Source: Candidatus Latescibacterota bacterium | Lineage (GTDB): Bacteria; Latescibacterota; UBA2968 | Direction of reading: 5' to 3' | DNA: 64,000 bases | Assembly (NCBI GenBank): GCA_965204375.1 | Contig: OZ241986.1 | Span: 32,001-96,000, forward strand | Shown here: piece after piece, positions 1 to 64,000 of the stretch | How the letters are laid out: each line of letters starts with the position of its first letter | Numbering within the stretch: position 1 is the stretch's first letter | The notes under the pieces: model-generated | The model's input: the letters and a program-made list of their open reading frames with translations, nothing else | The model's database searches: none | Told to the model about the DNA's origin: nothing | Translations under genes and position numbers: made by a program

Positions 1-2090
1 TGATCCAGAAATGCGGCGACGATTGGGTACTTGTCTCGCTCGACGCCTTCCCAATTCAATCCGCGGTCCTTGATTTGATTGCCATCGTATATAAATGGCT
101 TCTTTTCAAAAAGCACATGGAAGAAACTCGCGGCCAACGCAAAGAAGTCATCTGAGGGTGTGGCTGGGCGGTCTTCAAGATGGGTATGCACGCTATACAT
201 GACGGTCCCAGCAGCGGCTGGCGATCCTATCTTGGCTACACAGTCATAGTCGGTCAAAACGATCTCGCTATCGGCAACGATCAAGTTGCGCGGACTGACA
301 TCGCCATGCACCAAACCATTGCGGTGTAGAACAGCCAACGCATCGCAAATCGTCCGTAACCAACGCAAAGATAGGGCCTCTTCCGACTCTTCATGGAAGT
401 CTTCGGCAAGAATCGGGAGTAGCCCGGAAAGTTCGCTTAAAGGTTCGCCTTCTATCCATGCCATCAATGCAACGAATTCGTTGGCAAGCCACTCGTCCGC
501 TGTCTCGAAGATGGTCGAAAGGGCTGTTGAATGATGGAGGTGCGAATGCGCCAAATTGTATGACTGAAGGACTCGCTTGCCCGTTTTCTTTTCTCGTGCA
601 ACCTTGGCAACATAGGCCCCGAGGTCTCCACCAGTCGAGTCATCAATCTTCACCACCTTGAACGTAGTGCCGACACCACCTGACCCCAGACGCGACACAA
701 TGCGGTAATCTCGACCTCGGAAGCTCACAATTTGGTCTTCAGTCCAGAATTGAGCCGGTGGCGCAATGACAGGCGGTGGTTCGCCCAATGGGATAGACAG
801 AGAGTTGCGGAGTTCCTGCAAGGTGCTACGCTTCGCTGGATCATCTGCCAACCCCTCTGCAAGCACCTCCTTGGTTTTTCTACTTTCCTCATCATCCCGT
901 TCCGAGAACAGAACGGACAGACTGGCACATAACGAATACACATCGGAGCGACGATCCGCTGCGCCGAGTCCTTGGGCACGCACCTCGGGAGCAATCGCAT
1001 TGTCTCCCTCATCTTCTGCACTATCAGAGATTGCCACCGTAATATCGTCGGGAATTCGGGCATGTTCGAAACCGGTTAGGATCGGGGTATTGTCATGTCT
1101 AACAAGAATCGTGCCCGGCGTGAGGTTTCGATGCAACAGGGGTTCTTCGCCTTCGTCTGTTTCATGCAGTTCCATCAATGCGTCAACTGTGTGCCGCGCA
1201 AAGGCTATGCGTGTCTTCGTATCCCAGGTGTCATCTTCCCTGCGTTGCTCAATACTGGGAGCTGCCGGATCTGCAACTGTGAAGAACCACATCTCGCCCG
1301 TGTACCCCGGTGCTTCTTGGAATGAGTCGTCAATACGCGGTGCCCAGGGGTGGAGTTGTAGTCGGTGCAGCGCGTCAAATTCCCGCCGCGCCCTCGACTC
1401 TGGATTCCGTTGGTCGATTGCCGACACATCGTATAGATGCAGGAGTACGCGATTGCGCCGTGTGAAATGTGTGCCTTTGTAGATTCGGTGAAAACGTTCA
1501 TCTGAAGGCGTCTGAAGTACCAGATTGACATAGCCAGCCATGCGTCTCAAGTCACCATGGGCCAACACATCGGTCTTTGGGTACAGAGCTTTTCCCAGTA
1601 CCTTGACCTGCGGCGGCGATAAGGACGCTGGCTCATCCAGTGCCACAGCACCTTGCCAGGTTTTTAATGTATGGAACGAAACGCCGCGGATTTTTTTCCC
1701 TTCAAGCGATTTGACTTTCAAAGCGTCCTGCGTGACGAGGAACACCCCATCAACTCGGTCGAGATTCGAGACCCTCCGACGTAATGTGGTACCGACCTTG
1801 CGTGCCTTGGCCATTACGCGCTCGGCTTCATGCTCTACAAGTTCGGTATTTTGTTTCACCCAAGTTGCGGTCCAGTGCTTGACCTCAATAACCCGGACCC
1901 CGGGCGGGCCGATGGCGATAATGTCGATTTCATCTGATTGGCGTTGATGGGTGGTGGAAAACGCGAGATTTGTCAACAGTAGCCATTCACCATCGCCCAA
2001 TTCGGAAATCAGGCCCGACTTAAGTCGCTCAAAGGCTTTCTGTTCGCTATCGTTGGCAAAAGGTCCACAGTTAATAGGAATTACTTTCAT
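1..2090 (-). CDS. NERD nuclease domain + pseudokinase + Ser/Thr kinase protein (PglW-like N-terminal architecture); runs off the left window edge
   Basis: Not in the ORF track (no stop in window). Manual translation from ATG at 2090: MKVIPINCGPFANDSEQKAFERL...SDEIDIIAIGPPGVRVIEVKHW (NERD); HRNLTPGTILV...LTGFEHAR...APE (degenerate kinase); RLGSGGVGTTFKV...VAK...HGDVSPRNLIV...LTDYD (kinase). Open to position 1. Confidence 0.85.
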   Translation of the reverse strand, partial: MKVIPINCGPFANDSEQKAFERLKSGLISELGDGEWLLLTNLAFSTTHQRQSDEIDIIAIGPPGVRVIEVKHWTATWVKQNTELVEHEAERVMAKARKVGTTLRRRVSNLDRVDGVFLVTQDALKVKSLEGKKIRGVSFHTLKTWQGAVALDEPASLSPPQVKVLGKALYPKTDVLAHGDLRRMAGYVNLVLQTPSDERFHRIYKGTHFTRRNRVLLHLYDVSAIDQRNPESRARREFDALHRLQLHPWAPRIDDSFQEAPGYTGEMWFFTVADPAAPSIEQRREDDTWDTKTRIAFARHTVDALMELHETDEGEEPLLHRNLTPGTILVRHDNTPILTGFEHARIPDDITVAISDSAEDEGDNAIAPEVRAQGLGAADRRSDVYSLCASLSVLFSERDDEESRKTKEVLAEGLADDPAKRSTLQELRNSLSIPLGEPPPVIAPPAQFWTEDQIVSFRGRDYRIVSRLGSGGVGTTFKVVKIDDSTGGDLGAYVAKVAREKKTGKRVLQSYNLAHSHLHHSTALSTIFETADEWLANEFVALMAWIEGEPLSELSGLLPILAEDFHEESEEALSLRWLRTICDALAVLHRNGLVHGDVSPRNLIVADSEIVLTDYDCVAKIGSPAAAGTVMYSVHTHLEDRPATPSDDFFALAASFFHVLFEKKPFIYDGNQIKDRGLNWEGVERDKYPIVAAFLD

Positions 2091-2334
2091 AAACACCTTC
2101 TTCCCGTTTGTCATCACGCGCATTCAGAATACTCGAAGGTCGAACGCGGGTTCCCGTCGCTTTCTTGCGCTCGCGAACTCTTTGCAGCCACTCTTCAACT
2201 GAAGGTCGCGACGCGATTCGTTCCAACTCCTCGCGGAGAAATGCTTGCATAGACTGACGTTGGCGGGCAGCGCGGACAGCAAGTGCGTCGTGTACATCTT
2301 CTGGAACGTCTTCTATAGTGATTTGTACTGGCAT
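2071..2334 (-). CDS. FitA-like ribbon-helix-helix antitoxin (no cognate PIN toxin adjacent)
   Basis: QITIEDVPEDVHDALAVRAARQRQSMQAFLREEL is a typical FitA/Arc RHH pattern; the 3' end overlaps the NERD-kinase start by 20 bp. Confidence 0.75.
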   Translation of the reverse strand: MPVQITIEDVPEDVHDALAVRAARQRQSMQAFLREELERIASRPSVEEWLQRVRERKKATGTRVRPSSILNARDDKREEGVYESNSY

Positions 2335-2352
2335 GACGGTTTAGTCCTATGG

Positions 2353-3477
2353 TTATTTCGCCTTGTCCATTAATTTTGCAAACTCATCGAAGAGATAATC
2401 GGCATCGTGGGGACCGGCAGAGGCTTCGGGGTGGTATTGGACGGAGAAGGCGGGCAGTTCGCGGTGGCGCAGGCCCTCCAGGGTGTTGTCGTTGAGGTTG
2501 ATGTGGGTGAGCGCTACGACTTCCCGGTTGAGGGTGTTGAGATCGACGCAGAAACCGTGGTTTTGCGCGGTGATTTCGACTTTGCCCGTGTTGGCGTGCT
2601 GCACGGGCTGGTTGGCACCCCGGTGGCCAAATTTGAGTTTGTACGTTTTTCCCCCCAGCGCCAGGCCGAGGAGCTGATGCCCCAGGCATATTCCAAAGGT
2701 GGGGCGTTCGCGGATCAATTTGTGGATGTTTTCGACCGCATACGTCACGGGTTCTGGATCGCCCGGGCCGTTGGATAAAAATATGCCGTCGGGATCGATT
2801 TCGAGGAGTTGCTCTGCGGGTGTATCGGCGGGAAAAACAGTTACATCGCAGCCGCGGTCAACGAGGTAGCGCAAGATGTTGTGTTTGATGCCAAAGTCGT
2901 AAGCCGCCACGCGGTATCTGACGTTTTGTCGCAGGTGTCTGGTCTGACCGGTTTTGAGATCGCAAAGGCCCTCGGCCCAGTGGTAGGGTTCTGTGCAGGT
3001 GACGTTTTGCACGAGGTCGCGTCCGATCAGGCCGGGGAAGTCTCGCGCTTTTTGAACGAGGCTGTCGGAATCGAGATCGATGGTTGACAGTACGCCTTTC
3101 ATTGCGCCTTGACGGCGGATATGCCGCACGAGGGCGCGGGTGTCAATGCCCTCAATGCCGGGTATGTTGTGTTCTTTTAGAAAGTCGCCGAGGGCAATGG
3201 TCGATCGCCAATTGCTGGGGTATGGACAGTATTCTTTGACGATAAAGCCAGAGACCTGGGGTTTTTGCGATTCAAAGTCAGATGGGTTGATGCCGTAGTT
3301 GCCAATGAGTGGATAGGTCATGGTGACGATCTGGCTGTTATAAGACGGATCTGTGAGGATTTCCTGATATCCCGTCATGCTGGTGTTGAAGACAACTTCT
3401 CCTTCGCATTCGACTTCTGCGCCAAAGGATTTGCCTTTGAAAATGGTGCCGTCTTCCAATGCGAGAATCGCTTCCAT
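2353..3477 (-). CDS. carA: Carbamoyl-phosphate synthase small subunit
   Basis: [42 protein letters not shown] motifs. Confidence 0.98.
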
Positions 3478-3490
3478 GAATGTTGTTCCT

Positions 3491-4762
3491 TTATTGTTCG
3501 TACGTCACCTGACCACCCAGTATAGTCATTGTGGCCCGGCCTTTTAATGACCATCCGTGAAAGGGCGTGTTACGAGATTTGGATTTGAACTGATTGGCAT
3601 CTACAATCCATTCGAGATTGGGATTGATGACTGTAATATCGGCGGGTTTGCCAGGGGAGAGGCTCCCGCCTTCGATGCCGAGGATGCGCGCGGGTTCTAT
3701 GGTGAGTTTGGCAATTGTATCTGAAAGGGAGAGCAGGTTGGTGTGGACGAGTTTGGTGAAGATGATGCTGACAGCGGTTTCAAGGCCAAGGATACCATTG
3801 GGTGCGTTGGTAAATGCACCCAATTTTTCTTTTATCGTGTGTGGCGCGTGGTCTGTGGCGAGTGCGTCAATGGTGCCGTCCTGTAAGCCAGCGATCACGG
3901 CTTCTCGGTCTTCACTGGAACGCAGTGGCGGACTCATTTTGCCTGCTGTGCCGAGGATGCGCACGTCCTCATCGGTCAATGCGATGTGATGAGGAGAGGC
4001 TTCGCAGGTGACGGGCAGGCCCTCTGCTTTGGCTCTGCGCACGAGTTCGGCGGCGCGTTTGACGCTGAGGTGCAGGATATGGAGACGCCCCCGGGTTTGG
4101 CGCACGAGTTCGATGTCGCGCGCGTTCATGGCTGCTTCGCCTTCGGCGGGCATGCCTTTCAGGCCGAGTTCGCGGGAAACCGTGCCTTCGTGCATGTGCC
4201 CGCCGCGCGTGAGTTCAAAGACTTCGGAGTGGGGGTAAACCGCAAAATCGTTGGCGGCTGCGCGCTCCAAAAGTTGGCGCATCAGAGCTTCGGATTCAAT
4301 GGGGAGGCCGTCGTCGGAAAATCCAACAGCACCTGCTTTGAGCAGGGCATCGGTATCGGTGAGTTTTTCGCCCTGCATTTTTTGGGTTGCACAGGCGATG
4401 GGATACACGCGGGCATCTGCCGATTTTGCCTGTTGGACGATGTATTGGACAATTTCTGGGTTGTCTGTCGGCGGTTCTGTATTGGGTAGGCAGGCCATAG
4501 ATGTGAAGCCTCCGGCAGCAGCGGCTTCACATCCGGTTTTGATGGTTTCTTTTTCTGGAAAACCCGGATCGCGCAGGTGGACATGCATATCGATGAGGCC
4601 GGGTACGACGATTTGGCCCGAGACATCAATGGCTTTGGCACTTGCGACGATATGCGGTTCAATGCGCGCGATGTGACCGCGTTGTATGAGCAGATCGGCG
4701 ATTTCATCGCGGTTGTTAGCCGGGTCGAGGATGCGACCGTTTTTGAGCAGGAGATCGGACAT
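3491..4762 (-). CDS. pyrC: Dihydroorotase (multifunctional-complex type)
   Basis: [42 protein letters not shown]; adjacent to carA. Confidence 0.95.
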
Positions 4763-4786
4763 TAGAAAGGTTGTAAATATCCTCTC

Positions 4787-6088
4787 TCAATCTGCGAAAA
4801 CGGATTCGGGTACGCGGTCGCGGTAGGCTTCGATGGGCGGTAGATTGCCGTCGGCTTCGGTTTCGAGGGGGCGCAGCCCGGTCAGGATTTCGAGGTCGTC
4901 GCGGATGTCGGCCTGTGCCAGATAGGCTTCAGAGGCTTCGACTTCACCCAGGTCGAGTGTGTTGGGGATCCAGAGTACGCGGGCGTCTTCCGGCGCGATG
5001 AGGCCAACGGATTCGAGGGCGATGTCGAGGACTTCGGCGTCTGTGTCGCAGTGCAGCGGGACCGCCCCTGCTGAAACGTGTTGTCCGGTGATGACATTGG
5101 TATAGGTGGCGTGATAGTCGATTTTATCGACGAGACGCCTGGTGGCAAATTCGGCCATGCCGATGCCGGTGGCGTTGCCGTGCGTGGCTTCGGTGAGATC
5201 GCGCACAAAGATGCGCAAGACGCGCGGGGTTTCGTCGCCCATTGCGCGGCGGTCGTTGCGTTTGCGCCCGATGACGTTGGTGTCCATGCCCGAGCCGGAG
5301 ATGTTTTTGCCCATTTCGTCGATGATGAGCAGATCGACATCATCGAAGGGCAGTGAGGGACACCACTCTTTGGATTTGGCTTGCAGCACTTTTTCGCGTT
5401 CTTCAAAGTCTGCCGCGGGAATGGCTTCGATAAGTGCGGTTTCGTCATAGCCGTTTTCAAGGGTGGCTACGCCAAAGGTAATGGGCATTTCCTCGCGCAC
5501 GACTTGGCCGACTAAGCGCACGATTTTGTCAAAGGAATGGTGGATGATGGCGCGGTGATACACCGAGGCGCCTTTGTGTTTGCCCAGGCCTATGAGCATC
5601 ATTTTCATCAGTCCGCTTTCAATTTCGCCGGCAAATCCCGTATGTGGTTTGACGCGGTTGACCACAATGACGTGATCGGCTTCGGATGCGTGTTTGTCAA
5701 AGTAGATGGGCATGCCAAAATCCGATACGCCGATCTGGACGACGTCCATCGACGATTTGATTGGGCAACCCATTGTGCCTTCGGTGATGCCATATCCGGC
5801 CAGGACCTGGGTTTGTCCTTCGGCTGTGCCTCCGCCGTGCGATCCCATTGCGGGTACGATGTAGGGGACAGCGCCAATGGCTTTCATTTCTTCGACGATG
5901 GTTTTGATGATGGTGTCGATGTTGGCGACGCCGCGGCTGCCCGCGGTTATGGCGACGGTTTGACCGGGTTTGATCACAGAACTGGGATTGATTCTGGCGA
6001 TTTCATCGCGCACAGTGCCGGCGATGTCATCGACGCGAGGAGCGTCAAAGTGCTGACGAATGCGGAACATTTGCGGGTAAGTCGGCAT
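4787..6088 (-). CDS. Lactate-racemase N-terminal-like (DUF2088/LarA-like) protein
   Basis: AITAGSRG, PAMGSHGG, NRVKPHT, ESGLMKM, GKNISGSGMDTNVIGR. Confidence 0.75.
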   Translation of the reverse strand: MPTYPQMFRIRQHFDAPRVDDIAGTVRDEIARINPSSVIKPGQTVAITAGSRGVANIDTIIKTIVEEMKAIGAVPYIVPAMGSHGGGTAEGQTQVLAGYGITEGTMGCPIKSSMDVVQIGVSDFGMPIYFDKHASEADHVIVVNRVKPHTGFAGEIESGLMKMMLIGLGKHKGASVYHRAIIHHSFDKIVRLVGQVVREEMPITFGVATLENGYDETALIEAIPAADFEEREKVLQAKSKEWCPSLPFDDVDLLIIDEMGKNISGSGMDTNVIGRKRNDRRAMGDETPRVLRIFVRDLTEATHGNATGIGMAEFATRRLVDKIDYHATYTNVITGQHVSAGAVPLHCDTDAEVLDIALESVGLIAPEDARVLWIPNTLDLGEVEASEAYLAQADIRDDLEILTGLRPLETEADGNLPPIEAYRDRVPESVFAD

Positions 6089-6115
6089 GGTTTATCCTCC
6101 TGTTGTGATTTGCTA

Positions 6116-7276
6116 TCACATGGATTCTTCGTAAAGGGCGATTACGTCTTTTATCGTTGTTTTGCGCGGGTTGATCTGAATATTGCCGCTTTTCATCGCG
6201 TCTTCGGCCATGACAGGGATGCCTTCGGCTTTTGCACCTGCTTCTCCCAATGTGGTGGGAATACCCACGTCTTCGGATAGATTTTGTACGGCTTCTACCG
6301 CGAGAACAGATGCGTCAACAGCGCTCAATCCATTGACATCTTCGCCCATGGCAGCGGCGATGTCGGCGAATTTCTCTGGGCAGGCATAGCGATTGTAGGT
6401 CATGATGCGGGTGAGCAAGATTGAGTTGGCAATGCCGTGTGGCACGCCGTAGTGACCGCCAACCGGATGCGACATGGCATGTACGTTTCCCAAACGCGTT
6501 TGTGAGAATGCGAACCCGGCCATGGTGCTGGCGATGATCATGTTTTGCGTGGCCTCGTGGTTGTGGTCGCTGTACGCGGCTTGTCGCAAATTTTGCGAGA
6601 TGAGGCGGATGGCGTGCAGGGCCATGCCTTCGGAGATGGGGTTGGACATCAGCGATACATAGGATTCAATGGCGTGTGTCAATGCATCCATTCCGGTCGC
6701 TGCGGCTATGGGCAGCGGCAATGCGACGGCCATATCGGCATCGAGTATACCCACATCGGGAATGACATGGGGTCCCGCGACGGTGCCTTTGAAGTGGTTG
6801 TCGTCGGTAATGACGGCAAAGGGCGTGACTTCACTGGCTGTGCCATAGGTGGTGGGGACGCACAGGAGAAAGGGGATGGGACCGGGAACGGGTTTTTCGC
6901 CGATAAAATAATCGGTGATTTTCCCCCCGTGATTGACGAGTACGCCCGAGGTTTTTGCCACGTCCATTGAGGATCCCCCGCCAATGGCGAGCAGGAAATC
7001 GCATTTTTCCGACTGGTATTGCGCGGCACAATCCTCGACGTTGCGGATGGGGGGGTTGGGTTCAACGCCGTCGTAGATGCTGTAGGCGATGTGCGATTTG
7101 TCGAGTATTTCTGTAACGCGCGCGACAACGCCAGCCTGGACGAGACCTCCGTCGGTGACGATTTGTGCCTTTTTTACCTGCTGTTCGTTTAAAATTTGGG
7201 GGATGTTGCCAATAGTCCCTCGCCCCATGATGAGGCGCGTGGGACCGTGATAACCAGAGTGATCTTGAAACGCCAC
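6116..7276 (-). CDS. Iron-containing alcohol dehydrogenase
   Basis: GGGSSMDVAK, PTTYGTASE, GMDALTHAIE, HAMSH...HG; start moved to the GTG at 7276 behind an AGGAG; the longer ORF-track N-terminus overlaps the next gene. Confidence 0.92.
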   Translation of the reverse strand: MAFQDHSGYHGPTRLIMGRGTIGNIPQILNEQQVKKAQIVTDGGLVQAGVVARVTEILDKSHIAYSIYDGVEPNPPIRNVEDCAAQYQSEKCDFLLAIGGGSSMDVAKTSGVLVNHGGKITDYFIGEKPVPGPIPFLLCVPTTYGTASEVTPFAVITDDNHFKGTVAGPHVIPDVGILDADMAVALPLPIAAATGMDALTHAIESYVSLMSNPISEGMALHAIRLISQNLRQAAYSDHNHEATQNMIIASTMAGFAFSQTRLGNVHAMSHPVGGHYGVPHGIANSILLTRIMTYNRYACPEKFADIAAAMGEDVNGLSAVDASVLAVEAVQNLSEDVGIPTTLGEAGAKAEGIPVMAEDAMKSGNIQINPRKTTIKDVIALYEESM

Positions 7277-7403
7277 GAGCAAACTCCTCTGCGATTTTTT
7301 TCGGCGATAGTAGTTTGAAAAAAGAAAATGGTTTTTGATGGTGTTGTCAATCAGATAAAAATGCGGGAAAGGCAGGGGCTGGGTGGACTGGCAACTGGCA
7401 ACT

Positions 7404-10373
7404 TTAAAACGACATGCCGAGTCGGACGTAGTAGCCGACGCCCTCTGGATCGGTGAATCGGTATGCCACGCCGAGGCGGTAGCGGATTGCCGAATAGAGG
7501 ATGTAATAGTCGATGATAATCTCGGTGCCGGCTGATAGGAGTGGGCGAGATTGCGAGGTGTCGCGCCCATAGGTGTTGGCGGCGTCGGCGAAGAATGTCC
7601 AGAAGATGCGGTTGTAATGTATCGGCCACGCCCGCAGGCCGCGGTTCTCCAATGCGAGGGGGGCGCGGTATTCCAGCGATGCGGACCAGGCGTGCTGTCC
7701 CGATCGCGTTGATGTATCGTATCCACGCACAGGAAAAGTGATCGACTCAGCGCCTCCGATGTCGAAGTAGCTGTTGTCGCTGCCCGGTCCCCGAGATGCG
7801 CCAGCACTCGTGCGCAGTGCCAGGACGGGTGCCGCGAATTGTCGTCCCGGAAACCAGTGTGGTAGTCGCGCATAGGTCCTGACTGTGCCTCTGATGTCAT
7901 CTATGGAGCGGTCGTTTGAGGCGGGAGAGAGGTCGTGGCGTCGCCTGACGCGGACGGAAAATGATGTGCCGATCGCCTGTCCCATCTGAAAGGCGGATGA
8001 GCGCGCATTGGTGGCGGATAATCGCACCGATAGTTCGCCCAGGGTGCTGCGTGGATCGTCGAGTCGATACCGATACGTTTTCCGTAGTGCGGAGTCCAGT
8101 ACTTCCCAGTTCTTTCGCACCAGTCCGCCAGAGACTGTGAATGAGACACTGCTCCGCGCCTTTGGCTTTACCATCGTCATTGACCCTGAGGCTCTGCGTT
8201 CCCGCTCGAGGACGAAGAAGGTTTCGGTTGGGGCATCGGTGCTCTCCTGGTATAATCTGGCGCCGTCTTCGTCCCAGTCCTGCGATAGGGATAACCCGAG
8301 CGAAGGATTCCCCAGCCCGTAATAGCGGTAAGATAAATCGCCTGCTACTCTTTCGTCAGAATACGATCGAACTGGCAGGAATATGCGAGCGCCGACGGTG
8401 TATGAGTGCCGGCGCACGAGGTCGATCCCGGAGGTGCGAGCGCCGATGGATGTGCCGAGTACTTTAGTGCGGCGTATCGTCGTTTCTCCCTTGCGGTGAG
8501 CGGGTACTGAGATGGGGTGATTCCATATGGGTTCCCAGTAGTAGGGACGCAGGGTTGCAAGTGGTGAGTAGGCGCGCACCGGTCCTTCTGCGTGTCCGCG
8601 TGGTCTGTTGGCGACCTCGGCAGTGATGTGTGTCGAGTCAGTGTGAAGCGCGGTTGGTGCAGCAGTGGGATTGAAGGGGATGCGTTCGATCTCCCAGCCA
8701 TCGACGTGGTAAGCCGAGAAGTAGAGCCAGCGGCCCGACGGATCGACGCTGGGATACGCCGCCCCTGTGCGGAGATTGGTTAGCATGACGGGGGGCGAGA
8801 CTTGCCCGTTATCGACTTTTGTCGCGAGTATGTTCGGGATGCCGCTGCGGTCAGATGCCCAGACCAGCCACTGGCCGTTGGTGCTCCATGATGGGGCGAA
8901 GTCGAGGGCGCGGTCGCGGGTCACTTCGCAGATGAGGTTGCCATGTGTATCGAGGAGGACGATGTCGTGGTGCCCTCGGGTCCAGCGGGTTGCCGCGATC
9001 CATTGGCCATCGGGTGAGATTGCCGGGTACGCCCAGTGGATATCCGGGTCGGGAGGGACCAGCATTTCGATGGCACCGTTGCCGAGATTGACCCGCGCCA
9101 GCCCGCTGGTTCCCCCTCCTTCGACGACTGCGACTGCCCAGCCTGCAGGACTGGCCGATGGGGCGGTTAAGCGGGCGCGAGTTGTTATGCGTCGTACATC
9201 ACTGCCCGGCGTTGCGCGGTAGAGATCTCTAAATCTGCGATAGCGACCAGCAAATTCATATTGCGCGAAGACGATGTCTCCATTGGGGGTGAAGGCAAAT
9301 GTGGTGCTGCCGTTGGTCAGGGCTACGGTCGATTCATCACTGCCATCTAATCTGGTTGATACCAGTTTGGCATCTGACCGTCCATCTGATCGGATGTAGT
9401 ACAGTGTTTTGCCATCGGGCGATACTTTTGGGTGGTATGCATAGCGGGCACCGCGGGTTATCGCCTGTGGCTCGGTGATTGCACCGAATCTGGCGAGGTG
9501 GGTGTCCAGTTTTGCCGCCGCCACCCGCTGTGTATCTGCCCACGCTTTCCACTCGCTCGTCAAGGTGATGCCAAAGGCGCTGCGACCAGCAGCATCGAGG
9601 CGGTAGGGGATCCACTGTTTTTCCACTGCTTTGACGAAGGCTATCATGCGGTCGCGTCCGTATTTTTGTATCAGGTGTTCGAAGAAGAGCGATCCGTAAG
9701 CATAAGCACGGGTGCCACCCGGCCACTGGGGCGAGTTGCCACCCGCCTGACCGATGGACTCAAACCGCCCTTCGAGAGCCGCTGTTCGCAGTACCATTTT
9801 GTGGAATGTTCCAAGAGTGCGTCCGGTGCCAGTCAGTGCCGATTCGTACCAGACGGCAATGCCTTCGCGTACCCACCGCGGTGTGGCACCTGCGGGGAAT
9901 GATAAGAAGGGTACTGGTGCTCTTCCAAAAGGTTTGTACAACCAGCTATAACGGCCCGGACGGTCAATGTGGAAGATGTGGGTCAGTTCGTGTACAATGA
10001 CGTTTTCCAACCGATCATTGTAATAAGCACGTCCGAAAGAATCGATCGGTGGGCGGGCGTAGATGGTGATTCGGTTCGAGGGCCACACACCCGCGAAGCC
10101 ATTCGAGGTGTCGATGTGATCGGTTAGTACGAGGTCGATTATACCGCGTGGTCCGGCGATGAATTGTTCGGATAGCCGGGCATGCGCCCATTCTGCACGT
10201 TCCGCTGCCCTGCGTCCCAAGTCTTCGAGATGCGCGGGAAACGTGACGCGGAAATGTTCGGTATCGAGCGTGCGCCACGATTCGTCCGGCGCAATGCGTT
10301 GCGCCGATGCCGTAGCTGTGCATAAGGCGATGACGAGTAATACTTTTATCCCTATACCTATTCTCGATCTCAT
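7404..10373 (-). CDS. Exported protein: zincin-like peptidase domain (HELTH) + TolB/PD40-like propeller + Omp85/BamA-like C-terminal barrel
   Basis: Signal peptide (ATASAQ), HExxH..W..EG, repeats PKVSPDG/PAISPDG/PSWSTNG/PSVDPSG, VRGY motif, terminal Phe; start at the second Met. Confidence 0.75.
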   Translation of the reverse strand: MRSRIGIGIKVLLVIALCTATASAQRIAPDESWRTLDTEHFRVTFPAHLEDLGRRAAERAEWAHARLSEQFIAGPRGIIDLVLTDHIDTSNGFAGVWPSNRITIYARPPIDSFGRAYYNDRLENVIVHELTHIFHIDRPGRYSWLYKPFGRAPVPFLSFPAGATPRWVREGIAVWYESALTGTGRTLGTFHKMVLRTAALEGRFESIGQAGGNSPQWPGGTRAYAYGSLFFEHLIQKYGRDRMIAFVKAVEKQWIPYRLDAAGRSAFGITLTSEWKAWADTQRVAAAKLDTHLARFGAITEPQAITRGARYAYHPKVSPDGKTLYYIRSDGRSDAKLVSTRLDGSDESTVALTNGSTTFAFTPNGDIVFAQYEFAGRYRRFRDLYRATPGSDVRRITTRARLTAPSASPAGWAVAVVEGGGTSGLARVNLGNGAIEMLVPPDPDIHWAYPAISPDGQWIAATRWTRGHHDIVLLDTHGNLICEVTRDRALDFAPSWSTNGQWLVWASDRSGIPNILATKVDNGQVSPPVMLTNLRTGAAYPSVDPSGRWLYFSAYHVDGWEIERIPFNPTAAPTALHTDSTHITAEVANRPRGHAEGPVRAYSPLATLRPYYWEPIWNHPISVPAHRKGETTIRRTKVLGTSIGARTSGIDLVRRHSYTVGARIFLPVRSYSDERVAGDLSYRYYGLGNPSLGLSLSQDWDEDGARLYQESTDAPTETFFVLERERRASGSMTMVKPKARSSVSFTVSGGLVRKNWEVLDSALRKTYRYRLDDPRSTLGELSVRLSATNARSSAFQMGQAIGTSFSVRVRRRHDLSPASNDRSIDDIRGTVRTYARLPHWFPGRQFAAPVLALRTSAGASRGPGSDNSYFDIGGAESITFPVRGYDTSTRSGQHAWSASLEYRAPLALENRGLRAWPIHYNRIFWTFFADAANTYGRDTSQSRPLLSAGTEIIIDYYILYSAIRYRLGVAYRFTDPEGVGYYVRLGMSF

Positions 10374-10381
10374 CGTTATAA

Positions 10382-12364
10382 TTAAAAATTGTGGAAGCCG
10401 TGTCCCGAGCCGGGGAACCAGATGAGGTCTATGACCATTCCGACGCCAATGCCGGTGCAATAGCCAATTACTGTGCCGTAGAAGAAGGGTTTTGCGCGTT
10501 CGTAGAGGCGGGGACCGCCAAAATGGACGATGAGGAGTTTGGCTGCCCAGACCATGAGTATGCTCAGGGCGTAATAGCGCGGTCCAGTTGTGTATTGAAA
10601 TGCGAGGCCGAGGGGATGCAGCGGCCAGCGGGGAAACCAGGTGCGCAGGCCCGCCAATAATGCGGCTATTCCCGCTCCGAGGAGCCAGATGCCGAGTTTT
10701 TGGAGGTCAAAAGATGTTTTTTCGGTTTCGCCCAATGCGCGCCCAATTCCACCAAAAATACCCAGGGGTCCTTCCCAGAGGGTCCACGAACGCAGGAAGA
10801 GCGCGGAGTCCCGATAACAATAGTAGATGATGGTGGCGGCACAGACAAAGAAGCCCATGGTGAATGCGAGAAAGACGACGCTACTCGTCCAGTGTTTGCC
10901 GCGTTCTGCGGGTACATCGTCCATGGCTTTGAAGTGGTGGGGCAATACTTGCATGGTTTGTATGCGTCCACCGCCGTAGAATACGCCGCTGTTGACGAGG
11001 TGCATTGCGGTCATTTCGCGGGTCGATAAGGTGGCTGTGCCGAGGATGGCGTTGACAAAGCCCGATCCTTTGATCCACACGGGGAAGAGATATCCAAATC
11101 CGCTGGCGGCAATGAATTTGGAGGTCGCAAAATACGCGATGAACATCATTAGCAGATGGACAATTGCGAGAGATAGCGACATGCCCAGGGATATGAAAAA
11201 GCTACAGAGGTATAACACGGAAATGATCAGGCCGATAACGGCGAAGCGATAGGAGATGGGGCCATCGCCGCGGTCGCCTCTTAAGGCGGTTTTTGCCACA
11301 TGTACCAGATGTCGCCGCGCGATCCATACAGACCAGACGACGAGCACGGTCATTGCTCCGTGGCTTTCGAGGTTGACGATTTCTCCCCCTTTGGCAACTT
11401 GTCCTTCTAAACCGACTGTGAAACCGGTGCGGTTGATGACGCCCATTTTGACTACGGCGAAGAGGCCAAAGAACCAGAAGCTGAACAGAAGATCCAGACT
11501 GCACAAATATCCGAGGCCAATGACCAGGGGTAAGACGCGCAAATAGACGGGCGGAAAGCTCTGTGCAACGGTCATGGATTTGGTGTTGATGCTGTCAAAT
11601 AGCGTGATGCGGGGTACGTTGGGAAACCAGAAGTTGATGATGTTCCATCCGATGATGCCTGCGGTCCAGGCAAAGCCAGCCCAGAAGACGGGATCGCGGA
11701 AAATTTTGGGCAATGCGCGGCCTTCGCCAAAGCCCTCCATGAGGTCCATGGGGAAGTTGACGAGTGGATAGGTCAAGCGCTCGGCATCGGCCCATTGGCG
11801 GTGAAAGATGGCGATGACAAAAAATCCGGCGGCCATGAAGGCCAGTACGCCAGAGAACCACCATAAGACGGATGGTATCCAGCCTGTCCAGGGGACAGTT
11901 TCGCCCGTGTGCAGGCCAAAGTAGAAGCGGTCCATGATCCAGGGCGTGGGTTCGGGAAATGCCCAGTGGGGCAGTTCATCTAAGAACAATTCTGCCCAGC
12001 GATTTTCCGGCGATGCAAAAAAATAAGGTGCGGGCAATGCGCCGATAAAATATCCCATCCAGCCGACGCCGGGCATCATACCCACGATCCACATGGTGGC
12101 AAAGATGACCATCATTTCGTGACGCGAGAGCACAGATTGGGGCGCGATCCGGGCGATGATCATGTTGATCACGACCCAGAGGAGGAATCCCAGGATGAGG
12201 GCGACGGGAAAACTGGATTTGACCATCGATCCCGCGTGGAGTACGATTTCAAGGACATTTTGAGAATAGGCCATCAGACCGGCGGTGAGCAGGCCAAGGA
12301 GGATAGATCGCCCGGTGATACGCGGTGATTCAGTCGGTTGGATTTGGGGATCGGGTAGAGCCAT
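10382..12364 (-). CDS. Polytopic membrane protein, DUF6785/DUF6784-like (putative transporter)
   Basis: Many hydrophobic segments; ASPENRW, RQWADAERLTYPL, WPLHPLG, PFFYG signatures. Confidence 0.75.
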   Translation of the reverse strand: MALPDPQIQPTESPRITGRSILLGLLTAGLMAYSQNVLEIVLHAGSMVKSSFPVALILGFLLWVVINMIIARIAPQSVLSRHEMMVIFATMWIVGMMPGVGWMGYFIGALPAPYFFASPENRWAELFLDELPHWAFPEPTPWIMDRFYFGLHTGETVPWTGWIPSVLWWFSGVLAFMAAGFFVIAIFHRQWADAERLTYPLVNFPMDLMEGFGEGRALPKIFRDPVFWAGFAWTAGIIGWNIINFWFPNVPRITLFDSINTKSMTVAQSFPPVYLRVLPLVIGLGYLCSLDLLFSFWFFGLFAVVKMGVINRTGFTVGLEGQVAKGGEIVNLESHGAMTVLVVWSVWIARRHLVHVAKTALRGDRGDGPISYRFAVIGLIISVLYLCSFFISLGMSLSLAIVHLLMMFIAYFATSKFIAASGFGYLFPVWIKGSGFVNAILGTATLSTREMTAMHLVNSGVFYGGGRIQTMQVLPHHFKAMDDVPAERGKHWTSSVVFLAFTMGFFVCAATIIYYCYRDSALFLRSWTLWEGPLGIFGGIGRALGETEKTSFDLQKLGIWLLGAGIAALLAGLRTWFPRWPLHPLGLAFQYTTGPRYYALSILMVWAAKLLIVHFGGPRLYERAKPFFYGTVIGYCTGIGVGMVIDLIWFPGSGHGFHNF

Positions 12365-12392
12365 TTTGTGCTCCGTATTTAGAATGCGCGTT

Positions 12393-12421
12393 AATATACG
12401 ATGCCCGAATAGAGGTGTCAA
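12393..12421 (-). promoter_or_regulatory. Sigma70-like promoter for the DUF6785 gene
   Basis: TTGACA-N17-TATATT on the minus strand, about 30 bp upstream of the ATG at 12364. Confidence 0.6.
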
Positions 12422-12590
12422 ACGCCTGAGGGTAGTATTTGTCAATTTGTGATATTGGGATTATTATGATGGGTGAAGGGTTGGGTGGTTAGGAAGGTAT
12501 CCGCAGATGGCCGCAGATGAAAGGCGAGAGGCAAAAGGGGACTGGGGGCTGGTGGGTGGGGATTTCACCCTTCACCCTTCACACTTTCTC

Positions 12591-12845
12591 ATGGCACGCA
12601 AAGATATTCGAACCATTTCGATTTTTTGTGCGAAATGTAAAACACTGCTGTACAAATACCGCAAGGGTGGGCGAGGCGGATTGGTGAAGTGCATGGTGGA
12701 ACGGATTGCCGAAGACCATACCCGGGGGGATATGAAATGCCCAAAATGCAGACAGGCGTTTGCGAGGTTCAGGATGTATGGTCGGCAGGCCGCGCACAAA
12801 ATTATACAGGGAAAGGTTTTTACGAAGGGTATGAGTAGGCGGTAA
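12591..12845 (+). CDS. Small basic Zn-ribbon-like hypothetical protein
   Basis: CAKC...[15 protein letters not shown]...CPKC; start at MARKDIR. Confidence 0.65.
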
Positions 12846-12865
12846 AAAAAAGGAGTGAAAACACG

Positions 12866-14056
12866 ATGGCTGAATTTGTCGCGAATTACGATGAAGACAA
12901 GGTGCCCGATTACACATTGCCCGATCCGTTGATTTTTGAAGATGGGACAAAGGTCGAAGATGCGGCCAGTTGGCAACAACGGAGGGCAGAGATTTTGTCT
13001 TTGTTTGAAACACAGGTGTATGGCAAGATGCCAGGTGCTGCGGCGGGCATGCATTTTGAGACGCGGTTTGTGAATGGAGATGCGTTGGACGGGATTTGTA
13101 AGGAAGTTCGCGTTTACTTTTCCGCAGATGCGGAGCCGCGAATGGATATTTTAATTTTTTTGCCAAAAGACGCCGATGGGCCCGTGCCGTTGTTTGTGGG
13201 ATTGAATTTTGGGGGAAATCATACCGTTCAGCCCGATCCCCAAATTACATTGTCCGAGCGGTGGATGCGCTCGAAGACGGAAGGGGTTGTAGATCATCGG
13301 GCGACGGAAGCAGCGCGGGGGACGGCTGCGAGCAGGTGGCCTGCAGGGCGGATTTTAGCAAGGGGCTACGGTCTGGCTACGATTTATTGCGGCGATCTGG
13401 ATCCGGATTATGACGATGGGTTTCAAAATGGCGTGCATCCGCTTTTTGATAGGCAAAATACTGGGGATGACTGGGGGGCTATTGGCGCGTGGGCGTGGGG
13501 ATTGATGAGGGCGATGGATTATTTTGAGAGCGATGAGGCAATTGATCACGCGCGGGTTGCCGTGATGGGGCATTCGCGATTGGGCAAGACAGCGTTGTGG
13601 GCTGGCGCGCAAGACGCGCGGTTTGCCCTTGTGATTTCAAATAATTCGGGATGTGGGGGCGCAGCGCTTTCCCGCCGTCGATATGGCGAAACTGTGGGGC
13701 GGATTAATACCAGTTTTCCTCACTGGTTTTGCGACAATTTTAAGCGGTATAATGAGCGCGAAGACGATTTGCCCGTTGATCAGCATTTGCTCATTGCTCT
13801 AATGGCGCCTCGTCCGGTTTATGTTGCCAGTGCCGAAGAAGATCGCTGGGCGGATCCCCAGGGGGAGTTTTTGGGCGCGAAAAATGCCGATGCGGTTTAT
13901 CGTTTGTTGGGAACAGATGGTCTGGATGCTGAAAATATGCCGGGCGTTCACGAGCCGATTATGAGTCGAATTGGGTATCATATTCGCGCAGGTGGGCACG
14001 ATGTGACGAATTACGACTGGGACAGATATATGGATTTTGCCGATAAACACTGGTAA
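12866..14056 (+). CDS. CE15-like glucuronoyl/acetylxylan esterase
   Basis: [43 protein letters not shown]; AGGAG RBS. Confidence 0.88.
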
Positions 14057-14093
14057 AGAAGTTCGACGGATAGTTGAACAGAAAGGAATAGCT

Positions 14094-15146
14094 ATGGCAA
14101 CTCAAGTAGAACGATCTTACGCGCTTAAAGCTGTGCCGGGATTTTATTCGACGTGTTCGGGTATTCAGATTGCGGCGCAGACGTCGGATAATGCGAGCGA
14201 TGAAGATTTGCAATTTATGCAACAACTCGGCGTGGAATGGATGATGGTCGGCGTTGGTGACCAGGAGAACCAGAATGCCGATTATTACAAGGCGTTGAAG
14301 GCGCGGTTTGCAAAATACGGTTTGCAGATTTATCGCATTGCGAATCGCAGTGTACACAATATGCCCGAAGTGACCTTGAATTTGCCGGGGCGCGATGAGA
14401 AGGTCGAGGAATTTATCACTTTTATTCGCAATCTGGGCGAGGCGGGTATTCCGTACAATACGTATGCACACATGGGTAATGGGATCTGGAGTTCGGGGCG
14501 CACAACGCGGCGCGGGGGCATGGATGCGAGGACGCTCGATATCGAGAATGCCACAGGGCATTGGGACGGTCAAATTTTTGAAGGCAAATTGACACATGGG
14601 CGGGTGTATAGCGAAGACGAGCTTTGGGAGAATTACGAATATATGATCCGCAAGGTCGCGCCTGTTGCCGAAGAATCGGGTGTTTATATTGGTATTCATC
14701 CCGATGATCCCCCCGTGTATTCTCTGGGCGGAATTCCGCGTTGTATGTTTGGCAATTTTAAGGGGTACAAGCAGGCGATGGATATTGCAGATAGTCCAAA
14801 TATTGGGGTTTGTTTGTGCGTGGGGTGTTGGCTCGAAGGGGGTAAAGAGGGCATGGGCGTGGATGTGATTGAGGCTATTCACTATTTTGCCAGCCGCAAG
14901 AAGTTGTTTAAGGTGCATTTTCGCAATGTTTCAAATCCGATGCCAGAGCCGTGGACAGAGACTTTGATGGATGATGGGTACCAGGATATGCATGCGGTGA
15001 TGAAAGCTCTGCGAGAGGTGGCGTTTGACGGGGCGATTATTCCCGATCATATCCCGCAGATTCTGGGAGGCCATCGCGCGGGGGTGGCGTATTCGATTGC
15101 CTATATGCGCGCGCTGGTTCAGGCTGTGAATAACGAAGCGGGTTGA
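14094..15146 (+). CDS. uxuA: Mannonate dehydratase family protein
   Basis: IRNLGEAGI, IHPDDPP, VHFRNV, IPDH motifs; start at MATQV behind AAGGA. Confidence 0.75.
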   Translation: MATQVERSYALKAVPGFYSTCSGIQIAAQTSDNASDEDLQFMQQLGVEWMMVGVGDQENQNADYYKALKARFAKYGLQIYRIANRSVHNMPEVTLNLPGRDEKVEEFITFIRNLGEAGIPYNTYAHMGNGIWSSGRTTRRGGMDARTLDIENATGHWDGQIFEGKLTHGRVYSEDELWENYEYMIRKVAPVAEESGVYIGIHPDDPPVYSLGGIPRCMFGNFKGYKQAMDIADSPNIGVCLCVGCWLEGGKEGMGVDVIEAIHYFASRKKLFKVHFRNVSNPMPEPWTETLMDDGYQDMHAVMKALREVAFDGAIIPDHIPQILGGHRAGVAYSIAYMRALVQAVNNEAG

Positions 15147-15157
15147 TGGGGATAACG

Positions 15158-16618
15158 TTATGGTCCACGTTTTCCCGTCGCGATGATTGTACCGGCGGGC
15201 AATAAGGTGTCAAGGCGGTTTGGCAGGTTGTCGCCGACGCTGTGCAGCCAGGTCATGAGTTGATCGCGCAGGTCGTTTTCTGCTGTTGATATGTGGGGTT
15301 GCCCGCTCAGGTTTTTCATTTCGTGTGGGTCGGTTTGAAGGTCGTAAAATTCGTCGATGTCTTGCGGATTCCACACGTATTTGTATCGTTCGTTGCGAAT
15401 GGCGCGCACTTCAAAGCTATAACCGTTGTAGCGGTAATAAACGCCATGTGCGATTTGTGGCCAGTCGGGCGGGCGGTTTTGCGTGCCGACGAGTGGGAGA
15501 AGGTTGCGCCCTTCGCGCGGTTGGTCAGCGGATGATTCGGCGCAGATGAGAGAGAAGAGGGTTTCGCCGATGTCGAGCAATGAGACATAAGCGTCCTGGG
15601 TTGCCGGCGATGTGTTGGGCGCGCGAATGATGAGCGGGATGCGCCAGACTTCTTCGTAAAAATAAGCCCCTTTGTCAAATCGGTTGTGCGCGCCTTCCAT
15701 GTCGCCGTGGTCAGATGTGAAGACAACGGTTGTTGTATCGGCGAGGTTGAGTCGGTCTAAGGCGTTGAGTATGCGTCCGATGGCTTCATCGACCATTGTG
15801 ATGTGTGCGTGGGAATACGCGATAACGGTTTTCCATTCTTCTTCGTTGATTGGGGAGGTGTCCATGCATCCCCACCAGGGTGTCGAATGGAAATAGGGGC
15901 GTCCTTCGCAGTTGTCGCTCAGGTTTGTGGGGAGTTCAACGCGCGTGCGGAGTTCTTGGGCGAGTTTGACGTATTCTTCGGGCAGGTGATGTGGAAAGTG
16001 TGGCGGTGCGGAAGATACGGTGAGAAAGAAGGGTTTGTTTTTGTGGCTCTGCGCCCACGTTTCGAGAAATTTTACGCCTTTGTTCACCGTGGGAAAGGGT
16101 TGGATATTTTCTTTTGGTTGCGGTGAATCTCCCCAAAATGGCGCGCGTCCTTTGATGAGGTTTTGGGTTTGATTGGCGTAGTTGGCAACGGTCTTTTCGT
16201 AGGTGTGATCATTTGTTTGTGGGTGGTATGGCTTTGAGTGTATTTCGATGTTGGGATCAAAGCCGTGTGCGCCGCGTTTTTCCGGGTTGATATGCCCGAG
16301 GTGCCACTTGCCGTAGTAACCGACGTGATAGCCGAGGCGCACGGCTTCGTCAATCCAGGTTTTTTGGTCGAGCGGCATGGATTCCTGGAGGGAATAGCCG
16401 ACTGATTGGTTGTCGTAAACGCCATTTTGATGCGGCCAGCGAGCCGTGAGCAGTGTGCCCCGAGCTGGCGTGCAGAGGGGACAGGATGTGAAGGCATTTG
16501 TGAATACTGTGCCTTCGGATGATAGGCGATCAATATTCGGTGTGGGAATGTCGGCGCCGAGAAAGCCAAATGCCCATGCAGGCCATTGGTCGGTGAGGAT
16601 AAATAAGACGTTTTGCAT
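15158..16618 (-). CDS. Sulfatase
   Basis: CTPAR formylglycine motif, GKWHLG, SDHGD, EFYDLQTDPHE. Confidence 0.92.
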   Translation of the reverse strand: MQNVLFILTDQWPAWAFGFLGADIPTPNIDRLSSEGTVFTNAFTSCPLCTPARGTLLTARWPHQNGVYDNQSVGYSLQESMPLDQKTWIDEAVRLGYHVGYYGKWHLGHINPEKRGAHGFDPNIEIHSKPYHPQTNDHTYEKTVANYANQTQNLIKGRAPFWGDSPQPKENIQPFPTVNKGVKFLETWAQSHKNKPFFLTVSSAPPHFPHHLPEEYVKLAQELRTRVELPTNLSDNCEGRPYFHSTPWWGCMDTSPINEEEWKTVIAYSHAHITMVDEAIGRILNALDRLNLADTTTVVFTSDHGDMEGAHNRFDKGAYFYEEVWRIPLIIRAPNTSPATQDAYVSLLDIGETLFSLICAESSADQPREGRNLLPLVGTQNRPPDWPQIAHGVYYRYNGYSFEVRAIRNERYKYVWNPQDIDEFYDLQTDPHEMKNLSGQPHISTAENDLRDQLMTWLHSVGDNLPNRLDTLLPAGTIIATGKRGP

Positions 16619-16634
16619 GATCAGAAGCCTTTCT

Positions 16635-16663
16635 TCTGCGTTTATCTGCGTTCATCTGCGGAT
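16635..16663. repeat. Intergenic 10-bp-period repeat, identical 29-bp copy at 47555-47583
   Basis: TCTGCGTTTATCTGCGTTCATCTGCGGAT at both sites; related inverted copy at 12499-12520. Confidence 0.8.
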
Positions 16664-16872
16664 TGTTCTTTTCGATAATAAACCGATCTTTGCGGTATTT
16701 CGCAATCTCAGATTTGCCCTTGATAGATGCACATAGAGTCACTATATTATATTACTTCTTATTTCTCCCCTGAATATGCGGTACCCCGCCGTGCATTGAT
16801 TTTCCCCTCTCCACATGTCTGTACTGTTACGTCACCTTCCAAACATGTGTCCATCAGGATAAGGGATGTCTT

Positions 16873-18765
16873 ATGGCAACAGCAACAAAATCACGCGCTT
16901 CTAACGCTACGCAACTCGATTTGCTCTCGCAACCGAAGACCAATGGGAAAGCCAATGGCAGAACCAGGGGCAAGAGCAATGGTGCTCATAATTACGACGA
17001 GAGCAAGATTAAAACCCTTTCGTCGCTCGAGCATATTCGGTTGCGTACGGGTATGTACATTGGGCGGCTCGGTTCGGGTGCTGATCCCGACGATGGCATA
17101 TACGTTTTACTCAAAGAGGTGGTCGATAATGCCGTCGATGAATTTATTTCGGGTTTTGGCAAAAAAATCGATGTGACTATTGATGCCAATCACGTCAGTG
17201 TGCGCGACTATGGGCGCGGCGTGCCGCTCGGCAAAATTGTCGAATGCGTTTCTGTGATCAATACCGGTGCAAAATACAACGACGATGTTTTCCAATTTAG
17301 CGTGGGCCTCAACGGCGTGGGTAGCAAAGCGGTCAATGCGCTTTCTACGGATTTTCGCGTGGTGGCCTATCGCGACGGTAAGTACGCAGAAGCCCGGTTT
17401 ACACGCGGAAAACTCATTGGCGAAAAAAAGGGTAGGACTCGGGAACCAGATGGCTCCCTTTTTGAGTTCACGCCCGATTCGGAGATTTTTGAGGAATACG
17501 ATTACAATTTCGAATACGTCGAGCGCCGCATGTGGAACTACGCCTGTCTCAATAGCGGTCTCACGCTCGTTTTTAACAAACAGAAATTCGTCTCCAGGCG
17601 TGGCTTGCTCGATTTTCTCAGCCGCGAAGTCGATGATTCGGCGCTTTATGAACCCGCGTATTATAAGGGGCAATATCTCGAATTTGCATTTACCCATACG
17701 TCCAATTACGGGGAAAACTATTTTTCTTTTGTCAATGGGCAATACACCATTGACGGTGGTACGCATCAAAGTGCTTTTCGAGAGGGTATCTTAAAAGGCG
17801 TCAATGAGTTTTACAAGAAGAATTACAGCGGGGTGGATGTGCGGGAATCCATCAATGGTGCTGTTGCGGTCAAGCTCAAAGAACCCGTTTTTGAGTCGCA
17901 AACAAAAAATAAACTCGGCAATACCGAAGTGCGCTCGTGGATTGTTTCTGAAACGCGTAGTGCGGTGGTCGATTTTTTGCACAAGAATACCGCGGCGGCG
18001 CAAAAACTCCAGGAGAAGATCAACCACAATGAGCGCCTGCGGAGAGAACTCAACGATGTGAAGAAAAAGGCCAAGGAAGTCGCTCGCAAAGTCTCTATCA
18101 AAATTCCGCATTTCAAGGATTGTAAATATCACAAGGGCGATAAAAAAGGCGGCGATGAATCTACTATTTTTATCACCGAAGGTCCCTCTGCTGCCGGGTC
18201 TATGGTCGCTGCGCGAGATGTGGAGACTCAGGCTATTTTTGGTCTGAAGGGCGTGCCCCTCAATGTATTTGGAAAAACAAAAGCCGCGATTTACAAGAAT
18301 GAAGAACTCTACAATCTCATGACGGCTTTGGGCATTGAAGACAGCGTTGAGAATCTCCGTTTCAACAATGTGGTCATTGCTACGGATGCCGATTACGATG
18401 GCTTCCACATCCGCAATCTGCTGATGACCTTTTTCCTCAATTACTTCGAAGAGCTCGTTACTTCTGGTCATGTCTATATTCTGGAGACGCCAATTTTTCG
18501 CGTTCGCAATAGTCGTGAGACGCGCTATTGTTATAGCGAAAAAGAACGCAATCAGGCTGTTGCAGATTTGCGAAATCCCGAGGTCACGCGCTTCAAGGGG
18601 TTGGGGGAGATCTCTCCCGGTGAGTTTGGACAGTTTATCGGAGAGGATATGCGCCTGATCAAAGTCGGCGTGCGCTCGCTCGCCGAGGTTCCAAATACCC
18701 TCGATTTTTACATGGGTAAGAATACCCCTGATCGCAGAGATTATATTGTGGAGCATTTGATTTAG
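16873..18765 (+). CDS. parE: DNA topoisomerase IV subunit B (type IIA)
   Basis: HIRLRTGMYIG, EVVDNAVDE, DYGRGVP, GLNGVG, IATDADYDGFHI, RFKGLGE; short (630 aa). Confidence 0.88.
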   Translation: MATATKSRASNATQLDLLSQPKTNGKANGRTRGKSNGAHNYDESKIKTLSSLEHIRLRTGMYIGRLGSGADPDDGIYVLLKEVVDNAVDEFISGFGKKIDVTIDANHVSVRDYGRGVPLGKIVECVSVINTGAKYNDDVFQFSVGLNGVGSKAVNALSTDFRVVAYRDGKYAEARFTRGKLIGEKKGRTREPDGSLFEFTPDSEIFEEYDYNFEYVERRMWNYACLNSGLTLVFNKQKFVSRRGLLDFLSREVDDSALYEPAYYKGQYLEFAFTHTSNYGENYFSFVNGQYTIDGGTHQSAFREGILKGVNEFYKKNYSGVDVRESINGAVAVKLKEPVFESQTKNKLGNTEVRSWIVSETRSAVVDFLHKNTAAAQKLQEKINHNERLRRELNDVKKKAKEVARKVSIKIPHFKDCKYHKGDKKGGDESTIFITEGPSAAGSMVAARDVETQAIFGLKGVPLNVFGKTKAAIYKNEELYNLMTALGIEDSVENLRFNNVVIATDADYDGFHIRNLLMTFFLNYFEELVTSGHVYILETPIFRVRNSRETRYCYSEKERNQAVADLRNPEVTRFKGLGEISPGEFGQFIGEDMRLIKVGVRSLAEVPNTLDFYMGKNTPDRRDYIVEHLI

Positions 18766-18776
18766 AGGAATGAAAA

Positions 18777-20678
18777 ATGGCTTATATCGACAGGTTATTT
18801 GACCAGTATTTTTTAGAACACGCTTCTTATGTTGTGAAGGATAGGGCGATTCCCGACATTGACGATGGTCTCAAGCCCGTACAGCGCCGCATTTTACACG
18901 CGTTGAAAGAGCAGGATGATGGGAAATTTCACAAGGTAGCCAATGTCGTGGGGCAGACGATGAAATACCATCCCCACGGCGATCAGTCGATTTACGGTGC
19001 GCTGGTTCATCTGGCGAACAAAGATCTGTTCATCGACAAACAGGGCAATTTCGGCAATATTTATACGGGTGATGAAGCCTCGGCTGCGCGTTATATCGAA
19101 TGCCGATTGACCCCGCTTGCCAAAGATGTGCTCTTTAATCCGGAGATTACTGAATACATCGAATCCTACGATGGCCGCAATAACGAGCCCGTTGTTTTTC
19201 CGGCGAAGATCCCCGTGCTTCTCGCGCAGGGCACTGAGGGCATTGCGCCGGGTATGACGACGCGGGTTTTGTCCCACAATTTGATCGAATTGTTGCAGGC
19301 GCAAATTGCCTATCTCCAGGGGGAGGATTTTCAGATCTTTCCCGATTTTGCGACGGGTGGTTTTGTCGATGTCACCGAATATGCCGATGGCAATGGCAAA
19401 GTGCTCGTGCGCGCCAAACTCGATACCAAAAATTCCAAACGCATTGTCGTGCGCGAATTGCCTTTTGGATCTACGTCTGACTCCCTCATTGCCTCAATTG
19501 AAAGTGCAGCCCGGAAAAACAAACTCAAGATCGCGGGTATCAGCGATTATACAGGGGAGGAAGTCGAGATTGAAATTCGCCTTGCACGGGGCGTGCATAC
19601 CAAAGATACCGTGGATGCGCTTTACGCTTTTACCGACTGCGAGCAATCTATCAGCGTTAGTGCTCTGGTCATCAAGGATAACCGCCCCCATATCGCCACG
19701 GTGAGCGATATTCTCAAACACAATGCCGACCGATTGGTCGATGTTCTTACGGCAGAGCTTAAAATTGAGCAGAGTCAGGTGCGCGATAAGTTGCACGCCA
19801 AAACTCTCGAACAGATTTTTATCGAGAACCGGGTTTACAAAGCCATTGAGGAAGTCGCGGATTCCGGTGCGATTCACGAGGCGATACGTATGGGTTTGGA
19901 GCGTTTTCTCAGTACAATTAGACGCAAGGTTACAGCAGAAGACCTCGATACGCTTTTACAAATTCCCATTCGGCGCATTTCACTTTACGATATCACGAAA
20001 GCGAAAAAGGAAATGCGTGAGATGCACGCGCGGCTCAGAGAGATCAAGACTAATCTCGACAATATTACGGGCTTTACTATTGATTTTCTGGAATATCTGA
20101 TTGATGAATACAAAGATGCGTATCCCCGTCGCACTGAAGTGACTTCTTTTGATCAGGTGGATGCACGCGAAGTGGCGCAGCGCAATCTCAAGTTGCGCTA
20201 TGATAAGAAGACGGGCTATCTCGGTTATGATGTCAATGGCAACACGCTCATGGATGTGTCGCAATACGATCGCGTGCTCGTGATTCGCAAAAATGGCACT
20301 TATTCTCTACACGAAGCACCCGACCGTCTCTTTGTGGATAAGGGTATGCTATTTTGCGATTTTGTCGATTCCGAACGGGTGTACACAGTTGTTTACCGGG
20401 ATAAGAAGACCAATTATCCCTGTATTAAACGCTGTAAGCTGGACACATTTATTATGAACAGGGGATATGAACTCGTGCCACCGGGATGCCGATTGCTCAA
20501 GCTCACAACCGACCGCGATGTCGAGGTTCACGTATCCTATAAATCCAAACCCCGCGTGCGCATCCTCAATGAAGAATTTGCCATCGAAGATTATGCGGTT
20601 CGCGGTAAAACCGCCAAAGGAGTGCGTCTGTCAGCGCGCGAGGTCAGAAGTGCTAAATTTGTGAAGCCTAAAATTTGA
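18777..20678 (+). CDS. parC: DNA topoisomerase IV subunit A
   Basis: RAIPDIDDGLKPVQRRIL, KYHPHGD, AARYIE catalytic Tyr; short CTD, no GyrA box seen. Confidence 0.88.
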   Translation: MAYIDRLFDQYFLEHASYVVKDRAIPDIDDGLKPVQRRILHALKEQDDGKFHKVANVVGQTMKYHPHGDQSIYGALVHLANKDLFIDKQGNFGNIYTGDEASAARYIECRLTPLAKDVLFNPEITEYIESYDGRNNEPVVFPAKIPVLLAQGTEGIAPGMTTRVLSHNLIELLQAQIAYLQGEDFQIFPDFATGGFVDVTEYADGNGKVLVRAKLDTKNSKRIVVRELPFGSTSDSLIASIESAARKNKLKIAGISDYTGEEVEIEIRLARGVHTKDTVDALYAFTDCEQSISVSALVIKDNRPHIATVSDILKHNADRLVDVLTAELKIEQSQVRDKLHAKTLEQIFIENRVYKAIEEVADSGAIHEAIRMGLERFLSTIRRKVTAEDLDTLLQIPIRRISLYDITKAKKEMREMHARLREIKTNLDNITGFTIDFLEYLIDEYKDAYPRRTEVTSFDQVDAREVAQRNLKLRYDKKTGYLGYDVNGNTLMDVSQYDRVLVIRKNGTYSLHEAPDRLFVDKGMLFCDFVDSERVYTVVYRDKKTNYPCIKRCKLDTFIMNRGYELVPPGCRLLKLTTDRDVEVHVSYKSKPRVRILNEEFAIEDYAVRGKTAKGVRLSAREVRSAKFVKPKI

Positions 20679-20696
20679 TTAAAAGGATTTTGTGTT

Positions 20697-21344
20697 ATGC
20701 CGAAGTTTTTTGTCATTGGTCGGTATGTATTTTTCATCTACTCTGCTGATGAGGTGGAGCGAGCACATATTCATGTGCGAATCAGAGCATCGGCATTTCC
20801 CACGGCGAAGTTCTGGTTGGTTCCTGTTGTCGAGTTAGCATATAACAATGGTTTTAAGCGTAAAGAAATTTCAGATATCAGGAAACTGACTGTGAAACAC
20901 GCGCAGGAATTATTGACAAAATGGAACGCAGAGTTTAATCAGGATCAAGCAATGGATAACGGCGAAATACGTGAAGCACTCCTGCGCGGTTATGATAAAG
21001 TGCGTTGGTTGGATGAGGCGAAGCGTTTGGAATGCCATCGTCCGTCTATTTTGGATATTCGATTCGATGAGTCACACATGCATGTTTATCTCGATGACGA
21101 TCGGGGTATCTCTGTACCGTTACGGTGGTATCCGCGTTTGTACTTCGGCTCGCCAGAAGATCGGGCGGATTGGGAACTATGGTGCCACGAAAGCGAAGAT
21201 GTGTATGATGTGATTGCCTGGGAAACCCTGGATGAACACATACGTCTTGAAAGTTTGTTGGCAGGACGAGCAAGCCGTGAAAGTGTAACATCTATACGTC
21301 GATGGTTGAAAGGTGAAAGATTGTACGAAGTATATGATGAATAA
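20697..21344 (+). CDS. DUF4160-DUF2442 fusion (normally a two-gene TA-like pair)
   Basis: N-half MPKFFVIGRYVFFIYS..ERAHIHV..AKFWL..W (DUF4160-like); C-half VYLDDDRGISVPLRWYPRL...IAWETLDEHI..LL (DUF2442-like). Confidence 0.75.
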   Translation: MPKFFVIGRYVFFIYSADEVERAHIHVRIRASAFPTAKFWLVPVVELAYNNGFKRKEISDIRKLTVKHAQELLTKWNAEFNQDQAMDNGEIREALLRGYDKVRWLDEAKRLECHRPSILDIRFDESHMHVYLDDDRGISVPLRWYPRLYFGSPEDRADWELWCHESEDVYDVIAWETLDEHIRLESLLAGRASRESVTSIRRWLKGERLYEVYDE

Positions 21345-21403
21345 TTTTTTTGGGCCGTTTTGTATATAATTCCTAAAACAAAGTTGTAAGACGGAGAAAT
21401 TTT

Positions 21404-22867
21404 ATGGAAGTTGCTGAATTAACACTTGAACATGCGACAACTCTGGAAGATGAGTGCAGAAATGAAAGCCACACACTGTACAGAGACCTGTTAGAAAAGA
21501 AATACAAGAGCCTGATCACCCACAATCCGAAATTGACAAGGACCCTTGTCAGCTTTCAGGCTAATAAAAACACACCGTATTATCGATGGTTTAAGTATAA
21601 AGAAGGCTTCTCAGCGCAGATGGTTCATTATCTTCTGAACGCATTGGCGGAGAAGCAGGGCGCACTATTGGATCCGTTCTCGGGAACAGGAGCGGCTCTA
21701 TTTGCATCGCAAGAATTGGGATGGGAAGCAACGGGTATTGAGCTTCTTCCTGTAGGATGTGCGATCACCGAAGCCAGACAAGCAGCCGAGCAGGTGGATA
21801 TTATACGGCTAAAAAAAGAAATTGAGGCCCTGGATAGCATTGATTTTTCGACTATCAAATCCGATAGCTCGATCCAACATATCGCGATTACGGAAGGTGC
21901 ATTTTCTCGAGATACGGAAGACCAACTGAACGGTTATTTAACCTATTGTGAAAATCAGATTAAAGATTCTCATATTAAGACGCTTCTTCGCTTTGCCGCT
22001 TTTTGTATTCTGGAAAGGATCAGTTATACCAGAAAGGACGGGCAATATCTCCGCTGGGATTATCGTGCGGGCAGAACGAGAGTGAAGTCGAAATTTAACA
22101 AGGGCAAAGTCTATCAGTTCAAAGAAGCACTTCAACTTCAGCTCAATTTGATGGTTGAGGATCTTCTCTATGAGGACATGGACCTTTTTAAAAAGGAAAA
22201 TTTGTCTAAAGAAGAACAGAACATTCGGTTGATTCAAGGGTCCTGTCTTGAAGAGTTGTGCAAATTCAGTGAGGAGAGTTTTAACTTTATTTTGACGTCT
22301 CCGCCCTATTGTAATCGCTATGATTACACGCGCACCTACGCGCTTGAACTGGTATTTCTCAATAAGAACGAAGAGGAAGTCAAGCACCTGCGACAACAAA
22401 TGCTATCCTGTACCGTTGAAAACAAAGAGAAAGTTGAATCGTTGGTGACTCAATATGCGGACCTGAAAAGAGAAGACTTTTTGCAGAAGGCTATTTTTGC
22501 TTTTGAGAACCATAATGCACTGCAAGAAGTCCTATATTGGCTGAATACATATAACGGGAAAGGTCAGTTGAATAACTCCAATATTCCTCGAATGATCGCA
22601 AATTACTTCCTCGAAATGGCTCTGGTCATATTTGAAATGAGCAGAGTACTGAAGCCGGGCGGAAAGGTCGCGATGGTGAACGACAATGTGCGGTATGCGG
22701 GAGAAGAGATTCCCGTTGATTTAATTCTTTCCGACTTTGCTGAAGCAGCGGGCTTATCCACCAGGAACATCTGGGTTCTGGGAACTGGCAAGGGGAATAG
22801 CAGCCAACAGATGGGCAAGTACGGCCGCGCAGAATTGCGGAAATGCGTGTATGTTTGGGAAAAATAG
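21404..22867 (+). CDS. Amino (probably N4-cytosine) DNA methyltransferase, M.AvaI/M.BsoBI-like
   Basis: RWFKYKEGFS, LDPFSGTG (motif I), TSPPYCNRYDYTRTYALEL (motif IV), GKGNSSQQMG; convergent with the REase gene. Confidence 0.85.
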   Translation: MEVAELTLEHATTLEDECRNESHTLYRDLLEKKYKSLITHNPKLTRTLVSFQANKNTPYYRWFKYKEGFSAQMVHYLLNALAEKQGALLDPFSGTGAALFASQELGWEATGIELLPVGCAITEARQAAEQVDIIRLKKEIEALDSIDFSTIKSDSSIQHIAITEGAFSRDTEDQLNGYLTYCENQIKDSHIKTLLRFAAFCILERISYTRKDGQYLRWDYRAGRTRVKSKFNKGKVYQFKEALQLQLNLMVEDLLYEDMDLFKKENLSKEEQNIRLIQGSCLEELCKFSEESFNFILTSPPYCNRYDYTRTYALELVFLNKNEEEVKHLRQQMLSCTVENKEKVESLVTQYADLKREDFLQKAIFAFENHNALQEVLYWLNTYNGKGQLNNSNIPRMIANYFLEMALVIFEMSRVLKPGGKVAMVNDNVRYAGEEIPVDLILSDFAEAAGLSTRNIWVLGTGKGNSSQQMGKYGRAELRKCVYVWEK

Positions 22868-22868
22868 T

Positions 22869-23843
22869 CTAAAGGTCAACCAGCCAGTTCACGAGTCTTT
22901 CGATTTGTTGCGGTTTACATAGATTTGCTACGCCAACCAGTTTTCCTTCCTTCATGCGTTGGATGATTTCCTGCGCCATTGAATCCTCTATAGCAGCACC
23001 GATGAAAACCAGTCCGGGAGCAGGCGTTGAAAAACTTCCCGCGATCCGATCAAGCGCAGATCTTGCTGTCTTCCAGTGTTCATCCGCACCAGCCGGATCA
23101 ATACCTCCTTTTAATTCCCCACAAAGAATATAATTTTCTCGCTTGCTTAATAACGCTCTTATGTCAACGCGTGAGCAAATAATCCTGGGAGTTCTCAAGA
23201 GAATGATGTCCACATTATTTCCTCTTGGTCCGACAAAAGGGCATTGCATATTAAAAGCGAGAATTCTATCCGGCCATTACAAGGCACTCAGGCCACTTTC
23301 AAGGAGATCACGGGTGTCTGTACCGAGTAGATTCATGAAATTATTTATTCTTCTTTGCAAATAGCTCACGCCAAAACTTTGATACTTTGTCTGCATCCTC
23401 TTCAAAAGATATTCCCTGAATTTTATTTCAGCCTGCCTACCAGTATCGTTGCGCTTGACGCCTCCGAGTTGATCCCCAGAATTCAGCGCGTATCGGTACA
23501 GAATATTATTGATTATATCCGGTTTAAGGAAGTCTTGCTTTCTTGCTAAGATATGTCTTCTTAGAAATTTTTTCGTTTCTTCGGAACCAATAGCATTTCT
23601 GGCCTTCTCGATCAGCCCCAGTGCTCCAATGAGAATTTCTATAATCTCTTGATCTCTTTCCGCTGCTTGGAGCAAATTCTCTAAATCCGGTCCGATGTGT
23701 GCGAGCTTTCTCTGGGCTTCAATTATTCTGCTGACAAATGGTGATGCCGATGTGAACTGCCTCATGGATTGTTGGCGAAATCCTTCGGCAGTTTCTGCTG
23801 GGGTGGTTGTGATTTCAGATGGATGATGATAAATGGGCTGCAT
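22869..23843 (-). pseudogene. AvaI/BsoBI-family type II restriction endonuclease interrupted by one in-frame TAA
   Basis: ORFs 23277..23843 and 22869..23249 share a frame: ...GLSAL*WPDRILAFNMQ...; family motifs YRYALNSGDQLGG..RN and GELKGGIDPAGADEHWKTARSALDRI, FIGAAIE. Confidence 0.82.
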
Positions 23844-23858
23844 CTGAAGTTCCTTGCA

Positions 23859-24122
23859 TTATAGAGACGAGTGATTTTTCTTTATATTCAGTGGCGTCTT
23901 CCACTCTCGTTCTGTGGTTGAGAACTCATTGTTAATTTTTTGAAGTTCCCTTTGGATTTCAGGATCAGCGGCCATTTCGCTTAACTGTGCATCATCATCT
24001 GTTTTGTCAGAGATATTTTCTCGTATTCGGTGGCTCACGCGCTCAATAAGGAGCAATTGATCGTCCAGGGACAACCGACTGATATTTTCTTCCAATTCAG
24101 AAAGAAGAGATGGTGCAGGCAT
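23859..24122 (-). CDS. Small helical protein, putative antitoxin-like
   Basis: LSLDDQLLLIERV...MAADPEIQRELQKINNEF; AGGAG RBS; antitoxin call is from recalled family resemblance only. Confidence 0.55.
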   Translation of the reverse strand: MPAPSLLSELEENISRLSLDDQLLLIERVSHRIRENISDKTDDDAQLSEMAADPEIQRELQKINNEFSTTEREWKTPLNIKKNHSSL

Positions 24123-24269
24123 GGCTTTTCTCCTTAAATCATCCCGCTCAAGATGGGCGCGGATGTTTTTTCTTTTACAACTTCAAATTGTCTATTAACT
24201 TTCTGATGAAGTATAGAAAGAATTTTTAAAAAAACAAGACCAGATGTCCTTTCAAACTGGAGAACCTCA

Positions 24270-25601
24270 ATGGGTAGTGTTGAACCTGTGGATTTGCGCG
24301 ATGTTCGCAAGCAGGATTTGAATCACGTATGGCATCCTTTGATGCAGTATGAGGGCAGGAGCGAAGACGACCTGCTCGTTATTGTGTCGGCAGATGGATG
24401 TGAGATCACGGATTCGGACGGGAAAACATATCTCGATGCGTATGGCGGGATATGGAATGTCAATGTGGGGTATGGCCGGGATGAGATTGTCGAAGCTGTG
24501 TATGAACAGATGAAGACACTCCCGTTTTATCCCATGACGCAGATCAATGTGCCTGCGGCGCAACTCGCTGCGCGGTTGGCTGAATTGTCACCGGGCGATC
24601 TCAATCATTTCTATTTTGTGAATAGCGGTTCAGAGGCTAATGAAACCGCGATTAAAGTTGCGAGACAATATGGCAGAGCGACGCATCCGGGCGAGAGTCG
24701 CTTTAAAATTATCTGCCGGTATAAGGGCTATCACGGCTTTACGATGGGATCTATGTCTGCGACCGGGCAGGTGAGGCGGCGAGCGCCGTTTGAACCTCTG
24801 GCGCCGGGATTTATCCACGTTGAGTTGCCCACTGCCAATGCCCATGGGGCGGATGAGATCGCGCGGGTTATCGAACGCGAGGGGCCCGATACGGTCGCGG
24901 CTGTTCTTGCGGAACCCGTTGTTGGCGGCGGTGGCGTGCATGTCCCGCCAGACGATTATTTTCCCGCTCTGCGCGAGGTGTGCGACTACTATGGTTGTTT
25001 GCTGATGTTTGATGAGGTGATTACTGGGTTTGGGCGGACCGGGAAATTGTTCGCTGCCGAGCACTGGGATGTTGTGCCCGATGTGATGACGATTGCCAAG
25101 GGCGTGTCGAGCGGGTACCTGCCGCTGGGTGCATGTGCTGTTACTGAAAAGGTCTGGTCGGCATTTTTGGGAGGGGCGGATGAAGGAAAGGAATTTGCTC
25201 AGGTTTCCACGTATGGCGGGCATCCGGCATGTTGTGCCGCGGCGCTGGCGAATATCGAAATTCTGACTCGGGAACGGCTGTGGGAAAATTCGGAGACTGT
25301 GGGGGCGTACTTGTTGGCGCGGCTCAAAGATATGTCATCGCCTTTGATCAAAGAAGTTAGAGGGCTGGGGCTTATGCTCGCGGTTGAGCTTCAAAATGAA
25401 GATGGGACGGAACTGGATGGCGAGAGGACAAAAAAGTTTGGTAGTGCGCTTCGAGACGCGGGTGTGATTACCGGGAAGATGAGTCATGTTATGGTCGGGT
25501 CGGAGCCTGTTTTTACACTGGCACCACCCCTGATTTTAACTGAGGAGCAAGCCGATCGAATAGCTGGTGCTTTTGTGACTGCGTTGCGGGCTATAAGCTG
25601 A
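24270..25601 (+). CDS. Class III PLP-dependent aminotransferase
   Basis: SGSEANE, GYHG, FDEVITGFGRTG, AKGVSSGYLPLG, TYGGHP. Confidence 0.93.
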   Translation: MGSVEPVDLRDVRKQDLNHVWHPLMQYEGRSEDDLLVIVSADGCEITDSDGKTYLDAYGGIWNVNVGYGRDEIVEAVYEQMKTLPFYPMTQINVPAAQLAARLAELSPGDLNHFYFVNSGSEANETAIKVARQYGRATHPGESRFKIICRYKGYHGFTMGSMSATGQVRRRAPFEPLAPGFIHVELPTANAHGADEIARVIEREGPDTVAAVLAEPVVGGGGVHVPPDDYFPALREVCDYYGCLLMFDEVITGFGRTGKLFAAEHWDVVPDVMTIAKGVSSGYLPLGACAVTEKVWSAFLGGADEGKEFAQVSTYGGHPACCAAALANIEILTRERLWENSETVGAYLLARLKDMSSPLIKEVRGLGLMLAVELQNEDGTELDGERTKKFGSALRDAGVITGKMSHVMVGSEPVFTLAPPLILTEEQADRIAGAFVTALRAIS

Positions 25602-25623
25602 GTTGGTAAAAAAGGAAACCGCG

Positions 25624-26091
25624 ATGATCAATGCGACCCTGTGCTATGTCAAAAATGGCAATAAAACGCTGATGCTGCACCGAGTGAAAAAAGAGAATGA
25701 CATACACGAGGGCAAATGGAATGGCCTGGGTGGCAAAATGGAAGCGGGCGAGACGCCTGAGGAATGCGTGATCCGAGAGGTGCGCGAAGAGAGTGGTCTG
25801 CAGATTCAAAAACCCGCTTTAAGAGGTGTGCTCACTTTTCCAAAATTTGATGGGGTCAATGATTGGTTGGCTTTTGTGTTTACTGCGGAGAGTTTTACGG
25901 GTGAGTTGATCGACTCGAGTGAAGGTGTCCTGAAATGGATTGACGACTCAGAACTGCTCGACCTCAACCTTTGGGAAGGCGACAAAATTTTTCTGAAGTG
26001 GTTACACCAGGATGCGTTTTTTTCGGGTAAATTTACGTATGAAAACAAGCAGTTGATCGATCACGATGTTGTGTTTCACACATTTATTTAA
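25624..26091 (+). CDS. NUDIX hydrolase (8-oxo-dGTP diphosphatase-like)
   Basis: Nudix box GGKMEAGETPEECVIREVREESGL. Confidence 0.9.
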   Translation: MINATLCYVKNGNKTLMLHRVKKENDIHEGKWNGLGGKMEAGETPEECVIREVREESGLQIQKPALRGVLTFPKFDGVNDWLAFVFTAESFTGELIDSSEGVLKWIDDSELLDLNLWEGDKIFLKWLHQDAFFSGKFTYENKQLIDHDVVFHTFI

Positions 26092-26941
26092 CTTTTTCTA
26101 AAATCCGCCGCAGATAATCCGCGTCTTCTTTTGCCCATACTTCCAAATTTGGAGGCGATGTTTGCGCGTAACCGACTTGACGGATGATGGTTTCGTCAAA
26201 TTTGTATTCGGTGTGGACGGATAGGGGTCCATCAAATCCCATCTCGTGCAATAGCCCCAGACAGCGATGCCAATCTACGCATCCTTCTCCTGCTTTTGTG
26301 AAGCAGGGACGATAGCGCGGTGTTTGATCTTCCGGTTGCGGCAGATAATACGCATCTTTAATTCCCACGACTGAGATATAATCCCGAATCATCGCCAATC
26401 CCATTGCCCAGTCTTCTCCATCCAGTAAGAGATGTCCGAAATCGGGGTATGCGCCTACGTATTGTGGGTCAAAGCCTTTGATGAGGTGCATCAATCCCGC
26501 GCAGTTGCTTCCCAGACAAGGCCCACTGTGAATCTGATAGCAGGTCTGAACGCCGTATTTTTCACTCAGGCGTACAATTTTTTCCAGATCTCTCCGCGCT
26601 GTATCCACAACCTGCCAGTAATCATCGCCGGGCTGATATTTCCAGAATCCGATTTTGAGACGGGGTATTTCGGCTTCGGCGCAGGCGGTATAGTAATTTT
26701 CTATTTCTGGTGATTCTGGATCTACGAGTGTCACGGGCGCGGTTATCATGGGGCAGATCAGGTCCTGACTGCGCCAGATTTCCGCCGCTTTGGGCAATGC
26801 CCCAATCACATTGTCTGCGTGAATGGGATGGCCCGGACGCACGCACAGGTCAATGCCGTCATAGCCCAGTTCTATCGCTTTTTCGCCGAGTTCGGGCACG
26901 GAATACTGGGCGAAAAATTTGGAGTTGATAATGAGTTCCAT
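26084..26941 (-). CDS. Sugar phosphate isomerase/epimerase (xylose isomerase-like TIM barrel)
   Basis: GYDGIDLCVRPG, DFGH, KD, G.G.VDW, FDGPLSVHTE. Confidence 0.85.
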   Translation of the reverse strand: MELIINSKFFAQYSVPELGEKAIELGYDGIDLCVRPGHPIHADNVIGALPKAAEIWRSQDLICPMITAPVTLVDPESPEIENYYTACAEAEIPRLKIGFWKYQPGDDYWQVVDTARRDLEKIVRLSEKYGVQTCYQIHSGPCLGSNCAGLMHLIKGFDPQYVGAYPDFGHLLLDGEDWAMGLAMIRDYISVVGIKDAYYLPQPEDQTPRYRPCFTKAGEGCVDWHRCLGLLHEMGFDGPLSVHTEYKFDETIIRQVGYAQTSPPNLEVWAKEDADYLRRILEKVK

Positions 26942-26958
26942 CTGAATGGTTCCTTATT

Positions 26959-28416
26959 CTATATGGGAAAATCGTAAGTTTCATCGCCCAGGCCGTAGGG
27001 CTTGAGGGAAATTTTGAGGATTCGCCTTGAGGGCCAGAGGGGCGCGACGAGTTGCGATTCCCATTCTGTGAGTGCTTGTTCTAATTCTTTTACAACCTGC
27101 GGATTTTCTTTGGAGAGGTCTGTGTGTTCTCCAATGTCGGTTTTCAGATCAAATAAGAGGGTTCTTTTGCCGTTCAGATTGATATATTTCCATTTCCCCT
27201 TTCGCATCCCCTTATTTGGGCCCGATCGCCAAAAAAGTGCGTCGTGAGGCTGGGTATCTGTCTCTCCCGTGAGAAATGGCACGAGATTGACGCCATCAAT
27301 CGCGTGATCGAGTTTCGCGCCGGCAAGACCAACTGCTGTTGCGAATATGTCGAGTGATGAGACGGGGGCTTCAACGACTTTGCCTGCGGGAAAATGTCCG
27401 GGCCATTGCACCATGAACGGTACCCGCAGCCCGCCCTCAAACGGCAATATTTTTCCTGCATTTAAGGGATCGTTATAACAGGCCTGGATGTAGTTGGCAC
27501 ACCCGTTGTCGCTCAAAAAAAATACAATGGTATTTTCTTCGATGTCGAGGTCTTTCAACTTTTGCAAGACGGCGCCTACACTGTCGTCAACGGCGCTGAC
27601 CATGGCCGAATAGATGCGTTTTTTTTCGTCCTTTATTTGTGGGAAACGGTTGTAATATTTGTCAGTTGCTTGCAACGGCGTGTGGGGCGCATTGTGAGCC
27701 AAATACAAAAAGAAGGGTTTATCTGCGTTTTGATCGATAAAGCTCAGGGCTTCTCGCGTGAAGGCATCTGGCAAATACGCCGCTTCTTGAACTGTTTCGG
27801 TGTTTCGATAAATCTGATGATGTGGACCGCGTTTTTTCAGGTTTAACCTGCGCCGTTCGCCATCTGTTCTGATCACCGTGTGTGTGTCCGGTCTGAGAGG
27901 CGGTTCTACATAGCTGTTTTCACCGTGAAGAAATCCGAAGTACGAATCAAATCCCCGATTGGTTGGCAAGAATTGCGCTTGTGAACCCAGGTGCCACTTG
28001 CCGACCATGCCGGTTGTATATCCCGCGGTTTTTAGCACCTCTGATAGGGTGATTTCCGAAGTTGGCAAACCGAGTCCTTCGCGATGCGCCCGCGCCGCGC
28101 CACCGGCATTGTATTCATGTCCAAAGCGTTGCTGATATCGGCCCGTGAGTAATCCAGCCCGCGACGGACTGCACAGAGGTGCAGTGACATACCCGTCGGT
28201 GAATTTGATACCCTGTTTTGCGAGCGAAGATATATTGGGTGTGGAGACTTCGGGGCGTCCATAGCAGCACACATCGCCATATCCCAGATCATCTGCGAGG
28301 ATCACGATGATATTGGGGCGTTTGTTTGCCAACTGTTCTTGCCCGCGCAATGCACCCGGTATTATCAGACCCGCCGCGCCCGCACCCGCAAGTGCCATAA
28401 AATTTCGACGATCCAT
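26959..28416 (-). CDS. Tat-exported sulfatase
   Basis: MDRRNFMALAG Tat signal; PNIIVILADDLGYGD, CSPSRAGLLTGRY, GKWHLG. Confidence 0.93.
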   Translation of the reverse strand: MDRRNFMALAGAGAAGLIIPGALRGQEQLANKRPNIIVILADDLGYGDVCCYGRPEVSTPNISSLAKQGIKFTDGYVTAPLCSPSRAGLLTGRYQQRFGHEYNAGGAARAHREGLGLPTSEITLSEVLKTAGYTTGMVGKWHLGSQAQFLPTNRGFDSYFGFLHGENSYVEPPLRPDTHTVIRTDGERRRLNLKKRGPHHQIYRNTETVQEAAYLPDAFTREALSFIDQNADKPFFLYLAHNAPHTPLQATDKYYNRFPQIKDEKKRIYSAMVSAVDDSVGAVLQKLKDLDIEENTIVFFLSDNGCANYIQACYNDPLNAGKILPFEGGLRVPFMVQWPGHFPAGKVVEAPVSSLDIFATAVGLAGAKLDHAIDGVNLVPFLTGETDTQPHDALFWRSGPNKGMRKGKWKYINLNGKRTLLFDLKTDIGEHTDLSKENPQVVKELEQALTEWESQLVAPLWPSRRILKISLKPYGLGDETYDFPI

Positions 28417-28555
28417 ATTGTCAGTATCTGTTTTTTTAAAAAAATGGAAATGCGCGATCAACTTTCGGATATCAGAACCGGTTTGATTTCTGACCACTGA
28501 CTCATTATACTGCTTATGTGGGCTGTTCGGTAGTTAAAACGACGGGGAAAATGAT

Positions 28556-29371
28556 ATGAAGACGTTGACAAAAAAAGATGTTGAGGCTTTCAGGGGGCGG
28601 GGATACCACATTGCGCGGGGCGTGTTTGATGGGGATGAGATTGCGCGTTTGCGTGAGGGGTATGATTATATTCTCGAATTGGCAGCGAGGACAGATCTTC
28701 CCGATGCAATTCTTCAGGGCAAAGACCGCGAAGTGCATATTCACTTGCAGACACCCGGGCCGATGGTTGGTCCAGGGGCGGTTCAGTATCTGCGAAAAGT
28801 CCAGTGGCCTTCTCTTATTCACCCCGCGTTTGAGGAGATTCGGAATAGTGCGAAGTTTCCCGCGCTGTTAGAGCCGTTGATCGGTACGTCGTTGAAGCAG
28901 TATATCAATCAGATTAATTTCAAGATGCCTGGTGGGGATATTCAGTTTCCGTGGCATCAGGATATCCGCCCTACACCCGCGTTTCGCGATCAGGTGAATA
29001 ATTATGTGCAGACTATTATTGTGGTGGATGAGGCGACTGTTGCCAATGGCTGTTTGCACATTGTTCCCGGTAGTCATAAGTTGGGAAATTTGAAGGTGAC
29101 GCGGTATGCAAAGGGAGAAGTTGAAGATCAGGTGGATGTGTCGTCGGCTGTGCCGTGTGAGGCAATGCCGGGTGATGTGGTGATGTTCACGTCTTATACG
29201 GTTCACGGCTCGGTACCAAATACGACGGATAAGCCGCGGCGTTCGTATATCAATGGTTTTGTTCGCGCTTCGGCGTGTGATGTGGGAAAGTGGGCATTTC
29301 TGGAAGGGAAACCCGTTCCGATTACGAGTGACCGCGATTATCACGAGATTCGCTATGGGGCTGCAGGATAA
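28556..29371 (+). CDS. Phytanoyl-CoA dioxygenase (PhyH) family Fe(II)/2OG oxygenase
   Basis: PWHQD, NGCLHIVPGSH, PGDVVMF...HGS..N...RR. Confidence 0.9.
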   Translation: MKTLTKKDVEAFRGRGYHIARGVFDGDEIARLREGYDYILELAARTDLPDAILQGKDREVHIHLQTPGPMVGPGAVQYLRKVQWPSLIHPAFEEIRNSAKFPALLEPLIGTSLKQYINQINFKMPGGDIQFPWHQDIRPTPAFRDQVNNYVQTIIVVDEATVANGCLHIVPGSHKLGNLKVTRYAKGEVEDQVDVSSAVPCEAMPGDVVMFTSYTVHGSVPNTTDKPRRSYINGFVRASACDVGKWAFLEGKPVPITSDRDYHEIRYGAAG

Positions 29372-29388
29372 ATCAAAAGAGGTTCACA

Positions 29389-30705
29389 ATGCGTACAGCA
29401 AAAGCTGGTTGGGCGCAGTTTGATTCAACGCCGCCGCTGGGGTTGCCAATGGGCGGGCGGGGTCCGCGGTTTTCGCCCGGGTCTGAGGTGCTCGATCCTC
29501 TGGTCGCGCAGGCGGTTGTTATTGAGGACCAAAAGGGCTATCGCACGGTCTGGATTTCGATTGATATGATTGGGATGACATGGCATGTGACGAGTCGTTT
29601 GCGCGGCGAGTTGGCTGCGATAGTGGGTATTCCTTTTGAAGCGATTATTGTCAATTTTTCACATACGCACAGCGGGCCGATGTCCGGGTTTGAAGGGTAT
29701 GCGACGACTGTGGCTAAACCAGCTGAACTCGAGGCTTATGAAGCTGATTTGTTGTCTCGCACGGTGAAGATGGTGGTCGAGGCCATTGAGAATATGCGAG
29801 AAGTCTCTGTTTGCGTGTATCGCGGGACGTCTGAGATTGGGATTAACAGACGCGGGCGGGGTGCCGATGGCAGTATGGGGATGAGGCCAAATCCGGATGG
29901 ATATATGAATCGGGATCTCTGGGTGCTGGATCTCGCCGCAGAAGACGGTCGTTGTGTGCTGTTTAACTATGGATGCCATCCTGTGATGGTTTACGGTTTT
30001 GCCTGGGATGGCATTTCTGCTGATTTTCCCGGGGTGTGTCGCAATCGGTTGGTCGAATCTCTCGGGCCGAATACCCACGCGCAGTTTATTCAGGGGCTTG
30101 CCGGCAATATTCGACCGCGCCGCCTCGCGGGGGCAGACGCATTTCGCAAATCTACGCCAGAGGATGTTGTTGCGACGGGTGCTCAACTCGCGGATGATGT
30201 TCTCTCGGCTATGGATGCGGACGGTGAATTGTTGGAATTGGATCTCAATTGCGTTTCGGGATTTGCGCTGGCTCCTCGTGACCGTGATGCGATTCCGCCC
30301 CTTGCCCACTGGGAAGCACTTGCCAATGGCGAGGCAGAACTGGAGCAAAATCTCGGCGCGTACTGGGTCGGGCGTTTGGGGTCTGGCATACCTCCGGCGC
30401 GTTTTTTGCCCTGGGCGGTGGGGCTTATTCGCCTGACGGGGGAACACACCATCGCGTGGCTTGGCAACGAGGTTGTTGCCGAGTGGCTTCCCTTGCTGAG
30501 AACTTATCTCAATGATCCGAATCTCGTTGCCTGGGGATATTGTCAGGATGGGCGCAATTACATGCCGACAGACGCGCTTATTCCCGAAGGTGGGTACGAG
30601 GTTGATAGCGCGAATGCGTACACCAAAGCTGGTCCCGGTCCGTTTCAGATTGGTATTAATGAAGTGACCGAGAAGACATTTCTCGAACTGGCCGGACGGC
30701 TGTGA
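29389..30705 (+). CDS. Neutral/alkaline ceramidase-like hydrolase
   Basis: DPL.AQA, SHTHSGP, NYGCHP, ISADFPG, QG.AG, EGGYE. Confidence 0.8.
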   Translation: MRTAKAGWAQFDSTPPLGLPMGGRGPRFSPGSEVLDPLVAQAVVIEDQKGYRTVWISIDMIGMTWHVTSRLRGELAAIVGIPFEAIIVNFSHTHSGPMSGFEGYATTVAKPAELEAYEADLLSRTVKMVVEAIENMREVSVCVYRGTSEIGINRRGRGADGSMGMRPNPDGYMNRDLWVLDLAAEDGRCVLFNYGCHPVMVYGFAWDGISADFPGVCRNRLVESLGPNTHAQFIQGLAGNIRPRRLAGADAFRKSTPEDVVATGAQLADDVLSAMDADGELLELDLNCVSGFALAPRDRDAIPPLAHWEALANGEAELEQNLGAYWVGRLGSGIPPARFLPWAVGLIRLTGEHTIAWLGNEVVAEWLPLLRTYLNDPNLVAWGYCQDGRNYMPTDALIPEGGYEVDSANAYTKAGPGPFQIGINEVTEKTFLELAGRL

Positions 30706-30708
30706 CGG

Positions 30709-31800
30709 TTAGTTTTGATTCGTTCGCCTGCCTCGTCCGCGGCGACGCTGTTCACGCCACCGTTGGTATGCTTCTTCGTCAAACTCGATAACGGGGACCT
30801 GTCCTTGCCAGGCCTCGGCAATGATGGGCATAATGCGCGATGTCGCCAATTGGAAATCCCGTCCAAAAGGTCTCGGGTTTGGGAACCATTTCCACAGGAG
30901 AGCGCCTGCAATGCGCGGTTCGTTTTCAATGGCTTCGAGCGCGATGCGCCAGCACATTTCCTGTAAGGGGCGCGCGCCATCGTCATCCACGCGATATGTC
31001 CACGGTTCTGACGCGGCTTTATAAGATTGGTTGTATCCCAATTCGGTAAATACGATGTTGCGATTCATTTTTACAGCATAAGTTCGCAGTTCTTTTATTA
31101 GGCGATCCCATCCATTGCGCAGGTCGGCCTCTGTGGGATTTTGATTTTTTGTTATCGGAAAATAGCCCTGAATACCGATTACATCCAGGGCATCCCAGAA
31201 TGGCACGCGCGTGTAATCCGTCCAATTCGCCGCATAGGTGATCCGCCCTTTATACACTTTTCGCACATCTGCAATCAGGGCACGCCATTCGGCTTCATGA
31301 TGCAGGGTTTTGTCCAATTCTGTTCCTATGACAAATGCATCGGCGTCTTTGCAGGCTTCGGCCACAGCCAAAATCCAGGCGCGGTAATCTGCCCAAAAGC
31401 GCGTCCATTCTTCCTCAGAGCGAAACGCAATTTCGCCCCGCCACTCAAATCCCGACCGCCAGTATGCCAGATGGGGCTTGATGCAAATTTTCAATCCCCG
31501 TTTGTGTGCTTCTACAATTGGCCGCGTCCAGTGCGCGGGAGCCAAATCACCGGCTCCTTCAAACCGCCTCACCCTGACCGATCCGTCCTGCGAAATGCCC
31601 GCGTAGGGATGGGTCGCCACCCAGTTTGCCCCCAGAATTTTAATATCTCGTAGCGTTGAAACCATTTCGTCACTCGCCCAGTCTCGCCCACCCCCGTGTG
31701 TTGAAATGGTAATTCCCTGCATTGGCATTTTATCGTCAAATGCATGGGATTCAAATGCGTTACATAAACTGAAAAATAGAATGATGCAATAACGGGACAT
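30709..31800 (-). CDS. GH113-like TIM-barrel glycoside hydrolase with signal peptide
   Basis: IKPHL, WRGEI, IGTEL, TYAANW, FWDALDVIGIQGYFP, FTELGY. Confidence 0.8.
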   Translation of the reverse strand: MSRYCIILFFSLCNAFESHAFDDKMPMQGITISTHGGGRDWASDEMVSTLRDIKILGANWVATHPYAGISQDGSVRVRRFEGAGDLAPAHWTRPIVEAHKRGLKICIKPHLAYWRSGFEWRGEIAFRSEEEWTRFWADYRAWILAVAEACKDADAFVIGTELDKTLHHEAEWRALIADVRKVYKGRITYAANWTDYTRVPFWDALDVIGIQGYFPITKNQNPTEADLRNGWDRLIKELRTYAVKMNRNIVFTELGYNQSYKAASEPWTYRVDDDGARPLQEMCWRIALEAIENEPRIAGALLWKWFPNPRPFGRDFQLATSRIMPIIAEAWQGQVPVIEFDEEAYQRWREQRRRGRGRRTNQN

Positions 31801-31817
31801 AGTGGTGTCCTTTACGC

Positions 31818-31845
31818 AAAAAAGGCGCAGTGCAAACTGCGCCCT
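31818..31845 (-). terminator. Intrinsic terminator after gltD
   Basis: GGCGCAGT-TTGC-ACTGCGCC followed by T6 on the minus strand. Confidence 0.75.
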
Positions 31846-31868
31846 CCCGTGTGGTCTGATTCGTTTTT

Positions 31869-31905
31869 ATCCTGCTCATCCTTAAATCCTGAAAATCCTG
31901 ATCCT
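31869..31905. repeat. 9-bp-period short tandem repeat (ATCCTG core)
   Basis: ATCCTG/ATCCTT at 31869, 31878, 31887, 31896. Confidence 0.6.
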
Positions 31906-31908
31906 TTT

Positions 31909-33402
31909 TTACGGCAGGTCGGTCGATCCCATGAGGTAGCGATCTGCTTCGCGGGCAGCACCGCGACCTTCTGCGAAGGCAAAGACAACGAGGCTCATGC
32001 CGCGGCGCACATCGCCTGCGACAAAGAGGCCGGGGATTCTGGTGGTGAACTCGCCTTCGACAGCTTTGGCATTGGAGCGTTCGTCGCGTTCGAGTTCGAG
32101 TTCGTCGAGAATGGTATCTTCGGGACCGAGCCAGCCCATGGATAGGAAAACGAGATCGGCAGGCCATTCTCTTTCCGTGCCGGGCACTTCGCGGAATGGC
32201 GCGCCATTTTCTGCGGGTACCCATTCCACTTGCATAGTTTTCAATGCTTTGAGTGTGCCGTTTTCATCACCGATAAATTCCGTGGTGCTGATGAGATATT
32301 CGCGTGGGTCTCTGCCAAAAATGGCGGCGGCTTCCTCTTGTCCATAGTCCGTTTTAAAAATGAGCGGCATTTGAGGCCAGGGGTTGCTGTCGGTGCGCGT
32401 TTTGGGCGGTTCGGGAATAATATCGAATTGGTGCAGGCTTTTGCAGCCGTGGCGCATCGCCGTGCCCACGCAGTCGGTTCCCGTATCCCCGCCGCCGAGC
32501 ACGATCACGTGTTTGTCTTTGGCGTTTATATAATTGCCGTCTTCAAGATTGGAGTCGAGCAGGCTTTTGGTGTTTTTGTGCAAATACTCAATGGCCTGAT
32601 GTATGCCGTTGAGTTCGCGGCCTTTGATGGGCAGGTCGCGGGGTTTGAGTGCGCCAATGCAGAGCACGACCGCGTCGTATTCATTGAGGAGATCTTTTGC
32701 GGGCAGATCTGTGCCAATTTCGGTATTGGTGATAAACTCGATGCCCGATTCGATCATGAGGTCAATGCGGCGTTGGACAACTTCTTTTTTGTCGAGCTTC
32801 ATGTTGGGGATACCGTACATGAGCAATCCCCCAATGCGGTCAGAGCGCTCGTACACGGTGACTTTGTGCCCGGCTTTGTTGAGTTGTGCGGCGCAAGAGA
32901 GGCCTGCGGGACCTGAACCCACGACAGCCACGCGCTTGCCCGTGCGCTTGTCGGGTATATCGGGCGTGACCCAGCCTTCTTCCCAGCCTTTGTCGATGAT
33001 GGAGACTTCGATATTTTTGATGGTGACGGCAGGTTCTGTCATGCCCAGCACGCAGGACCCCTCGCAGGGGGCTGGACATACGCGACCTGTGAATTCGGGA
33101 AAGTTGTTGGTTTTGTGCAAGCGCTCGAGTGCTTCTTTCCATAGACCGCGATACACGAGATCATTCCACTCGGGAATGAGGTTGTTGATGGGACATCCAG
33201 AGGGAAAGGGCGTAGATTCGGGCAGGCGCACACCGGTATGGCAAAAGGGTATGCCGCAGTCCATACACCGCGCACCTTGCTCTTGAAGTTTTTCATCGGG
33301 GTGATGATGGTGAAATTCTTTCCAGTCTGCGATGCGCTGTGCGGGGTCTCTATCGGCCGGAAGTTCTCGCTGAAATTCCATGAATCCGGTCGGTTTTCCC
33401 AT
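31909..33402 (-). CDS. gltD: Glutamate synthase small subunit
   Basis: [43 protein letters not shown]. Confidence 0.97.
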
Positions 33403-33416
33403 AAGTGCTCCTTTTC

Positions 33417-36400
33417 TCAAGCTTCAACTTCTACGCCGCGGCGGAATGCTTCAAGCCATGCATCTTCGCCTTTCAAACCCTCTTGTTGCGCGGTTTCATA
33501 AGCAGAGAGAATGCGCTTGTAGGGCTTGGGGAAGACTTTGACAAATTTGGGCAACATGTCATCCCAATGGACGAGGATGTGTTGCGCCACGCTGCTCTCG
33601 GTGTAGTCGGCGTGTTTGGTAATCATGCTTTTGAGTTCTTCAATGTCTTCGTCGTTTTGGACGGGTTCGAGATCGACGAGTTCGGGGTTGCAGCGTATGT
33701 GGAAGTCACCGTCTTCGTTGAGCACATAAGCAATACCACCGGACATGCCAGCAGCAAAGTTGCGCCCGGTTTTGCCCAAAATGACGGCCATTCCACCCGT
33801 CATATACTCGCAACCGTGATCGCCTACGCCTTCGACGACTGCGCTAACGCCCGAGTTTCTCACGCAGAAGCGTTCGCCTGCCTGACCGCGGATGAAGGCT
33901 TGCCCATTGGTTGCACCGTAGAAGGATACGTTGCCGATGATGATGTTGTCTTCGGCTTTGAAGGTGGATCCCTTGCGCGGATAGACAATCAGTTTGCTGC
34001 CGCACAGTCCCTTGCCAAAGTAGTCGTTGGCGTCGCCTTCGAGGCGGAAGGTGATACCCGGCGGCGTAAAGGCTGCAAAAGATTGTCCGGCCGATCCCTC
34101 AAAGGTGATGTCAATGGTGTCTTCGGGCAGGCCATCGGGTCCGAACCTGCGGGTGATTTCACTGCCGAGGATGGTACCGACCACGCGGTTGGTATTTTTG
34201 ATGTCGAATTTCGCGCGGACTTTGCTGCCATCTTTGAGAGCGGGTTCGCAAAGTTCGAGCAGGATCTGGTTGTCCACCGCGTTTTCGAGGCCGTGATCCT
34301 GTTCGATCTGACAATAACGACCAATTTCGGGATCGGCGTCTGGTTTTTCGAGAATGGGAGACAGGTCCAGATATTTCGCTTTCCAGTGATCGGTTTTTGC
34401 CTGGTGGAGCAGGTCGGTACGACCGATGAGTTCATCGATGGTGCGCACGCCGAGTTGTGCCATTATTTCGCGCATATCCTGTGCGATAAAACGCAAGAAG
34501 TTGACGACCTGGTCGGGGTCACCCATGAACTTTTTGCGCAGTTCGGGATGCTGTGTGGCCACACCCACAGGACAGGTGTCGAGGTGGCAAACGCGCATCA
34601 TGATGCAGCCCATGGCGACGAGTGCTGTGGTGGCAAATCCAAATTCTTCGGCGCCGAGCAGGGCTGCAATAATCACATCGCGCCCGGTTTTGAGTTGTCC
34701 GTCGGTCTCGACTACGATGCGCGATCTCAGATTGTTGAGCACCAGGGTCTGGTGGGTTTCGGCAACGCCGAATTCCCAGGGCAGGCCAGCGTGTTTGATG
34801 CTGGTTTGCGGCGATGCGCCAGTACCGCCGTCGAGGCCAGAGATGAGTACCACATCGCCGTGGCCTTTGGATACGCCCGCTGCGACGATGCCGACATTGA
34901 TTTCTGCGACGAGTTTGACGTTAATCCTGGCATGGTGGTTGGCGTTTTTGAGGTCGTGAATGAGTTGCGCCAGATCTTCGATGGAGTAAATATCGTGATG
35001 TGGCGGCGGTGAGATGAGTTCTACACCCGGTGTGGAGTGCCGAACCGTGGCAATCCACGGATACACTTTATTACCGGGCAATTCGCCGCCTTCACCAGGC
35101 TTGGCACCCTGCGCCATTTTGATCTGCAATTCTTTGGCATTGACCAGATAATTGCTGGTGACGCCAAAGCGTCCAGAAGCCACTTGTTTGATGGCGCTGT
35201 TTTTGGAATCACCATTGGGTTCGAGGGTATAACGCGCCGGGTCTTCGCCACCTTCGCCGGTGTTGCTTTTTCCTCCCAGACGATTCATCGCAATGGCGAG
35301 TGCTTCGTGCGCTTCTTTAGATATCGATCCGTAGGACATGGCGCCGGACTTAAAGCGCCTGGTGATTGCTTCGACGGGTTCAACTTCGTCGATGGATATG
35401 GGTTCGCTGGCATAGTTGAAGTCCAGGAGACCGCGCAGGGTTGCCAGATTTTTGGCCTGTTGGTCGATGAGGACGGCATATTCTTTGTACACGTCGTAAT
35501 CGTTGATGCGCGTGGCATGCTGGAGCTTGTGAATGGTAAGGGGATTAAAGAGGTGGTATTCCCCGCCTTGTCGCCACTGAAAATGCCCGCCGACGTCGAG
35601 GGTGCTGCCATTGACCGAAATTTCGGGATACGCATCGCGATGCCGCATCAGGGCTTCTCGAGCAATGACATCGAGGCCAATGCCGTCTATGCGGGAATCC
35701 GTCCAGGTAAAGTATTGGTCAATGACGTCTTTTGAAATGCCAACTGCTTCAAAAATTTGAGCGCCTCGATAGGACTTGATGGTAGAGATGCCCATTTTTG
35801 CCATGACTTTGACTACGCCTTTGGTCGCAGATTTGACATATCCTTTGACCGCATCGCGGTAGGCGATACCGGTCAATTGCTTTTCGGCGATCATATCGGC
35901 GAGACTTTCATAAGCCATATAGGGATTGATCGCCTGAGCGCCGTAGCCGATGAGCAAGCAGAAGTGATGCACTTCACGGGGTTCACCTGTTTCGAGGGCA
36001 ATCCCGACTTTGGTGCGCATACCTTCTCGGATGAGGTGGTGGTGGAGACCGCTCATGGCCAGGAGCGCTGGAATGGGGGCGTGGTCTTTGTCGATACCGC
36101 GGTCTGAAAGAATGAGAATGGTATAACCGTCTTCAATGGCTTTGTCGGCTTCTGCACACAGTTTGTGCATGGCTTTTTCGAGGCCGGCTTCTCTATCGGC
36201 CACGTCAAAGAGCATGGAAATGGTGGTGGCTTTGAGACCCGGGCGGTCAACGCCGCGCAATTGCTCGAGCTCTTCATTGGTCAAAACGGGCGTGTCGAGA
36301 TGGATTTGTCTGCAACTTTCGGGTTCGGGAATAAGTAGATTGCGCTCTGGACCAATGGTGGCGTCAGCCGAGGTGATGACCTCTTCTTTAAGGGGATCGA

Positions 36401-37985
36401 GAGGCGGATTGGTCACCTGGGCAAAGAGCTGTTTGAAGTAGTTGTAGAGCAGGTGTGGTTTGTTGGACAATACCGCCAATGGCGCGTCGTTGCCCATTGA
36501 TCCGACGGGATCGCGTCCGATTTTGGACATGGGGCCAACAAAAATTTTAAGGTCTTCGAACGTGTACCCAAAAGCCTGTTGCCGCATGAGTATTTCAGCG
36601 TGATTTGTGGGGGGTGCAATGGGCGCGACTGCGGGCAGGTTGTTGAGTGAAATGAGATGGTCGTCGAGCCATTGCTGATAGGGGTGCTCGGAGACCATTG
36701 ACTGCTTGACTTCGTCGTCGGAAATGATGCGACCCTTTTTGGTATCGACGAGAAGAATTCGACCGGGTTGCAATCGGCCTTTGTAAGCGATGCGCTCGGG
36801 TTCCAATTCGCAGACACCCGCTTCGGAACTGAGGATGAGCAGGTCGTCTTTGGTGACGTAATAACGCGAAGGACGCAAGCCATTGCGGTCGAGGCAGGCG
36901 CCCACGATTTCGCCATCGGTAAAGCCGATAGAAGCGGGACCATCCCAGGGTTCCATGAGACAGGAATGGTATTCGTAGAAGGCGCGCCTTTCGGGGATCA
37001 TGCTTTCGTGGTTTTCCCAGGGTTCGGGAATCATCATGACGGCTGCGTGCGCCATTGAGCGGCCAGATAGAGACAGAAATTCAAAGCAGTTGTCGAAAAT
37101 TGCGGAATCTGACCCGTCTTCGTAGAGGATGGGGAATATTTTTCGTATGTCGTCACCCCAAAGTTCTGAAGCCAGCATGGCCTGTCGGGTTTTCATCCAG
37201 TTTTGATTTCCGCGCAGGGTATTGATTTCGCCGTTGTGAATGAGGTAGCGATAGGGGTGCGACCGTTCCCAGGAGGGAAAGGTGTTGGTGGAAAAACGGG
37301 AATGCACGAGGACAATCGCGGCTTCCATGCGGTGATCTTGCAGCTCGGGATAAAATTCGGGCACCTGCATAGGCGTGAGCATGCCTTTGTACACTATGGT
37401 GCGCGACGACAAGCTGGGGATGTAAAAATTTTTGTCGTGTTCGGTATAGCGGATCGTGTTGGTGGCGCGCTTGCGAATGACGTAGAGTTTGCGTTCAAAT
37501 GCCGCCGGGTCGGACAAGTCGCTACCAATGAAAATTTGCCACACAACGGGTTCACAGGATCTGGAGGTGAGGCCCAGATAGAAGTTGTCTGTGGGAACTT
37601 TGCGCCAGCCGAGGACTTCCTGCCCTTCTTCCTGGACGATATTCTCAATGATTTGACGCGTTTTTTGGCGGATGGATCGGTCTTCATCATCGGTCATAAA
37701 AACCATGCCGATACCATAGTGACCGGGGTCTGGCAGATCGATGTCGATCCCCTTGCAGGCGTGTTTGAAGAAACGATGTGGAATTTGCATCAAAATACCA
37801 GCGCCATCGCCCGTGTTGTCTTCGGCACCGCGCGCGCCCCGGTGGTCGAGACAGACGAGGGATTCGAGAGCCATTTTGACGATCTGGTTGGATTTTTCGC
37901 CTTTGATATTCACGACAAAACCAATGCCACAGGCGTCGCGTTCGTATTTGGGGTTATAGAGTCCGTGCTTGCGAGGATATGCCAT
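33417..37985 (-). CDS. gltB: Glutamate synthase large subunit
   Basis: [47 protein letters not shown]-terminal domain. Confidence 0.98.
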
Positions 37986-38071
37986 AAAAAATGTTCCTTA
38001 ATCACATGGCGCGAAAATGCCAGAACCGCGATCCGGCCCTGGCATTTGAAAACCGGTTATTTTGTTAGATG

Positions 38072-38335
38072 CTATTCAAAGGCGACTGCATTGATTTCGA
38101 TGTAATCCAACCATTCGTCTGGCGTGTCTTCTTCGGCGAAGATCGCTTCAACCGGGCATTCGGGTTCACAGGCTCCACAGTCGATGCATTCTTCGGGGTG
38201 AATATAGAGCATGTTGAGACGTTCATCTTCAGGCAAATCGGTTGCGTCGGGTTCGTAGATGCAGTCCACCGGACAAACTTCTACACAGGCCTTGTCCATA
38301 ACATCAATGCATGGCTCGGCGATAATATAGGCCAT
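38072..38335 (-). CDS. 7Fe/8Fe ferredoxin
   Basis: [10 protein letters not shown]...[12 protein letters not shown]. Confidence 0.93.
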
Positions 38336-38390
38336 TTTATTTTTCCTTTCCTTTGCTATTGTTCCAACTCATCCGGCGTTGGCTTTGCCA

Positions 38391-38418
38391 AATATACTTA
38401 TTTGGTTGGCTTTGTCAA
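38391..38418 (-). promoter_or_regulatory. Sigma70-like promoter for the ferredoxin gene
   Basis: TTGACA-N16-TATATT on the minus strand. Confidence 0.55.
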
Positions 38419-38472
38419 GTATTGTAAGTTAAAATTATGATTGCAGGTACTTAAAAGAAGATTTTTTTACTT

Positions 38473-39036
38473 TTAGGACAAATTTTCGAGGAGTTTTGCA
38501 ACGGACCAATCGCCCTCTGTGCGAATGTCCAGGGTGAATCGTTGCCTGGCATCTTTCCTGCGTTCGGCAATTACCGTTGACCCATCGTAAAGCTGGTGTA
38601 AAAACGCCTGAAGGTCGTCATTTATGGCGTTGTGCGTGTTTTCGGTATTGGGGGCATTGAGGCGGTCGTTGAGGATGAGTCTGAGTTCATTTCCTCGAAA
38701 AGCGACCGCTTCTTCTGCTTCAAGACGCTGGCAGATTGCGCAGGCTGCGCGAACCGCTGAGGACAATTGCTGTGCAAAATTACCTCCGTTGGGTTGCTTG
38801 CGGTTGTAGAGCAGGCCGCGTTTTGCGTCCGTGTCGTCAATGCTGATGTCGTATTCGTGACCGATGAGCAGGGTCACGGGACCATTGGGTACGTGACTGT
38901 AATCGGCTGCATCGAGTAGCACATCGGCCCCATTGTGTGCTGAAATCCAGTTGTTGAAGGTTTTGAACCAGGTCTCAGGCGCGATATTGTGCCCCTGATC
39001 GAGATAAAATTTGACACTGATTTTATGGGTTGGCAT
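38473..39036 (-). CDS. Hypothetical protein immediately downstream of the nitrite/sulfite reductase
   Basis: 187-aa ORF, 9 bp from the reductase stop; LLDAADYSHVPNGP, NDRLNAPNT. Confidence 0.8.
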   Translation of the reverse strand: MPTHKISVKFYLDQGHNIAPETWFKTFNNWISAHNGADVLLDAADYSHVPNGPVTLLIGHEYDISIDDTDAKRGLLYNRKQPNGGNFAQQLSSAVRAACAICQRLEAEEAVAFRGNELRLILNDRLNAPNTENTHNAINDDLQAFLHQLYDGSTVIAERRKDARQRFTLDIRTEGDWSVAKLLENLS

Positions 39037-39045
39037 AATTACCTT

Positions 39046-41274
39046 TCACACCACATTCATTTGACCATAACAGGCATAGGCTTCTTCGATGAAGAGTTGG
39101 GCTTCTTCGACGGCCTGGTGGGCAATGTCCCGGGTGTATTCGGCGACTTCCTCTTCGTGAACGCGGAAGAGATAATTGGCAAATTTTGCGCCGGCAAACT
39201 GGTTGTAGAACAACTCGGTATCGCAAAAGCGCGTGCGAAATTCTTCGACGATGACATCGGCATCTTCGGGTACGTCGAGAAACTGCGTTTTGACCAGTGC
39301 TTTGGCGGCGTGCAACATGGCGCTGAAAGCCGTTTTGTACGCGGCTTCGTAGTCGCCTTCCTCCAGGTAAATCTGTGATTCAAAGGATTCGGTTTCGCAG
39401 CCGGACAGTTCAAATTGCACCAGTGAAACCACTTCGCCAGCGCATTCGCCTTTGCCCATATCGCCGATGGTAAATTCGCGCGTATCGCCCCAGTCCGTAT
39501 AGTAGGAGGGGTCTATTTCGTGCATGGGAACCTGCGTGAGGCCCTGAAGCAGATCTTTGACGTCTTTTTTTCCGATGCGCTGAATATAGGCCTGGAAGTT
39601 TTCGTCTTTTTCGCGGTTTTCAACATAATTGCCGGTGATGCGTTCGATGACGGCTGGAATATTTTTTGAGGGGATAGCACCCATGGCCAGGCCATAAGAT
39701 CCCGCATTCTCAGTCCATTGTCCGCCGAGTACGACCTGGAAGTGCGGCACGGTATAGCCATTGATTTTTCGGCTGTTGCCGTAAAAACCGAGATCGGCTA
39801 CGTGGTGTTGCCCACAGGAGTTAAAACATCCGCTGATTTTGATGCGGAAGTTTTTGATGGCGTCGTCGAGTTGGAGATTCTGTTGCGCCAATTGCGTTCG
39901 CAATTCCGCAGCGAGACCGCGCGATGAGGAGATGCCCAATTTGCAGGTGTCGGTGCCCGGGCAGGCGGTGACATCGACGATGGTGCCGGCTCCGGGTTCG
40001 GCTAATTCCAGTTCACAGAGGTCATTGTAGAGTGAAACGACATCGGATTCGCTGACCCATCGAAGGATGATGTTTTGTTCAACGGTGGCGCGAATGGTGT
40101 CTTTGACGTATTTGCGCGCAATATCGGCGAGGTTTCGCATCTGATCGGATGTGATATCCCCAAGAGGCAGACATATTGTTGCGACCACATAACCTTCTTG
40201 CCGTTGTTTGTAGATGTTGGTCTCTGCCCAGGCGTCAAATTCTTTGGGACGCGCAACCCCATTGAGGGGAGCAGCGATTTTGAGGGGTTCTTCCCCGTAG
40301 CTATCCAGGTCTTCGAGATAGGCTGTCCAGGCGGGATCTTCGGGCATGATTTTGCGTTCTTCTTCGACCAGGCGAATAAATTCTTCGATGCCGAGCTTGG
40401 CGACGAGGAATTTGATGCGGGCGCGGGCGCGGTTTGTTTTTTCGCCCAGGCGGGCAAAAACACGGCATATTGCCTGCGCTGTGGGCAAGAGTTCTTCGGG
40501 AGGCAGAAATTCCGAATAGAGTTTGGCCTGATGGGGCACGGCTCCCAAACCGCCGCCGACGTAGGTTTCAAACCCGCGTTTGCCGTCTTTGATGCGCGCG
40601 ATCATGCCCATGTCGTGCATACTGGTCAAACCGCATGCTTCCTGGGCGCATCCGGAAAAGGCGATTTTGAATTTGCGACCAAAGTCTTGGCAGTCGGGAT
40701 GTCCGAGGAGGAAGTTGGCGAGGGCATGAGAATACGGCGTGACATCGAATGTTTCGGTGTGACACACGCCGGAAAGCGGACAGGCCGTGACATTGCGGAT
40801 GGAGTTTCCGCAGGCTTCTCGGGTGGTGATGCCCACGGCGGCGAGACGGCGCATGAGGTCGGGTGTGTCTTCGATGTGTACGTAGTGAATTTGAATATCC
40901 TGGCGCGTGGTGATGTGCAAAATGCCGTCGGAATATTCTTCGGCTACGTCGGCCAACACATCCATTTGATCGGTGGTCAGGCCGCCATAAGGGATTTTGA
41001 TGCGCTGCATACCCGGTGCATCCCAGACCGTGTCTGGTCCTTTGAGGAGGTCGCCGCTGGGATAGTGAAGTGGTTTGGTTACCTGGCCGTCAAAGCGTTG
41101 TCCATTGTCGTAGCGCTGGCCGTAAACACCGCGGCGAAGACGGGTTTCTGCAAAGACGCGGTCGTCAATTTGGCCCTGTTTTTTTTGTTCGATCTGCGCT
41201 TCAAATGTATCGATTTCAGCACCTATATCTTCCGGGATCAGATCGCGCAATTCTTCTTTCCAATTTGTGGCCAT
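39046..41274 (-). CDS. Siroheme nitrite/sulfite reductase with C-terminal HEPN-like helical domain
   Basis: GVYGQR, HITTRQDIQ, RKFKIAFSGC, CPGTDTC...SGCFNSC ligands; C-terminal AYKTAFSAMLHAAKAL. Confidence 0.9.
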   Translation of the reverse strand: MATNWKEELRDLIPEDIGAEIDTFEAQIEQKKQGQIDDRVFAETRLRRGVYGQRYDNGQRFDGQVTKPLHYPSGDLLKGPDTVWDAPGMQRIKIPYGGLTTDQMDVLADVAEEYSDGILHITTRQDIQIHYVHIEDTPDLMRRLAAVGITTREACGNSIRNVTACPLSGVCHTETFDVTPYSHALANFLLGHPDCQDFGRKFKIAFSGCAQEACGLTSMHDMGMIARIKDGKRGFETYVGGGLGAVPHQAKLYSEFLPPEELLPTAQAICRVFARLGEKTNRARARIKFLVAKLGIEEFIRLVEEERKIMPEDPAWTAYLEDLDSYGEEPLKIAAPLNGVARPKEFDAWAETNIYKQRQEGYVVATICLPLGDITSDQMRNLADIARKYVKDTIRATVEQNIILRWVSESDVVSLYNDLCELELAEPGAGTIVDVTACPGTDTCKLGISSSRGLAAELRTQLAQQNLQLDDAIKNFRIKISGCFNSCGQHHVADLGFYGNSRKINGYTVPHFQVVLGGQWTENAGSYGLAMGAIPSKNIPAVIERITGNYVENREKDENFQAYIQRIGKKDVKDLLQGLTQVPMHEIDPSYYTDWGDTREFTIGDMGKGECAGEVVSLVQFELSGCETESFESQIYLEEGDYEAAYKTAFSAMLHAAKALVKTQFLDVPEDADVIVEEFRTRFCDTELFYNQFAGAKFANYLFRVHEEEVAEYTRDIAHQAVEEAQLFIEEAYACYGQMNVV

Positions 41275-41368
41275 GATATATCACCTGTAGTTAGGAGATT
41301 TTTGGTTGAGCATGATCAAAAATGAATTTGAAACTTAGTGTATTATGGGGATTTGTCAAGGGTAAAAG

Positions 41369-41405
41369 AAGAGAAGTGAGAAGTAAGAGGTGAGAAGTGA
41401 GAAGA
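41369..41405. repeat. Degenerate 7-bp tandem repeat (GAGAAGT)
   Basis: gagaagt gagaagt aagaggt gagaagt gagaag; complementary-type units TTCACCC at 12563-12590. Confidence 0.6.
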
Positions 41406-41455
41406 CCACTCAACACCACCCCAGGGCGGATGCGACTTCCTCCTTCACACTTCCT

Positions 41456-42466
41456 TCATCCCCCGATTTGATACATTTCGATTTTGTGCGTTGCCGGGGT
41501 GTGATCCGTGCGGATTTCGGAGTAGCGGTCCGTGCGGCGACGCCAGGTCCAGGTGATCTTGTTGCGCAGATGAGCGCTGGACGCGCCTTGTCGCAGGGCA
41601 TCGCGCAAGTCTGTTCCCTCTGAGGCGAAGAGGCAGGTGTAGAGTTTGCCGTCGGTGGATAGGCGTGCGCGCGTACAGTCGCCACAAAAGGGTTGCGTGA
41701 CAGAGGCGATGATGCCGATTTCACCGCCGCCGTCGAGATACCGATAGCGTTTTGCGACTTCGCCTGTGTAGTTGGGGTCAAGGGGCTCGAGGGGTAAGAC
41801 GGTGTGAATGCGGTCGATAATTTCTGCGGCGGGCACGACCTGATCCATGTTCCAGTTGTTGCGATTGCCCACATCCATAAACTCGATGAATCGCAGGATG
41901 TGTCCCGTGTTGTGGAAGTGTTGGGCGAGGTCGATAACGAGGTGATCGTTGATGCCTTTTTGAACGACTGCGTTGATTTTTATGGCCTGAAAGCCCGCCT
42001 TTTCAGCAGCGCGGATGCCTTCGAGTACTCGCTCGGTGCCATGGGTGCGACCACTCATGAGATTAAAGGTCTGGTCGTCAATCGCATCGAGGCTCATGGT
42101 GAGGCGGCGCAGGCCGGCGTCTTTGAGGCTCTGCGCTTTGGTGCCGAGGAGATAGCCATTGGTGGTGAGGGTGAGGTCTTGTACGCCATTGATCTGCGAC
42201 AATTTGGCGATGAGGGTTTCGAGGTCTCGGCGCAGGAGAGGTTCTCCGCCGGTGATCCGAATTTTGGTGACGCCGAGATCGACAAAAATTCTGGCGAGGC
42301 GAGTGATTTCTTCAAAGGTGAGGATTTCTGCTTTGGGAAGAAATTCGTACTTTTCGCCAAAAATCTCGGCGGGCATGCAATAGGGGCAGCGGAAATTGCA
42401 TTTGTCGGTGACCGAAATACGCAGATCGCGGATGGGGCGTTGCAATGTGTCGAGAAGGTCGGACAT
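41456..42466 (-). CDS. moaA: GTP 3',8-cyclase
   Basis: LRISVTDKCNFRCPYCMP, TGGEP, FCGDCTRARL...C, C-terminal IGG. Confidence 0.97.
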   Translation of the reverse strand: MSDLLDTLQRPIRDLRISVTDKCNFRCPYCMPAEIFGEKYEFLPKAEILTFEEITRLARIFVDLGVTKIRITGGEPLLRRDLETLIAKLSQINGVQDLTLTTNGYLLGTKAQSLKDAGLRRLTMSLDAIDDQTFNLMSGRTHGTERVLEGIRAAEKAGFQAIKINAVVQKGINDHLVIDLAQHFHNTGHILRFIEFMDVGNRNNWNMDQVVPAAEIIDRIHTVLPLEPLDPNYTGEVAKRYRYLDGGGEIGIIASVTQPFCGDCTRARLSTDGKLYTCLFASEGTDLRDALRQGASSAHLRNKITWTWRRRTDRYSEIRTDHTPATHKIEMYQIGG

Positions 42467-42476
42467 TGTGATACCA

Positions 42477-43493
42477 TTAGAATTTTAAGATTGTCCATAC
42501 GGGCACGTGGTCCGAAGCAAAGTCGCCGCGTGTGGTATAGATGATTTCGTCACCGGAAAAGCGGATGCGCGAGCGGGTTCCCTTCACGGCTTCGGCGTGG
42601 GTGAAAACGCCCGATGATTGGACGTGATTTTTCAGGTTTTGGGATACGAGGATTTGGTCGAAAAGGATTGCTTTGACTTTGACGTCCCGGGCAAAATTGT
42701 GTGGTTTGTCCCGCCATTTGTTGTTTTCTGCGCGCGCACCCGGAACTATGGGCTCAAAGGTATTGCTTTCGATTTTGTCGTAGAGATCGTGGTATCCATA
42801 AGAACAATAGTCCCGATCTAACAAGGCTTCGGATGTGTTGTAGAGAAATGCATCGGATACCTGGTCGATTCCGGGAAACGCGTCGGGATTGCCGGATTCG
42901 AGGATGTTGAGCGAGCGGTCGTCGGGGTTGTCGTTGAAGTCGCCGAGCAATACAATATGGTCGTATTTCACACGGCTGGTGAGATAGCGCATGGTCATGG
43001 TCGCGCTGGCTTCTCGGCGCGCATTGGTTTTGGCGCGTCCGCCCGATCGCGATTTGGCGTGGTGAACCAGAACAATCAAGCGGCGGCCATATCCTTCGAT
43101 ATAAGCCTGGAGGAGATCGCGCTTTCGGGGAAATGCCTGGTCGTGTACTTTTTCAGGAAAGACCATTTTGAGGTCGGTAATTTCATAAGGCTCGCGCACT
43201 GCTATGGCGAGTTCCTGGAGTTCTTCGGGATCATCGAGCATGCCAATGGTATAGTTGTCGGGCAAAATGCGCTCGAGCGCGGATTTTGATTGGATTTCCT
43301 GAAAGCCGATGATGTCTGCATTGAGTTTGTTTATAACTGTTTGCAGGCGTTCCTGGCGTGCATTGGAAATGCCATCGTCGAGCCAATAGATGTTGTAAGT
43401 CGCAACCTTGATCTCGGCGGGCTGTGGGCCACACGCAAAAAATAGAAGCAGAATCAAGGGGGCGAGATATGTCCTCCTTACTCGTTTTTGCAT
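42477..43493 (-). CDS. Endonuclease/exonuclease/phosphatase family lipoprotein
   Basis: Lipobox LFFAC; ATYN, FQE, GDFND, FDQILVS, SDHVPV; start at MQKRV. Confidence 0.85.
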   Translation of the reverse strand: MQKRVRRTYLAPLILLLFFACGPQPAEIKVATYNIYWLDDGISNARQERLQTVINKLNADIIGFQEIQSKSALERILPDNYTIGMLDDPEELQELAIAVREPYEITDLKMVFPEKVHDQAFPRKRDLLQAYIEGYGRRLIVLVHHAKSRSGGRAKTNARREASATMTMRYLTSRVKYDHIVLLGDFNDNPDDRSLNILESGNPDAFPGIDQVSDAFLYNTSEALLDRDYCSYGYHDLYDKIESNTFEPIVPGARAENNKWRDKPHNFARDVKVKAILFDQILVSQNLKNHVQSSGVFTHAEAVKGTRSRIRFSGDEIIYTTRGDFASDHVPVWTILKF

Positions 43494-43551
43494 GTAAATC
43501 TCCAGATAGGGTACGGGTAGGGCTATCTGCCCAATAATATACACGATTGCG

Positions 43552-43590
43552 AAAAAAATAAAAGGGCGACGGTATAAACCGCCGCCCTTT
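43552..43590 (-). terminator. Intrinsic terminator after smc
   Basis: AAAGGGCGGCGG-loop-CCGTCGCCCTTT followed by a T-rich tract on the minus strand. Confidence 0.75.
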
Positions 43591-43609
43591 GTGTTGCCCG
43601 AGGTTGGGA

Positions 43610-46600
43610 TCAATCGTCATCTGCGGGTTGTGCCGCGGCTTCGGTGAACGAGTCAACACTATCGACCTGATTTTCGCTGTCGCTGGATATTTTGACTGAA
43701 ACGAGCCTGGAGACGCCGGGTTCTTCCATGGTCACGCCGTGCAGGGTTTCGCCATATTCCATCGTCCCTTTGTTGTGGGTGACAACGATGAACTGCGATT
43801 GTTTGGCGAATTTTTGGATGACTTTTACAAAGCGCGCGATATTGGCATCATCAAGAGGCGCATCGACTTCGTCGAGGACGCAAAAGGGACTGGGTTTGAC
43901 CAGGTAAATTGCAAAGAGAAGGGCAATGGCCGTCAGGGCGCGTTCGCCGCCCGAAAGCAGGTTAATGCTCTGCAGGCGTTTGCCCCATGGCCGCGCTGTG
44001 ATGATGATGGGTGCCTCGAGGGGATCTTCGTCGGGGGGCATGGTCAGATCGGCTTCGCCGCCTTCAAAAAATTCCTGGAATGTGGTCTGGAAGTGTTCTC
44101 GAATGCGGCCAAAGGTATCGAGAAAGCGCTGGCGCGCCGTGCGGTCGATGCGCGTGATGGTGCGCTTGACGATTTCCTCGGCCTCCAGAAGATCGTCGCG
44201 CTGGTGCGTGAGAAATTCAAGACGTTCTTTTTGGACTTCGTACTCTTCGAGTGCCGCCAGGTTGACAGATCCCATGCGCCGCATACGCTCTTGCAATTCG
44301 TGGGTCTTTTTTTCTGCCATATCCGCGTTAAATTCGGGATCCTGAAAACGCCCCTGTTCGGCAATATCGACTTCGTAATCGCGCTTGAGGCGTTGGATAA
44401 TTCCCTCGCCGCGCTCTTTGATATGCGCCATGGCGACTTGAATTTCGCTTAAACGCTCGCGGTGTTGTGTTGTGCGGCGATTTTTTTCCCGCAGCTTTTC
44501 TTCAATGGCGCGCGCTGCCATCACGATTTCGTGTTGTCTGTGCGCTTGTGCATCGCGTTTGTGCTCAATGCGAGATTGTTGCTTGTGCAGGACTTCCAGT
44601 TCGCCCGACGCTGTTCCGATGCTTTCTTCGCGTCCTTGTTTGCGTTTTTGGCTTTCATCGGCCTCGCCGGACAATCGCTCGATTTCGCGGGCAATGGCTT
44701 CGCGCTCTCTGCCCTGGCGCACGGCTTCGTGTGCGAGGCTTTCGATGCGTTCTTTCAAAGAGGCAATTTCCACGCGCACAGCAGCGACGCCATCTTGAAG
44801 TACGCGTCTCTGGTGTTCTTTTTCGCGCAAGTCTTCATCTGCACGGCGAACGATGTCTTCGAGGGTCTCGCGTTTGGCGTCGAGCTTTGTTTGCGCCTCT
44901 TCTGCATGGGAAATCAGATGCATCAATTCGCTTTCTCGCTGTGCGAGTTGTGCAGTCTCCTGGTCGAGTTCTGTCACTGCCTGAGCCTGGCGTTTGGCTT
45001 CTGTTTCGGCGTTTTGTCGGTCTCTTTGAAGGCCCGCACGGCGGTTGTGCAAATCGGCCAATGCGTTATCGCAGGCTTCGATTTGCGCGAGGTGTTTGTC
45101 GAGTGTTTCGAGCGTGCGTGCCAATTGTGTTTCGCACTTTGAGAGTGCGGATTGGGCGGATTCTATGGCCGTCTGGAGGTCGTCGATTTGTTGCTGGCGA
45201 CCAATGAGGCCCGATTCTGAGGTTGCATCTGCACCGCCGTAAACCGTGCCGTCGGCGGAAAAAACTTCGCCGCTGAGTGTCACAATTTCAATGCCTCTGT
45301 CATGCATGGTGCCGCTGTGAACAATCGCGGTTTGTGCATCGCTTACAATCAGGGTATGGCGCAGCAGCGCAGATACGGCACCGTGTATATCGCGCTGTGG
45401 GTTTAACAGATCGCTTGCCAGGCCGACAATTCCCTCTCCTTTGGGCACTTCGCTGAGCACGCCATTGGTAGCGATGATGCGTTCGAGGGGCAAAAATGCG
45501 GCGGCTCCGTGCTCTCCTTGTCTGAGAAAATCAATGGCCCAACGCGCGTCGTCGGTATTGCTGACGATCAAACATTCCAGTGCACGCCCCAGCGCGGCTT
45601 CAATGGCGGTGACATATTCGGGTTTGACATCGACCATGTCGGCGACAACGCCCTGTATGCGATTGGAAAAAGGCGAATCCACGGCAAGGGCACGTACGCC
45701 TTTGGAATAGCCTTCAAAGCCTTCTCTCAGTTTTTGGAGGAGGGCGACCCGCGCCTGGTCGGCTTCGATATTTGCGCGCAAGCGGTTGCGTGATTCGATT
45801 TGTTCGTCTCGCTGGGCAATACAGCAATCACGGTCTGCGATCTGTTGTTGTCTTTCTTCTGTGCGTTGGGCAATTTGACTTTCAACTGAGGCGATTTGTT
45901 CTGCGGACTGATTGGCAGTTTCGTCAGCCTCCTGGCGGCGTGCAGCCACGCGCTCAATATCCTGAGTCAATCGCGCCTTTCGCTGTACAATGCCTTCGCG
46001 CTCGGCCTGCATGCGCTCGAGGGCTTTGCCCTGATCACTATTTTGGCGCAATAAGTCCATCAACTGAGATTTTTGGGCATCGACTTGTGTGCGCTGTGTG
46101 TCCAGATCCCGGATTTCTGCTTCGAGTTTGGTGGTTTCCTCTTCGAGTTTCACTTCTGCGGCTTTGAGCGCTTTAGCTGATTTTTGCCCGTCTTGCTCGG
46201 CGGCTTTTTGGCCTTTTTGGGCGTTGTCAAGACGCACCTTGAGCGATTTTTGCTGATACTCGGCGCGTTCTAAAAATGCCTGAATATTGCGCACTTCTTC
46301 GCGTGCAACGAGTATTTCGCTGTCTTTGCCGTGTACGCGCTCGACGTGTTGCGATAGCTCGATATTGGCCTCGGCCAGTGCGCGATCCTGGTCGGTTAGT
46401 TCGACGCGCATTTCTTCGAGTTGGGCCTCGAGGGTGGTCATGTCGGTTTCTGAAATTTCGATGTCTTCTTTGAGGAAGACCATTTCCTCGCGCAGCGGCC
46501 CAGATTGGTCGGCCAGATCGAAGTATTGGAATCGCGCCAGTTTGATTTCGAGGTCGCGCAATTCATCTGACAGTGTTTTATAGAGCCTTGCTTTGCGCTC

Positions 46601-47224
46601 TTGCCGCTGTAGCGATGCGACTTGGCGCTGGATTTCTCCGAGCCAATCTTCCATTCTCTGCAGGTCTTGTTGTACGGCGATGAGCCTATTCCACGCAGAT
46701 CGTCGGCGAATTTTATACCGCGTTACACCGGCGGCTTCTTCAAAGCATCGTCGGCGTTCTTCAGCGTTGTCACTGATGATCTCATCCACCATGCCCTGTT
46801 CAATAACATAGGAAGACTGCGTGCCCAACCCGGTGTCCATCAGCAAGTTTTGAATGTCTTTCAGGCGGCAAGGAATTTTATTGAGCAGGTAGTCGCTTTC
46901 TCCGGATCGGAACAATCGGCGGGTAATGGTGACTTCGGAAAATTCGGTGGGCAAAATTTTTTGTGAATTATCGAGTGTGAGCGATACTTCGGCCATACCG
47001 AGGGGTTTGCGCGAGCGCGTACCGGAAAAAATCACGTCTCCCATACTGCCGCTACGCAAAGATCGGGGACGCTGTTCGCCCAGTGCCCAGCGCAGCGCAT
47101 CGACCACATTGGACTTGCCACAACCATTTGGTCCCACAACACAGGTAATGCCTTTTTGGAGGGGCATGTCGAGCTTTTGTGCAAAGGACTTAAAACCCAG
47201 TGCTTGCAAACGAGTCAGGTGCAA
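43610..47224 (-). CDS. smc: Chromosome segregation protein SMC
   Basis: GFKSF, GPNGCGKSN, long coiled coils with hinge, LSGGE, LDEVDAPLD; TTG start with AGGAGG. Confidence 0.97.
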   Translation of the reverse strand: MHLTRLQALGFKSFAQKLDMPLQKGITCVVGPNGCGKSNVVDALRWALGEQRPRSLRSGSMGDVIFSGTRSRKPLGMAEVSLTLDNSQKILPTEFSEVTITRRLFRSGESDYLLNKIPCRLKDIQNLLMDTGLGTQSSYVIEQGMVDEIISDNAEERRRCFEEAAGVTRYKIRRRSAWNRLIAVQQDLQRMEDWLGEIQRQVASLQRQERKARLYKTLSDELRDLEIKLARFQYFDLADQSGPLREEMVFLKEDIEISETDMTTLEAQLEEMRVELTDQDRALAEANIELSQHVERVHGKDSEILVAREEVRNIQAFLERAEYQQKSLKVRLDNAQKGQKAAEQDGQKSAKALKAAEVKLEEETTKLEAEIRDLDTQRTQVDAQKSQLMDLLRQNSDQGKALERMQAEREGIVQRKARLTQDIERVAARRQEADETANQSAEQIASVESQIAQRTEERQQQIADRDCCIAQRDEQIESRNRLRANIEADQARVALLQKLREGFEGYSKGVRALAVDSPFSNRIQGVVADMVDVKPEYVTAIEAALGRALECLIVSNTDDARWAIDFLRQGEHGAAAFLPLERIIATNGVLSEVPKGEGIVGLASDLLNPQRDIHGAVSALLRHTLIVSDAQTAIVHSGTMHDRGIEIVTLSGEVFSADGTVYGGADATSESGLIGRQQQIDDLQTAIESAQSALSKCETQLARTLETLDKHLAQIEACDNALADLHNRRAGLQRDRQNAETEAKRQAQAVTELDQETAQLAQRESELMHLISHAEEAQTKLDAKRETLEDIVRRADEDLREKEHQRRVLQDGVAAVRVEIASLKERIESLAHEAVRQGREREAIAREIERLSGEADESQKRKQGREESIGTASGELEVLHKQQSRIEHKRDAQAHRQHEIVMAARAIEEKLREKNRRTTQHRERLSEIQVAMAHIKERGEGIIQRLKRDYEVDIAEQGRFQDPEFNADMAEKKTHELQERMRRMGSVNLAALEEYEVQKERLEFLTHQRDDLLEAEEIVKRTITRIDRTARQRFLDTFGRIREHFQTTFQEFFEGGEADLTMPPDEDPLEAPIIITARPWGKRLQSINLLSGGERALTAIALLFAIYLVKPSPFCVLDEVDAPLDDANIARFVKVIQKFAKQSQFIVVTHNKGTMEYGETLHGVTMEEPGVSRLVSVKISSDSENQVDSVDSFTEAAAQPADDD

Positions 47225-47380
47225 TGAAAACCTCCTACTCGAATCTTTCTAAGAGCATAAGGTGCGAAAAAACAAGAGGATATGGTAATACAAGTCAAAA
47301 TTTGTGTACAAAATTCAATGAAAAAAATAGGGGAAGCACTTTGGACTGCATTTACACACAGCAACCCGGGGAGAGTTGGG

Positions 47381-47449
47381 GAACTACATTTTGTGGAGGG
47401 GAAGGTTATTATCCATCGCTATAATACTATATCTTGTGGCAGTCGTCAA
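47381..47449 (-). promoter_or_regulatory. smc promoter with two NrdR-box-like operators
   Basis: Minus-strand TTGACG (47449-47444)-N17-TATTAT (47426-47421); ACTACATTTTGTGG at 47383 and ACTATATCTTGTGG at 47426. Confidence 0.55.
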
Positions 47450-47554
47450 GGGTAAAAAACGATAGAAAAATTGACTGAGTAGAGTACCTGTCTGCCTCAG
47501 CACAGGCAGGCAACTGACCGCTTCTCAGGTCAATTCATAGATGAGCCTTCCTCA

Positions 47555-47583
47555 TCTGCGTTTATCTGCGTTCATCTGCGGAT
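47555..47583. repeat. Second copy of the intergenic 10-bp-period repeat
   Basis: Identical to 16635-16663. Confidence 0.8.
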
Positions 47584-47618
47584 GTATTTTGGAGTGGTCG
47601 GGCGGGGTTCTTTGGCAA

Positions 47619-47647
47619 TTGACATTATATCAGGAGCAATCTAATTT
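47619..47647 (+). promoter_or_regulatory. Sigma70-like promoter for the enolase-superfamily gene
   Basis: TTGACA-N17-TAATTT. Confidence 0.45.
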
Positions 47648-47697
47648 AGGCATGGCGTTTCGCACCTGTGCAACACTTTCACAGAATGGGAGTTTTT

Positions 47698-48828
47698 ATG
47701 CTGAATTTACACGGTGAAAAAATTGTTCGGATTGAAAAAGTGGTTAGAAAATTTAAGCGGCCCCGCCTGATCGGGCGCAATGCGCGGATTGGCGTTCACG
47801 GGGATATGGTGACGGACCCCGTGGTTCGCATCCACACAAATAGTGGTGCTATTGGCGTTGGATGGTCTCGGTTGGGACGGGAAGAAGCCGAGTCATTGGT
47901 GGGCAAAGGCATTGGGGATGTGTTCCAATTGCCGGGGGGATCAAACGAAGCTGGAGCGGCGATTGATTTGCCTCTATGGGATCTGGTAGCCAAATTATCG
48001 GATCAGCCGTTGTACAGACTTTTAGGTGCTCGGGGATCGCGGGCAGTCGAGTTGTACGATGGTTCGGTTTATATCGATGACCTCGATGCCTCGGACGAGG
48101 AGGCTGTGGAGATATTTCGAGACGAAGTCAAGACCGGGCACGATTACGGGTATAAAAATTTCAAAATTAAAATTGGTCGCGGTGCACGATGGATGCCTGT
48201 TATAGAGGGTACAGATCGAGATGTGCTGGTTATTCACATTGTTCGGGAAGCCGCTGGTGAAGATGCAAAGATACTCGTTGATGCGAATAATGGCACGACG
48301 CTCAATATTGCAAAAGACATTCTCACTCGCTGTGAAGATGTGGGGATTTACTGGTTTGAAGAACCGTTTCCCGAAGATGGGGCTTTTAACGAGGATTTTA
48401 AGCAATTCATCGTCGAAAAAGGGTACGATACGCTCGTCGCTGATGGGGAATCAGGTCCTCCGCCACCCAGTTATTTTGATATGGTGAAAAAGGGATGGAT
48501 CGATGTGGTGCAACACGATTTTCGCGCCAAGGGCCTTACGTGGTGGCGCGAGACTGCCGCGATGATCGAACCGTGGGGCGGCCAGTGTGCGCCTCATTGC
48601 TGGGGGAGTTTGATTGAGCGCTATGCCCACGCGCATTTTGCCGCTTCAGTTCCCCATTTTTCGCTTCAAGAAGCCGCCCCCGCAGATATGCCAGGCATTG
48701 TGCTCGATGGCTGGACGATGCAGGATGGGTGTTTGATGGTGCCAGATACGCCGGGTACGGGGTTTGACCTCGAGGCAGATGTGATTGAAGAGGGCGTAAA
48801 ACGAGAAGATGGGTTCAGGGTGGGATAA
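47698..48828 (+). CDS. Mandelate racemase/muconate lactonizing enzyme family protein
   Basis: IDLPLWDL, KIKIG, VDAN, WFEEP, DGE, PGTG. Confidence 0.88.
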   Translation: MLNLHGEKIVRIEKVVRKFKRPRLIGRNARIGVHGDMVTDPVVRIHTNSGAIGVGWSRLGREEAESLVGKGIGDVFQLPGGSNEAGAAIDLPLWDLVAKLSDQPLYRLLGARGSRAVELYDGSVYIDDLDASDEEAVEIFRDEVKTGHDYGYKNFKIKIGRGARWMPVIEGTDRDVLVIHIVREAAGEDAKILVDANNGTTLNIAKDILTRCEDVGIYWFEEPFPEDGAFNEDFKQFIVEKGYDTLVADGESGPPPPSYFDMVKKGWIDVVQHDFRAKGLTWWRETAAMIEPWGGQCAPHCWGSLIERYAHAHFAASVPHFSLQEAAPADMPGIVLDGWTMQDGCLMVPDTPGTGFDLEADVIEEGVKREDGFRVG

Positions 48829-48834
48829 TGAGCT

Positions 48835-50649
48835 ATGAACAAAGAATCGAAAACGCTTGAAGAATTGCTGCATGTGCGCGTGGTTCTTGAATTGAATAAG
48901 TTGGCGCGGTTGTTGACGGGGGCAAAACTGCCCACGCGCAAGGCGGAGATTATCGCCGTTATTGTGCGCGAGATAATGGAGTACACGCGCGATTATTGGG
49001 ACTTGCTGGATGATCTGCAACAAAAAGCCGTGGCAGAAGCTCTTTACGCGCCGTGGTTTGACGAAGAGGGATTTTACGCCAAATATGGCGCAAAGCCAGA
49101 TTGGGGAAAGACGCCTTCCTGGTCCCAATATAGGCACGAGCCATCGCTGCTCAACCTGTTTATTCTTAGTGGTGATCGCTATGATTCTTCCCGTGGCCAA
49201 AAGGTCGTACCCGACGATTTGAAAGTCATCCTCAAAGAATTTGTACTCCAACCGGCACCTGCAAAATTGCGCGTTGAAACAGAACGTCCGGAACAGGTAG
49301 AAATTCCCCAGTATGATTTTTTGACGGACAAAAATAAAATCAAACAGATCCAGCTTTATCACGCGGATACCGAGCAGACAGCACAGCAAGACCTAATATC
49401 TGTATTGCAATTGATCGATGTGGGCAAGGTGCGTTTGACTGAGAAGACCAGACGCCCAACAGCAGCCAGTCTTCGCGCCCTTGGCGAGGTTCTTTGGGGC
49501 GGTGATTTTTATCCAGACCGCGAAAAGCGCAATGAATGGGACGAATTGCCGGGGCCGATTAAAGCACATGCGTGGCCGGTACTCATTCACGCGGCAAAGC
49601 TGGCACGGTTGCAAAGCGGCAAGTTGCGGTTGACGCCTGCGGGACGAAAGGCATTGACTGCGCCCCCTCACGAAACCAGTAAGACGTTGTGGCAGGCGTG
49701 GCTTAAAAATGCAAAGACAGATGAAATGCAACGGGTAAGTGCCATTCGCGGGCAAACTGGACGGGGAAAATCGGGCATGACTTCTCCGGTAAAGCGGCGT
49801 ACTGTAATTGTCAAAGCACTCCGAGCATGCCCTATCGAAAAGTGGTTTGGTTTTGACGCCTTTTGCAATTTTATGCGTGCAGCGGGCTATTGGTTAATTG
49901 TGTCGGATGAGCCGTGGGAACTTTATATCGGCGATTATCACTATGGGCATTTGTCCAACGATGACTGGGCTTTGCTGACGTCTCGCTATACGATGGTATT
50001 GCTTTTTGAATATGCCGCGACATTGGGGCTTGTAGATGTGGCCTATATTGATCCGGCGGATGCGCCCTTAGATGTAGATTCCGCGTCAGATCTTGCGTTT
50101 TTGAGTCGCTATGATGGGTTGATGTATTTGCGTATCAATGCGTTGGGAGCTTTTTGTTTAGGGCGGAAGCGATCTTATACGCCTTCGGAAGTAGAGATTG
50201 AACATGTGCTCAAAGTGCTGCCCAATTTCGATGTGGTCGCATTCAAGCCCCTGCCGTCGGGCGATCAAATTGCGCTGGAACAATTTGCAGAGAAGACTGC
50301 TGACAACGTGTGGAAGATTCGGTCCGAACAGATGCTCAAAGGTCTGGAGAGTGGACAATCGCTCGATCACATGCGGTCATTTTTGAAGCACAAAAGCGGC
50401 GAGGAGTTGCCACATCCTGTGGCTGTGCTGTTTGACGATATGGCCGATAAAGTACCGCGTTTGCGAGCGAAAGGCACAGCGCATTTGATTGAGGTGACAG
50501 ATGTTGAGACCGCACAGTTTCTCGCACATGATCGTGGTGTAAGCAAACACTGCTATCTGGCCGGTGACCGCCAACTTGTTGTGCCAGAAAAATCTTTGAC
50601 AGCATTTCGCAACGCACTGAGAAAAGTTGGATATATATTGCCGAAGTAG
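48835..50649 (+). CDS. Hypothetical protein with C-terminal XPB/Ssl2 helicase-associated-like domain
   Basis: LRLTPAG, FEYAATLGLVDVAY, LSRYDGL, LKVLPNFDVV...FL...S.E.LP.PV; no Walker motifs seen. Confidence 0.65.
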   Translation: MNKESKTLEELLHVRVVLELNKLARLLTGAKLPTRKAEIIAVIVREIMEYTRDYWDLLDDLQQKAVAEALYAPWFDEEGFYAKYGAKPDWGKTPSWSQYRHEPSLLNLFILSGDRYDSSRGQKVVPDDLKVILKEFVLQPAPAKLRVETERPEQVEIPQYDFLTDKNKIKQIQLYHADTEQTAQQDLISVLQLIDVGKVRLTEKTRRPTAASLRALGEVLWGGDFYPDREKRNEWDELPGPIKAHAWPVLIHAAKLARLQSGKLRLTPAGRKALTAPPHETSKTLWQAWLKNAKTDEMQRVSAIRGQTGRGKSGMTSPVKRRTVIVKALRACPIEKWFGFDAFCNFMRAAGYWLIVSDEPWELYIGDYHYGHLSNDDWALLTSRYTMVLLFEYAATLGLVDVAYIDPADAPLDVDSASDLAFLSRYDGLMYLRINALGAFCLGRKRSYTPSEVEIEHVLKVLPNFDVVAFKPLPSGDQIALEQFAEKTADNVWKIRSEQMLKGLESGQSLDHMRSFLKHKSGEELPHPVAVLFDDMADKVPRLRAKGTAHLIEVTDVETAQFLAHDRGVSKHCYLAGDRQLVVPEKSLTAFRNALRKVGYILPK

Positions 50650-50693
50650 ATACACAGGCGGCAGACTGGCGTGACCGCTGGAGTGATTGGGAT

Positions 50694-51014
50694 ATGAATA
50701 AAAAAATAAAATCTGTTCTGGAGATATTGCGCCGTCAATTTGAGATATTTTATGGTGATCGACTGGCGCACATGGTGTTATTTGGTTCGCGTGCCCGCGG
50801 CGATGCAGAATCCGATTCAGATATTGATGTGCTTATTGTATTACACGGACATGTAGATGCAGTTGAGGAAATCAGACGAACCAGTGGGATTGTATCCAAT
50901 CTTTGTTTGGAATATGAAGTAGTAATCAGTTGTGTGTTCATGGATCTTTATCGCTATAAAAACAAACAAGGACCACTACTTCGGAATATACGCAAAGAGG
51001 GCGTTGCGTTATGA
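50694..51014 (+). CDS. Minimal nucleotidyltransferase (MNT antitoxin), no HEPN partner
   Basis: LFGSRARGDAESDSDIDVLIV; C-terminal PLLRNIRKEGV. Confidence 0.9.
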   Translation: MNKKIKSVLEILRRQFEIFYGDRLAHMVLFGSRARGDAESDSDIDVLIVLHGHVDAVEEIRRTSGIVSNLCLEYEVVISCVFMDLYRYKNKQGPLLRNIRKEGVAL

Positions 51015-51027
51015 AGGAGGTATAAAC

Positions 51028-52068
51028 ATGACATTTCCTGGAGCAGAATGGGAGATGAGGCCGCCCAGTGATCTCGGCTTTGACGTGGAGAAACTCGCAC
51101 GGGTGCAGAGGTGGTTGCGCGAGGTGGCGGAGGATAGGCCATTTCAAGTGGGGATTGCGCGTTATGGGTATCTCGCGGCAGAGTGGCGGCAAGGTGTTGC
51201 GGCTGATTCGATGCCCTCGCAGGCGTCTGCTGCAAAGTCGTATTATTCGACGCTTCTGGGCATTGTTGTGGCGGAGGGGAAGTTGTCTTCGCCAGATGAA
51301 AGGGTTGTCGATTACTATCCAGAGATGATGGATGTGGGCGAGCAGGAAGGCCCAAAGCCCGGGCGGTATGCGTTTGAGAAGGATCGCGATATTACTTTTC
51401 GGCATTTGATATGCAATGTGTCGGGCTATATGAAACCGGGGGAGAAACCGGGGGAGGTTTTTCACTATCAGACTTATGGGATGAATATTCTGATCCACGC
51501 AATGGCTAAAATTTACGGGTGTTACGATGCAAATGATCCCGAGGGTTTGCCGGGATGTGGGAAGGTGATCGAAGAAAAATTGCGCGATCCAATTGGGGGT
51601 ATTTGGACTCATTCGCATTCCAATTTCGATCTGTGGCCCAGTGCGAGATTAAATATTTTCGGGTATTACACGCAGGTGCATACCACATTGCGCGATCAGT
51701 TGCGGGTGGGACATTTGTGGGTCAATTACGGCAATTGGAATGGGGTTCAGGTCGCGCCGGAGAATTACTTGCGCGAAGCAACGGTGACGAATGATTTTAT
51801 TCTGGAAAACGAACCCGAAGAGAACTGGAAATATGGACACGGATTCTGGTGCAATGATCGCGGGATGCAGTGGGCAGATGCGCCGAGAGATTCTTTTGCC
51901 GCATCGGGCGCAGGTGCGAAGCATATCTGGATGTGCCCGCGGTTGGGTCTGGTTATCGCGCAAAATCCAGGGCTGTGGGATCAGTTCAGGGAAGAGCAGG
52001 ATAAGATCGGGAGTCAGAATGAGGTGATTGCGCGAATTGTGGATGCGGTGAAGGAAGTTGTTTGGTGA
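51028..52068 (+). CDS. Beta-lactamase-like serine hydrolase
   Basis: SAAK (SxxK), ITFRHL, PGEVFHY, YGHGFW, ASGAG; AAGGAGG RBS. Confidence 0.85.
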   Translation: MTFPGAEWEMRPPSDLGFDVEKLARVQRWLREVAEDRPFQVGIARYGYLAAEWRQGVAADSMPSQASAAKSYYSTLLGIVVAEGKLSSPDERVVDYYPEMMDVGEQEGPKPGRYAFEKDRDITFRHLICNVSGYMKPGEKPGEVFHYQTYGMNILIHAMAKIYGCYDANDPEGLPGCGKVIEEKLRDPIGGIWTHSHSNFDLWPSARLNIFGYYTQVHTTLRDQLRVGHLWVNYGNWNGVQVAPENYLREATVTNDFILENEPEENWKYGHGFWCNDRGMQWADAPRDSFAASGAGAKHIWMCPRLGLVIAQNPGLWDQFREEQDKIGSQNEVIARIVDAVKEVVW

Positions 52069-52096
52069 TTTTGATTTATGCACACGCCTCAACAAA

Positions 52097-52339
52097 CTAC
52101 GATTCCGCAGAGATCGATGCGGTATCGTACACTTTCCGTTTTTCACGCAATGGAAGGAGATCTGTACTCTCACACGTTATAAGGGCATAGGTGTAGCCAT
52201 CTTGAGCTACAAATTCTACTTCATAGCCATCATCAGGATGACATTCCACGACCGTGCCTATTTCGCCACGTACCAACTTGTGTTCCAACTTATCGTTTGT
52301 TAATGCCACCACATCCAATAGGCGAATATCATTTGTCAT
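52097..52339 (-). CDS. DUF4926-like small protein
   Basis: LLDVVAL...LVRGEIGTVVE...YEVEF...DG.TYAL. Confidence 0.85.
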   Translation of the reverse strand: MTNDIRLLDVVALTNDKLEHKLVRGEIGTVVECHPDDGYEVEFVAQDGYTYALITCESTDLLPLREKRKVYDTASISAES

Positions 52340-52341
52340 TC

Positions 52342-52683
52342 TTACCTCTCCTTCAAAGGGTAGCATGTGACAAGACGAGGATGTTGCTCGAGGGGTCTAA
52401 TATTCCAAACACTCCGGACCAGAGCTTGATGCCCTTGCCAATTCATCATAAAATTCAGTTCATAACGCTGTCCGTGAGCATCTTTTCTCCCCAATGTTGC
52501 CTCATGTGTGCGAACGACTTCAAGCAGAATATTACACAAAACTTCTGCATTTTCTTGTGTAATCCCAAATATAGAATCAAATAAACGCGCCTTATGACGA
52601 CCAACACGGTGCTGTGTGTTAAGCGTATAATCTCTAAGTTTCCTGATATCAATGAAGGCGTGTTCTGCGTTGGGTATAATCAC
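52342..52683 (-). CDS. DUF6883-like protein
   Basis: IPNAEHAFIDIRKLRDYTLN..H..GRHKARLF...VRSVW...PRLVTCY; GTG start assumed. Confidence 0.8.
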   Translation of the reverse strand: MIIPNAEHAFIDIRKLRDYTLNTQHRVGRHKARLFDSIFGITQENAEVLCNILLEVVRTHEATLGRKDAHGQRYELNFMMNWQGHQALVRSVWNIRPLEQHPRLVTCYPLKER

Positions 52684-52911
52684 TATTGGACCAAAACCGT
52701 TGAGTTTTGCAGAATCAAAAGGGATAAAAAATATACCACAATCACTATGGCTGGTCAATGTGGGACTTCATTAGAAGATGGTCTTTCGAGTTTGGATGGA
52801 CAATGGATGGGTGCTTTGAAAGGGCGATGGCTTTAAGAGATAGGTTGATAATCGAAAATGGCGTAAAGGAACAAAGGCCGCCAACTGTTCACTTTAATTG
52901 AAGGAGTCAAA

Positions 52912-54624
52912 ATGCTTCAGACTCAAAAAAGATTTTGTGATTATCTGGATAACGTAAAAACGGAATTGGGCAAAGCGAGGTCTTCGGGTTTGTTTGAGGA
53001 ACTCGAAAAAAACATCCATGCCTCGGAAGCGTTAAAACAGGATATTGCCGAGGCAGAGTTGATTGTGCCGGTGGTTGGAGCTTTTAGTGCTGGTAAAAGT
53101 ACGTTGATCAATTCTTTTTTAGGTTCTGGCCTTCTACCTGTGGACATAACTCCGGAAACAGCATTGGCAACGGAGTTGCGTTATTCCGAAAGTGAATATA
53201 TCGAGGCAATCAAGGCCGATGATGAGTCGGAACGTTACGACATCGCAGAGATTGAAGCGATCAATGAGAAGGCGAATCAATATCAATATGCAAAAGTCTT
53301 TCTCAATAGTGAACAACTCGAGGAGATTTTTCCATTGATTCTCGTGGATATGCCCGGTTTTGATTCTCCGCTGGATTTACATCACCGAGCTATTTTAACA
53401 TACCTATCCAGAGGAAGCCACTATGCGGTTCTGATCAGTGTAGAGGAAGGCACCATCACCCGCTCGGCCGAGCGGCAGTTGTCCGAGTTTTTCGAGTTTG
53501 ATAAGACGTTTTCCATCTTTCTGAGCAAGGCGAATCTGCGCTCGGATACTGAGGTTGGGGAGATTGCACAGAATATCGAGGAGCGGCTTGAGGACGATTT
53601 TGGTTTTGCCGATTCCGTTGTTCCCGTGGGCATGGATGGCGGCGATAGCCTTGACAAGATGCTCAAGACCATTGATCCAGAAGTGCTTTTCGGCAAGCTC
53701 TGGCGTCCCAATTTGGAGGCGTATTTTTTTAATCTCGATGGCAGTTTGAACACCCGGATCAGTTCTTTAAAAAAGAATCAAAAAGAAAACGAGGAGGCCA
53801 TTGAAAAACTCGCCTCGGGCCTTCAGGATTTAAAAGAAAAAAAGGAAGAGATGATTCAGGATATTCGGGATCGGTATTCCACAACCCATGTCAACGCCAT
53901 TGTAGAGGGGGTGGGCGCAGATCTGAGTGGTTCCGTAGAGGAATTGACACAAGTCGCTATTTCCAGTGGAGAAACTGCCTTGCAGCGAGAATTGTCGGAG
54001 ATTTGCCGTACCTCGCTTTTGAATAATGTGAAAGCCGAAATGGGGCGATTAAACGAACAGATTGTAGAAGACTTATCCAACAGCCTCAAAGGTATTGATC
54101 TTGTTTTCTCCTCTTACACAGATGAACACTGGTTGGAAAAAGTCGCGTCCAATGCGCCACAGCTTATTTCTAAAGGGAGCGCAATTCTTAAAAATGTTGG
54201 TCGTACTGCAAAAGGAGGACGGAATTTTTACCGAGCCATCACGACTATTGGAGCTATTACCACCAGTTTTGTGATACCCATAGTGGAACTTCTAATCGTA
54301 TTCCTTCCAGACATTTTTGGTTATTTCCAAAAACAGAGGCAAGAGGAGCAGATACGCAACCAGTTGCTGGGGACGGTTATCCCCTCCGTCAAAAGCAAAC
54401 TTCGCAGCGAACTTCCCGAATATTTCAATGAGCAAGTGAACCGTCTGATCAATGAGAACGCAGAGGCCCTTGATTTGCAAATCAAGGCCAAACAAAGCGA
54501 AATTGCCGAAGCCGAGAAGGCCAAACAGAACGAGATGCGAGATGTTGAGCAGACGATAGCCGAGCTGACTGATATTCAGGAGAACGTCCGATCACTGGCG
54601 AATCAAGGGATTTTCGCGCAATAA
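52912..54624 (+). CDS. Bacterial dynamin-like GTPase 1 with putative membrane paddle
   Basis: GAFSAGKS, PET, DMPG, SKAN; coiled coils; hydrophobic AITTSFVIPIVELLIVFLPDIF. Confidence 0.88.
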   Translation: MLQTQKRFCDYLDNVKTELGKARSSGLFEELEKNIHASEALKQDIAEAELIVPVVGAFSAGKSTLINSFLGSGLLPVDITPETALATELRYSESEYIEAIKADDESERYDIAEIEAINEKANQYQYAKVFLNSEQLEEIFPLILVDMPGFDSPLDLHHRAILTYLSRGSHYAVLISVEEGTITRSAERQLSEFFEFDKTFSIFLSKANLRSDTEVGEIAQNIEERLEDDFGFADSVVPVGMDGGDSLDKMLKTIDPEVLFGKLWRPNLEAYFFNLDGSLNTRISSLKKNQKENEEAIEKLASGLQDLKEKKEEMIQDIRDRYSTTHVNAIVEGVGADLSGSVEELTQVAISSGETALQRELSEICRTSLLNNVKAEMGRLNEQIVEDLSNSLKGIDLVFSSYTDEHWLEKVASNAPQLISKGSAILKNVGRTAKGGRNFYRAITTIGAITTSFVIPIVELLIVFLPDIFGYFQKQRQEEQIRNQLLGTVIPSVKSKLRSELPEYFNEQVNRLINENAEALDLQIKAKQSEIAEAEKAKQNEMRDVEQTIAELTDIQENVRSLANQGIFAQ

Positions 54625-54636
54625 GGAGAAGCGAAA

Positions 54637-56874
54637 ATGGAAACTACTGGAATTGTCGCATACCGGGAAAAGCTGGAGCAGGTCGTTGGAAGGTATCACG
54701 ACTTTCTCGGTGATGAAGCGGAGAGCCTCTGCCAAGAACACAGCGTTCCCACCGCAAGGGATTTACAGGCGCAGATGGCGTCCATTAAAAATGAGGAACG
54801 CTTACTGAAAATCGGCATTGTGGGGCGGGTCAAGTCGGGAAAATCCTCGTTGCTGAACGCCCTCGTCTTTGATGGGCAAAGTATTCTCCCCGAGGCGGCG
54901 ACCCCAATGACGGCGTCTTTGACGACCTTGTCTTATGGGGAACCGCTGTCGGCGGAAGTGGAATTTTTTACCCAAGAGGATTTAGCGGATATCAGGGACA
55001 AGGCCGAAGAATACGACAGGCAATTGGAGAGGCGCGTCAGAGAAATTCGGAACAAAGAAAAAAAAAGAAAAAGCCTATTTTCTCGAAGGAGTCGGCAAGA
55101 AAACAAGAGCCGATCTCGAAGAGACTCGGATGAACGGGTGCAACGCAGAGCCGAAAGAGAGATGCGCGAGAATATCGTACTCTCGTCCGCCCGCGATCAA
55201 TACAAAAAAATGATCGAGAGCGGAGTATCCCTTGAGAATTTGCCGGAAAATGTACTTCTGAAGTTTGGAAATCCTGCGGATTTACGCAGCCAGTTGAATG
55301 AATATGTCGGTGCGAAGGGTCAGTATATGCCTTTTACCAAAAGCGTCAATATTCGGTTGCCGCAGGAGAATCTCAAGGATATAGAAATTGTAGATACCCC
55401 GGGCATCAACGATCCGGTGCAGTCGCGGGAAGCGCGTACCCAAGAGCACTTGAATCAGTGCGATGTGGTGTTGGTCATCAGTCCTTCGGGGCAATTTATA
55501 AACCAGGTGGATCTGGAATTGATGGATCGCATCACCAGCAAGGAAGGCATCCATGAATTATTTGTGGTGGCTTCTCAAACGGATACCCAGCTTTTAGGCC
55601 ATTTGAAGGCCGAGAATAATGGACAGTTAGATCTCGTGTTGGATAGCCTTACCCGCGTGCTGGGGAACCAATTGGAAAAAGTGATCGCGGACCTAAAAGA
55701 GAGCTCTCCCGAAGTGGGAGATACTTATGATCAGTTGCTCGAAGGGCAAAGCAAGGTCATCCACTCTGCGGGGCTTTGCGAAAGCCTGAAGCAACGCTTC
55801 AGGCAAAAGGATGAGTGGAGCGAGGGGATGCAGCATGTTTGGGACAATTTGCAGACGGGGTATCCCGATTATTTTTCCGATACAGACGAGAATTTGTCGC
55901 GCTTCAACTTGGAAAAGCTGTCCAACATATCGACCATTCGGAATATCGTTGAGCAGGTGCGAGAGAAAAAGCAGGAAATTCTCGATAAGAGGATAGACAA
56001 CTATGTCCATGCAAAATACCAGTCCCTACATGCCTTGAGAAAGGGACTGCTCGCGTATGCCAACGAACGGCAGTCCCAAATTGAGAGCACGGATATTGCA
56101 AAATTCAAGGAACGGAGGAGAGGATTGACAAAGGCTCTCGACGATGCTTCGGAAGAGATAAAGGATGAGTACGAAGAATCGATCTATCTGATAAAAAAAT
56201 CCATGCGAGGTGAATTTAAGCGAGAATCAGAAGCACGCGAGCAGGCGTTAAAACGAAGGATCGAGAATGAGAAAGGAGAAGATAGTGAAACGTATGAAGA
56301 TGGTCTCATATTTAAGAAAACTCGCACCAGGACGTTTGCCACCATCCGCACAAATGCTGTCCATCGACGCTTATCGGAGTTTTCTGAAGAACTGAAAGAG
56401 GAGGTTGTGGATAAAACAGAGGATAAGAAGAAAGATTGGCGGAAGTATCTCAACCAGAATATGACCAAAATTTTAAGAAAACATTTTGGCGATGAGGATT
56501 TGGAAGCCTCCCTGATCAGCCGGGTAATCAGAGATACTGTTCACTCGATAAATATTCCAGCCTTTGAATACAAAAAACAAATTCCAGATTCCTTGAAATC
56601 CCAAGGTGTTTTGAAAGATGAGGAAGCGAAGAAATTTTTTGATGAATCCCGCGACTATGCTGATGATCTATGTAGAGGAACAAAAAAAGAGATAAGCGCG
56701 TACATAAAAGATCTCGCCAAAAGGATGGAGCAAGGGCATTTGTATGAGCGGTTGCTGGAACAATTCCAAAAAGAACTTGCCACACTTGAGAAATCCATTG
56801 CAAACAAGGAAATGGAGTTAAAAAGAATCAGCAATCTCAAGGGTGAGTTAGAAAAAATTGCGGAGATGAACTAA
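54637..56874 (+). CDS. Bacterial dynamin-like GTPase 2
   Basis: GRVKSGKS, TPMT, DTPGINDP; helical insert and long helical stalk. Confidence 0.88.
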   Translation: METTGIVAYREKLEQVVGRYHDFLGDEAESLCQEHSVPTARDLQAQMASIKNEERLLKIGIVGRVKSGKSSLLNALVFDGQSILPEAATPMTASLTTLSYGEPLSAEVEFFTQEDLADIRDKAEEYDRQLERRVREIRNKEKKRKSLFSRRSRQENKSRSRRDSDERVQRRAEREMRENIVLSSARDQYKKMIESGVSLENLPENVLLKFGNPADLRSQLNEYVGAKGQYMPFTKSVNIRLPQENLKDIEIVDTPGINDPVQSREARTQEHLNQCDVVLVISPSGQFINQVDLELMDRITSKEGIHELFVVASQTDTQLLGHLKAENNGQLDLVLDSLTRVLGNQLEKVIADLKESSPEVGDTYDQLLEGQSKVIHSAGLCESLKQRFRQKDEWSEGMQHVWDNLQTGYPDYFSDTDENLSRFNLEKLSNISTIRNIVEQVREKKQEILDKRIDNYVHAKYQSLHALRKGLLAYANERQSQIESTDIAKFKERRRGLTKALDDASEEIKDEYEESIYLIKKSMRGEFKRESEAREQALKRRIENEKGEDSETYEDGLIFKKTRTRTFATIRTNAVHRRLSEFSEELKEEVVDKTEDKKKDWRKYLNQNMTKILRKHFGDEDLEASLISRVIRDTVHSINIPAFEYKKQIPDSLKSQGVLKDEEAKKFFDESRDYADDLCRGTKKEISAYIKDLAKRMEQGHLYERLLEQFQKELATLEKSIANKEMELKRISNLKGELEKIAEMN

Positions 56875-59243
56875 TGTACCAGAAATTTATCCAGAAAGTG
56901 AACTCACTTTGGGAAACATTTGTAAGAAATCGATCAGTGTATAAAAAGCTGTTGAGTAAGGAACATGGTGAGTTGCTCTTAGAACAAGATGCCCTATCGA
57001 AAAGATATGAGCGAGTAAAAACCGAATTGGATGATACTCAAGGCAGTCTCAATAAGCTACGCGATGAACATAGTGGACTATCTCAAAAATACGCACTGGT
57101 CTCCGACCTGCTAACTGCCAAATCCAGTGAAAATGAAGCATTTGAGAAGTTTAAGGAACTTTTTGATGGGGAATTTATGGCCTTTGCCAATAAGGAGTCC
57201 TCACTGGCCGACGAAGCGGCGGCCGTGCAGCAGCTACAAACGCTGGAGAAGCGTTTAGAAAAGATTGTGGCATTCCCGCACACATTTACGAAGCGGTCCA
57301 TTGCCATCGGCGGTGGATTTAGCAGCGGCAAGTCGGCATTTGTCAATAGCTTTATCGAGCATCCCGACATTCAGCTTCCCGTGGGCATTCAGCCGGTTAC
57401 AGCCATTCCCTCGTATGTCATGGACGGTGTGGATGCTTCGATCAAGGGCTATTCCCGTACTGGGGGCACGATCGATATCCCTCCGGATTTCTACGTCCAA
57501 CTGTCCCATGATTTCATAGATACGCTTTCGTTTAATGTCAAGGACTTGATGCCTGAAATCGCCGTGGAAGTGCCGTTGCAGGCGGACTTGTTCGAGCATA
57601 TCTACCTGATCGACACGCCGGGCTACAACCCGGCTGGAGGGCAGACGAGTGAGGACGAGGCTACGTCGGCTGAATTTCTCAAGGATCGGGATGCTTTGAT
57701 CTGGATGATCGGTCTGGACGCGACGGGCACGGTGCCCGAGTCGGATTTGGATTTCATTGAAGGGTTGGAACTGAATGAGCTACCGTTTTATATGGTTTTG
57801 AACAAGGCAGACCTCAAATCCGAAAGCGACTTGACGGATATTGTAAAGGAGGTGTGGGACACGCTTGATGATGCAGGTATTGAGCCTGTGGGCATCAGTG
57901 CGTATAGCGCGACTCTGCGTAAGGAATACCTGTATAAAGGGACGGCACTGCATGATTTTTTTCGCAGCCAAAATCATTTTGTTGAAGACCAGGGGATTGA
58001 ATTAAAAAAGGAGATTGAAGACGTTTTTGAAAAGTACGAAAAGGCTATTGACGATGATGAGAAAACTGCCTATGAGCTGAGGAAAAAACTCAATACTCTC
58101 AATCTCGATATAAACGAACTGGGGGGTGATTCTGACGCTGTGGATGTCTTGCAAGAGAAAATTGACAAGATCAAAAACTCTCAAAACAAAAATTTTGTGC
58201 CGATCAAGGTAGAGATGAAAGAAATACAAACGAAGATGCTCAGAGCAGTGGATGAAATTTTTTGGTCGTTGAGTTCTCAGAGTGCCGAAGCTATGCCCCA
58301 GCCTTTGTCTACTCCAAAGCCAAACAGCAAGAAATCAACAGTGAGACGTCAAGGCTATATCAGGGGCGGAAAATACATCAAGACTGACGCCGAACAATCT
58401 GAAAAACCTGCCTTTGCAAACCCTCAGCCACACTTTGATTCATGTGATTTTGAAAAAAAGCCGAAGAAATCCAAACGAATTGGCGAGGTTGCACGCGAGT
58501 TTAATTTATCAAGTTCGACAATGCTCACGTTGCTCCGCAACCTCGGTTTTAAATCAAGAAGCCCCAGGTCTATCTGTACACAGGAAATGGTTGAGGCAGT
58601 TCAAAGAGAATTAGGTGCTGAACGCCAAAATAATAAAAAGAATACCGAAGCAACAAAACGAATTGGCGAGGTTGCACGCGAGTTTAATTTATCAAGTTCG
58701 ACAATGCTCACGTTGCTCCGCAACCTCGGTTTTAAATCAAGAAGCCCCAAGACTATCTGCACACAAGAAATGGTTGAGGCAGTTCAAAGAGAATTGGATA
58801 TTGAACGTCAAATCGCAAAGAAGAACACCGAAGCAGCATCACAAACGCAGGCATTGATCAACATCAATCAGGCAACAGCAAAAGAGCTTGAGCGTCTGCC
58901 AGGCATTGGTCCTGAAATTGCGAAGCGCATCGTGGCCTATCGCAAACAGAACGGGCTATTTCAACGTATTGACGATCTCATAAATATCCGAGGCATCAGC
59001 CTCAAAATGCTTAATGATATGATCAGCATCAATCAGGCAACAGCAAAAGAGCTTGAGCGTCTGCCAGGCATTGGTCCTGAAATTGCGAAGCGCATCGTGG
59101 CCTATCGCAAACAGAACGGGCTATTTCAACGTATTGACGATCTCATAAAAGTCCAGGGCATCAGCCTCAGAATACTTAATGATCTGCGTTCCAAATTAGA
59201 GTGGAATTTAATAGATGTTTTAAGGCAGGCGAAAAAGCAGTAG
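56874..59243 (+). CDS. Bacterial dynamin-like GTPase 3 with 2x IF2-N-like and 2x ComEA-type HhH C-terminal domains
   Basis: GGFSSGKS, PVT, DTPG, NKAD; TAATG overlap with gene 2; KRIGEVAREFNLSSSTMLTLLRNLGF twice; I.INQATAKELERLPGIGPEIAKRIVAYRKQNGLFQRIDDL twice. Confidence 0.88.
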   Translation: MYQKFIQKVNSLWETFVRNRSVYKKLLSKEHGELLLEQDALSKRYERVKTELDDTQGSLNKLRDEHSGLSQKYALVSDLLTAKSSENEAFEKFKELFDGEFMAFANKESSLADEAAAVQQLQTLEKRLEKIVAFPHTFTKRSIAIGGGFSSGKSAFVNSFIEHPDIQLPVGIQPVTAIPSYVMDGVDASIKGYSRTGGTIDIPPDFYVQLSHDFIDTLSFNVKDLMPEIAVEVPLQADLFEHIYLIDTPGYNPAGGQTSEDEATSAEFLKDRDALIWMIGLDATGTVPESDLDFIEGLELNELPFYMVLNKADLKSESDLTDIVKEVWDTLDDAGIEPVGISAYSATLRKEYLYKGTALHDFFRSQNHFVEDQGIELKKEIEDVFEKYEKAIDDDEKTAYELRKKLNTLNLDINELGGDSDAVDVLQEKIDKIKNSQNKNFVPIKVEMKEIQTKMLRAVDEIFWSLSSQSAEAMPQPLSTPKPNSKKSTVRRQGYIRGGKYIKTDAEQSEKPAFANPQPHFDSCDFEKKPKKSKRIGEVAREFNLSSSTMLTLLRNLGFKSRSPRSICTQEMVEAVQRELGAERQNNKKNTEATKRIGEVAREFNLSSSTMLTLLRNLGFKSRSPKTICTQEMVEAVQRELDIERQIAKKNTEAASQTQALININQATAKELERLPGIGPEIAKRIVAYRKQNGLFQRIDDLINIRGISLKMLNDMISINQATAKELERLPGIGPEIAKRIVAYRKQNGLFQRIDDLIKVQGISLRILNDLRSKLEWNLIDVLRQAKKQ
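58473..58835 (+). repeat. 183-bp in-frame tandem duplication (IF2-N-like unit)
   Basis: Units start at 58473 and 58656; first ~90 bp identical by eye. Confidence 0.92.
58855..59183 (+). repeat. 165-bp in-frame tandem duplication (HhH unit)
   Basis: Units start at 58855 and 59020; near-identical. Confidence 0.92.
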
Positions 59244-59293
59244 TCGAAAGATTAGCGCGTGGTGGCATGGGAAGGCAAGACCTCCATTTAACG

Positions 59294-59345
59294 AAAATAG
59301 CCTCTCGTTAGAATAACTTGACACAAAATAACGAGGGGCTATTTT
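59294..59345. terminator. 17-bp inverted repeat after the dynamin operon (terminator and/or operator) enclosing a TTGACA
   Basis: AAAATAGCCTCTCGTTA ... TAACGAGGGGCTATTTT with one G-U pair; TTGACA at 59318. Confidence 0.6.
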
Positions 59346-59351
59346 GCTAAT

Positions 59352-59545
59352 ATGAAAACTATGACCACATTTGATAAAGATAATGATGCGTTGCGCCGTG
59401 GCCTGGACTATCCCAACAGCCGTTCGAGGTTAAGTCACGTCCACTTCGCCTGCGGCAGGGACTGGATCCCGCCCATTTGAGCGAGATGGACGATGACCTG
59501 GAAATCGAAGAGTTCCTCTGTAAGACTGCACGATTAAATGACATT
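59352..59545 (+). pseudogene. Frameshifted remnant of a VapB-like antitoxin
   Basis: NDALRRGL in one frame, then QPFEVKSRPLRLRQGLDPAHLSEMDDDLEIEEFL in another; RHH N-terminus and toxin absent. Confidence 0.5.
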
Positions 59546-59618
59546 AAAAAGGTCATAAAGATGGATGCAAAACCAAAAAACCACAGGTCGTTCAGGCCGT
59601 GAAAAGGATACTTGCGTC

Positions 59619-61193
59619 ATGCGCTTTTTCAACACCGCTGGTCCAATCAAGCCCGAAAGGCACTACTGCATCCCGCCTTTGGAACGCTTAAATATGGACG
59701 AGGTGTTCGCACTCATCCGAGAAGAGAAATACTTTGTCTTGCACGCGCCGCGGCAGACGGGCAAGACTTCTGCCTTGTTGGCGTTGCGCGATTTACTCAA
59801 CGCTCAGGACACTTACCGTTGCGTTTATGTCAATGTCGAAGGTGGACAAGCCGCACGCGAAGATGTGGAACAGGTGACGCGCGCCTTTCTGGGTGAGTTG
59901 GCATCTCGGGCGCGTTCAGTGGGTGACGAATTTCTGGACGAGATCTGGTTCGACATCCTGGCGAAATACGGGGGCCATGTTGCCTTGCGCGAGGCGTTGA
60001 CGCGCTGGGCACAGGCTGCCCCAAAGCCATTGGTGCTGCTCATTGACGAGATCGATGCTCTGATCGGCGATTCTCTGCTGTCCGTGCTACGGCAGTTGCG
60101 GGCTGGCTATGACCTTCGCCCGGAGGGTTTTCCGCAGAGTGTGGTGCTGTGTGGGGTGCGCGACGTGCGCGATTACCGCATCCAATCCACTGCAGAGAAT
60201 GCGATCATCGCCGGTGGCAGTGCGTTTAATATCCGCGCCGAGTCCCTGCGTTTAGGGGATTTCTCACAGGACGAGGTATTCGATCTCATCGCACAGCACA
60301 CGGCAGAAACGGGACAGGCATTCACAGCCGAGGCCCTGGAGACGATCTGGACGCAGACCCAGGGACAACCGTGGCTGGTCAACGCATTGGCTTATGAAGC
60401 TGGCTTTAAAAACAAGACCGGGCGGGATCGCAGCCAGCCCATTACGGACAACGCAATATGTGACGCACGGGAGCAACTCATCTTGCGCCGAGAGATACAC
60501 CTCGACCAGTTGGCCGATAAGTTGCAGGAAGAACGCGTACAGCGCGTGATTGAACCGCTGCTGAGTGGGGCTGAGGAACGTCGCTTTATTGACCGCGACC
60601 TGGAGTATGTACGCGATCTCGGTCTTGTGGCTCAAGATCTGCCGTACCGCATTGCCAATCCGATCTACGCCGAAGTCGTGCCGCGCGAACTGACGTGGGT
60701 GTTACAGGGGGAGTTTGAGCAGGAAACAGCCTGGTATATCAATGCTGATGGTAGTCTGAATGTGGTCAAACTGATGACCGAGTTTCAGATCTTTTTCCGC
60801 GAACACTCAGAGCACTGGGTGAGACGATTTCAATATCAGGAAGCCGGTCCGCAGTTGTTGTTGCAGGCATTTCTCCAGCGCATTGTAAACAGCGGTGGAC
60901 GCATTGAAAGGGAGTATGGTTTGGGGCGTGGACGCACAGACCTGCTGATTGTCTGGCCGCAGGGCGATGTGACGCGCAAGATTGTGATTGAGTGCAAAAT
61001 TCTCCACAAGAGCCTGGATCAGACCATTGCCGAGGGTTTGGAACAGACGGCGGAGTACATGGATCGTTGCGATGCAGAGGCAGGTCATCTGGTGATTTTT
61101 GACCGCCGTGAAGGGAGGCGTTGGGCGGACAAAGTATTCCGCAATAGTCGGACATCAAGTAGCGGGGTCGAGATTGAGGTGTGGGGAATGTGA
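59619..61193 (+). CDS. AAA-family ATPase with C-terminal PD-(D/E)XK nuclease-like domain
   Basis: MRFFNTAGP start, HAPRQTGKTS, LLIDEID, GQPWLVN; EREYGLGRGRTDLLI...IVIECK. Confidence 0.85.
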   Translation: MRFFNTAGPIKPERHYCIPPLERLNMDEVFALIREEKYFVLHAPRQTGKTSALLALRDLLNAQDTYRCVYVNVEGGQAAREDVEQVTRAFLGELASRARSVGDEFLDEIWFDILAKYGGHVALREALTRWAQAAPKPLVLLIDEIDALIGDSLLSVLRQLRAGYDLRPEGFPQSVVLCGVRDVRDYRIQSTAENAIIAGGSAFNIRAESLRLGDFSQDEVFDLIAQHTAETGQAFTAEALETIWTQTQGQPWLVNALAYEAGFKNKTGRDRSQPITDNAICDAREQLILRREIHLDQLADKLQEERVQRVIEPLLSGAEERRFIDRDLEYVRDLGLVAQDLPYRIANPIYAEVVPRELTWVLQGEFEQETAWYINADGSLNVVKLMTEFQIFFREHSEHWVRRFQYQEAGPQLLLQAFLQRIVNSGGRIEREYGLGRGRTDLLIVWPQGDVTRKIVIECKILHKSLDQTIAEGLEQTAEYMDRCDAEAGHLVIFDRREGRRWADKVFRNSRTSSSGVEIEVWGM

Positions 61194-61265
61194 CGGGATT
61201 CCCGTACAGTGCCCATTTACTGATGTTACTCGGTTTATCTACAATGGGCTGTCATTAGAGAGAGG

Positions 61266-62594
61266 ATGAAAATGGATGCAAAAACCAAAAAATTGCAGGT
61301 GGATCAGGCTGTGAAATCGCAGTCGCGGCGGGCGTTTAAGCTGTCGCGAAGTATTCACGGCTGGGCTGAACGGCCGTTTCAGGAATACGAGTCGTCAAAG
61401 GCGTTGGCGGCGTATTTGGAGGAGAACGGATTTCAAATTGAATTTCCGTGGAAAAATATCCCGACGGCTTTTCGCGCCACCTGGGGTACGGGTAAACCCA
61501 CTATTGGCATGTTGGGGGAGTACGACGCATTGCCCAATTGCGGTGCCGAGGAGGGCACCTGGGGCCACGGCTGAGGTCATAATCTTTTGGGCGTTGCCCC
61601 GGCCGCAGGTGCGGTTGCTGCAAAGACGGTATTGGAAAATTTGGAATCATCCGGCCAGATTATTTATTACGGCTGTCCGGCTGAAGAAACCCTGGCGGGT
61701 AAAGTGTATATGGCCCGCGATGGCGCGTTTCGAGATTTAGATGCGGTGCTGGCATGGCATCCGGGGTCGAGTACGGGTGTTAGCAATTATGGCGGTTCAT
61801 CACTGGATTCGCTGGTGTATGAGTTTTTTGGCAAGACGTCTCACGGCGCGAGTGCTCACAATGGGCGCAGTGCATTGGATGGGGTGATGTTGATGGATGT
61901 TGCGGCGAATTATTTGCGCGAGCACGTTCCCGAAAATGTGCGTATCCACTGTGTAATTCGGGATGGTGGGGACGCGCCCAATGTGGTTCCTGCCTATGCG
62001 AAGGTGTGGTATTATGTGCGAGGGAAGGATCGTGAACAGGTCAATAAAATACGCAAGCGATTGACCAAATGCGCAAAGGGTGCGGCGATGGCCACGGAAA
62101 CGACTATGAAATGGCATCGGATTACGGCTGTGTACCCGCGTTTGCCAAATGATGTGATGTGCGAAACTGTACGTCAAAATCTCAAATTATTCGGTCCGCC
62201 GCGCGCTTCTAAAAACGATAAGGAACGCGTAAAGGAATTGGGATACAAAGGTGAATTTGACGGGAAGATCAAAAAGGGGAAGGGGTCACAGGGGCGCGGG
62301 TCTTCGGATGAAGACAATGTGTCGTGGCTGGCGCCGATGGGTCGGTTTCAGATGGTGTGTTATACCAAGGGTACGCCGGGTCATCATCGCGATATGACCG
62401 CACAGGCGATAATGCCTTATGCCGAGCGCGCGGTTTTGCAAACGGCCAAGGTGTTTGCAGGATCGGCTATTGATCTGATTTTGGACAAGAAGCTGTTACA
62501 AGCAGCGCGTGCGGAATTTGTGAAGGGAACAAAGGGGTTTGAGTACGATCCATTGATTCCAAAACGTCAGAAGGTCCCCGTGGATCCTCCGTAG
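61266..62594 (+). CDS. M20/AbgB-like amidohydrolase, 442 aa, with in-frame TGA (candidate selenocysteine, codon 103) at the metal-ligand Cys
   Basis: ORFs 61266..61574 and 61587..62594 share a frame; read-through gives EYDALP...GHG(TGA)GHNLLG, then GCPAEE, WHP, PNVVP, GSSD. Confidence 0.8.
61575..61626 (+). promoter_or_regulatory. Candidate bacterial SECIS element
   Basis: Hairpin GGCCGC-AGGT-GCGGTT (61601-61616), loop starting 32 nt after the TGA; lower pairing TCTTTTG/CAAAGA possible. Confidence 0.45.
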
Positions 62595-62607
62595 AAGGAG
62601 ATGAGAT

Positions 62608-63600
62608 TTGAAAGCACAAAGATTAATATGTACAGATATCCGGCGGATTGAATTGGAAGCCTTTGATCTGCCGCGTGTGCCAGACAATGGCATTTTGGTG
62701 CAAAACGATTATACCGCCGTGAGCGTTGGCACGGAAATTTACAATTATGCTTATGGTGGTGAACCGTCGCGTGCGAGGACATTTCCCCGGCCAACGGGAT
62801 ATTGCAATACGGGTGTGGTGCTCGAGGTGGGCAAAGATGTGAAGGGGGTAAAACCAGGTGACCGTATTGCCGCGCAGGGCAATCACACCAGTCACGCGGT
62901 CATAAGTGGGAATTTTTTTAGAGTGCCTGAGGGTGTTTCGCCCAGGTCGGCGGCTTTTATGGTTATGTGTGCTATTGCCATGCATGGGCATCGGGTTGGA
63001 CGTCCGGAATTGGGTGAGGTTGTTGCAATTACCGGTATGGGGATTGTGGGCCAGTTGGCCGCGACTTTTGCGCGAATGGCTGGCGCACTTCCGGTTATTG
63101 CGATTGATCTGGATGATTTTCGGTTGGGTAAAGCGAGAGATAGGGGGGCAGATGTTTGTATCAACCCCAATGCGGAAGGGGATGTCGCCGAAGTGGTGCG
63201 CGAGCATTGCGTGGGCGATGGTGTCGATCTGGTCATCGAAGCAACGGGTATTCCCGCGGTTTATCCCATGGCGTTGACTTTGCCCCGGTTGGGTGGCCGC
63301 TTGGTCGCGCTGGGGTCTCCGCGGGGGACCGTGGAAGTGAGTTTTTTGCCCGAGATTCACTTGCGCGAGATTACGATTCTGGGCGCGCATCAGCCCAAGA
63401 CGCCGGATAATGACCATATTTATTATCCCTGGAGCAAGCGCAGAGATCGCGAGCTAATTTTGCGTTTGATGGCTGAGGGCAAGTTGCCCATTGAAGATTT
63501 GATTACCCATGTCGCCAATCCCGCCGATTGCCAGACTATCTACGATATGCTCGCCGATAATCCCCAAGAAGTGTTGGGTGTGGTATTTGAGTGGGTTTGA
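62608..63600 (+). CDS. MDR-family (zinc-binding-like) dehydrogenase
   Basis: SVGTE, GYCNTG.V, GMGIVG Rossmann motif, IEATG; TTG start after AAGGAG. Confidence 0.88.
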   Translation: MKAQRLICTDIRRIELEAFDLPRVPDNGILVQNDYTAVSVGTEIYNYAYGGEPSRARTFPRPTGYCNTGVVLEVGKDVKGVKPGDRIAAQGNHTSHAVISGNFFRVPEGVSPRSAAFMVMCAIAMHGHRVGRPELGEVVAITGMGIVGQLAATFARMAGALPVIAIDLDDFRLGKARDRGADVCINPNAEGDVAEVVREHCVGDGVDLVIEATGIPAVYPMALTLPRLGGRLVALGSPRGTVEVSFLPEIHLREITILGAHQPKTPDNDHIYYPWSKRRDRELILRLMAEGKLPIEDLITHVANPADCQTIYDMLADNPQEVLGVVFEWV

Positions 63601-63628
63601 TACCGCTTGCCGGTGTCTCAATTCTGGT

Positions 63629-63668
63629 AAAAAGCCCAAGAGATCACCTCTCTGGGGCTTTTTTCTTT
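63629..63668 (+). terminator. Intrinsic terminator
   Basis: AAAAAGCCCAAGAGA-loop-TCTCTGGGGCTTTTTT. Confidence 0.75.
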
Positions 63669-63746
63669 GACAAGTCGCTTTTGGGGCGCAATTATAGGGG
63701 CGTAAAAATGCAGATATACTGTCGAAAATATTTTAAGAGGTGATGA

Positions 63747-64000
63747 ATGGATTTTAAAACCACTGATTTGTGCGATGAACACGAAACCGATCCAGCACTT
63801 CAAGTTGCTGAGCCGATATTTAATGACTATGGCGGTATCACGGCATTTTGCGGTCCGATTGCCACGGTCAAGGTTCACGAAGACAATGTGCTCGTGCGCG
63901 AGATACTCGAAACCCCGGGCGAGGGGCGCGTTCTCGTCGTCGATGGCGAGGGCTCAACGTGGTGTGCGCTTTTGGGGGATATGGTCGCTGAAATCGCCAG
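63747..64000 (+). CDS. rraA: RraA family protein (RNase E regulator/HMG aldolase), truncated by the window edge
   Basis: Manual translation [12 protein letters not shown]...[43 protein letters not shown]; not in the ORF track. Confidence 0.9.

Follow-up and report, generated by a model that had tools for sequence, protein, structure and literature searches.

The 64,000-nucleotide stretch of DNA analysed here (referred to as the window; Candidatus Latescibacterota bacterium, GCA_965204375.1 OZ241986.1:32001-96000) carries three consecutive genes for dynamin-like GTPases on the plus strand. The first, g1, encodes a protein of 570 aa (52912–54624), the second, g2, a larger GTPase of 745 aa (54637–56874), and the third, g3, a protein of 789 aa (56874–59243). 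Genes g1 and g2 are separated by a 12 nt spacer containing GGAG (54625–54636, plus strand), and the g2 stop and g3 start overlap in CTAATG, as read directly from the sequence, which confirms the tight coupling of three dynamins claimed in the original prediction. All three products match the Pfam family Dynamin_N, with scores of 69.8, 77.5 and 34.5 bits for g1, g2 and g3, respectively (cut-off 27). Each contains the elements diagnostic of the bacterial BDLP/mitofusin class of the dynamin superfamily, namely G1 (GxxxxGKS/T), the switch-I Thr, G3 (DxxG) and a G4 element, the last being canonical (NKAD) in g3 only and reading SKAN in g1 and SQTD in g2. Judged from sequence, all three GTPases keep intact, conserved motifs. 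The GC-content of the operon is 0.41–0.50 vs. 0.52–0.56 in the flanks.

In 64 orthologues of g1, the P-loop residues G56-K62-S63, as well as T83, D146-P148-G149 and K206, are conserved at 95% or more. The protein features a hydrophobic, paddle-like segment at residues 442–473 (54235–54330, plus strand), where the KD19 hydropathy maximum reaches 2.23, compared with 0.99 for g2 and 0.94 for g3. A segment with KD19 of at least 1.6 is found in 57 of 64 g1 orthologues, 1 of 66 g2 orthologues and 3 of 74 g3 orthologues; judged from the five lowest and five highest values, its relative position in g1 clusters at 0.75–0.81, two outliers aside. Hydropathy thus bears out, in the window and in the orthologues, the expectation of a paddle in the first dynamin only, and marks g1 as the putative membrane-anchoring subunit. 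Across 66 g2 orthologues, conservation is 95% or more at G63..G68-K69-S70, T89/T92, D253-T254-P255-G256 and D316. Within the GTPase domain of g2, roughly 70 residues (about 120–185) form a highly charged, non-conserved segment; no conserved columns were found between D115 and Q188 in the 66 orthologues, and the Dynamin_N match stretches 253 residues across 165 profile positions. The best PDB sequence matches are chains of Campylobacter DLP2 for g1 (5owv_C, E 1.4e-8) and DLP1 for g2 (5owv_A, E 1.5e-10), both weak and covering parts of the proteins only.

The core of g3 (residues 1–470; 56874–58283, plus strand) comprises a long N-terminal helix, a GTPase domain and a helical bundle in the AF2 model. 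The pLDDT exceeds 90 in most 10-residue blocks of the core, with three N-terminal blocks at 78–81 and a few dips to 74–88. The top Foldseek match of the model is truncated mitofusin-1 (5yew, E 2.4e-11, TM 0.43 by target), and further top matches include Cj-DLP1/2, IniA and BDLP, all four kinds at a probability of 1.00. For g3, the sole protein folded, AF2 and Foldseek support a helical bundle (neck/stalk) made of segments from both sides of the GTPase domain. Among 100 homologues, G152, K153, T176, D247, P249 and G250 are invariant, and K311-A312-D313 are conserved at 90% or more. Hydropathy and the model reveal neither a trunk or paddle nor a hydrophobic segment or export signal in g3. The modelled core folds like a 'mini-mitofusin', a GTPase with a helical bundle, in which a flexible linker and an interchangeable C-terminal domain take the place of the trunk and paddle. 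The linker itself (residues 471–528; 58284–58457, plus strand) is of low complexity, with pLDDT below 50 at residues 481–493 and 505–531 and a small beta-hairpin predicted at 494–503. It contains a conserved short motif, RRQGYIRGGKYIKTD, which is also present in the sequences P0004, P0009, P0029, P0132 and P0233.

The tail of g3 consists of two pairs of repeated units, both on the plus strand. Two tandem IF2_N-like units of 183 nt each, 91% identical at the DNA level, occupy positions 58473–58838 and are followed by two tandem ComEA-type helix-hairpin-helix (HhH) units of 165 nt each with 95% DNA identity (58855–59184). Both pairs are diverged tandem DNA duplications. The Pfam scan that recognised Dynamin_N in the three proteins also found the two families predicted for the tail: IF2_N at 41.1 bits over two stretches jointly (cut-off 25.3), the units being borderline singly at 25.7 and 24.3 bits in the genome scan, and HHH_3 at 131.1 bits over two stretches (cut-off 27). 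The ComEA HhH repeat model TIGR00426 scores 104 bits on the tail (cut-off 53.1), and the HhH units match the PDB ComEA entries 8dss and 8dfk with E of about 1e-10. The full-length comEA model TIGR01259 reaches 124.8 bits on g3, below its cut-off of 152.35, and no GTPase or C-terminal domain of the IF-2 family was detected in g3 with Pfam.

A genuine IF2 gene lies elsewhere in the genome, adjoining nusA. The IF2_N units share 51–53% identity over 55 aa with the N-terminus of this IF2, and 42–53% with the best IF2s of uncertain origin; identity between the HhH units and the ComEA-like protein of this genome is 68% and 59%. Among proteins of 433–1381 aa, the IF2_N units matched only five g3-family proteins and 16 genuine IF2s. 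The description of these domains as captured is plausible on the strength of these identities and of the fact that every match outside the family is a genuine IF2. Contigs of run X1 span both unit junctions with no differences, contigs from two other studies (X4 and X6) hold both IF2_N units, and one X3 contig has a 1+1 form, which may be a variant or a collapsed repeat.

Relatives of g3 end in diverse domains (HhH alone or together with IF2_N, ankyrin, FGE-sulfatase, EF-Tu domain 2, zinc ribbons), and some have no tail at all. In 33 scanned tails, HHH_3 was found twice, ankyrin nine times, FGE-sulfatase alone five times, a zinc ribbon three times and EF-Tu domain 2 once; two tails gave sub-threshold matches and 11 gave none. 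In the nearest clade, ankyrin tails prevail (66 of 194 labelled sequences). Seven labelled tail classes besides 'none/unknown', a class that takes in truncated proteins, are interleaved on a FastTree phylogeny of 192 cores with local support values only; the labels need 22 changes on this tree vs. a minimum of seven, and the starred branches indicate at least four origins of the HhH+IF2N combination. This interleaving upholds the view of the third subunit's C-terminus as swappable.

The window operon belongs to a three-gene dynamin-like module that is widespread and horizontally mobile. Complete, collinear g1-g2-g3 sets in a fixed order were found at 67 of 80 loci across many phyla, the taxa including Latescibacterota, Desulfobacteraceae, Campylobacterota (H. 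pylori among them, where loci L102, L103, L105 and L106 keep the g1-g2-g3 order), Pseudomonas, Neisseria, Thiothrix, Fibrobacter, spirochaetes, Bacteroidales and Phycisphaerae. A close g3 orthologue occurs in 3 of 21 genomes of the same genus and in none of 20 other sampled genomes of the order, so the module is accessory and not core. In line with accessory status, the GC-content of the operon is below that of its flanks, the operons of relatives have different flanks, and in one relative transposases lie within the operon. Two P. aeruginosa megaplasmids carry the module, which on pPAG5, the one locus fetched, adjoins integrases. No homologues of the module were found in the phage collection searched. 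The genome under study holds another dynamin-like gene away from the operon.

The flanks of the operon had been described as toxin-antitoxin (TA)-like genes and an AAA-nuclease. The former are represented by a DUF6883/DUF4926 pair on the minus strand (52097–52758) and by an MNT-type nucleotidyltransferase (50694–51014) of the PADLOC candidate family PDC-S09. The latter half of the description is only partly borne out: domain searches of the downstream AAA gene (59565–61193) found AAA_22/AAA_35 only and detected no nuclease domain, and this neighbour is not kept beside the operon in the relatives compared. Beyond the TA-like small genes and MNT, nothing defence-like was found in the flanks of the operon here. 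In a wider sample, WYL regulators or known defence genes lie no more than two ORFs away at 13 of 36 loci (raw count). A WYL regulator is adjacent at 10 of the 36 loci, in eight of these directly upstream and co-directional. Defence neighbours, at 8 of 36 loci, comprise BREX BrxL and PglZ, a type I methyltransferase, SspE/SspH-like proteins, NERD-helicases, E1-E2 and a BrxH-like helicase. Neither kind of neighbour was found within two ORFs at the remaining 23 loci, including all six sampled from Latescibacterota, which are flanked by housekeeping genes. The proposal of a defence complex is therefore plausible from the BREX, Ssp, restriction–modification, NERD-helicase and WYL neighbours in other phyla, but the surroundings of the Latescibacterota loci lend it no such backing.

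Comparison with known dynamin systems showed resemblance in parts. The Campylobacter jejuni DLP1/DLP2 system (PDB 5OWV/5OXF) likewise consists of adjacent genes for two different dynamins of the BDLP class. Genes g1 and g2 are distantly similar to this DLP2/DLP1 membrane-tethering pair, and Cj-DLP chains also align to the g3 model; however, the Campylobacter system has two genes and lacks a third GTPase or a variable tail, and the role proposed for it in the PDB entry titles is membrane tethering, not defence. The g3 core shares its predicted fold with the minimal mitofusin/BDLP unit (truncated mitofusin-1, IniA, BDLP), but sequence identity is 13–20%, and g3 has a linker and soluble binding domains in place of transmembrane or paddle elements. 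Its HhH units pass the HhH-repeat model and match solved structures of ComEA, yet they end a cytoplasmic GTPase with no N-terminal anchor. The IF2_N units jointly pass the family cut-off and match genuine IF2s, but unlike the N1 domain of IF2 they are duplicated, detached from translation factors and devoid of the IF2 GTPase and C-terminal domains.

The models of LeoABC/Eleos do not place the module in that system. The LeoA and LeoBC models touch g1 only, and weakly (27.8–31 bits), and g2 and g3 match no PADLOC model. The NCBIfam model LeoA/HP0731 (NF041922) gave 20.9 bits (cut-off 325), and the model for DynA, a fused double dynamin (NF052648), 21.6 bits (cut-off 1600). Eleos is reported as a two-gene dynamin system that protects against jumbo phages, the defence being lost on P-loop mutation (10.1101/2022.05.11.491447). 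Like the module, Eleos/LeoABC systems are, according to such reports, operons of multiple dynamin GTPases in islands near defence systems. Eleos, however, has two dynamin genes, LeoA and LeoBC, the second sometimes split. The three genes of LeoABC (LeoA, LeoB and LeoC of ETEC) amount to one full DLP and one divided in two, whereas each gene of the module encodes a full GTPase distinct from the other two, with a modular tail on that of g3. A genomic island of H. pylori was reported to contain three DLP genes; it grouped five of 50 strains compared and was treated as a putative pathogenicity island tied to the idea of LeoA-like toxin release (PMC8935386). That account mentions neither a module nor a variable tail nor a defence setting, and the island may correspond to our loci L102, L103, L105 and L106.

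The reading we favour, at a probability of roughly 0.55, is a three-gene GTPase module with a paddle-bearing g1 and a g3 targeted by its tail to nucleic acid or the nucleoid, most likely serving in anti-phage or anti-plasmid activity. The latter role is put first because the module is patchily distributed, its tails have been swapped repeatedly, and WYL and defence neighbours are frequent in other phyla. We see in the module a good candidate for a defence machine that has not been described. In such a machine, g1 and g2 would form the membrane-bound motor, g3 would join them, probably via its G domain or helical bundle, and its tail would choose the target to which the whole is brought. In the window, the tail would be a nucleic-acid- or nucleoid-targeting version: its two ComEA-type (HhH)2 units would bind dsDNA without sequence preference, and its two IF2 N1 copies may bind nucleic acid or else NusA on DNA under transcription, as IF2 does in E. 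coli. The N1 domain of E. coli IF2 has been reported to bind NusA at the nucleoid (PMC12297416, 2025), which makes the ribosome the less likely partner. The complex would then link membrane tethering, sealing or remodelling, driven by GTP, to DNA; the most plausible partner is invading DNA, or the transcription complexes on it, at the membrane.

A non-immune physiology, with the three dynamins engaged in repair or remodelling of the cytoplasmic membrane and the g3 tail serving only to place the complex, in the present case at the nucleoid or DNA, would accommodate the BDLP/mitofusin-class fold, the conserved paddle of g1, the housekeeping surroundings of the Latescibacterota loci and the presence of another dynamin-like gene in the genome. 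Its possible forms include DNA–membrane tethering, DNA-packaging vesicles and a surveillance of envelope stress like that by B. subtilis DynA; both DynA and LeoA have been connected with membrane surveillance and vesicles (PMC8844932; PMC4159319). We nevertheless regard it as unlikely: a housekeeping role fits poorly with a module found in 3 of 21 genomes of the genus, and it leaves unexplained the repeated tail swaps, the WYL or defence neighbours at 13 of 36 loci, and carriage on a plasmid and, as reported for H. pylori, in a genomic island (PMC8935386).

A different reading is the decoy model of the original prediction, in which IF2_N and HhH are integrated copies of host targets, trapping or reporting phage factors directed against translation initiation (or IF2–NusA coupling) and DNA-uptake proteins. 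ComEA normally works outside the cytoplasm and would make an odd cytoplasmic decoy, and we know of no phage factor targeting IF2 N1 or ComEA. The identities to the genome's own IF2 and ComEA-like protein, and the restriction of the IF2_N matches to the g3 family and genuine IF2s, do speak for it, and the idea of decoy domains has been advanced for NTPase conflict systems (PMC7159879). Since identity to the genome's own IF2 is no higher than to the best other IF2s, capture from the own lineage is not singled out; a plain nucleic-acid-binding role accounts for the same data. We regard a decoy as quite improbable. More improbable still is a symbiosis factor, in which the ankyrin-tailed relatives act as eukaryote-like proteins on an animal host and HhH/IF2_N tails form a side branch. 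The prevalence of ankyrin tails in the nearest clade would suit it, but g3 lacks an export signal or hydrophobic segment, all parts appear to be cytoplasmic or bound to the inner membrane, and Pseudomonas, Fibrobacter, Treponema, Campylobacter and further taxa have the module with a different tail or without one.

Returning to the favoured defence reading, an extended form of it can be put forward, though tentatively and with doubt. Three-dynamin operons may constitute a new and widespread class of prokaryotic immune machines, often WYL-regulated, with the swappable tail of the third dynamin as the specificity determinant. In the window, copies of the cell's own IF2 N1 and ComEA HhH domains would bring a GTP-driven motor for membrane remodelling to incoming DNA or NusA-bound transcription complexes, acting as a direct DNA/nucleoid sensor or as a decoy for phage factors that hijack host parts. 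Another of the tail types observed, the FGE-sulfatase (FGS) domain, has been proposed to bind invader molecules in NTPase conflict systems (PMC7159879).

The three dynamin-like genes, g1 (52912–54624, 570 aa), g2 (54637–56874, 745 aa) and g3 (56874–59243, 789 aa), are open reading frames on the plus strand, placed exactly as in the original prediction. A 12-nt spacer containing GGAG separates g1 from g2, and the stop codon of g2 overlaps the start of g3 in CTAATG. Pfam Dynamin_N domains were detected in g1, g2 and g3 (69.8, 77.5 and 34.5 bits, respectively; cut-off 27). The C-terminal tail of g3, expected to carry IF2_N-like and ComEA-type helix-hairpin-helix (HhH) units, matches both families, with two stretches of IF2_N (41.1 bits, cut-off 25.3) and two of HHH_3 (131.1 bits, cut-off 27); the three-dynamin observation as a whole holds up and exceeds what chance would give. 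The GC-content is 0.41–0.50 within the operon versus 0.52–0.56 in its surroundings. Promoter and terminator scans scored no higher than shuffled sequences (10 versus 10.4 and 7 versus 7.8, respectively), and none of the runs listed included an RNA data set with the g3 tail region.

Conserved GTPase motifs are found in all three proteins: G56..K62-S63, T83, D146-P148-G149 and K206 in g1; G63..K69-S70, T89/T92, D253-T254-P255-G256 and D316 in g2; and invariant G152-K153, T176 and D247-P249-G250, with K311-A312-D313 conserved to at least 90%, in g3. A charged stretch some 70 residues long lies within the GTPase domain of g2, and no column is conserved from D115 to Q188. Among the three proteins, only g1 has a hydrophobic segment (residues 442–473, maximum of the KD19 hydropathy measure 2.23) resembling a dynamin paddle. 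Of 64 g1 orthologues, 57 share such a segment, versus 1/66 for g2 and 3/74 for g3, and its relative position in g1, judged by the five lowest and five highest values, is 0.75–0.81 save for two outliers. The best sequence matches of g2 and g1 are Campylobacter DLP1 (5owv_A, E 1.5e-10) and DLP2 (5owv_C, E 1.4e-8), respectively; a sequence search with the g3 core found no solved chain. Modelled with AlphaFold2 from 100 homologues, g3 reaches a mean pLDDT of 83.5, with most blocks of residues 1–470 above 90, except three N-terminal blocks (78–81) and a few dips to 74–88. Foldseek placed the model with truncated mitofusin-1 (5yew, E 2.4e-11, TM 0.43 by target length), Cj-DLP1/2, IniA, BDLP and EHD. 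On the basis of this model and its placement, the g3 core is predicted to be a GTPase with a helical bundle and a long N-terminal helix, lacking trunk and paddle. Residues 481–531 are predicted to be disordered and are followed by the tail domains. The linker (residues 471–528, window 58284–58457) contains a short conserved motif, RRQGYIRGGKYIKTD, predicted to form a beta-hairpin; it recurs among relatives of g3 with HhH/IF2_N tails and may be a docking motif.

Both pairs of tail units are tandem duplications at the DNA level. The IF2_N-like copies (58473–58655 and 58656–58838) are 183 nt each and 91% identical, and the HhH copies (58855–59019 and 59020–59184) are 165 nt each and 95% identical. 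Contigs from sequencing run X1 cross the two unit junctions with 0 differences, another study (X4) supplies a contig spanning both IF2_N units and a third study (X6) one with two IF2_N units and one HhH unit, which rules out an assembly artefact. One X3 contig has a 1+1 form, which could reflect genuine variation or collapse of the repeat. Copy number also varies among protein relatives (IF2_N + HhH): 1+2 in P0004, 1+1 in P0009 and P0029 and 2+1 in the fragment P0124; P0006 shows 80% identity across 94% of the two-unit query.

Single IF2_N units of g3 are borderline in Pfam (25.7 and 24.3 bits); despite this, they match genuine IF2 proteins directly, which secures their homology. These units matched 21 proteins of 433–1381 aa, namely 5 g3-family members and 16 genuine IF2s (42–53% identity). 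Among shorter proteins, the only IF2_N-bearing matches were fragments of g3 homologues, the remainder being ComEA-like. Compared with the genome's own proteins, the IF2_N units are 51–53% identical over 55 aa to the extreme N-terminus of IF2, and the HhH units are 68% (53 aa) and 59% (71 aa) identical to a ComEA-like protein. On the ComEA HhH-repeat model, the HhH units clear the cut-off (104 versus 53.1 bits); against the full-length comEA model, g3 stays below the cut-off (124.8 versus 152.35 bits). From these identities to the genome's own and other IF2 and ComEA-like proteins, a putative capture of the tail domains from IF2 and ComEA is well supported as to domain origin; the identities do not single out this particular lineage as the source. 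The genome's own IF2 itself bears two IF2_N units, and its NusA (451 aa, locus L002, 1696–3051, minus strand), encoded directly upstream of infB, ends in an HhH-like domain.

The operon is accessory rather than core. In a survey of 40 related genomes and the window's own, a close g3 core orthologue was found in 3 of 21 genomes of the genus (the window's own, G011 and G017), and the 20 remaining genomes of the order yielded none; a distant homologue, 35% identical, occurs in G004. The named loci sharing the architecture bear the titles of Latescibacterota MAGs. Genome G017 contains the same three genes with 4-nt overlaps and different flanks; its g3 (L028, 7995–11561) has three HhH units, no IF2_N and an extra N-terminal coiled coil of about 420 aa. 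In G011, two DDE transposases lie between g1 and g2 (L027, about 2200–4975 / L025, 12118–14327) and may have inactivated or uncoupled the operon.

Beyond the order, an alignment-based scan with one genome per species gave 80 loci (a single-protein query found none). In 67 of these, tblastn (E up to 1e-20) places the three genes in order along a single strand, and most of the other 13 end at a contig edge; even with 8 kb of flank, no g1 was found in L031 and L034 and no g2 in L075. The hosts include Desulfobacteraceae, Campylobacter, Helicobacter (including H. pylori), Sulfurovum, Arcobacter, Pseudomonas, Neisseria, Thiothrix, Marinobacter, Fibrobacter, Treponema, Bacteroidales and Phycisphaerae, and the g3 family comprises 413 clusters (50% identity, E up to 1e-30). 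Two P. aeruginosa megaplasmids carry the module; on pPAG5, the one inspected, it is annotated just as "dynamin family protein" and adjoins integrases and a transposase. No g3 core homologue was found in the phage collection. A second g3-like GTPase is present in some loci, fused or as an extra tandem gene (L069, L087, L098 and L100), so the g3 subunit has itself been duplicated; in L069 (7833–10490) it is fused behind the first (Dynamin_N 21.9 bits, below the cut-off). Nor is the three-gene operon the sole dynamin locus of the window's genome, since a further Dynamin_N gene lies at G000:C1:588440-589132 (L108, 721-aa frame, 75.7 bits).

The idea of a swappable C-terminal module is borne out by the variety of g3 tails and by a tree of their cores. 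The 80 loci gave 48 g3 tails of at least 50 aa, of which 33 were scanned and 15, short or open-ended, were dropped. Ankyrin repeats were detected in 9/33 (one also with an FGE-sulfatase domain), FGE-sulfatase alone in five, all from Fibrobacter, double zinc ribbons in three, HHH_3 in two and EF-Tu domain 2 in one; two gave sub-threshold matches and 11 no family. About 30 of the 80 loci have a tailless g3, and Pseudomonas proteins carry N-terminal extensions of 150–220 aa instead. A set of 194 labelled sequences (74 ORFs from the loci, counting the window's, plus the 120 best database matches, with some duplicates) comprised 88 with no or unknown tail, 66 Ank, 16 HhH, 7 HhH+IF2N, 6 FGE, 5 EF-Tu D2, 4 Ank+FGE and 2 zinc ribbon. 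On a FastTree phylogeny of 192 cores, with local support values only, some truncated proteins among the "none" rows and database sampling skewed to the window's clade, the labels need 22 changes (minimum 7, shuffled mean 88.4). Starred branches force at least 4 of the 6 changes in HhH+IF2N and at least 6 of the 7 in Ank; an ankyrin-tailed clade is sister to the window's g3 and P0004. As the labels require this many changes, the g3 C-terminus has been exchanged repeatedly between closely related cores.

Bacterial dynamins are still poorly understood, and to our knowledge Eleos is the sole established dynamin phage defence, with no mechanism described. By PADLOC models, the operon is not Eleos/LeoABC: g1 reaches just 28–31 bits on the LeoA/LeoBC models, and g2 and g3 have no match. 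It is likewise far from the NCBIfam LeoA/HP0731 model (20.9 bits, cut-off 325) and from DynA (21.6 bits, cut-off 1600). The Campylobacter dynamin pair is nearest to g1 and g2, the third GTPase with its modular tail being extra. According to Millman et al. (10.1101/2022.05.11.491447), a two-gene dynamin system, its first gene sometimes split, guards against jumbo phages; tandem DLP genes are the rule according to Michie et al. (PMC4159319), and PMC8935386 describes an H. pylori genomic island with three DLP genes, grouped by 5 of the 50 strains compared. The E. coli dynamin/RdcB/phospholipase operons (PMC12922286) are a different system. In the literature searched, largely outside subscription journals, no description was found of a dynamin carrying a fused ComEA-type HhH or IF2_N domain, or of the three-gene module as a defence system; supplements may list the latter, for example Table S5 of Millman et al. 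or those of WYL surveys. Multi-dynamin operons in bacteria are already known, and the present one points to a larger module family that is apparently undescribed.

The proposed mechanism builds on three conserved GTPases, a paddle-like segment in g1 only, the mini-mitofusin core of g3 and its flexible linker: g1 and g2 would form a membrane-bound motor, putatively working like paired bacterial dynamins, to which g3 would dock. It builds further on the ComEA-type and IF2-N1-type units, the mobility of the module and tail swapping, the tail being the part that would pick the target. ComEA-type HhH domains are sequence-independent binders of dsDNA. In E. coli, Domain I of IF2, to which N1 belongs, locates at the nucleoid and binds NusA through the latter's KH2-AR1 part (PMC12297416). 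Because of these two properties, the tail may bring the machine to DNA, possibly transcribed DNA. A complex prediction with the genome's own NusA (residues 200–451) and the two g3 IF2_N units scored 0.01 and favours neither side. A role in defence, with a tail that targets nucleic acids, has in our estimate a probability of roughly 55%. Conflict systems such as STAND/Avs swap sensor domains, which tail exchange in g3 parallels, and Mx dynamins recognise viral structures, which the g3 arrangement recalls. For FGE-sulfatase domains, one alternative g3 tail, direct binding to invader molecules has been proposed within NTPase conflict systems (PMC7159879). The decoy model, in which the tail would act as bait, appears distinctly improbable.

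Neighbouring genes were examined in 36 diverse loci by applying PADLOC (E up to 1e-8) to the 139 proteins encoded by the two closest ORFs on either flank. A WYL-domain regulator adjoins the module in 10 loci, directly upstream and co-directional in 8, upstream and divergent in 1 and downstream in 1; WYL regulators are rare enough that 10/36 would be far above chance. Known defence proteins were found in 8/36 loci (BrxL with PglZ, a type I methyltransferase, SspE/HEC-06-like with SspH, NERD-helicases in three loci, E1-E2 and a BrxH-like helicase), and XRE/CapH-type regulators in 3/36. Altogether, 13/36 loci have a WYL or defence neighbour and 23/36 neither. All six Latescibacterota loci are among these 23 and are flanked by housekeeping genes. 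A non-immune membrane or nucleoid role is unlikely; a symbiosis factor is very improbable. The many runs labelled sponge, coral or marine share small word fractions from which no habitat is drawn. TRIP13/IetA matches at three Latescibacterota loci were left out of the defence count because the match at L030, the one rechecked with Pfam, proved to be a proteasomal-type AAA ATPase; SbcB-like, TnpB/Cas12f-like and weak RT-protease matches were also left out.

The conserved three-subunit module, where interchangeable binding domains (DNA-binding HhH, IF2-N1, ankyrin, FGE-sulfatase, EF-Tu D2 and zinc ribbons) take the place of the membrane tip in one subunit, offers a testable handle on target choice by machines of this sort, and the family deserves experiments. 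The IF2-N1 fusion could also help to reveal the binding partner of the enigmatic IF2-N1 domain, since g3 was the sole non-IF2 setting returned by length-limited, word-based searches.

In the window, the operon is preceded on the minus strand, divergently from g1, by overlapping genes at 52097–52758 for DUF4926 (89 aa, 72.5 bits) and DUF6883 (138 aa, 101.8 bits), which look like a toxin-antitoxin pair; plus-strand ORFs listed there are probably spurious. An MNT-type nucleotidyltransferase (NTP_transf_2; 50694–51014, plus strand) matches PADLOC candidate family PDC-S09 (129 bits); no HEPN partner was identified for it, and the next ORF, of the beta-lactamase family/fold, overlaps its end. SMC is also among the neighbours. 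Downstream, the gene at 59565–61193 (plus strand, 542 aa), predicted as an AAA-nuclease, indeed encodes an AAA ATPase (AAA_22/AAA_35), with no nuclease domain detected. It is absent beside the operon in G011 and G017. Some protein-atlas clusters related to this ATPase bear PDDEXK_3 nuclease domains.

Follow-up and report, generated by a model that had tools for sequence, protein, structure and literature searches.

Two open reading frames, 61266-61574 and 61587-62594, share a common frame on the forward strand of the window (the whole 64,000-nt stretch of DNA analysed here, from a Latescibacterota bacterium), and their sole separator is a TGA at 61572-61574. An earlier note on this DNA had described two same-frame ORFs split just by this TGA; the sequence bears the description out, as does the read-through, which yields WGHG-U-GHNLLG and a peptide across the predicted selenocysteine (Sec) that reads ...TWGHG-U-GHNLLGVAPAAGAVAAK. 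The start at 61266 given in that note is corrected here, the likely start being the second ATG at 61272, with a GAGG 6 nt upstream. Full-length homologues have 440 aa, and in seven members of the genus the longer frame (from 61266) meets a TAG in its first codon or two. Counted from the likely start, the predicted Sec is residue 101 of the protein. Residues are numbered below on P0001, the longer frame from 61266 with 442 aa, in which the same Sec is residue 103. NCBI lists the gene product as truncated, and public gene calls give just a C-terminal product of 320-336 aa under names such as 'amidohydrolase' or 'peptidase dimerization domain-containing protein'.

The features of the locus are as follows; correspondences with the enzyme N-AGA follow the available part of its structure report (PMC7209930).

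61257..61265, + strand: Shine-Dalgarno-like purine-rich stretch AGAGAGAGG, seen in the sequence, abutting ATG 61266 and 6 nt before ATG 61272
61272..62594, + strand: predicted coding sequence of an M20D-type amidohydrolase selenoprotein, 440 aa (TIGR01891, PF07687, HmrA match, dN/dS, homologue length)
61539..61541, + strand: codon of Cys92 in P[ND]CG, within a 7-residue insert (3RAM/7YH4 alignment; alignment A1)
61572..61574, + strand: in-frame TGA, putative Sec codon in place of the metal-bridging Cys (alignment; TGA in 55/55 close orthologues)
61578..61580, + strand: codon of His105, predicted metal ligand corresponding to His107 of N-AGA (invariant in A1; C-x-H spacing as in N-AGA)
61589..61599, + strand: small hairpin GGGC-GUU-GCCC, whose loop occupies +22 to +24 relative to the UGA (-4.6 kcal/mol)
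61590..61613, + strand: codons 109-116, with frozen synonymous sites (codon entropy)
61600..61617, + strand: candidate SECIS hairpin, 7-bp stem CGGCCGC/GCGGUUG, loop AGGU (folding, bSECIS constraints, conservation)
61683..61688, + strand: codons of Glu140-Glu141 (PAEE), predicted metal ligand and general base, corresponding to Glu141 of N-AGA (invariant in A1; GCPAEE of HmrA)
61758..61760, + strand: codon of His165 (WHP), corresponding to His168 of N-AGA (invariant in A1; HPG of HmrA)
62382..62387, + strand: codons of His373-His374 (GHH), one of which would correspond to His370 of N-AGA (invariant in A1; GH of HmrA, assigned by position only)
62608..63600, + strand: zinc-type (MDR) dehydrogenase gene, 13 nt downstream (PF00107, PF08240)

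The MDR dehydrogenase gene is probably co-transcribed with the amidohydrolase gene. Families f1 and f2 both have it beside their Sec-form gene, with a Peptidase_M19 gene intervening in f2. Besides this dehydrogenase, the neighbours comprise an RraA-like aldolase and the M19 dipeptidase of f2; no conservation of neighbours was found beyond families f1 and f2, so the substrate is not inferable from context. The two other TIGR01891 genes of the genome sit elsewhere, and two Cys paralogues are present in the same genome.

Conservation of the TGA codon and selection on both halves of the gene

The TGA recurs in relatives of this gene. Of 168 genomes searched in the phylum, 80 gave a match; in the 55 whose orthologue is 71% or more identical, the Sec codon is always TGA and never TAA or TAG. 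A codon-by-codon check found TGA in 39/39 matched relatives, the same codon was also present in metagenome contigs, and a scan of species-representative genomes for the DNA pattern WGHG-TGA-GHN returned 53 matches, 52 of which are orthologues. A scan with PGHG-TGA-GHN, the motif of a more distant subgroup, gave four matches, all due to chance. Both parts of the gene are under purifying selection, with dN/dS of 0.09-0.11 in the N-terminal part and 0.065-0.067 in the C-terminal part.

One genome alone could not exclude a pseudogene, or a TGA created by an assembly or sequencing error, to which we give next to no credence. This reading is already refuted by the presence of the same codon in 55 species-level genomes besides the metagenome contigs and by a dN/dS of 0.07-0.11 both before and after the TGA. 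In addition, contigs from four public runs (three RNA libraries) bridge the Sec codon and show no difference there among those listed, 77 further differences falling outside those listed. The TGA is neither an error nor a feature of a pseudogene. Contigs from the RNA libraries were seen to span the gene; as contigs they are no proof of expression, and DNA may be present in RNA libraries.

The UGA might instead be a true stop within a split gene, whose 100-aa and ~335-aa polypeptides would work apart or assembled. Such an arrangement would agree with the public gene calls, which give the C-terminal product alone, and with a TTG located five codons past the TGA in the window. However, this TTG is replaced by CTG in 23 of 51 sequences, and no conserved restart codon was found after the TGA, the first in-frame start shifting from 4 to 46 codons downstream. 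The break would also cut the H-x-C-G-H metal motif and lose what is, in the available description of N-AGA, the bridging ligand. Moreover, TGA alone occupies the codon in 52 distinct sequences despite a saturated dS between families (2.8), and the 24 nt frozen after it are frozen in TGA forms only. We therefore regard a split gene as highly improbable and return to a single gene read through its UGA.

Cys is the residue found at this position elsewhere. The Sec codon is replaced by a Cys codon (TGC/TGT) in 50/80 and 57/59 fetched loci, and the more distant homologues all have Cys. The closest Cys forms are 60-83% identical to the product of the Sec-form gene, full-length ones reaching 83%; the Cys of the nested Cys proteins P0002-P0004 was read from protein records. 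A single Cys orthologue (G154) occurs in the phylum, and neither selA nor selD was found in its genus. A test of whether all Sec forms make up a single clade was borderline (AU p = 0.0498), and switching between Sec and Cys has possibly been repeated within the family.

Selenocysteine machinery and RNA hairpins after the UGA

The genome contains selA (580 bits), selB (389 bits), selD (369 bits) and tRNA-Sec (70 bits), all above the curated cut-offs, so that each of the four genes proposed for checking in the earlier note has a counterpart. The selD gene carries an in-frame TGA of its own (a Sec-containing SelD), and the anticodon of the tRNA-Sec is TCA (ARAGORN: tca). Among the 55 TGA carriers, selA was detected in 54, and the 55th (G013) has selD and tRNA-Sec. 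TGA is also a normal stop in this genome, where it terminates 829 of 2057 long open frames, and at least eight other genes with an in-frame TGA belong to known selenoprotein families, namely selD, an FdhA-like gene, five AhpC/TSA genes and one Rdx gene.

A hairpin with GCAGGT had been claimed at 61601-61616. It is real, with GCAGGT at 61605-61610, and we delimit the candidate SECIS hairpin by a stem of 61600-61606 and 61611-61617 and a loop AGGT at 61607-61610. These 18 nt fold at -9.4 kcal/mol (z = -2.86, with 4/200 shuffles equally stable), and the whole 69 nt after the TGA have no unusual stability (z = +0.74). The bSECIS model, as given in the Fig. 2 legend of PMC13188914, comprises a loop of 3-9 nt with G in the first two loop positions, a stem of 4-16 bp, a distance of 16-37 nt from the UGA, and an MFE of at most -7.5 kcal/mol. 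The hairpin fits this model, with its 4-nt loop AGGU (G second, then G and U), 7-bp stem and 32 nt spacing. A hairpin at or below -7.5 kcal/mol is kept in 51/52 Sec forms compared with 8/75 Cys forms, with the caveats that L212, a fragment of a Cys form, reaches the stability of the Sec forms (-9.9 kcal/mol) and that the APA[AV]GAV peptide alone favours GC-rich self-complementary codons.

The small hairpin nearer to the UGA has all four pairs invariant in 44/44 distinct sequences, with GUU, GUA or ACA in its loop. The candidate SECIS hairpin lies in the stretch under the tightest synonymous constraint in the gene: mean codon entropy over codons 109-116 is 0.13 bits, where the gene averages 1.40, and none of its 167 windows scores lower; in contrast, the same codons are free in 38 Cys forms, at 1.2-1.8 bits. 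When covariation was checked, the pairing proved to be kept, with 99.7% of cells paired and changes that preserve pairs (C-G/U-G; G-C/G-U/A-U), but compensatory change was not significant: one pair (3 cells) changed on both sides, 6/9 pairs never vary, and 42/500 shuffles reach the score. The RNA evidence is therefore one of invariance and not of compensatory change. An Rfam scan of 61400-61800 with E up to 10 gave three chance matches, all below threshold, and none to a SECIS family. The earlier remark that E. coli fdhF also has GCAGGU was confirmed in K-12, where GCAGGT lies at +19 to +24 after the TGA, 15 nt closer to the UGA than the +34 to +39 observed here. The apical loop starts at +36 here versus +20 to +25 in eight other selenoprotein genes of the genome, which places it ~12 nt further away.

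This spacing, unlike that of the other Sec genes of the genome, and the weak covariation are points in favour of another decoding, in which a near-cognate or suppressor tRNA (Trp, Cys, Arg) or Cys-tRNA-Sec reads the UGA and the hairpin merely promotes read-through; the residue inserted at the UGA is not distinguishable from sequence alone. Nevertheless, the UGA falls exactly at the position where all homologues carry Cys, its carriers own the Sec machinery, and the only Cys orthologue of the phylum belongs to the lineage lacking detected selA and selD. The agreement of the hairpin with bSECIS, down to the order of G, G and U in the loop, likewise argues for Sec, and we judge insertion of another residue to be improbable.

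Predicted metal ligands and proposed mechanism

P0001 matches TIGR01891, the NCBIfam model of the M20D amidohydrolase subfamily, over residues 26-376 with 199.2 bits (curated cut-off 153.75), and the dimerisation (lid) domain PF07687 with 31.4 bits (cut-off 21). The Pfam catalytic domain PF01546 stays below threshold on P0001, though it is precomputed for many homologues. The best solved relative is HmrA (3RAM, E = 2e-41), and PM20D2 (7YH4) matches with E = 1.4e-37. The previous label, 'M20/AbgB-type amidohydrolase', thus stands as to M20D by the TIGR01891 match, but not as to closeness to AbgB, since HmrA and PM20D2 are the closest solved relatives.

In the alignment with HmrA 3RAM, PM20D2 7YH4 and ILL2 1XMB, the TGA falls on the Cys of H-x-C-G-H (GHACGHN), and so sits at the conserved motif Cys, as had been proposed. 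That this Cys ligates the di-metal centre, also part of the original claim, holds for M20D in the available part of the N-AGA report, in which the motif Cys sulfur ligates both zinc ions (PMC7209930). By sequence correspondence, the predicted ligand set of U103 (for Cys), H105, E140/141, H165 and H373/374 fits the Cys, His, Glu, His and His of M20D. Cys92 is invariant across the subfamily, in Sec and Cys forms alike (alignment A1), and alignment with 3RAM and 7YH4 shows that the 7-residue insert that holds it is missing from HmrA and PM20D2.

Taken as a whole, the locus very probably encodes one full-length M20D amidohydrolase in which UGA is decoded as Sec via the hairpin, Sec103 replaces the metal-bridging Cys, and an amide is hydrolysed. 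Every refutation test that the earlier note had named and that was run came out in favour of the selenoprotein interpretation. In the proposed mechanism, 61272-62594 would be translated into a single 48-kDa protein, with SelA, SelB, SelD and tRNA-Sec decoding UGA 61572-61574 as selenocysteine under the direction of the in-CDS hairpin 61600-61617, possibly with the small hairpin 61589-61599. The selenolate of Sec103 would take the place of the two-metal-binding thiolate, alongside His105, Glu140/141, His165 and His373/374, and the amide bond of a dipeptide or N-acyl amino acid would be cleaved by ordinary metal-activated water chemistry. As to the advantage of Sec, our guess is that the bridging ligand resists irreversible oxidation or that metal affinity shifts.

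A bolder version, which we put forward tentatively and consider rather unlikely, is that the inserted Sec103 bridges both catalytic metals, as the first natural selenolate-bridged metallohydrolase, and also gives a property that Cys cannot. Candidates for such a property are metal preference, oxidation protection in a host-associated habitat, and a reversible selenenylsulfide switch with Cys92; a Sec-only property would explain why the UGA was kept through saturated divergence while nearby lineages went to Cys. The natural Sec/Cys pair, with two Cys paralogues, Cys orthologues of up to 83% identity and possible switches, would offer a way to ask why a cell bears the cost of Sec in an enzyme that does no redox chemistry. 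Public records mis-annotate the gene as truncated, and a family model built from it would serve both selenoprotein catalogues and annotation pipelines.

Comparison with known systems

AbgB, the subunit B of p-aminobenzoyl-glutamate hydrolase, belongs to the same TIGR01891 superfamily, and JGI names homologues 'aminobenzoyl-glutamate utilization protein B'. We rejected an AbgB identity: 3IO1, a solved 'aminobenzoyl-glutamate utilization protein', matches weakly (E = 6.4e-5) and over residues 100-304 only, and the amidohydrolase gene has neither an abgA- nor an abgT-like gene beside it, its neighbours being unrelated to abg. In HmrA of Staphylococcus aureus (3RAM) and in PM20D2, the Xaa-Arg dipeptidase (7YH4), which a review places among the M20D carboxydipeptidase or aminoacylase types, the GHACGHN, PAEE and HP motifs align with the present protein. 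Both bear Cys, lack the NCGxxGxW insert, and are much more distant than the 60-83% identical Cys forms.

N-AGA (CsAga) of Corynebacterium striatum (PDB 6SLF, MEROPS M20D) shares the TIGR01891 subfamily and matches in sequence with E = 2.9e-5. Its ligands, Cys-x-His, Glu, His and His in the available part of the report, would correspond by sequence to those predicted here. Compared with N-AGA, the present protein has a UGA-encoded residue at the bridging position and, before the motif, the 7-residue insert with its conserved Cys. Other candidates were set aside: Sapep as a Cys-ligand comparator, being an Asp-bridged PepV-like enzyme; a bile-salt hydrolase preprint as a parallel, given its different fold; and a C. 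avium genome note and an SDMH paper as M20-selenium precedents, the co-mention being incidental.

Among selenoproteins, neither an M20 nor an amidohydrolase family appears in Table 1 of a 2026 inventory that covers 119 prokaryotic families (PMC13188914), in agreement with the earlier statement that this family is absent among those described. The sequence evidence supports a UGA-encoded Sec in the M20D amidohydrolase of this Latescibacterota bacterium and its relatives, a family absent from such lists of known selenoproteins. In the available text of the same inventory, a UshA-like protein and a CTP-synthase-related glutamine amidotransferase are non-redox hydrolase-type folds predicted to contain Sec by Cys/Sec pairing; they have other folds and motifs (CxU and GxUxG), are not M20, and are not described there as having a two-metal bridging ligand.

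Most prokaryotic selenoproteins are thiol-type oxidoreductases, and the enzymes whose Sec contacts a metal, formate dehydrogenase and [NiFeSe] hydrogenase, are redox catalysts, as far as the available part of PMC13188914 describes. The formate dehydrogenase alpha subunit (Mo/W) and the [NiFeSe] hydrogenases resemble the present case in that Sec stands for a metal-ligating Cys and the SECIS hairpin lies within the CDS (PMC13188914, available part), and the FdhA-like gene of this genome has a UGA of the formate-dehydrogenase kind. In contrast to these redox enzymes with Mo/W or Ni-Fe, the protein described here is a predicted hydrolase with Lewis-acid metals, in which the residue would bridge two ions; if true, this would extend the chemistry of the 21st amino acid to a new role.

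The amidohydrolase gene and its in-frame TGA

Two open reading frames on the + strand, 61266-61574 and 61587-62594, share a common frame, and the sole break between them is the TGA at 61572-61574. Read-through of this codon yields a protein of 442 residues (P0001, whose numbering is used here, with selenocysteine (Sec) as residue 103), in which WGHG-U-GHNLLG spans the break. P0001 scores 199.2 bits against the NCBIfam model TIGR01891 'amidohydrolase' (cut-off 153.75) and contains the M20 dimerisation domain PF07687. Among proteins of solved structure, HmrA (3RAM, E = 2e-41) and PM20D2 / Xaa-Arg dipeptidase (7YH4, 1.4e-37) match it best, followed at lower scores by ILL2, YxeP, N-AGA (6SLF), and an AbgB-like protein. 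The start codon is probably the second ATG, at 61272; a GAGG lies 6 nt 5' of it, the homologue length of 440 aa matches this start, and the longer frame from 61266 has a TAG within its first one to two codons in seven genus members.

The TGA is conserved. The source genome is a single contig of 6.34 Mb; together with 40 relatives it provided 39 orthologues (71-100% identity), two genomes of one genus being without a match, and each orthologue has exactly one in-frame TGA, at the same codon in 39/39. A phylum search of 168 genomes gave 80 matching at E <= 1e-40. All 55 genomes with an orthologue at least 71% identical have the TGA, and no stop was found in the orthologue of genome G154 (68% identity) or in 27 remoter matches (34-47%). 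Among species-representative genomes, the exact DNA pattern WGHG-TGA-GHN occurs at 53 places, comprising 52 orthologues and one chance match, and the PGHG-subgroup equivalent (PGHG-TGA-GHN) at four, all by chance.

Between families, dS reaches 2.8 and is saturated, and dN/dS is 0.09-0.11 over the 100 codons 5' of the TGA and 0.065-0.067 3' of it. It follows that each half is translated and under constraint, with a stop that is always TGA, which rules out a pseudogene. No conserved restart codon was found, the first in-frame ATG/GTG/TTG lying 4 to 46 codons past the TGA, depending on the sequence. An alternative genetic code is ruled out by the use of TGA as an ordinary stop in the source genome, where it terminates 829 of the 2057 open frames that are 400 codons or longer; the gene neighbouring the amidohydrolase also stops at TGA (61191-61193). 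Four runs of separate studies, one of DNA and three of RNA libraries, have contigs that bridge the codon, and across 61243-61687 no mismatch to the run contigs (contigs, not reads) appears among the differences listed. Recurrence of the TGA in orthologues, together with the bridging contigs, rules out an assembly or sequencing error.

The predicted metal-bridging position and its Cys counterparts

The TGA aligns with the Cys of GH-A-C-GHN in the solved relatives. In the M20D enzyme N-AGA this Cys ligates both zinc ions (PMC7209930), and a review states the same for M20D (PMC11511702). The counterparts of the N-AGA ligands in P0001 are U103, H105, E140/E141, H165, and H373/H374, all invariant in P0001 and 19 homologues. 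Invariance of these positions and alignment of the TGA to the Cys place the UGA at the predicted metal-bridging ligand position. Another cysteine, Cys92 (61539-61541), is located in a P[ND]CG motif eleven residues N-terminal of Sec, within an insert of 7 residues not shared by HmrA or PM20D2; it is invariant in the Sec and Cys forms of the subfamily alike and is a possible selenenylsulfide partner of Sec if near the metal site.

Beyond the Sec clade, 50/80 genome loci and 57/59 metagenome loci have TGC/TGT at this codon, in records labelled Verrucomicrobiota, Planctomycetota, Chloroflexota, and others. The scans for these counterparts included a Cys-coding pattern and are thus biased to Cys forms, for which the TGA-pattern scans correct. 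The protein collection holds full-length Cys proteins of 440 aa, at most 83% identical to P0001, and Sec forms solely as C-terminal fragments of 320-336 aa (217 members in one cluster), named 'amidohydrolase' or 'peptidase dimerization domain-containing protein' by NCBI. Two further TIGR01891 genes in the source genome encode HACGH, with Cys. In a maximum-likelihood phylogeny of 51 Sec and 65 Cys proteins (116 in total), the Sec/Cys state must have changed at least three times: the Cys proteins P0002 and P0003 are the sister of the Sec clade of family f1 (99% support), and another, P0004, is nested within the larger Sec clade. Switching between Sec and Cys was likely repeated; a single Sec clade gave a borderline result in the AU test (p = 0.0498).

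The candidate RNA signal after the UGA

For 51 distinct coding sequences of the Sec form, codon entropy was computed at the 167 codons whose residues are conserved and four- or six-fold degenerate. The gene-wide mean is 1.40 bits. Codons 109-116 (61590-61613) average 0.13 bits, the minimum over 167 windows, and of the nine codons that vary least in the whole gene, seven fall here. These eight codons are free (1.2-1.8 bits) across 38 Cys forms, where the peptide varies too. The frozen stretch folds as two adjoining hairpins:

61589-61599, + strand, small hairpin GGGC-GUU-GCCC, -4.6 kcal/mol
61600-61617, + strand, candidate SECIS hairpin CGGCCGC-AGGU-GCGGUUG, -9.4 kcal/mol, z = -2.86, 4/200 shuffles equally stable

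The bacterial SECIS model, as given in PMC13188914 (Fig. 2 legend), sets the loop at 3-9 nt and the stem at 4-16 bp, with a G within the first two loop positions, a distance of 16-37 nt from the UGA, and an MFE <= -7.5 kcal/mol. The second hairpin agrees with this model, having a 4-nt AGGU loop, 7 bp, a distance of 32 nt, and the energy listed. The aligned 18 nt reach -7.5 kcal/mol or below in 51/52 Sec forms vs 8/75 Cys forms, and the element occurs once in the source genome. Among 44 distinct sequences, 99.7% of cells are paired and six of the nine pairs are invariant; the stem varies by pair-keeping changes (C-G/U-G; G-C/G-U/A-U) with one A-C break.

Against the RNA reading, the encoded peptide itself favours GC-rich self-complementary codons. 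Changes on both sides of a pair occur in three cells only, and covariation is weak, the observed score being reached by 42/500 shuffles. The Cys form (TGT) on the metagenome fragment L212 carries, at the aligned position, a hairpin as stable as those of Sec forms (-9.9 kcal/mol, loop CGGC); it could have switched from Sec to Cys recently, or the fold could simply come from the peptide alone. The apical loop of eight other selenoprotein genes examined in the source genome begins between +20 and +25, vs +36 for the 7-bp hairpin, and only the GUU of the small hairpin (+22 to +24) has the usual spacing. The earlier note had likened the hairpin to the SECIS of E. coli fdhF through a shared GCAGGT. 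This motif does follow the fdhF TGA; there, however, it lies at +19 to +24, not +34 to +39, so that the likeness extends to the motif and not to its position.

The Gly codon 102 (61569-61571), directly 5' of the UGA, is GGC in 48/51 sequences (0.38 bits vs 1.61 in Cys forms), and RNAalifold pairs it with bases 3' of the second hairpin (columns 3-5 with 53-55). Its fixity could be a decoding-context effect or part of a larger fold.

Selenium machinery, gene neighbourhood, and comparison with known selenoproteins

In the source genome, selA (580 bits) adjoins selB (389 bits), and selD (369 bits), which carries its own in-frame TGA, adjoins tRNA-Sec (70 bits, anticodon TCA by ARAGORN). Further in-frame TGAs are present in an FdhA-like gene, 5/23 AhpC/TSA matches, and the single Rdx/SelW-like match; with at least nine genes of selenoprotein families carrying one, the genome is selenoprotein-rich. 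A compact selenium locus outside the window (G000:C1:5302053-5303902) consists of an AhpC/TSA-family gene with TGA (WASW-U-GC), then selD with TGA, then tRNA-Sec. Across the phylum, selA was detected in 131/168 genomes and in 54/55 carriers of the TGA form; the remaining carrier (G013; 91% complete, 430 contigs) has selD with TGA and tRNA-Sec (68.5 bits). In G154, which has the Cys orthologue, and its genus-mate G155 (86% and 90% complete), selA and selD were not found above cut-off, and tRNA-Sec scores were no higher than those of ordinary long-arm tRNAs.

The gene is followed by:

62608-63600, zinc-type MDR dehydrogenase gene, 13 nt downstream of the amidohydrolase gene

RraA-like aldolase, sulfatase, and aldo/keto reductase genes come next. 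Families f1 and f2 have the dehydrogenase together with the Sec-form gene, and outside them the neighbours vary. A Peptidase_M19 dipeptidase gene lies directly 3' of the Sec-form gene at three f2 loci inspected, with the dehydrogenase next at both loci that were followed further (L233, L261). Overall, the dehydrogenase is near 47/63 Sec loci vs 0/38 Cys loci (two redundant fetches, the 63 including the chance locus L238). We interpret the enzyme as an amidohydrolase with a putative role in the breakdown of peptides or N-acyl amino acids. The downstream catabolic cluster (62608-64000; G000:C1:95000-104500, L274) comprises the MDR dehydrogenase, the RraA-like aldolase, two sulfatases, two aldo/keto reductases, and a GFO/IDH/MocA oxidoreductase. 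The public runs in which the gene occurs carry sponge and coral metagenome labels.

Upstream, 52912-61193 holds a row of three GTPase genes of the dynamin family (570, 745, and 789 aa), then an AAA_22/AAA_35 ATPase gene, which precedes the amidohydrolase gene in only 5/80 related loci. The first GTPase weakly matches LeoA and LeoBC in PADLOC (E about 1e-7 to 1e-8), and the third contains helix-hairpin-helix and IF2_N domains in addition; the stretch may be a Leo/dynamin-type defence cluster.

The inventory of a 2026 review, self-described as the most comprehensive, counts 119 prokaryotic selenoprotein families and subfamilies, and its Table 1 has no entry for M20, amidohydrolase, or peptidase (PMC13188914). 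These three terms, aminoacylase, and hydrolase are unmentioned in the main texts of that review, BSepDB (2026), deep-Sep (2025), a 2022 review, the GOS paper (2008), and the Olavius symbiont paper (2007). Full-text literature searches gave nothing relevant on M20, amidohydrolase, or aminobenzoyl-glutamate selenoproteins or on Latescibacter selenocysteine, though supplementary tables might list the family, and no selenoprotein-specific NCBIfam model matches P0001. We consider it very probable that this is a real and conserved selenoprotein family, unlisted to date, in line with the earlier proposal of an M20-type selenoprotein. Recoding here uses the standard bacterial mechanism, and the fold of the enzyme is familiar; what is new is their combination, in which Sec would have the unusual chemical role of a ligand bridging two metal ions in a hydrolase.
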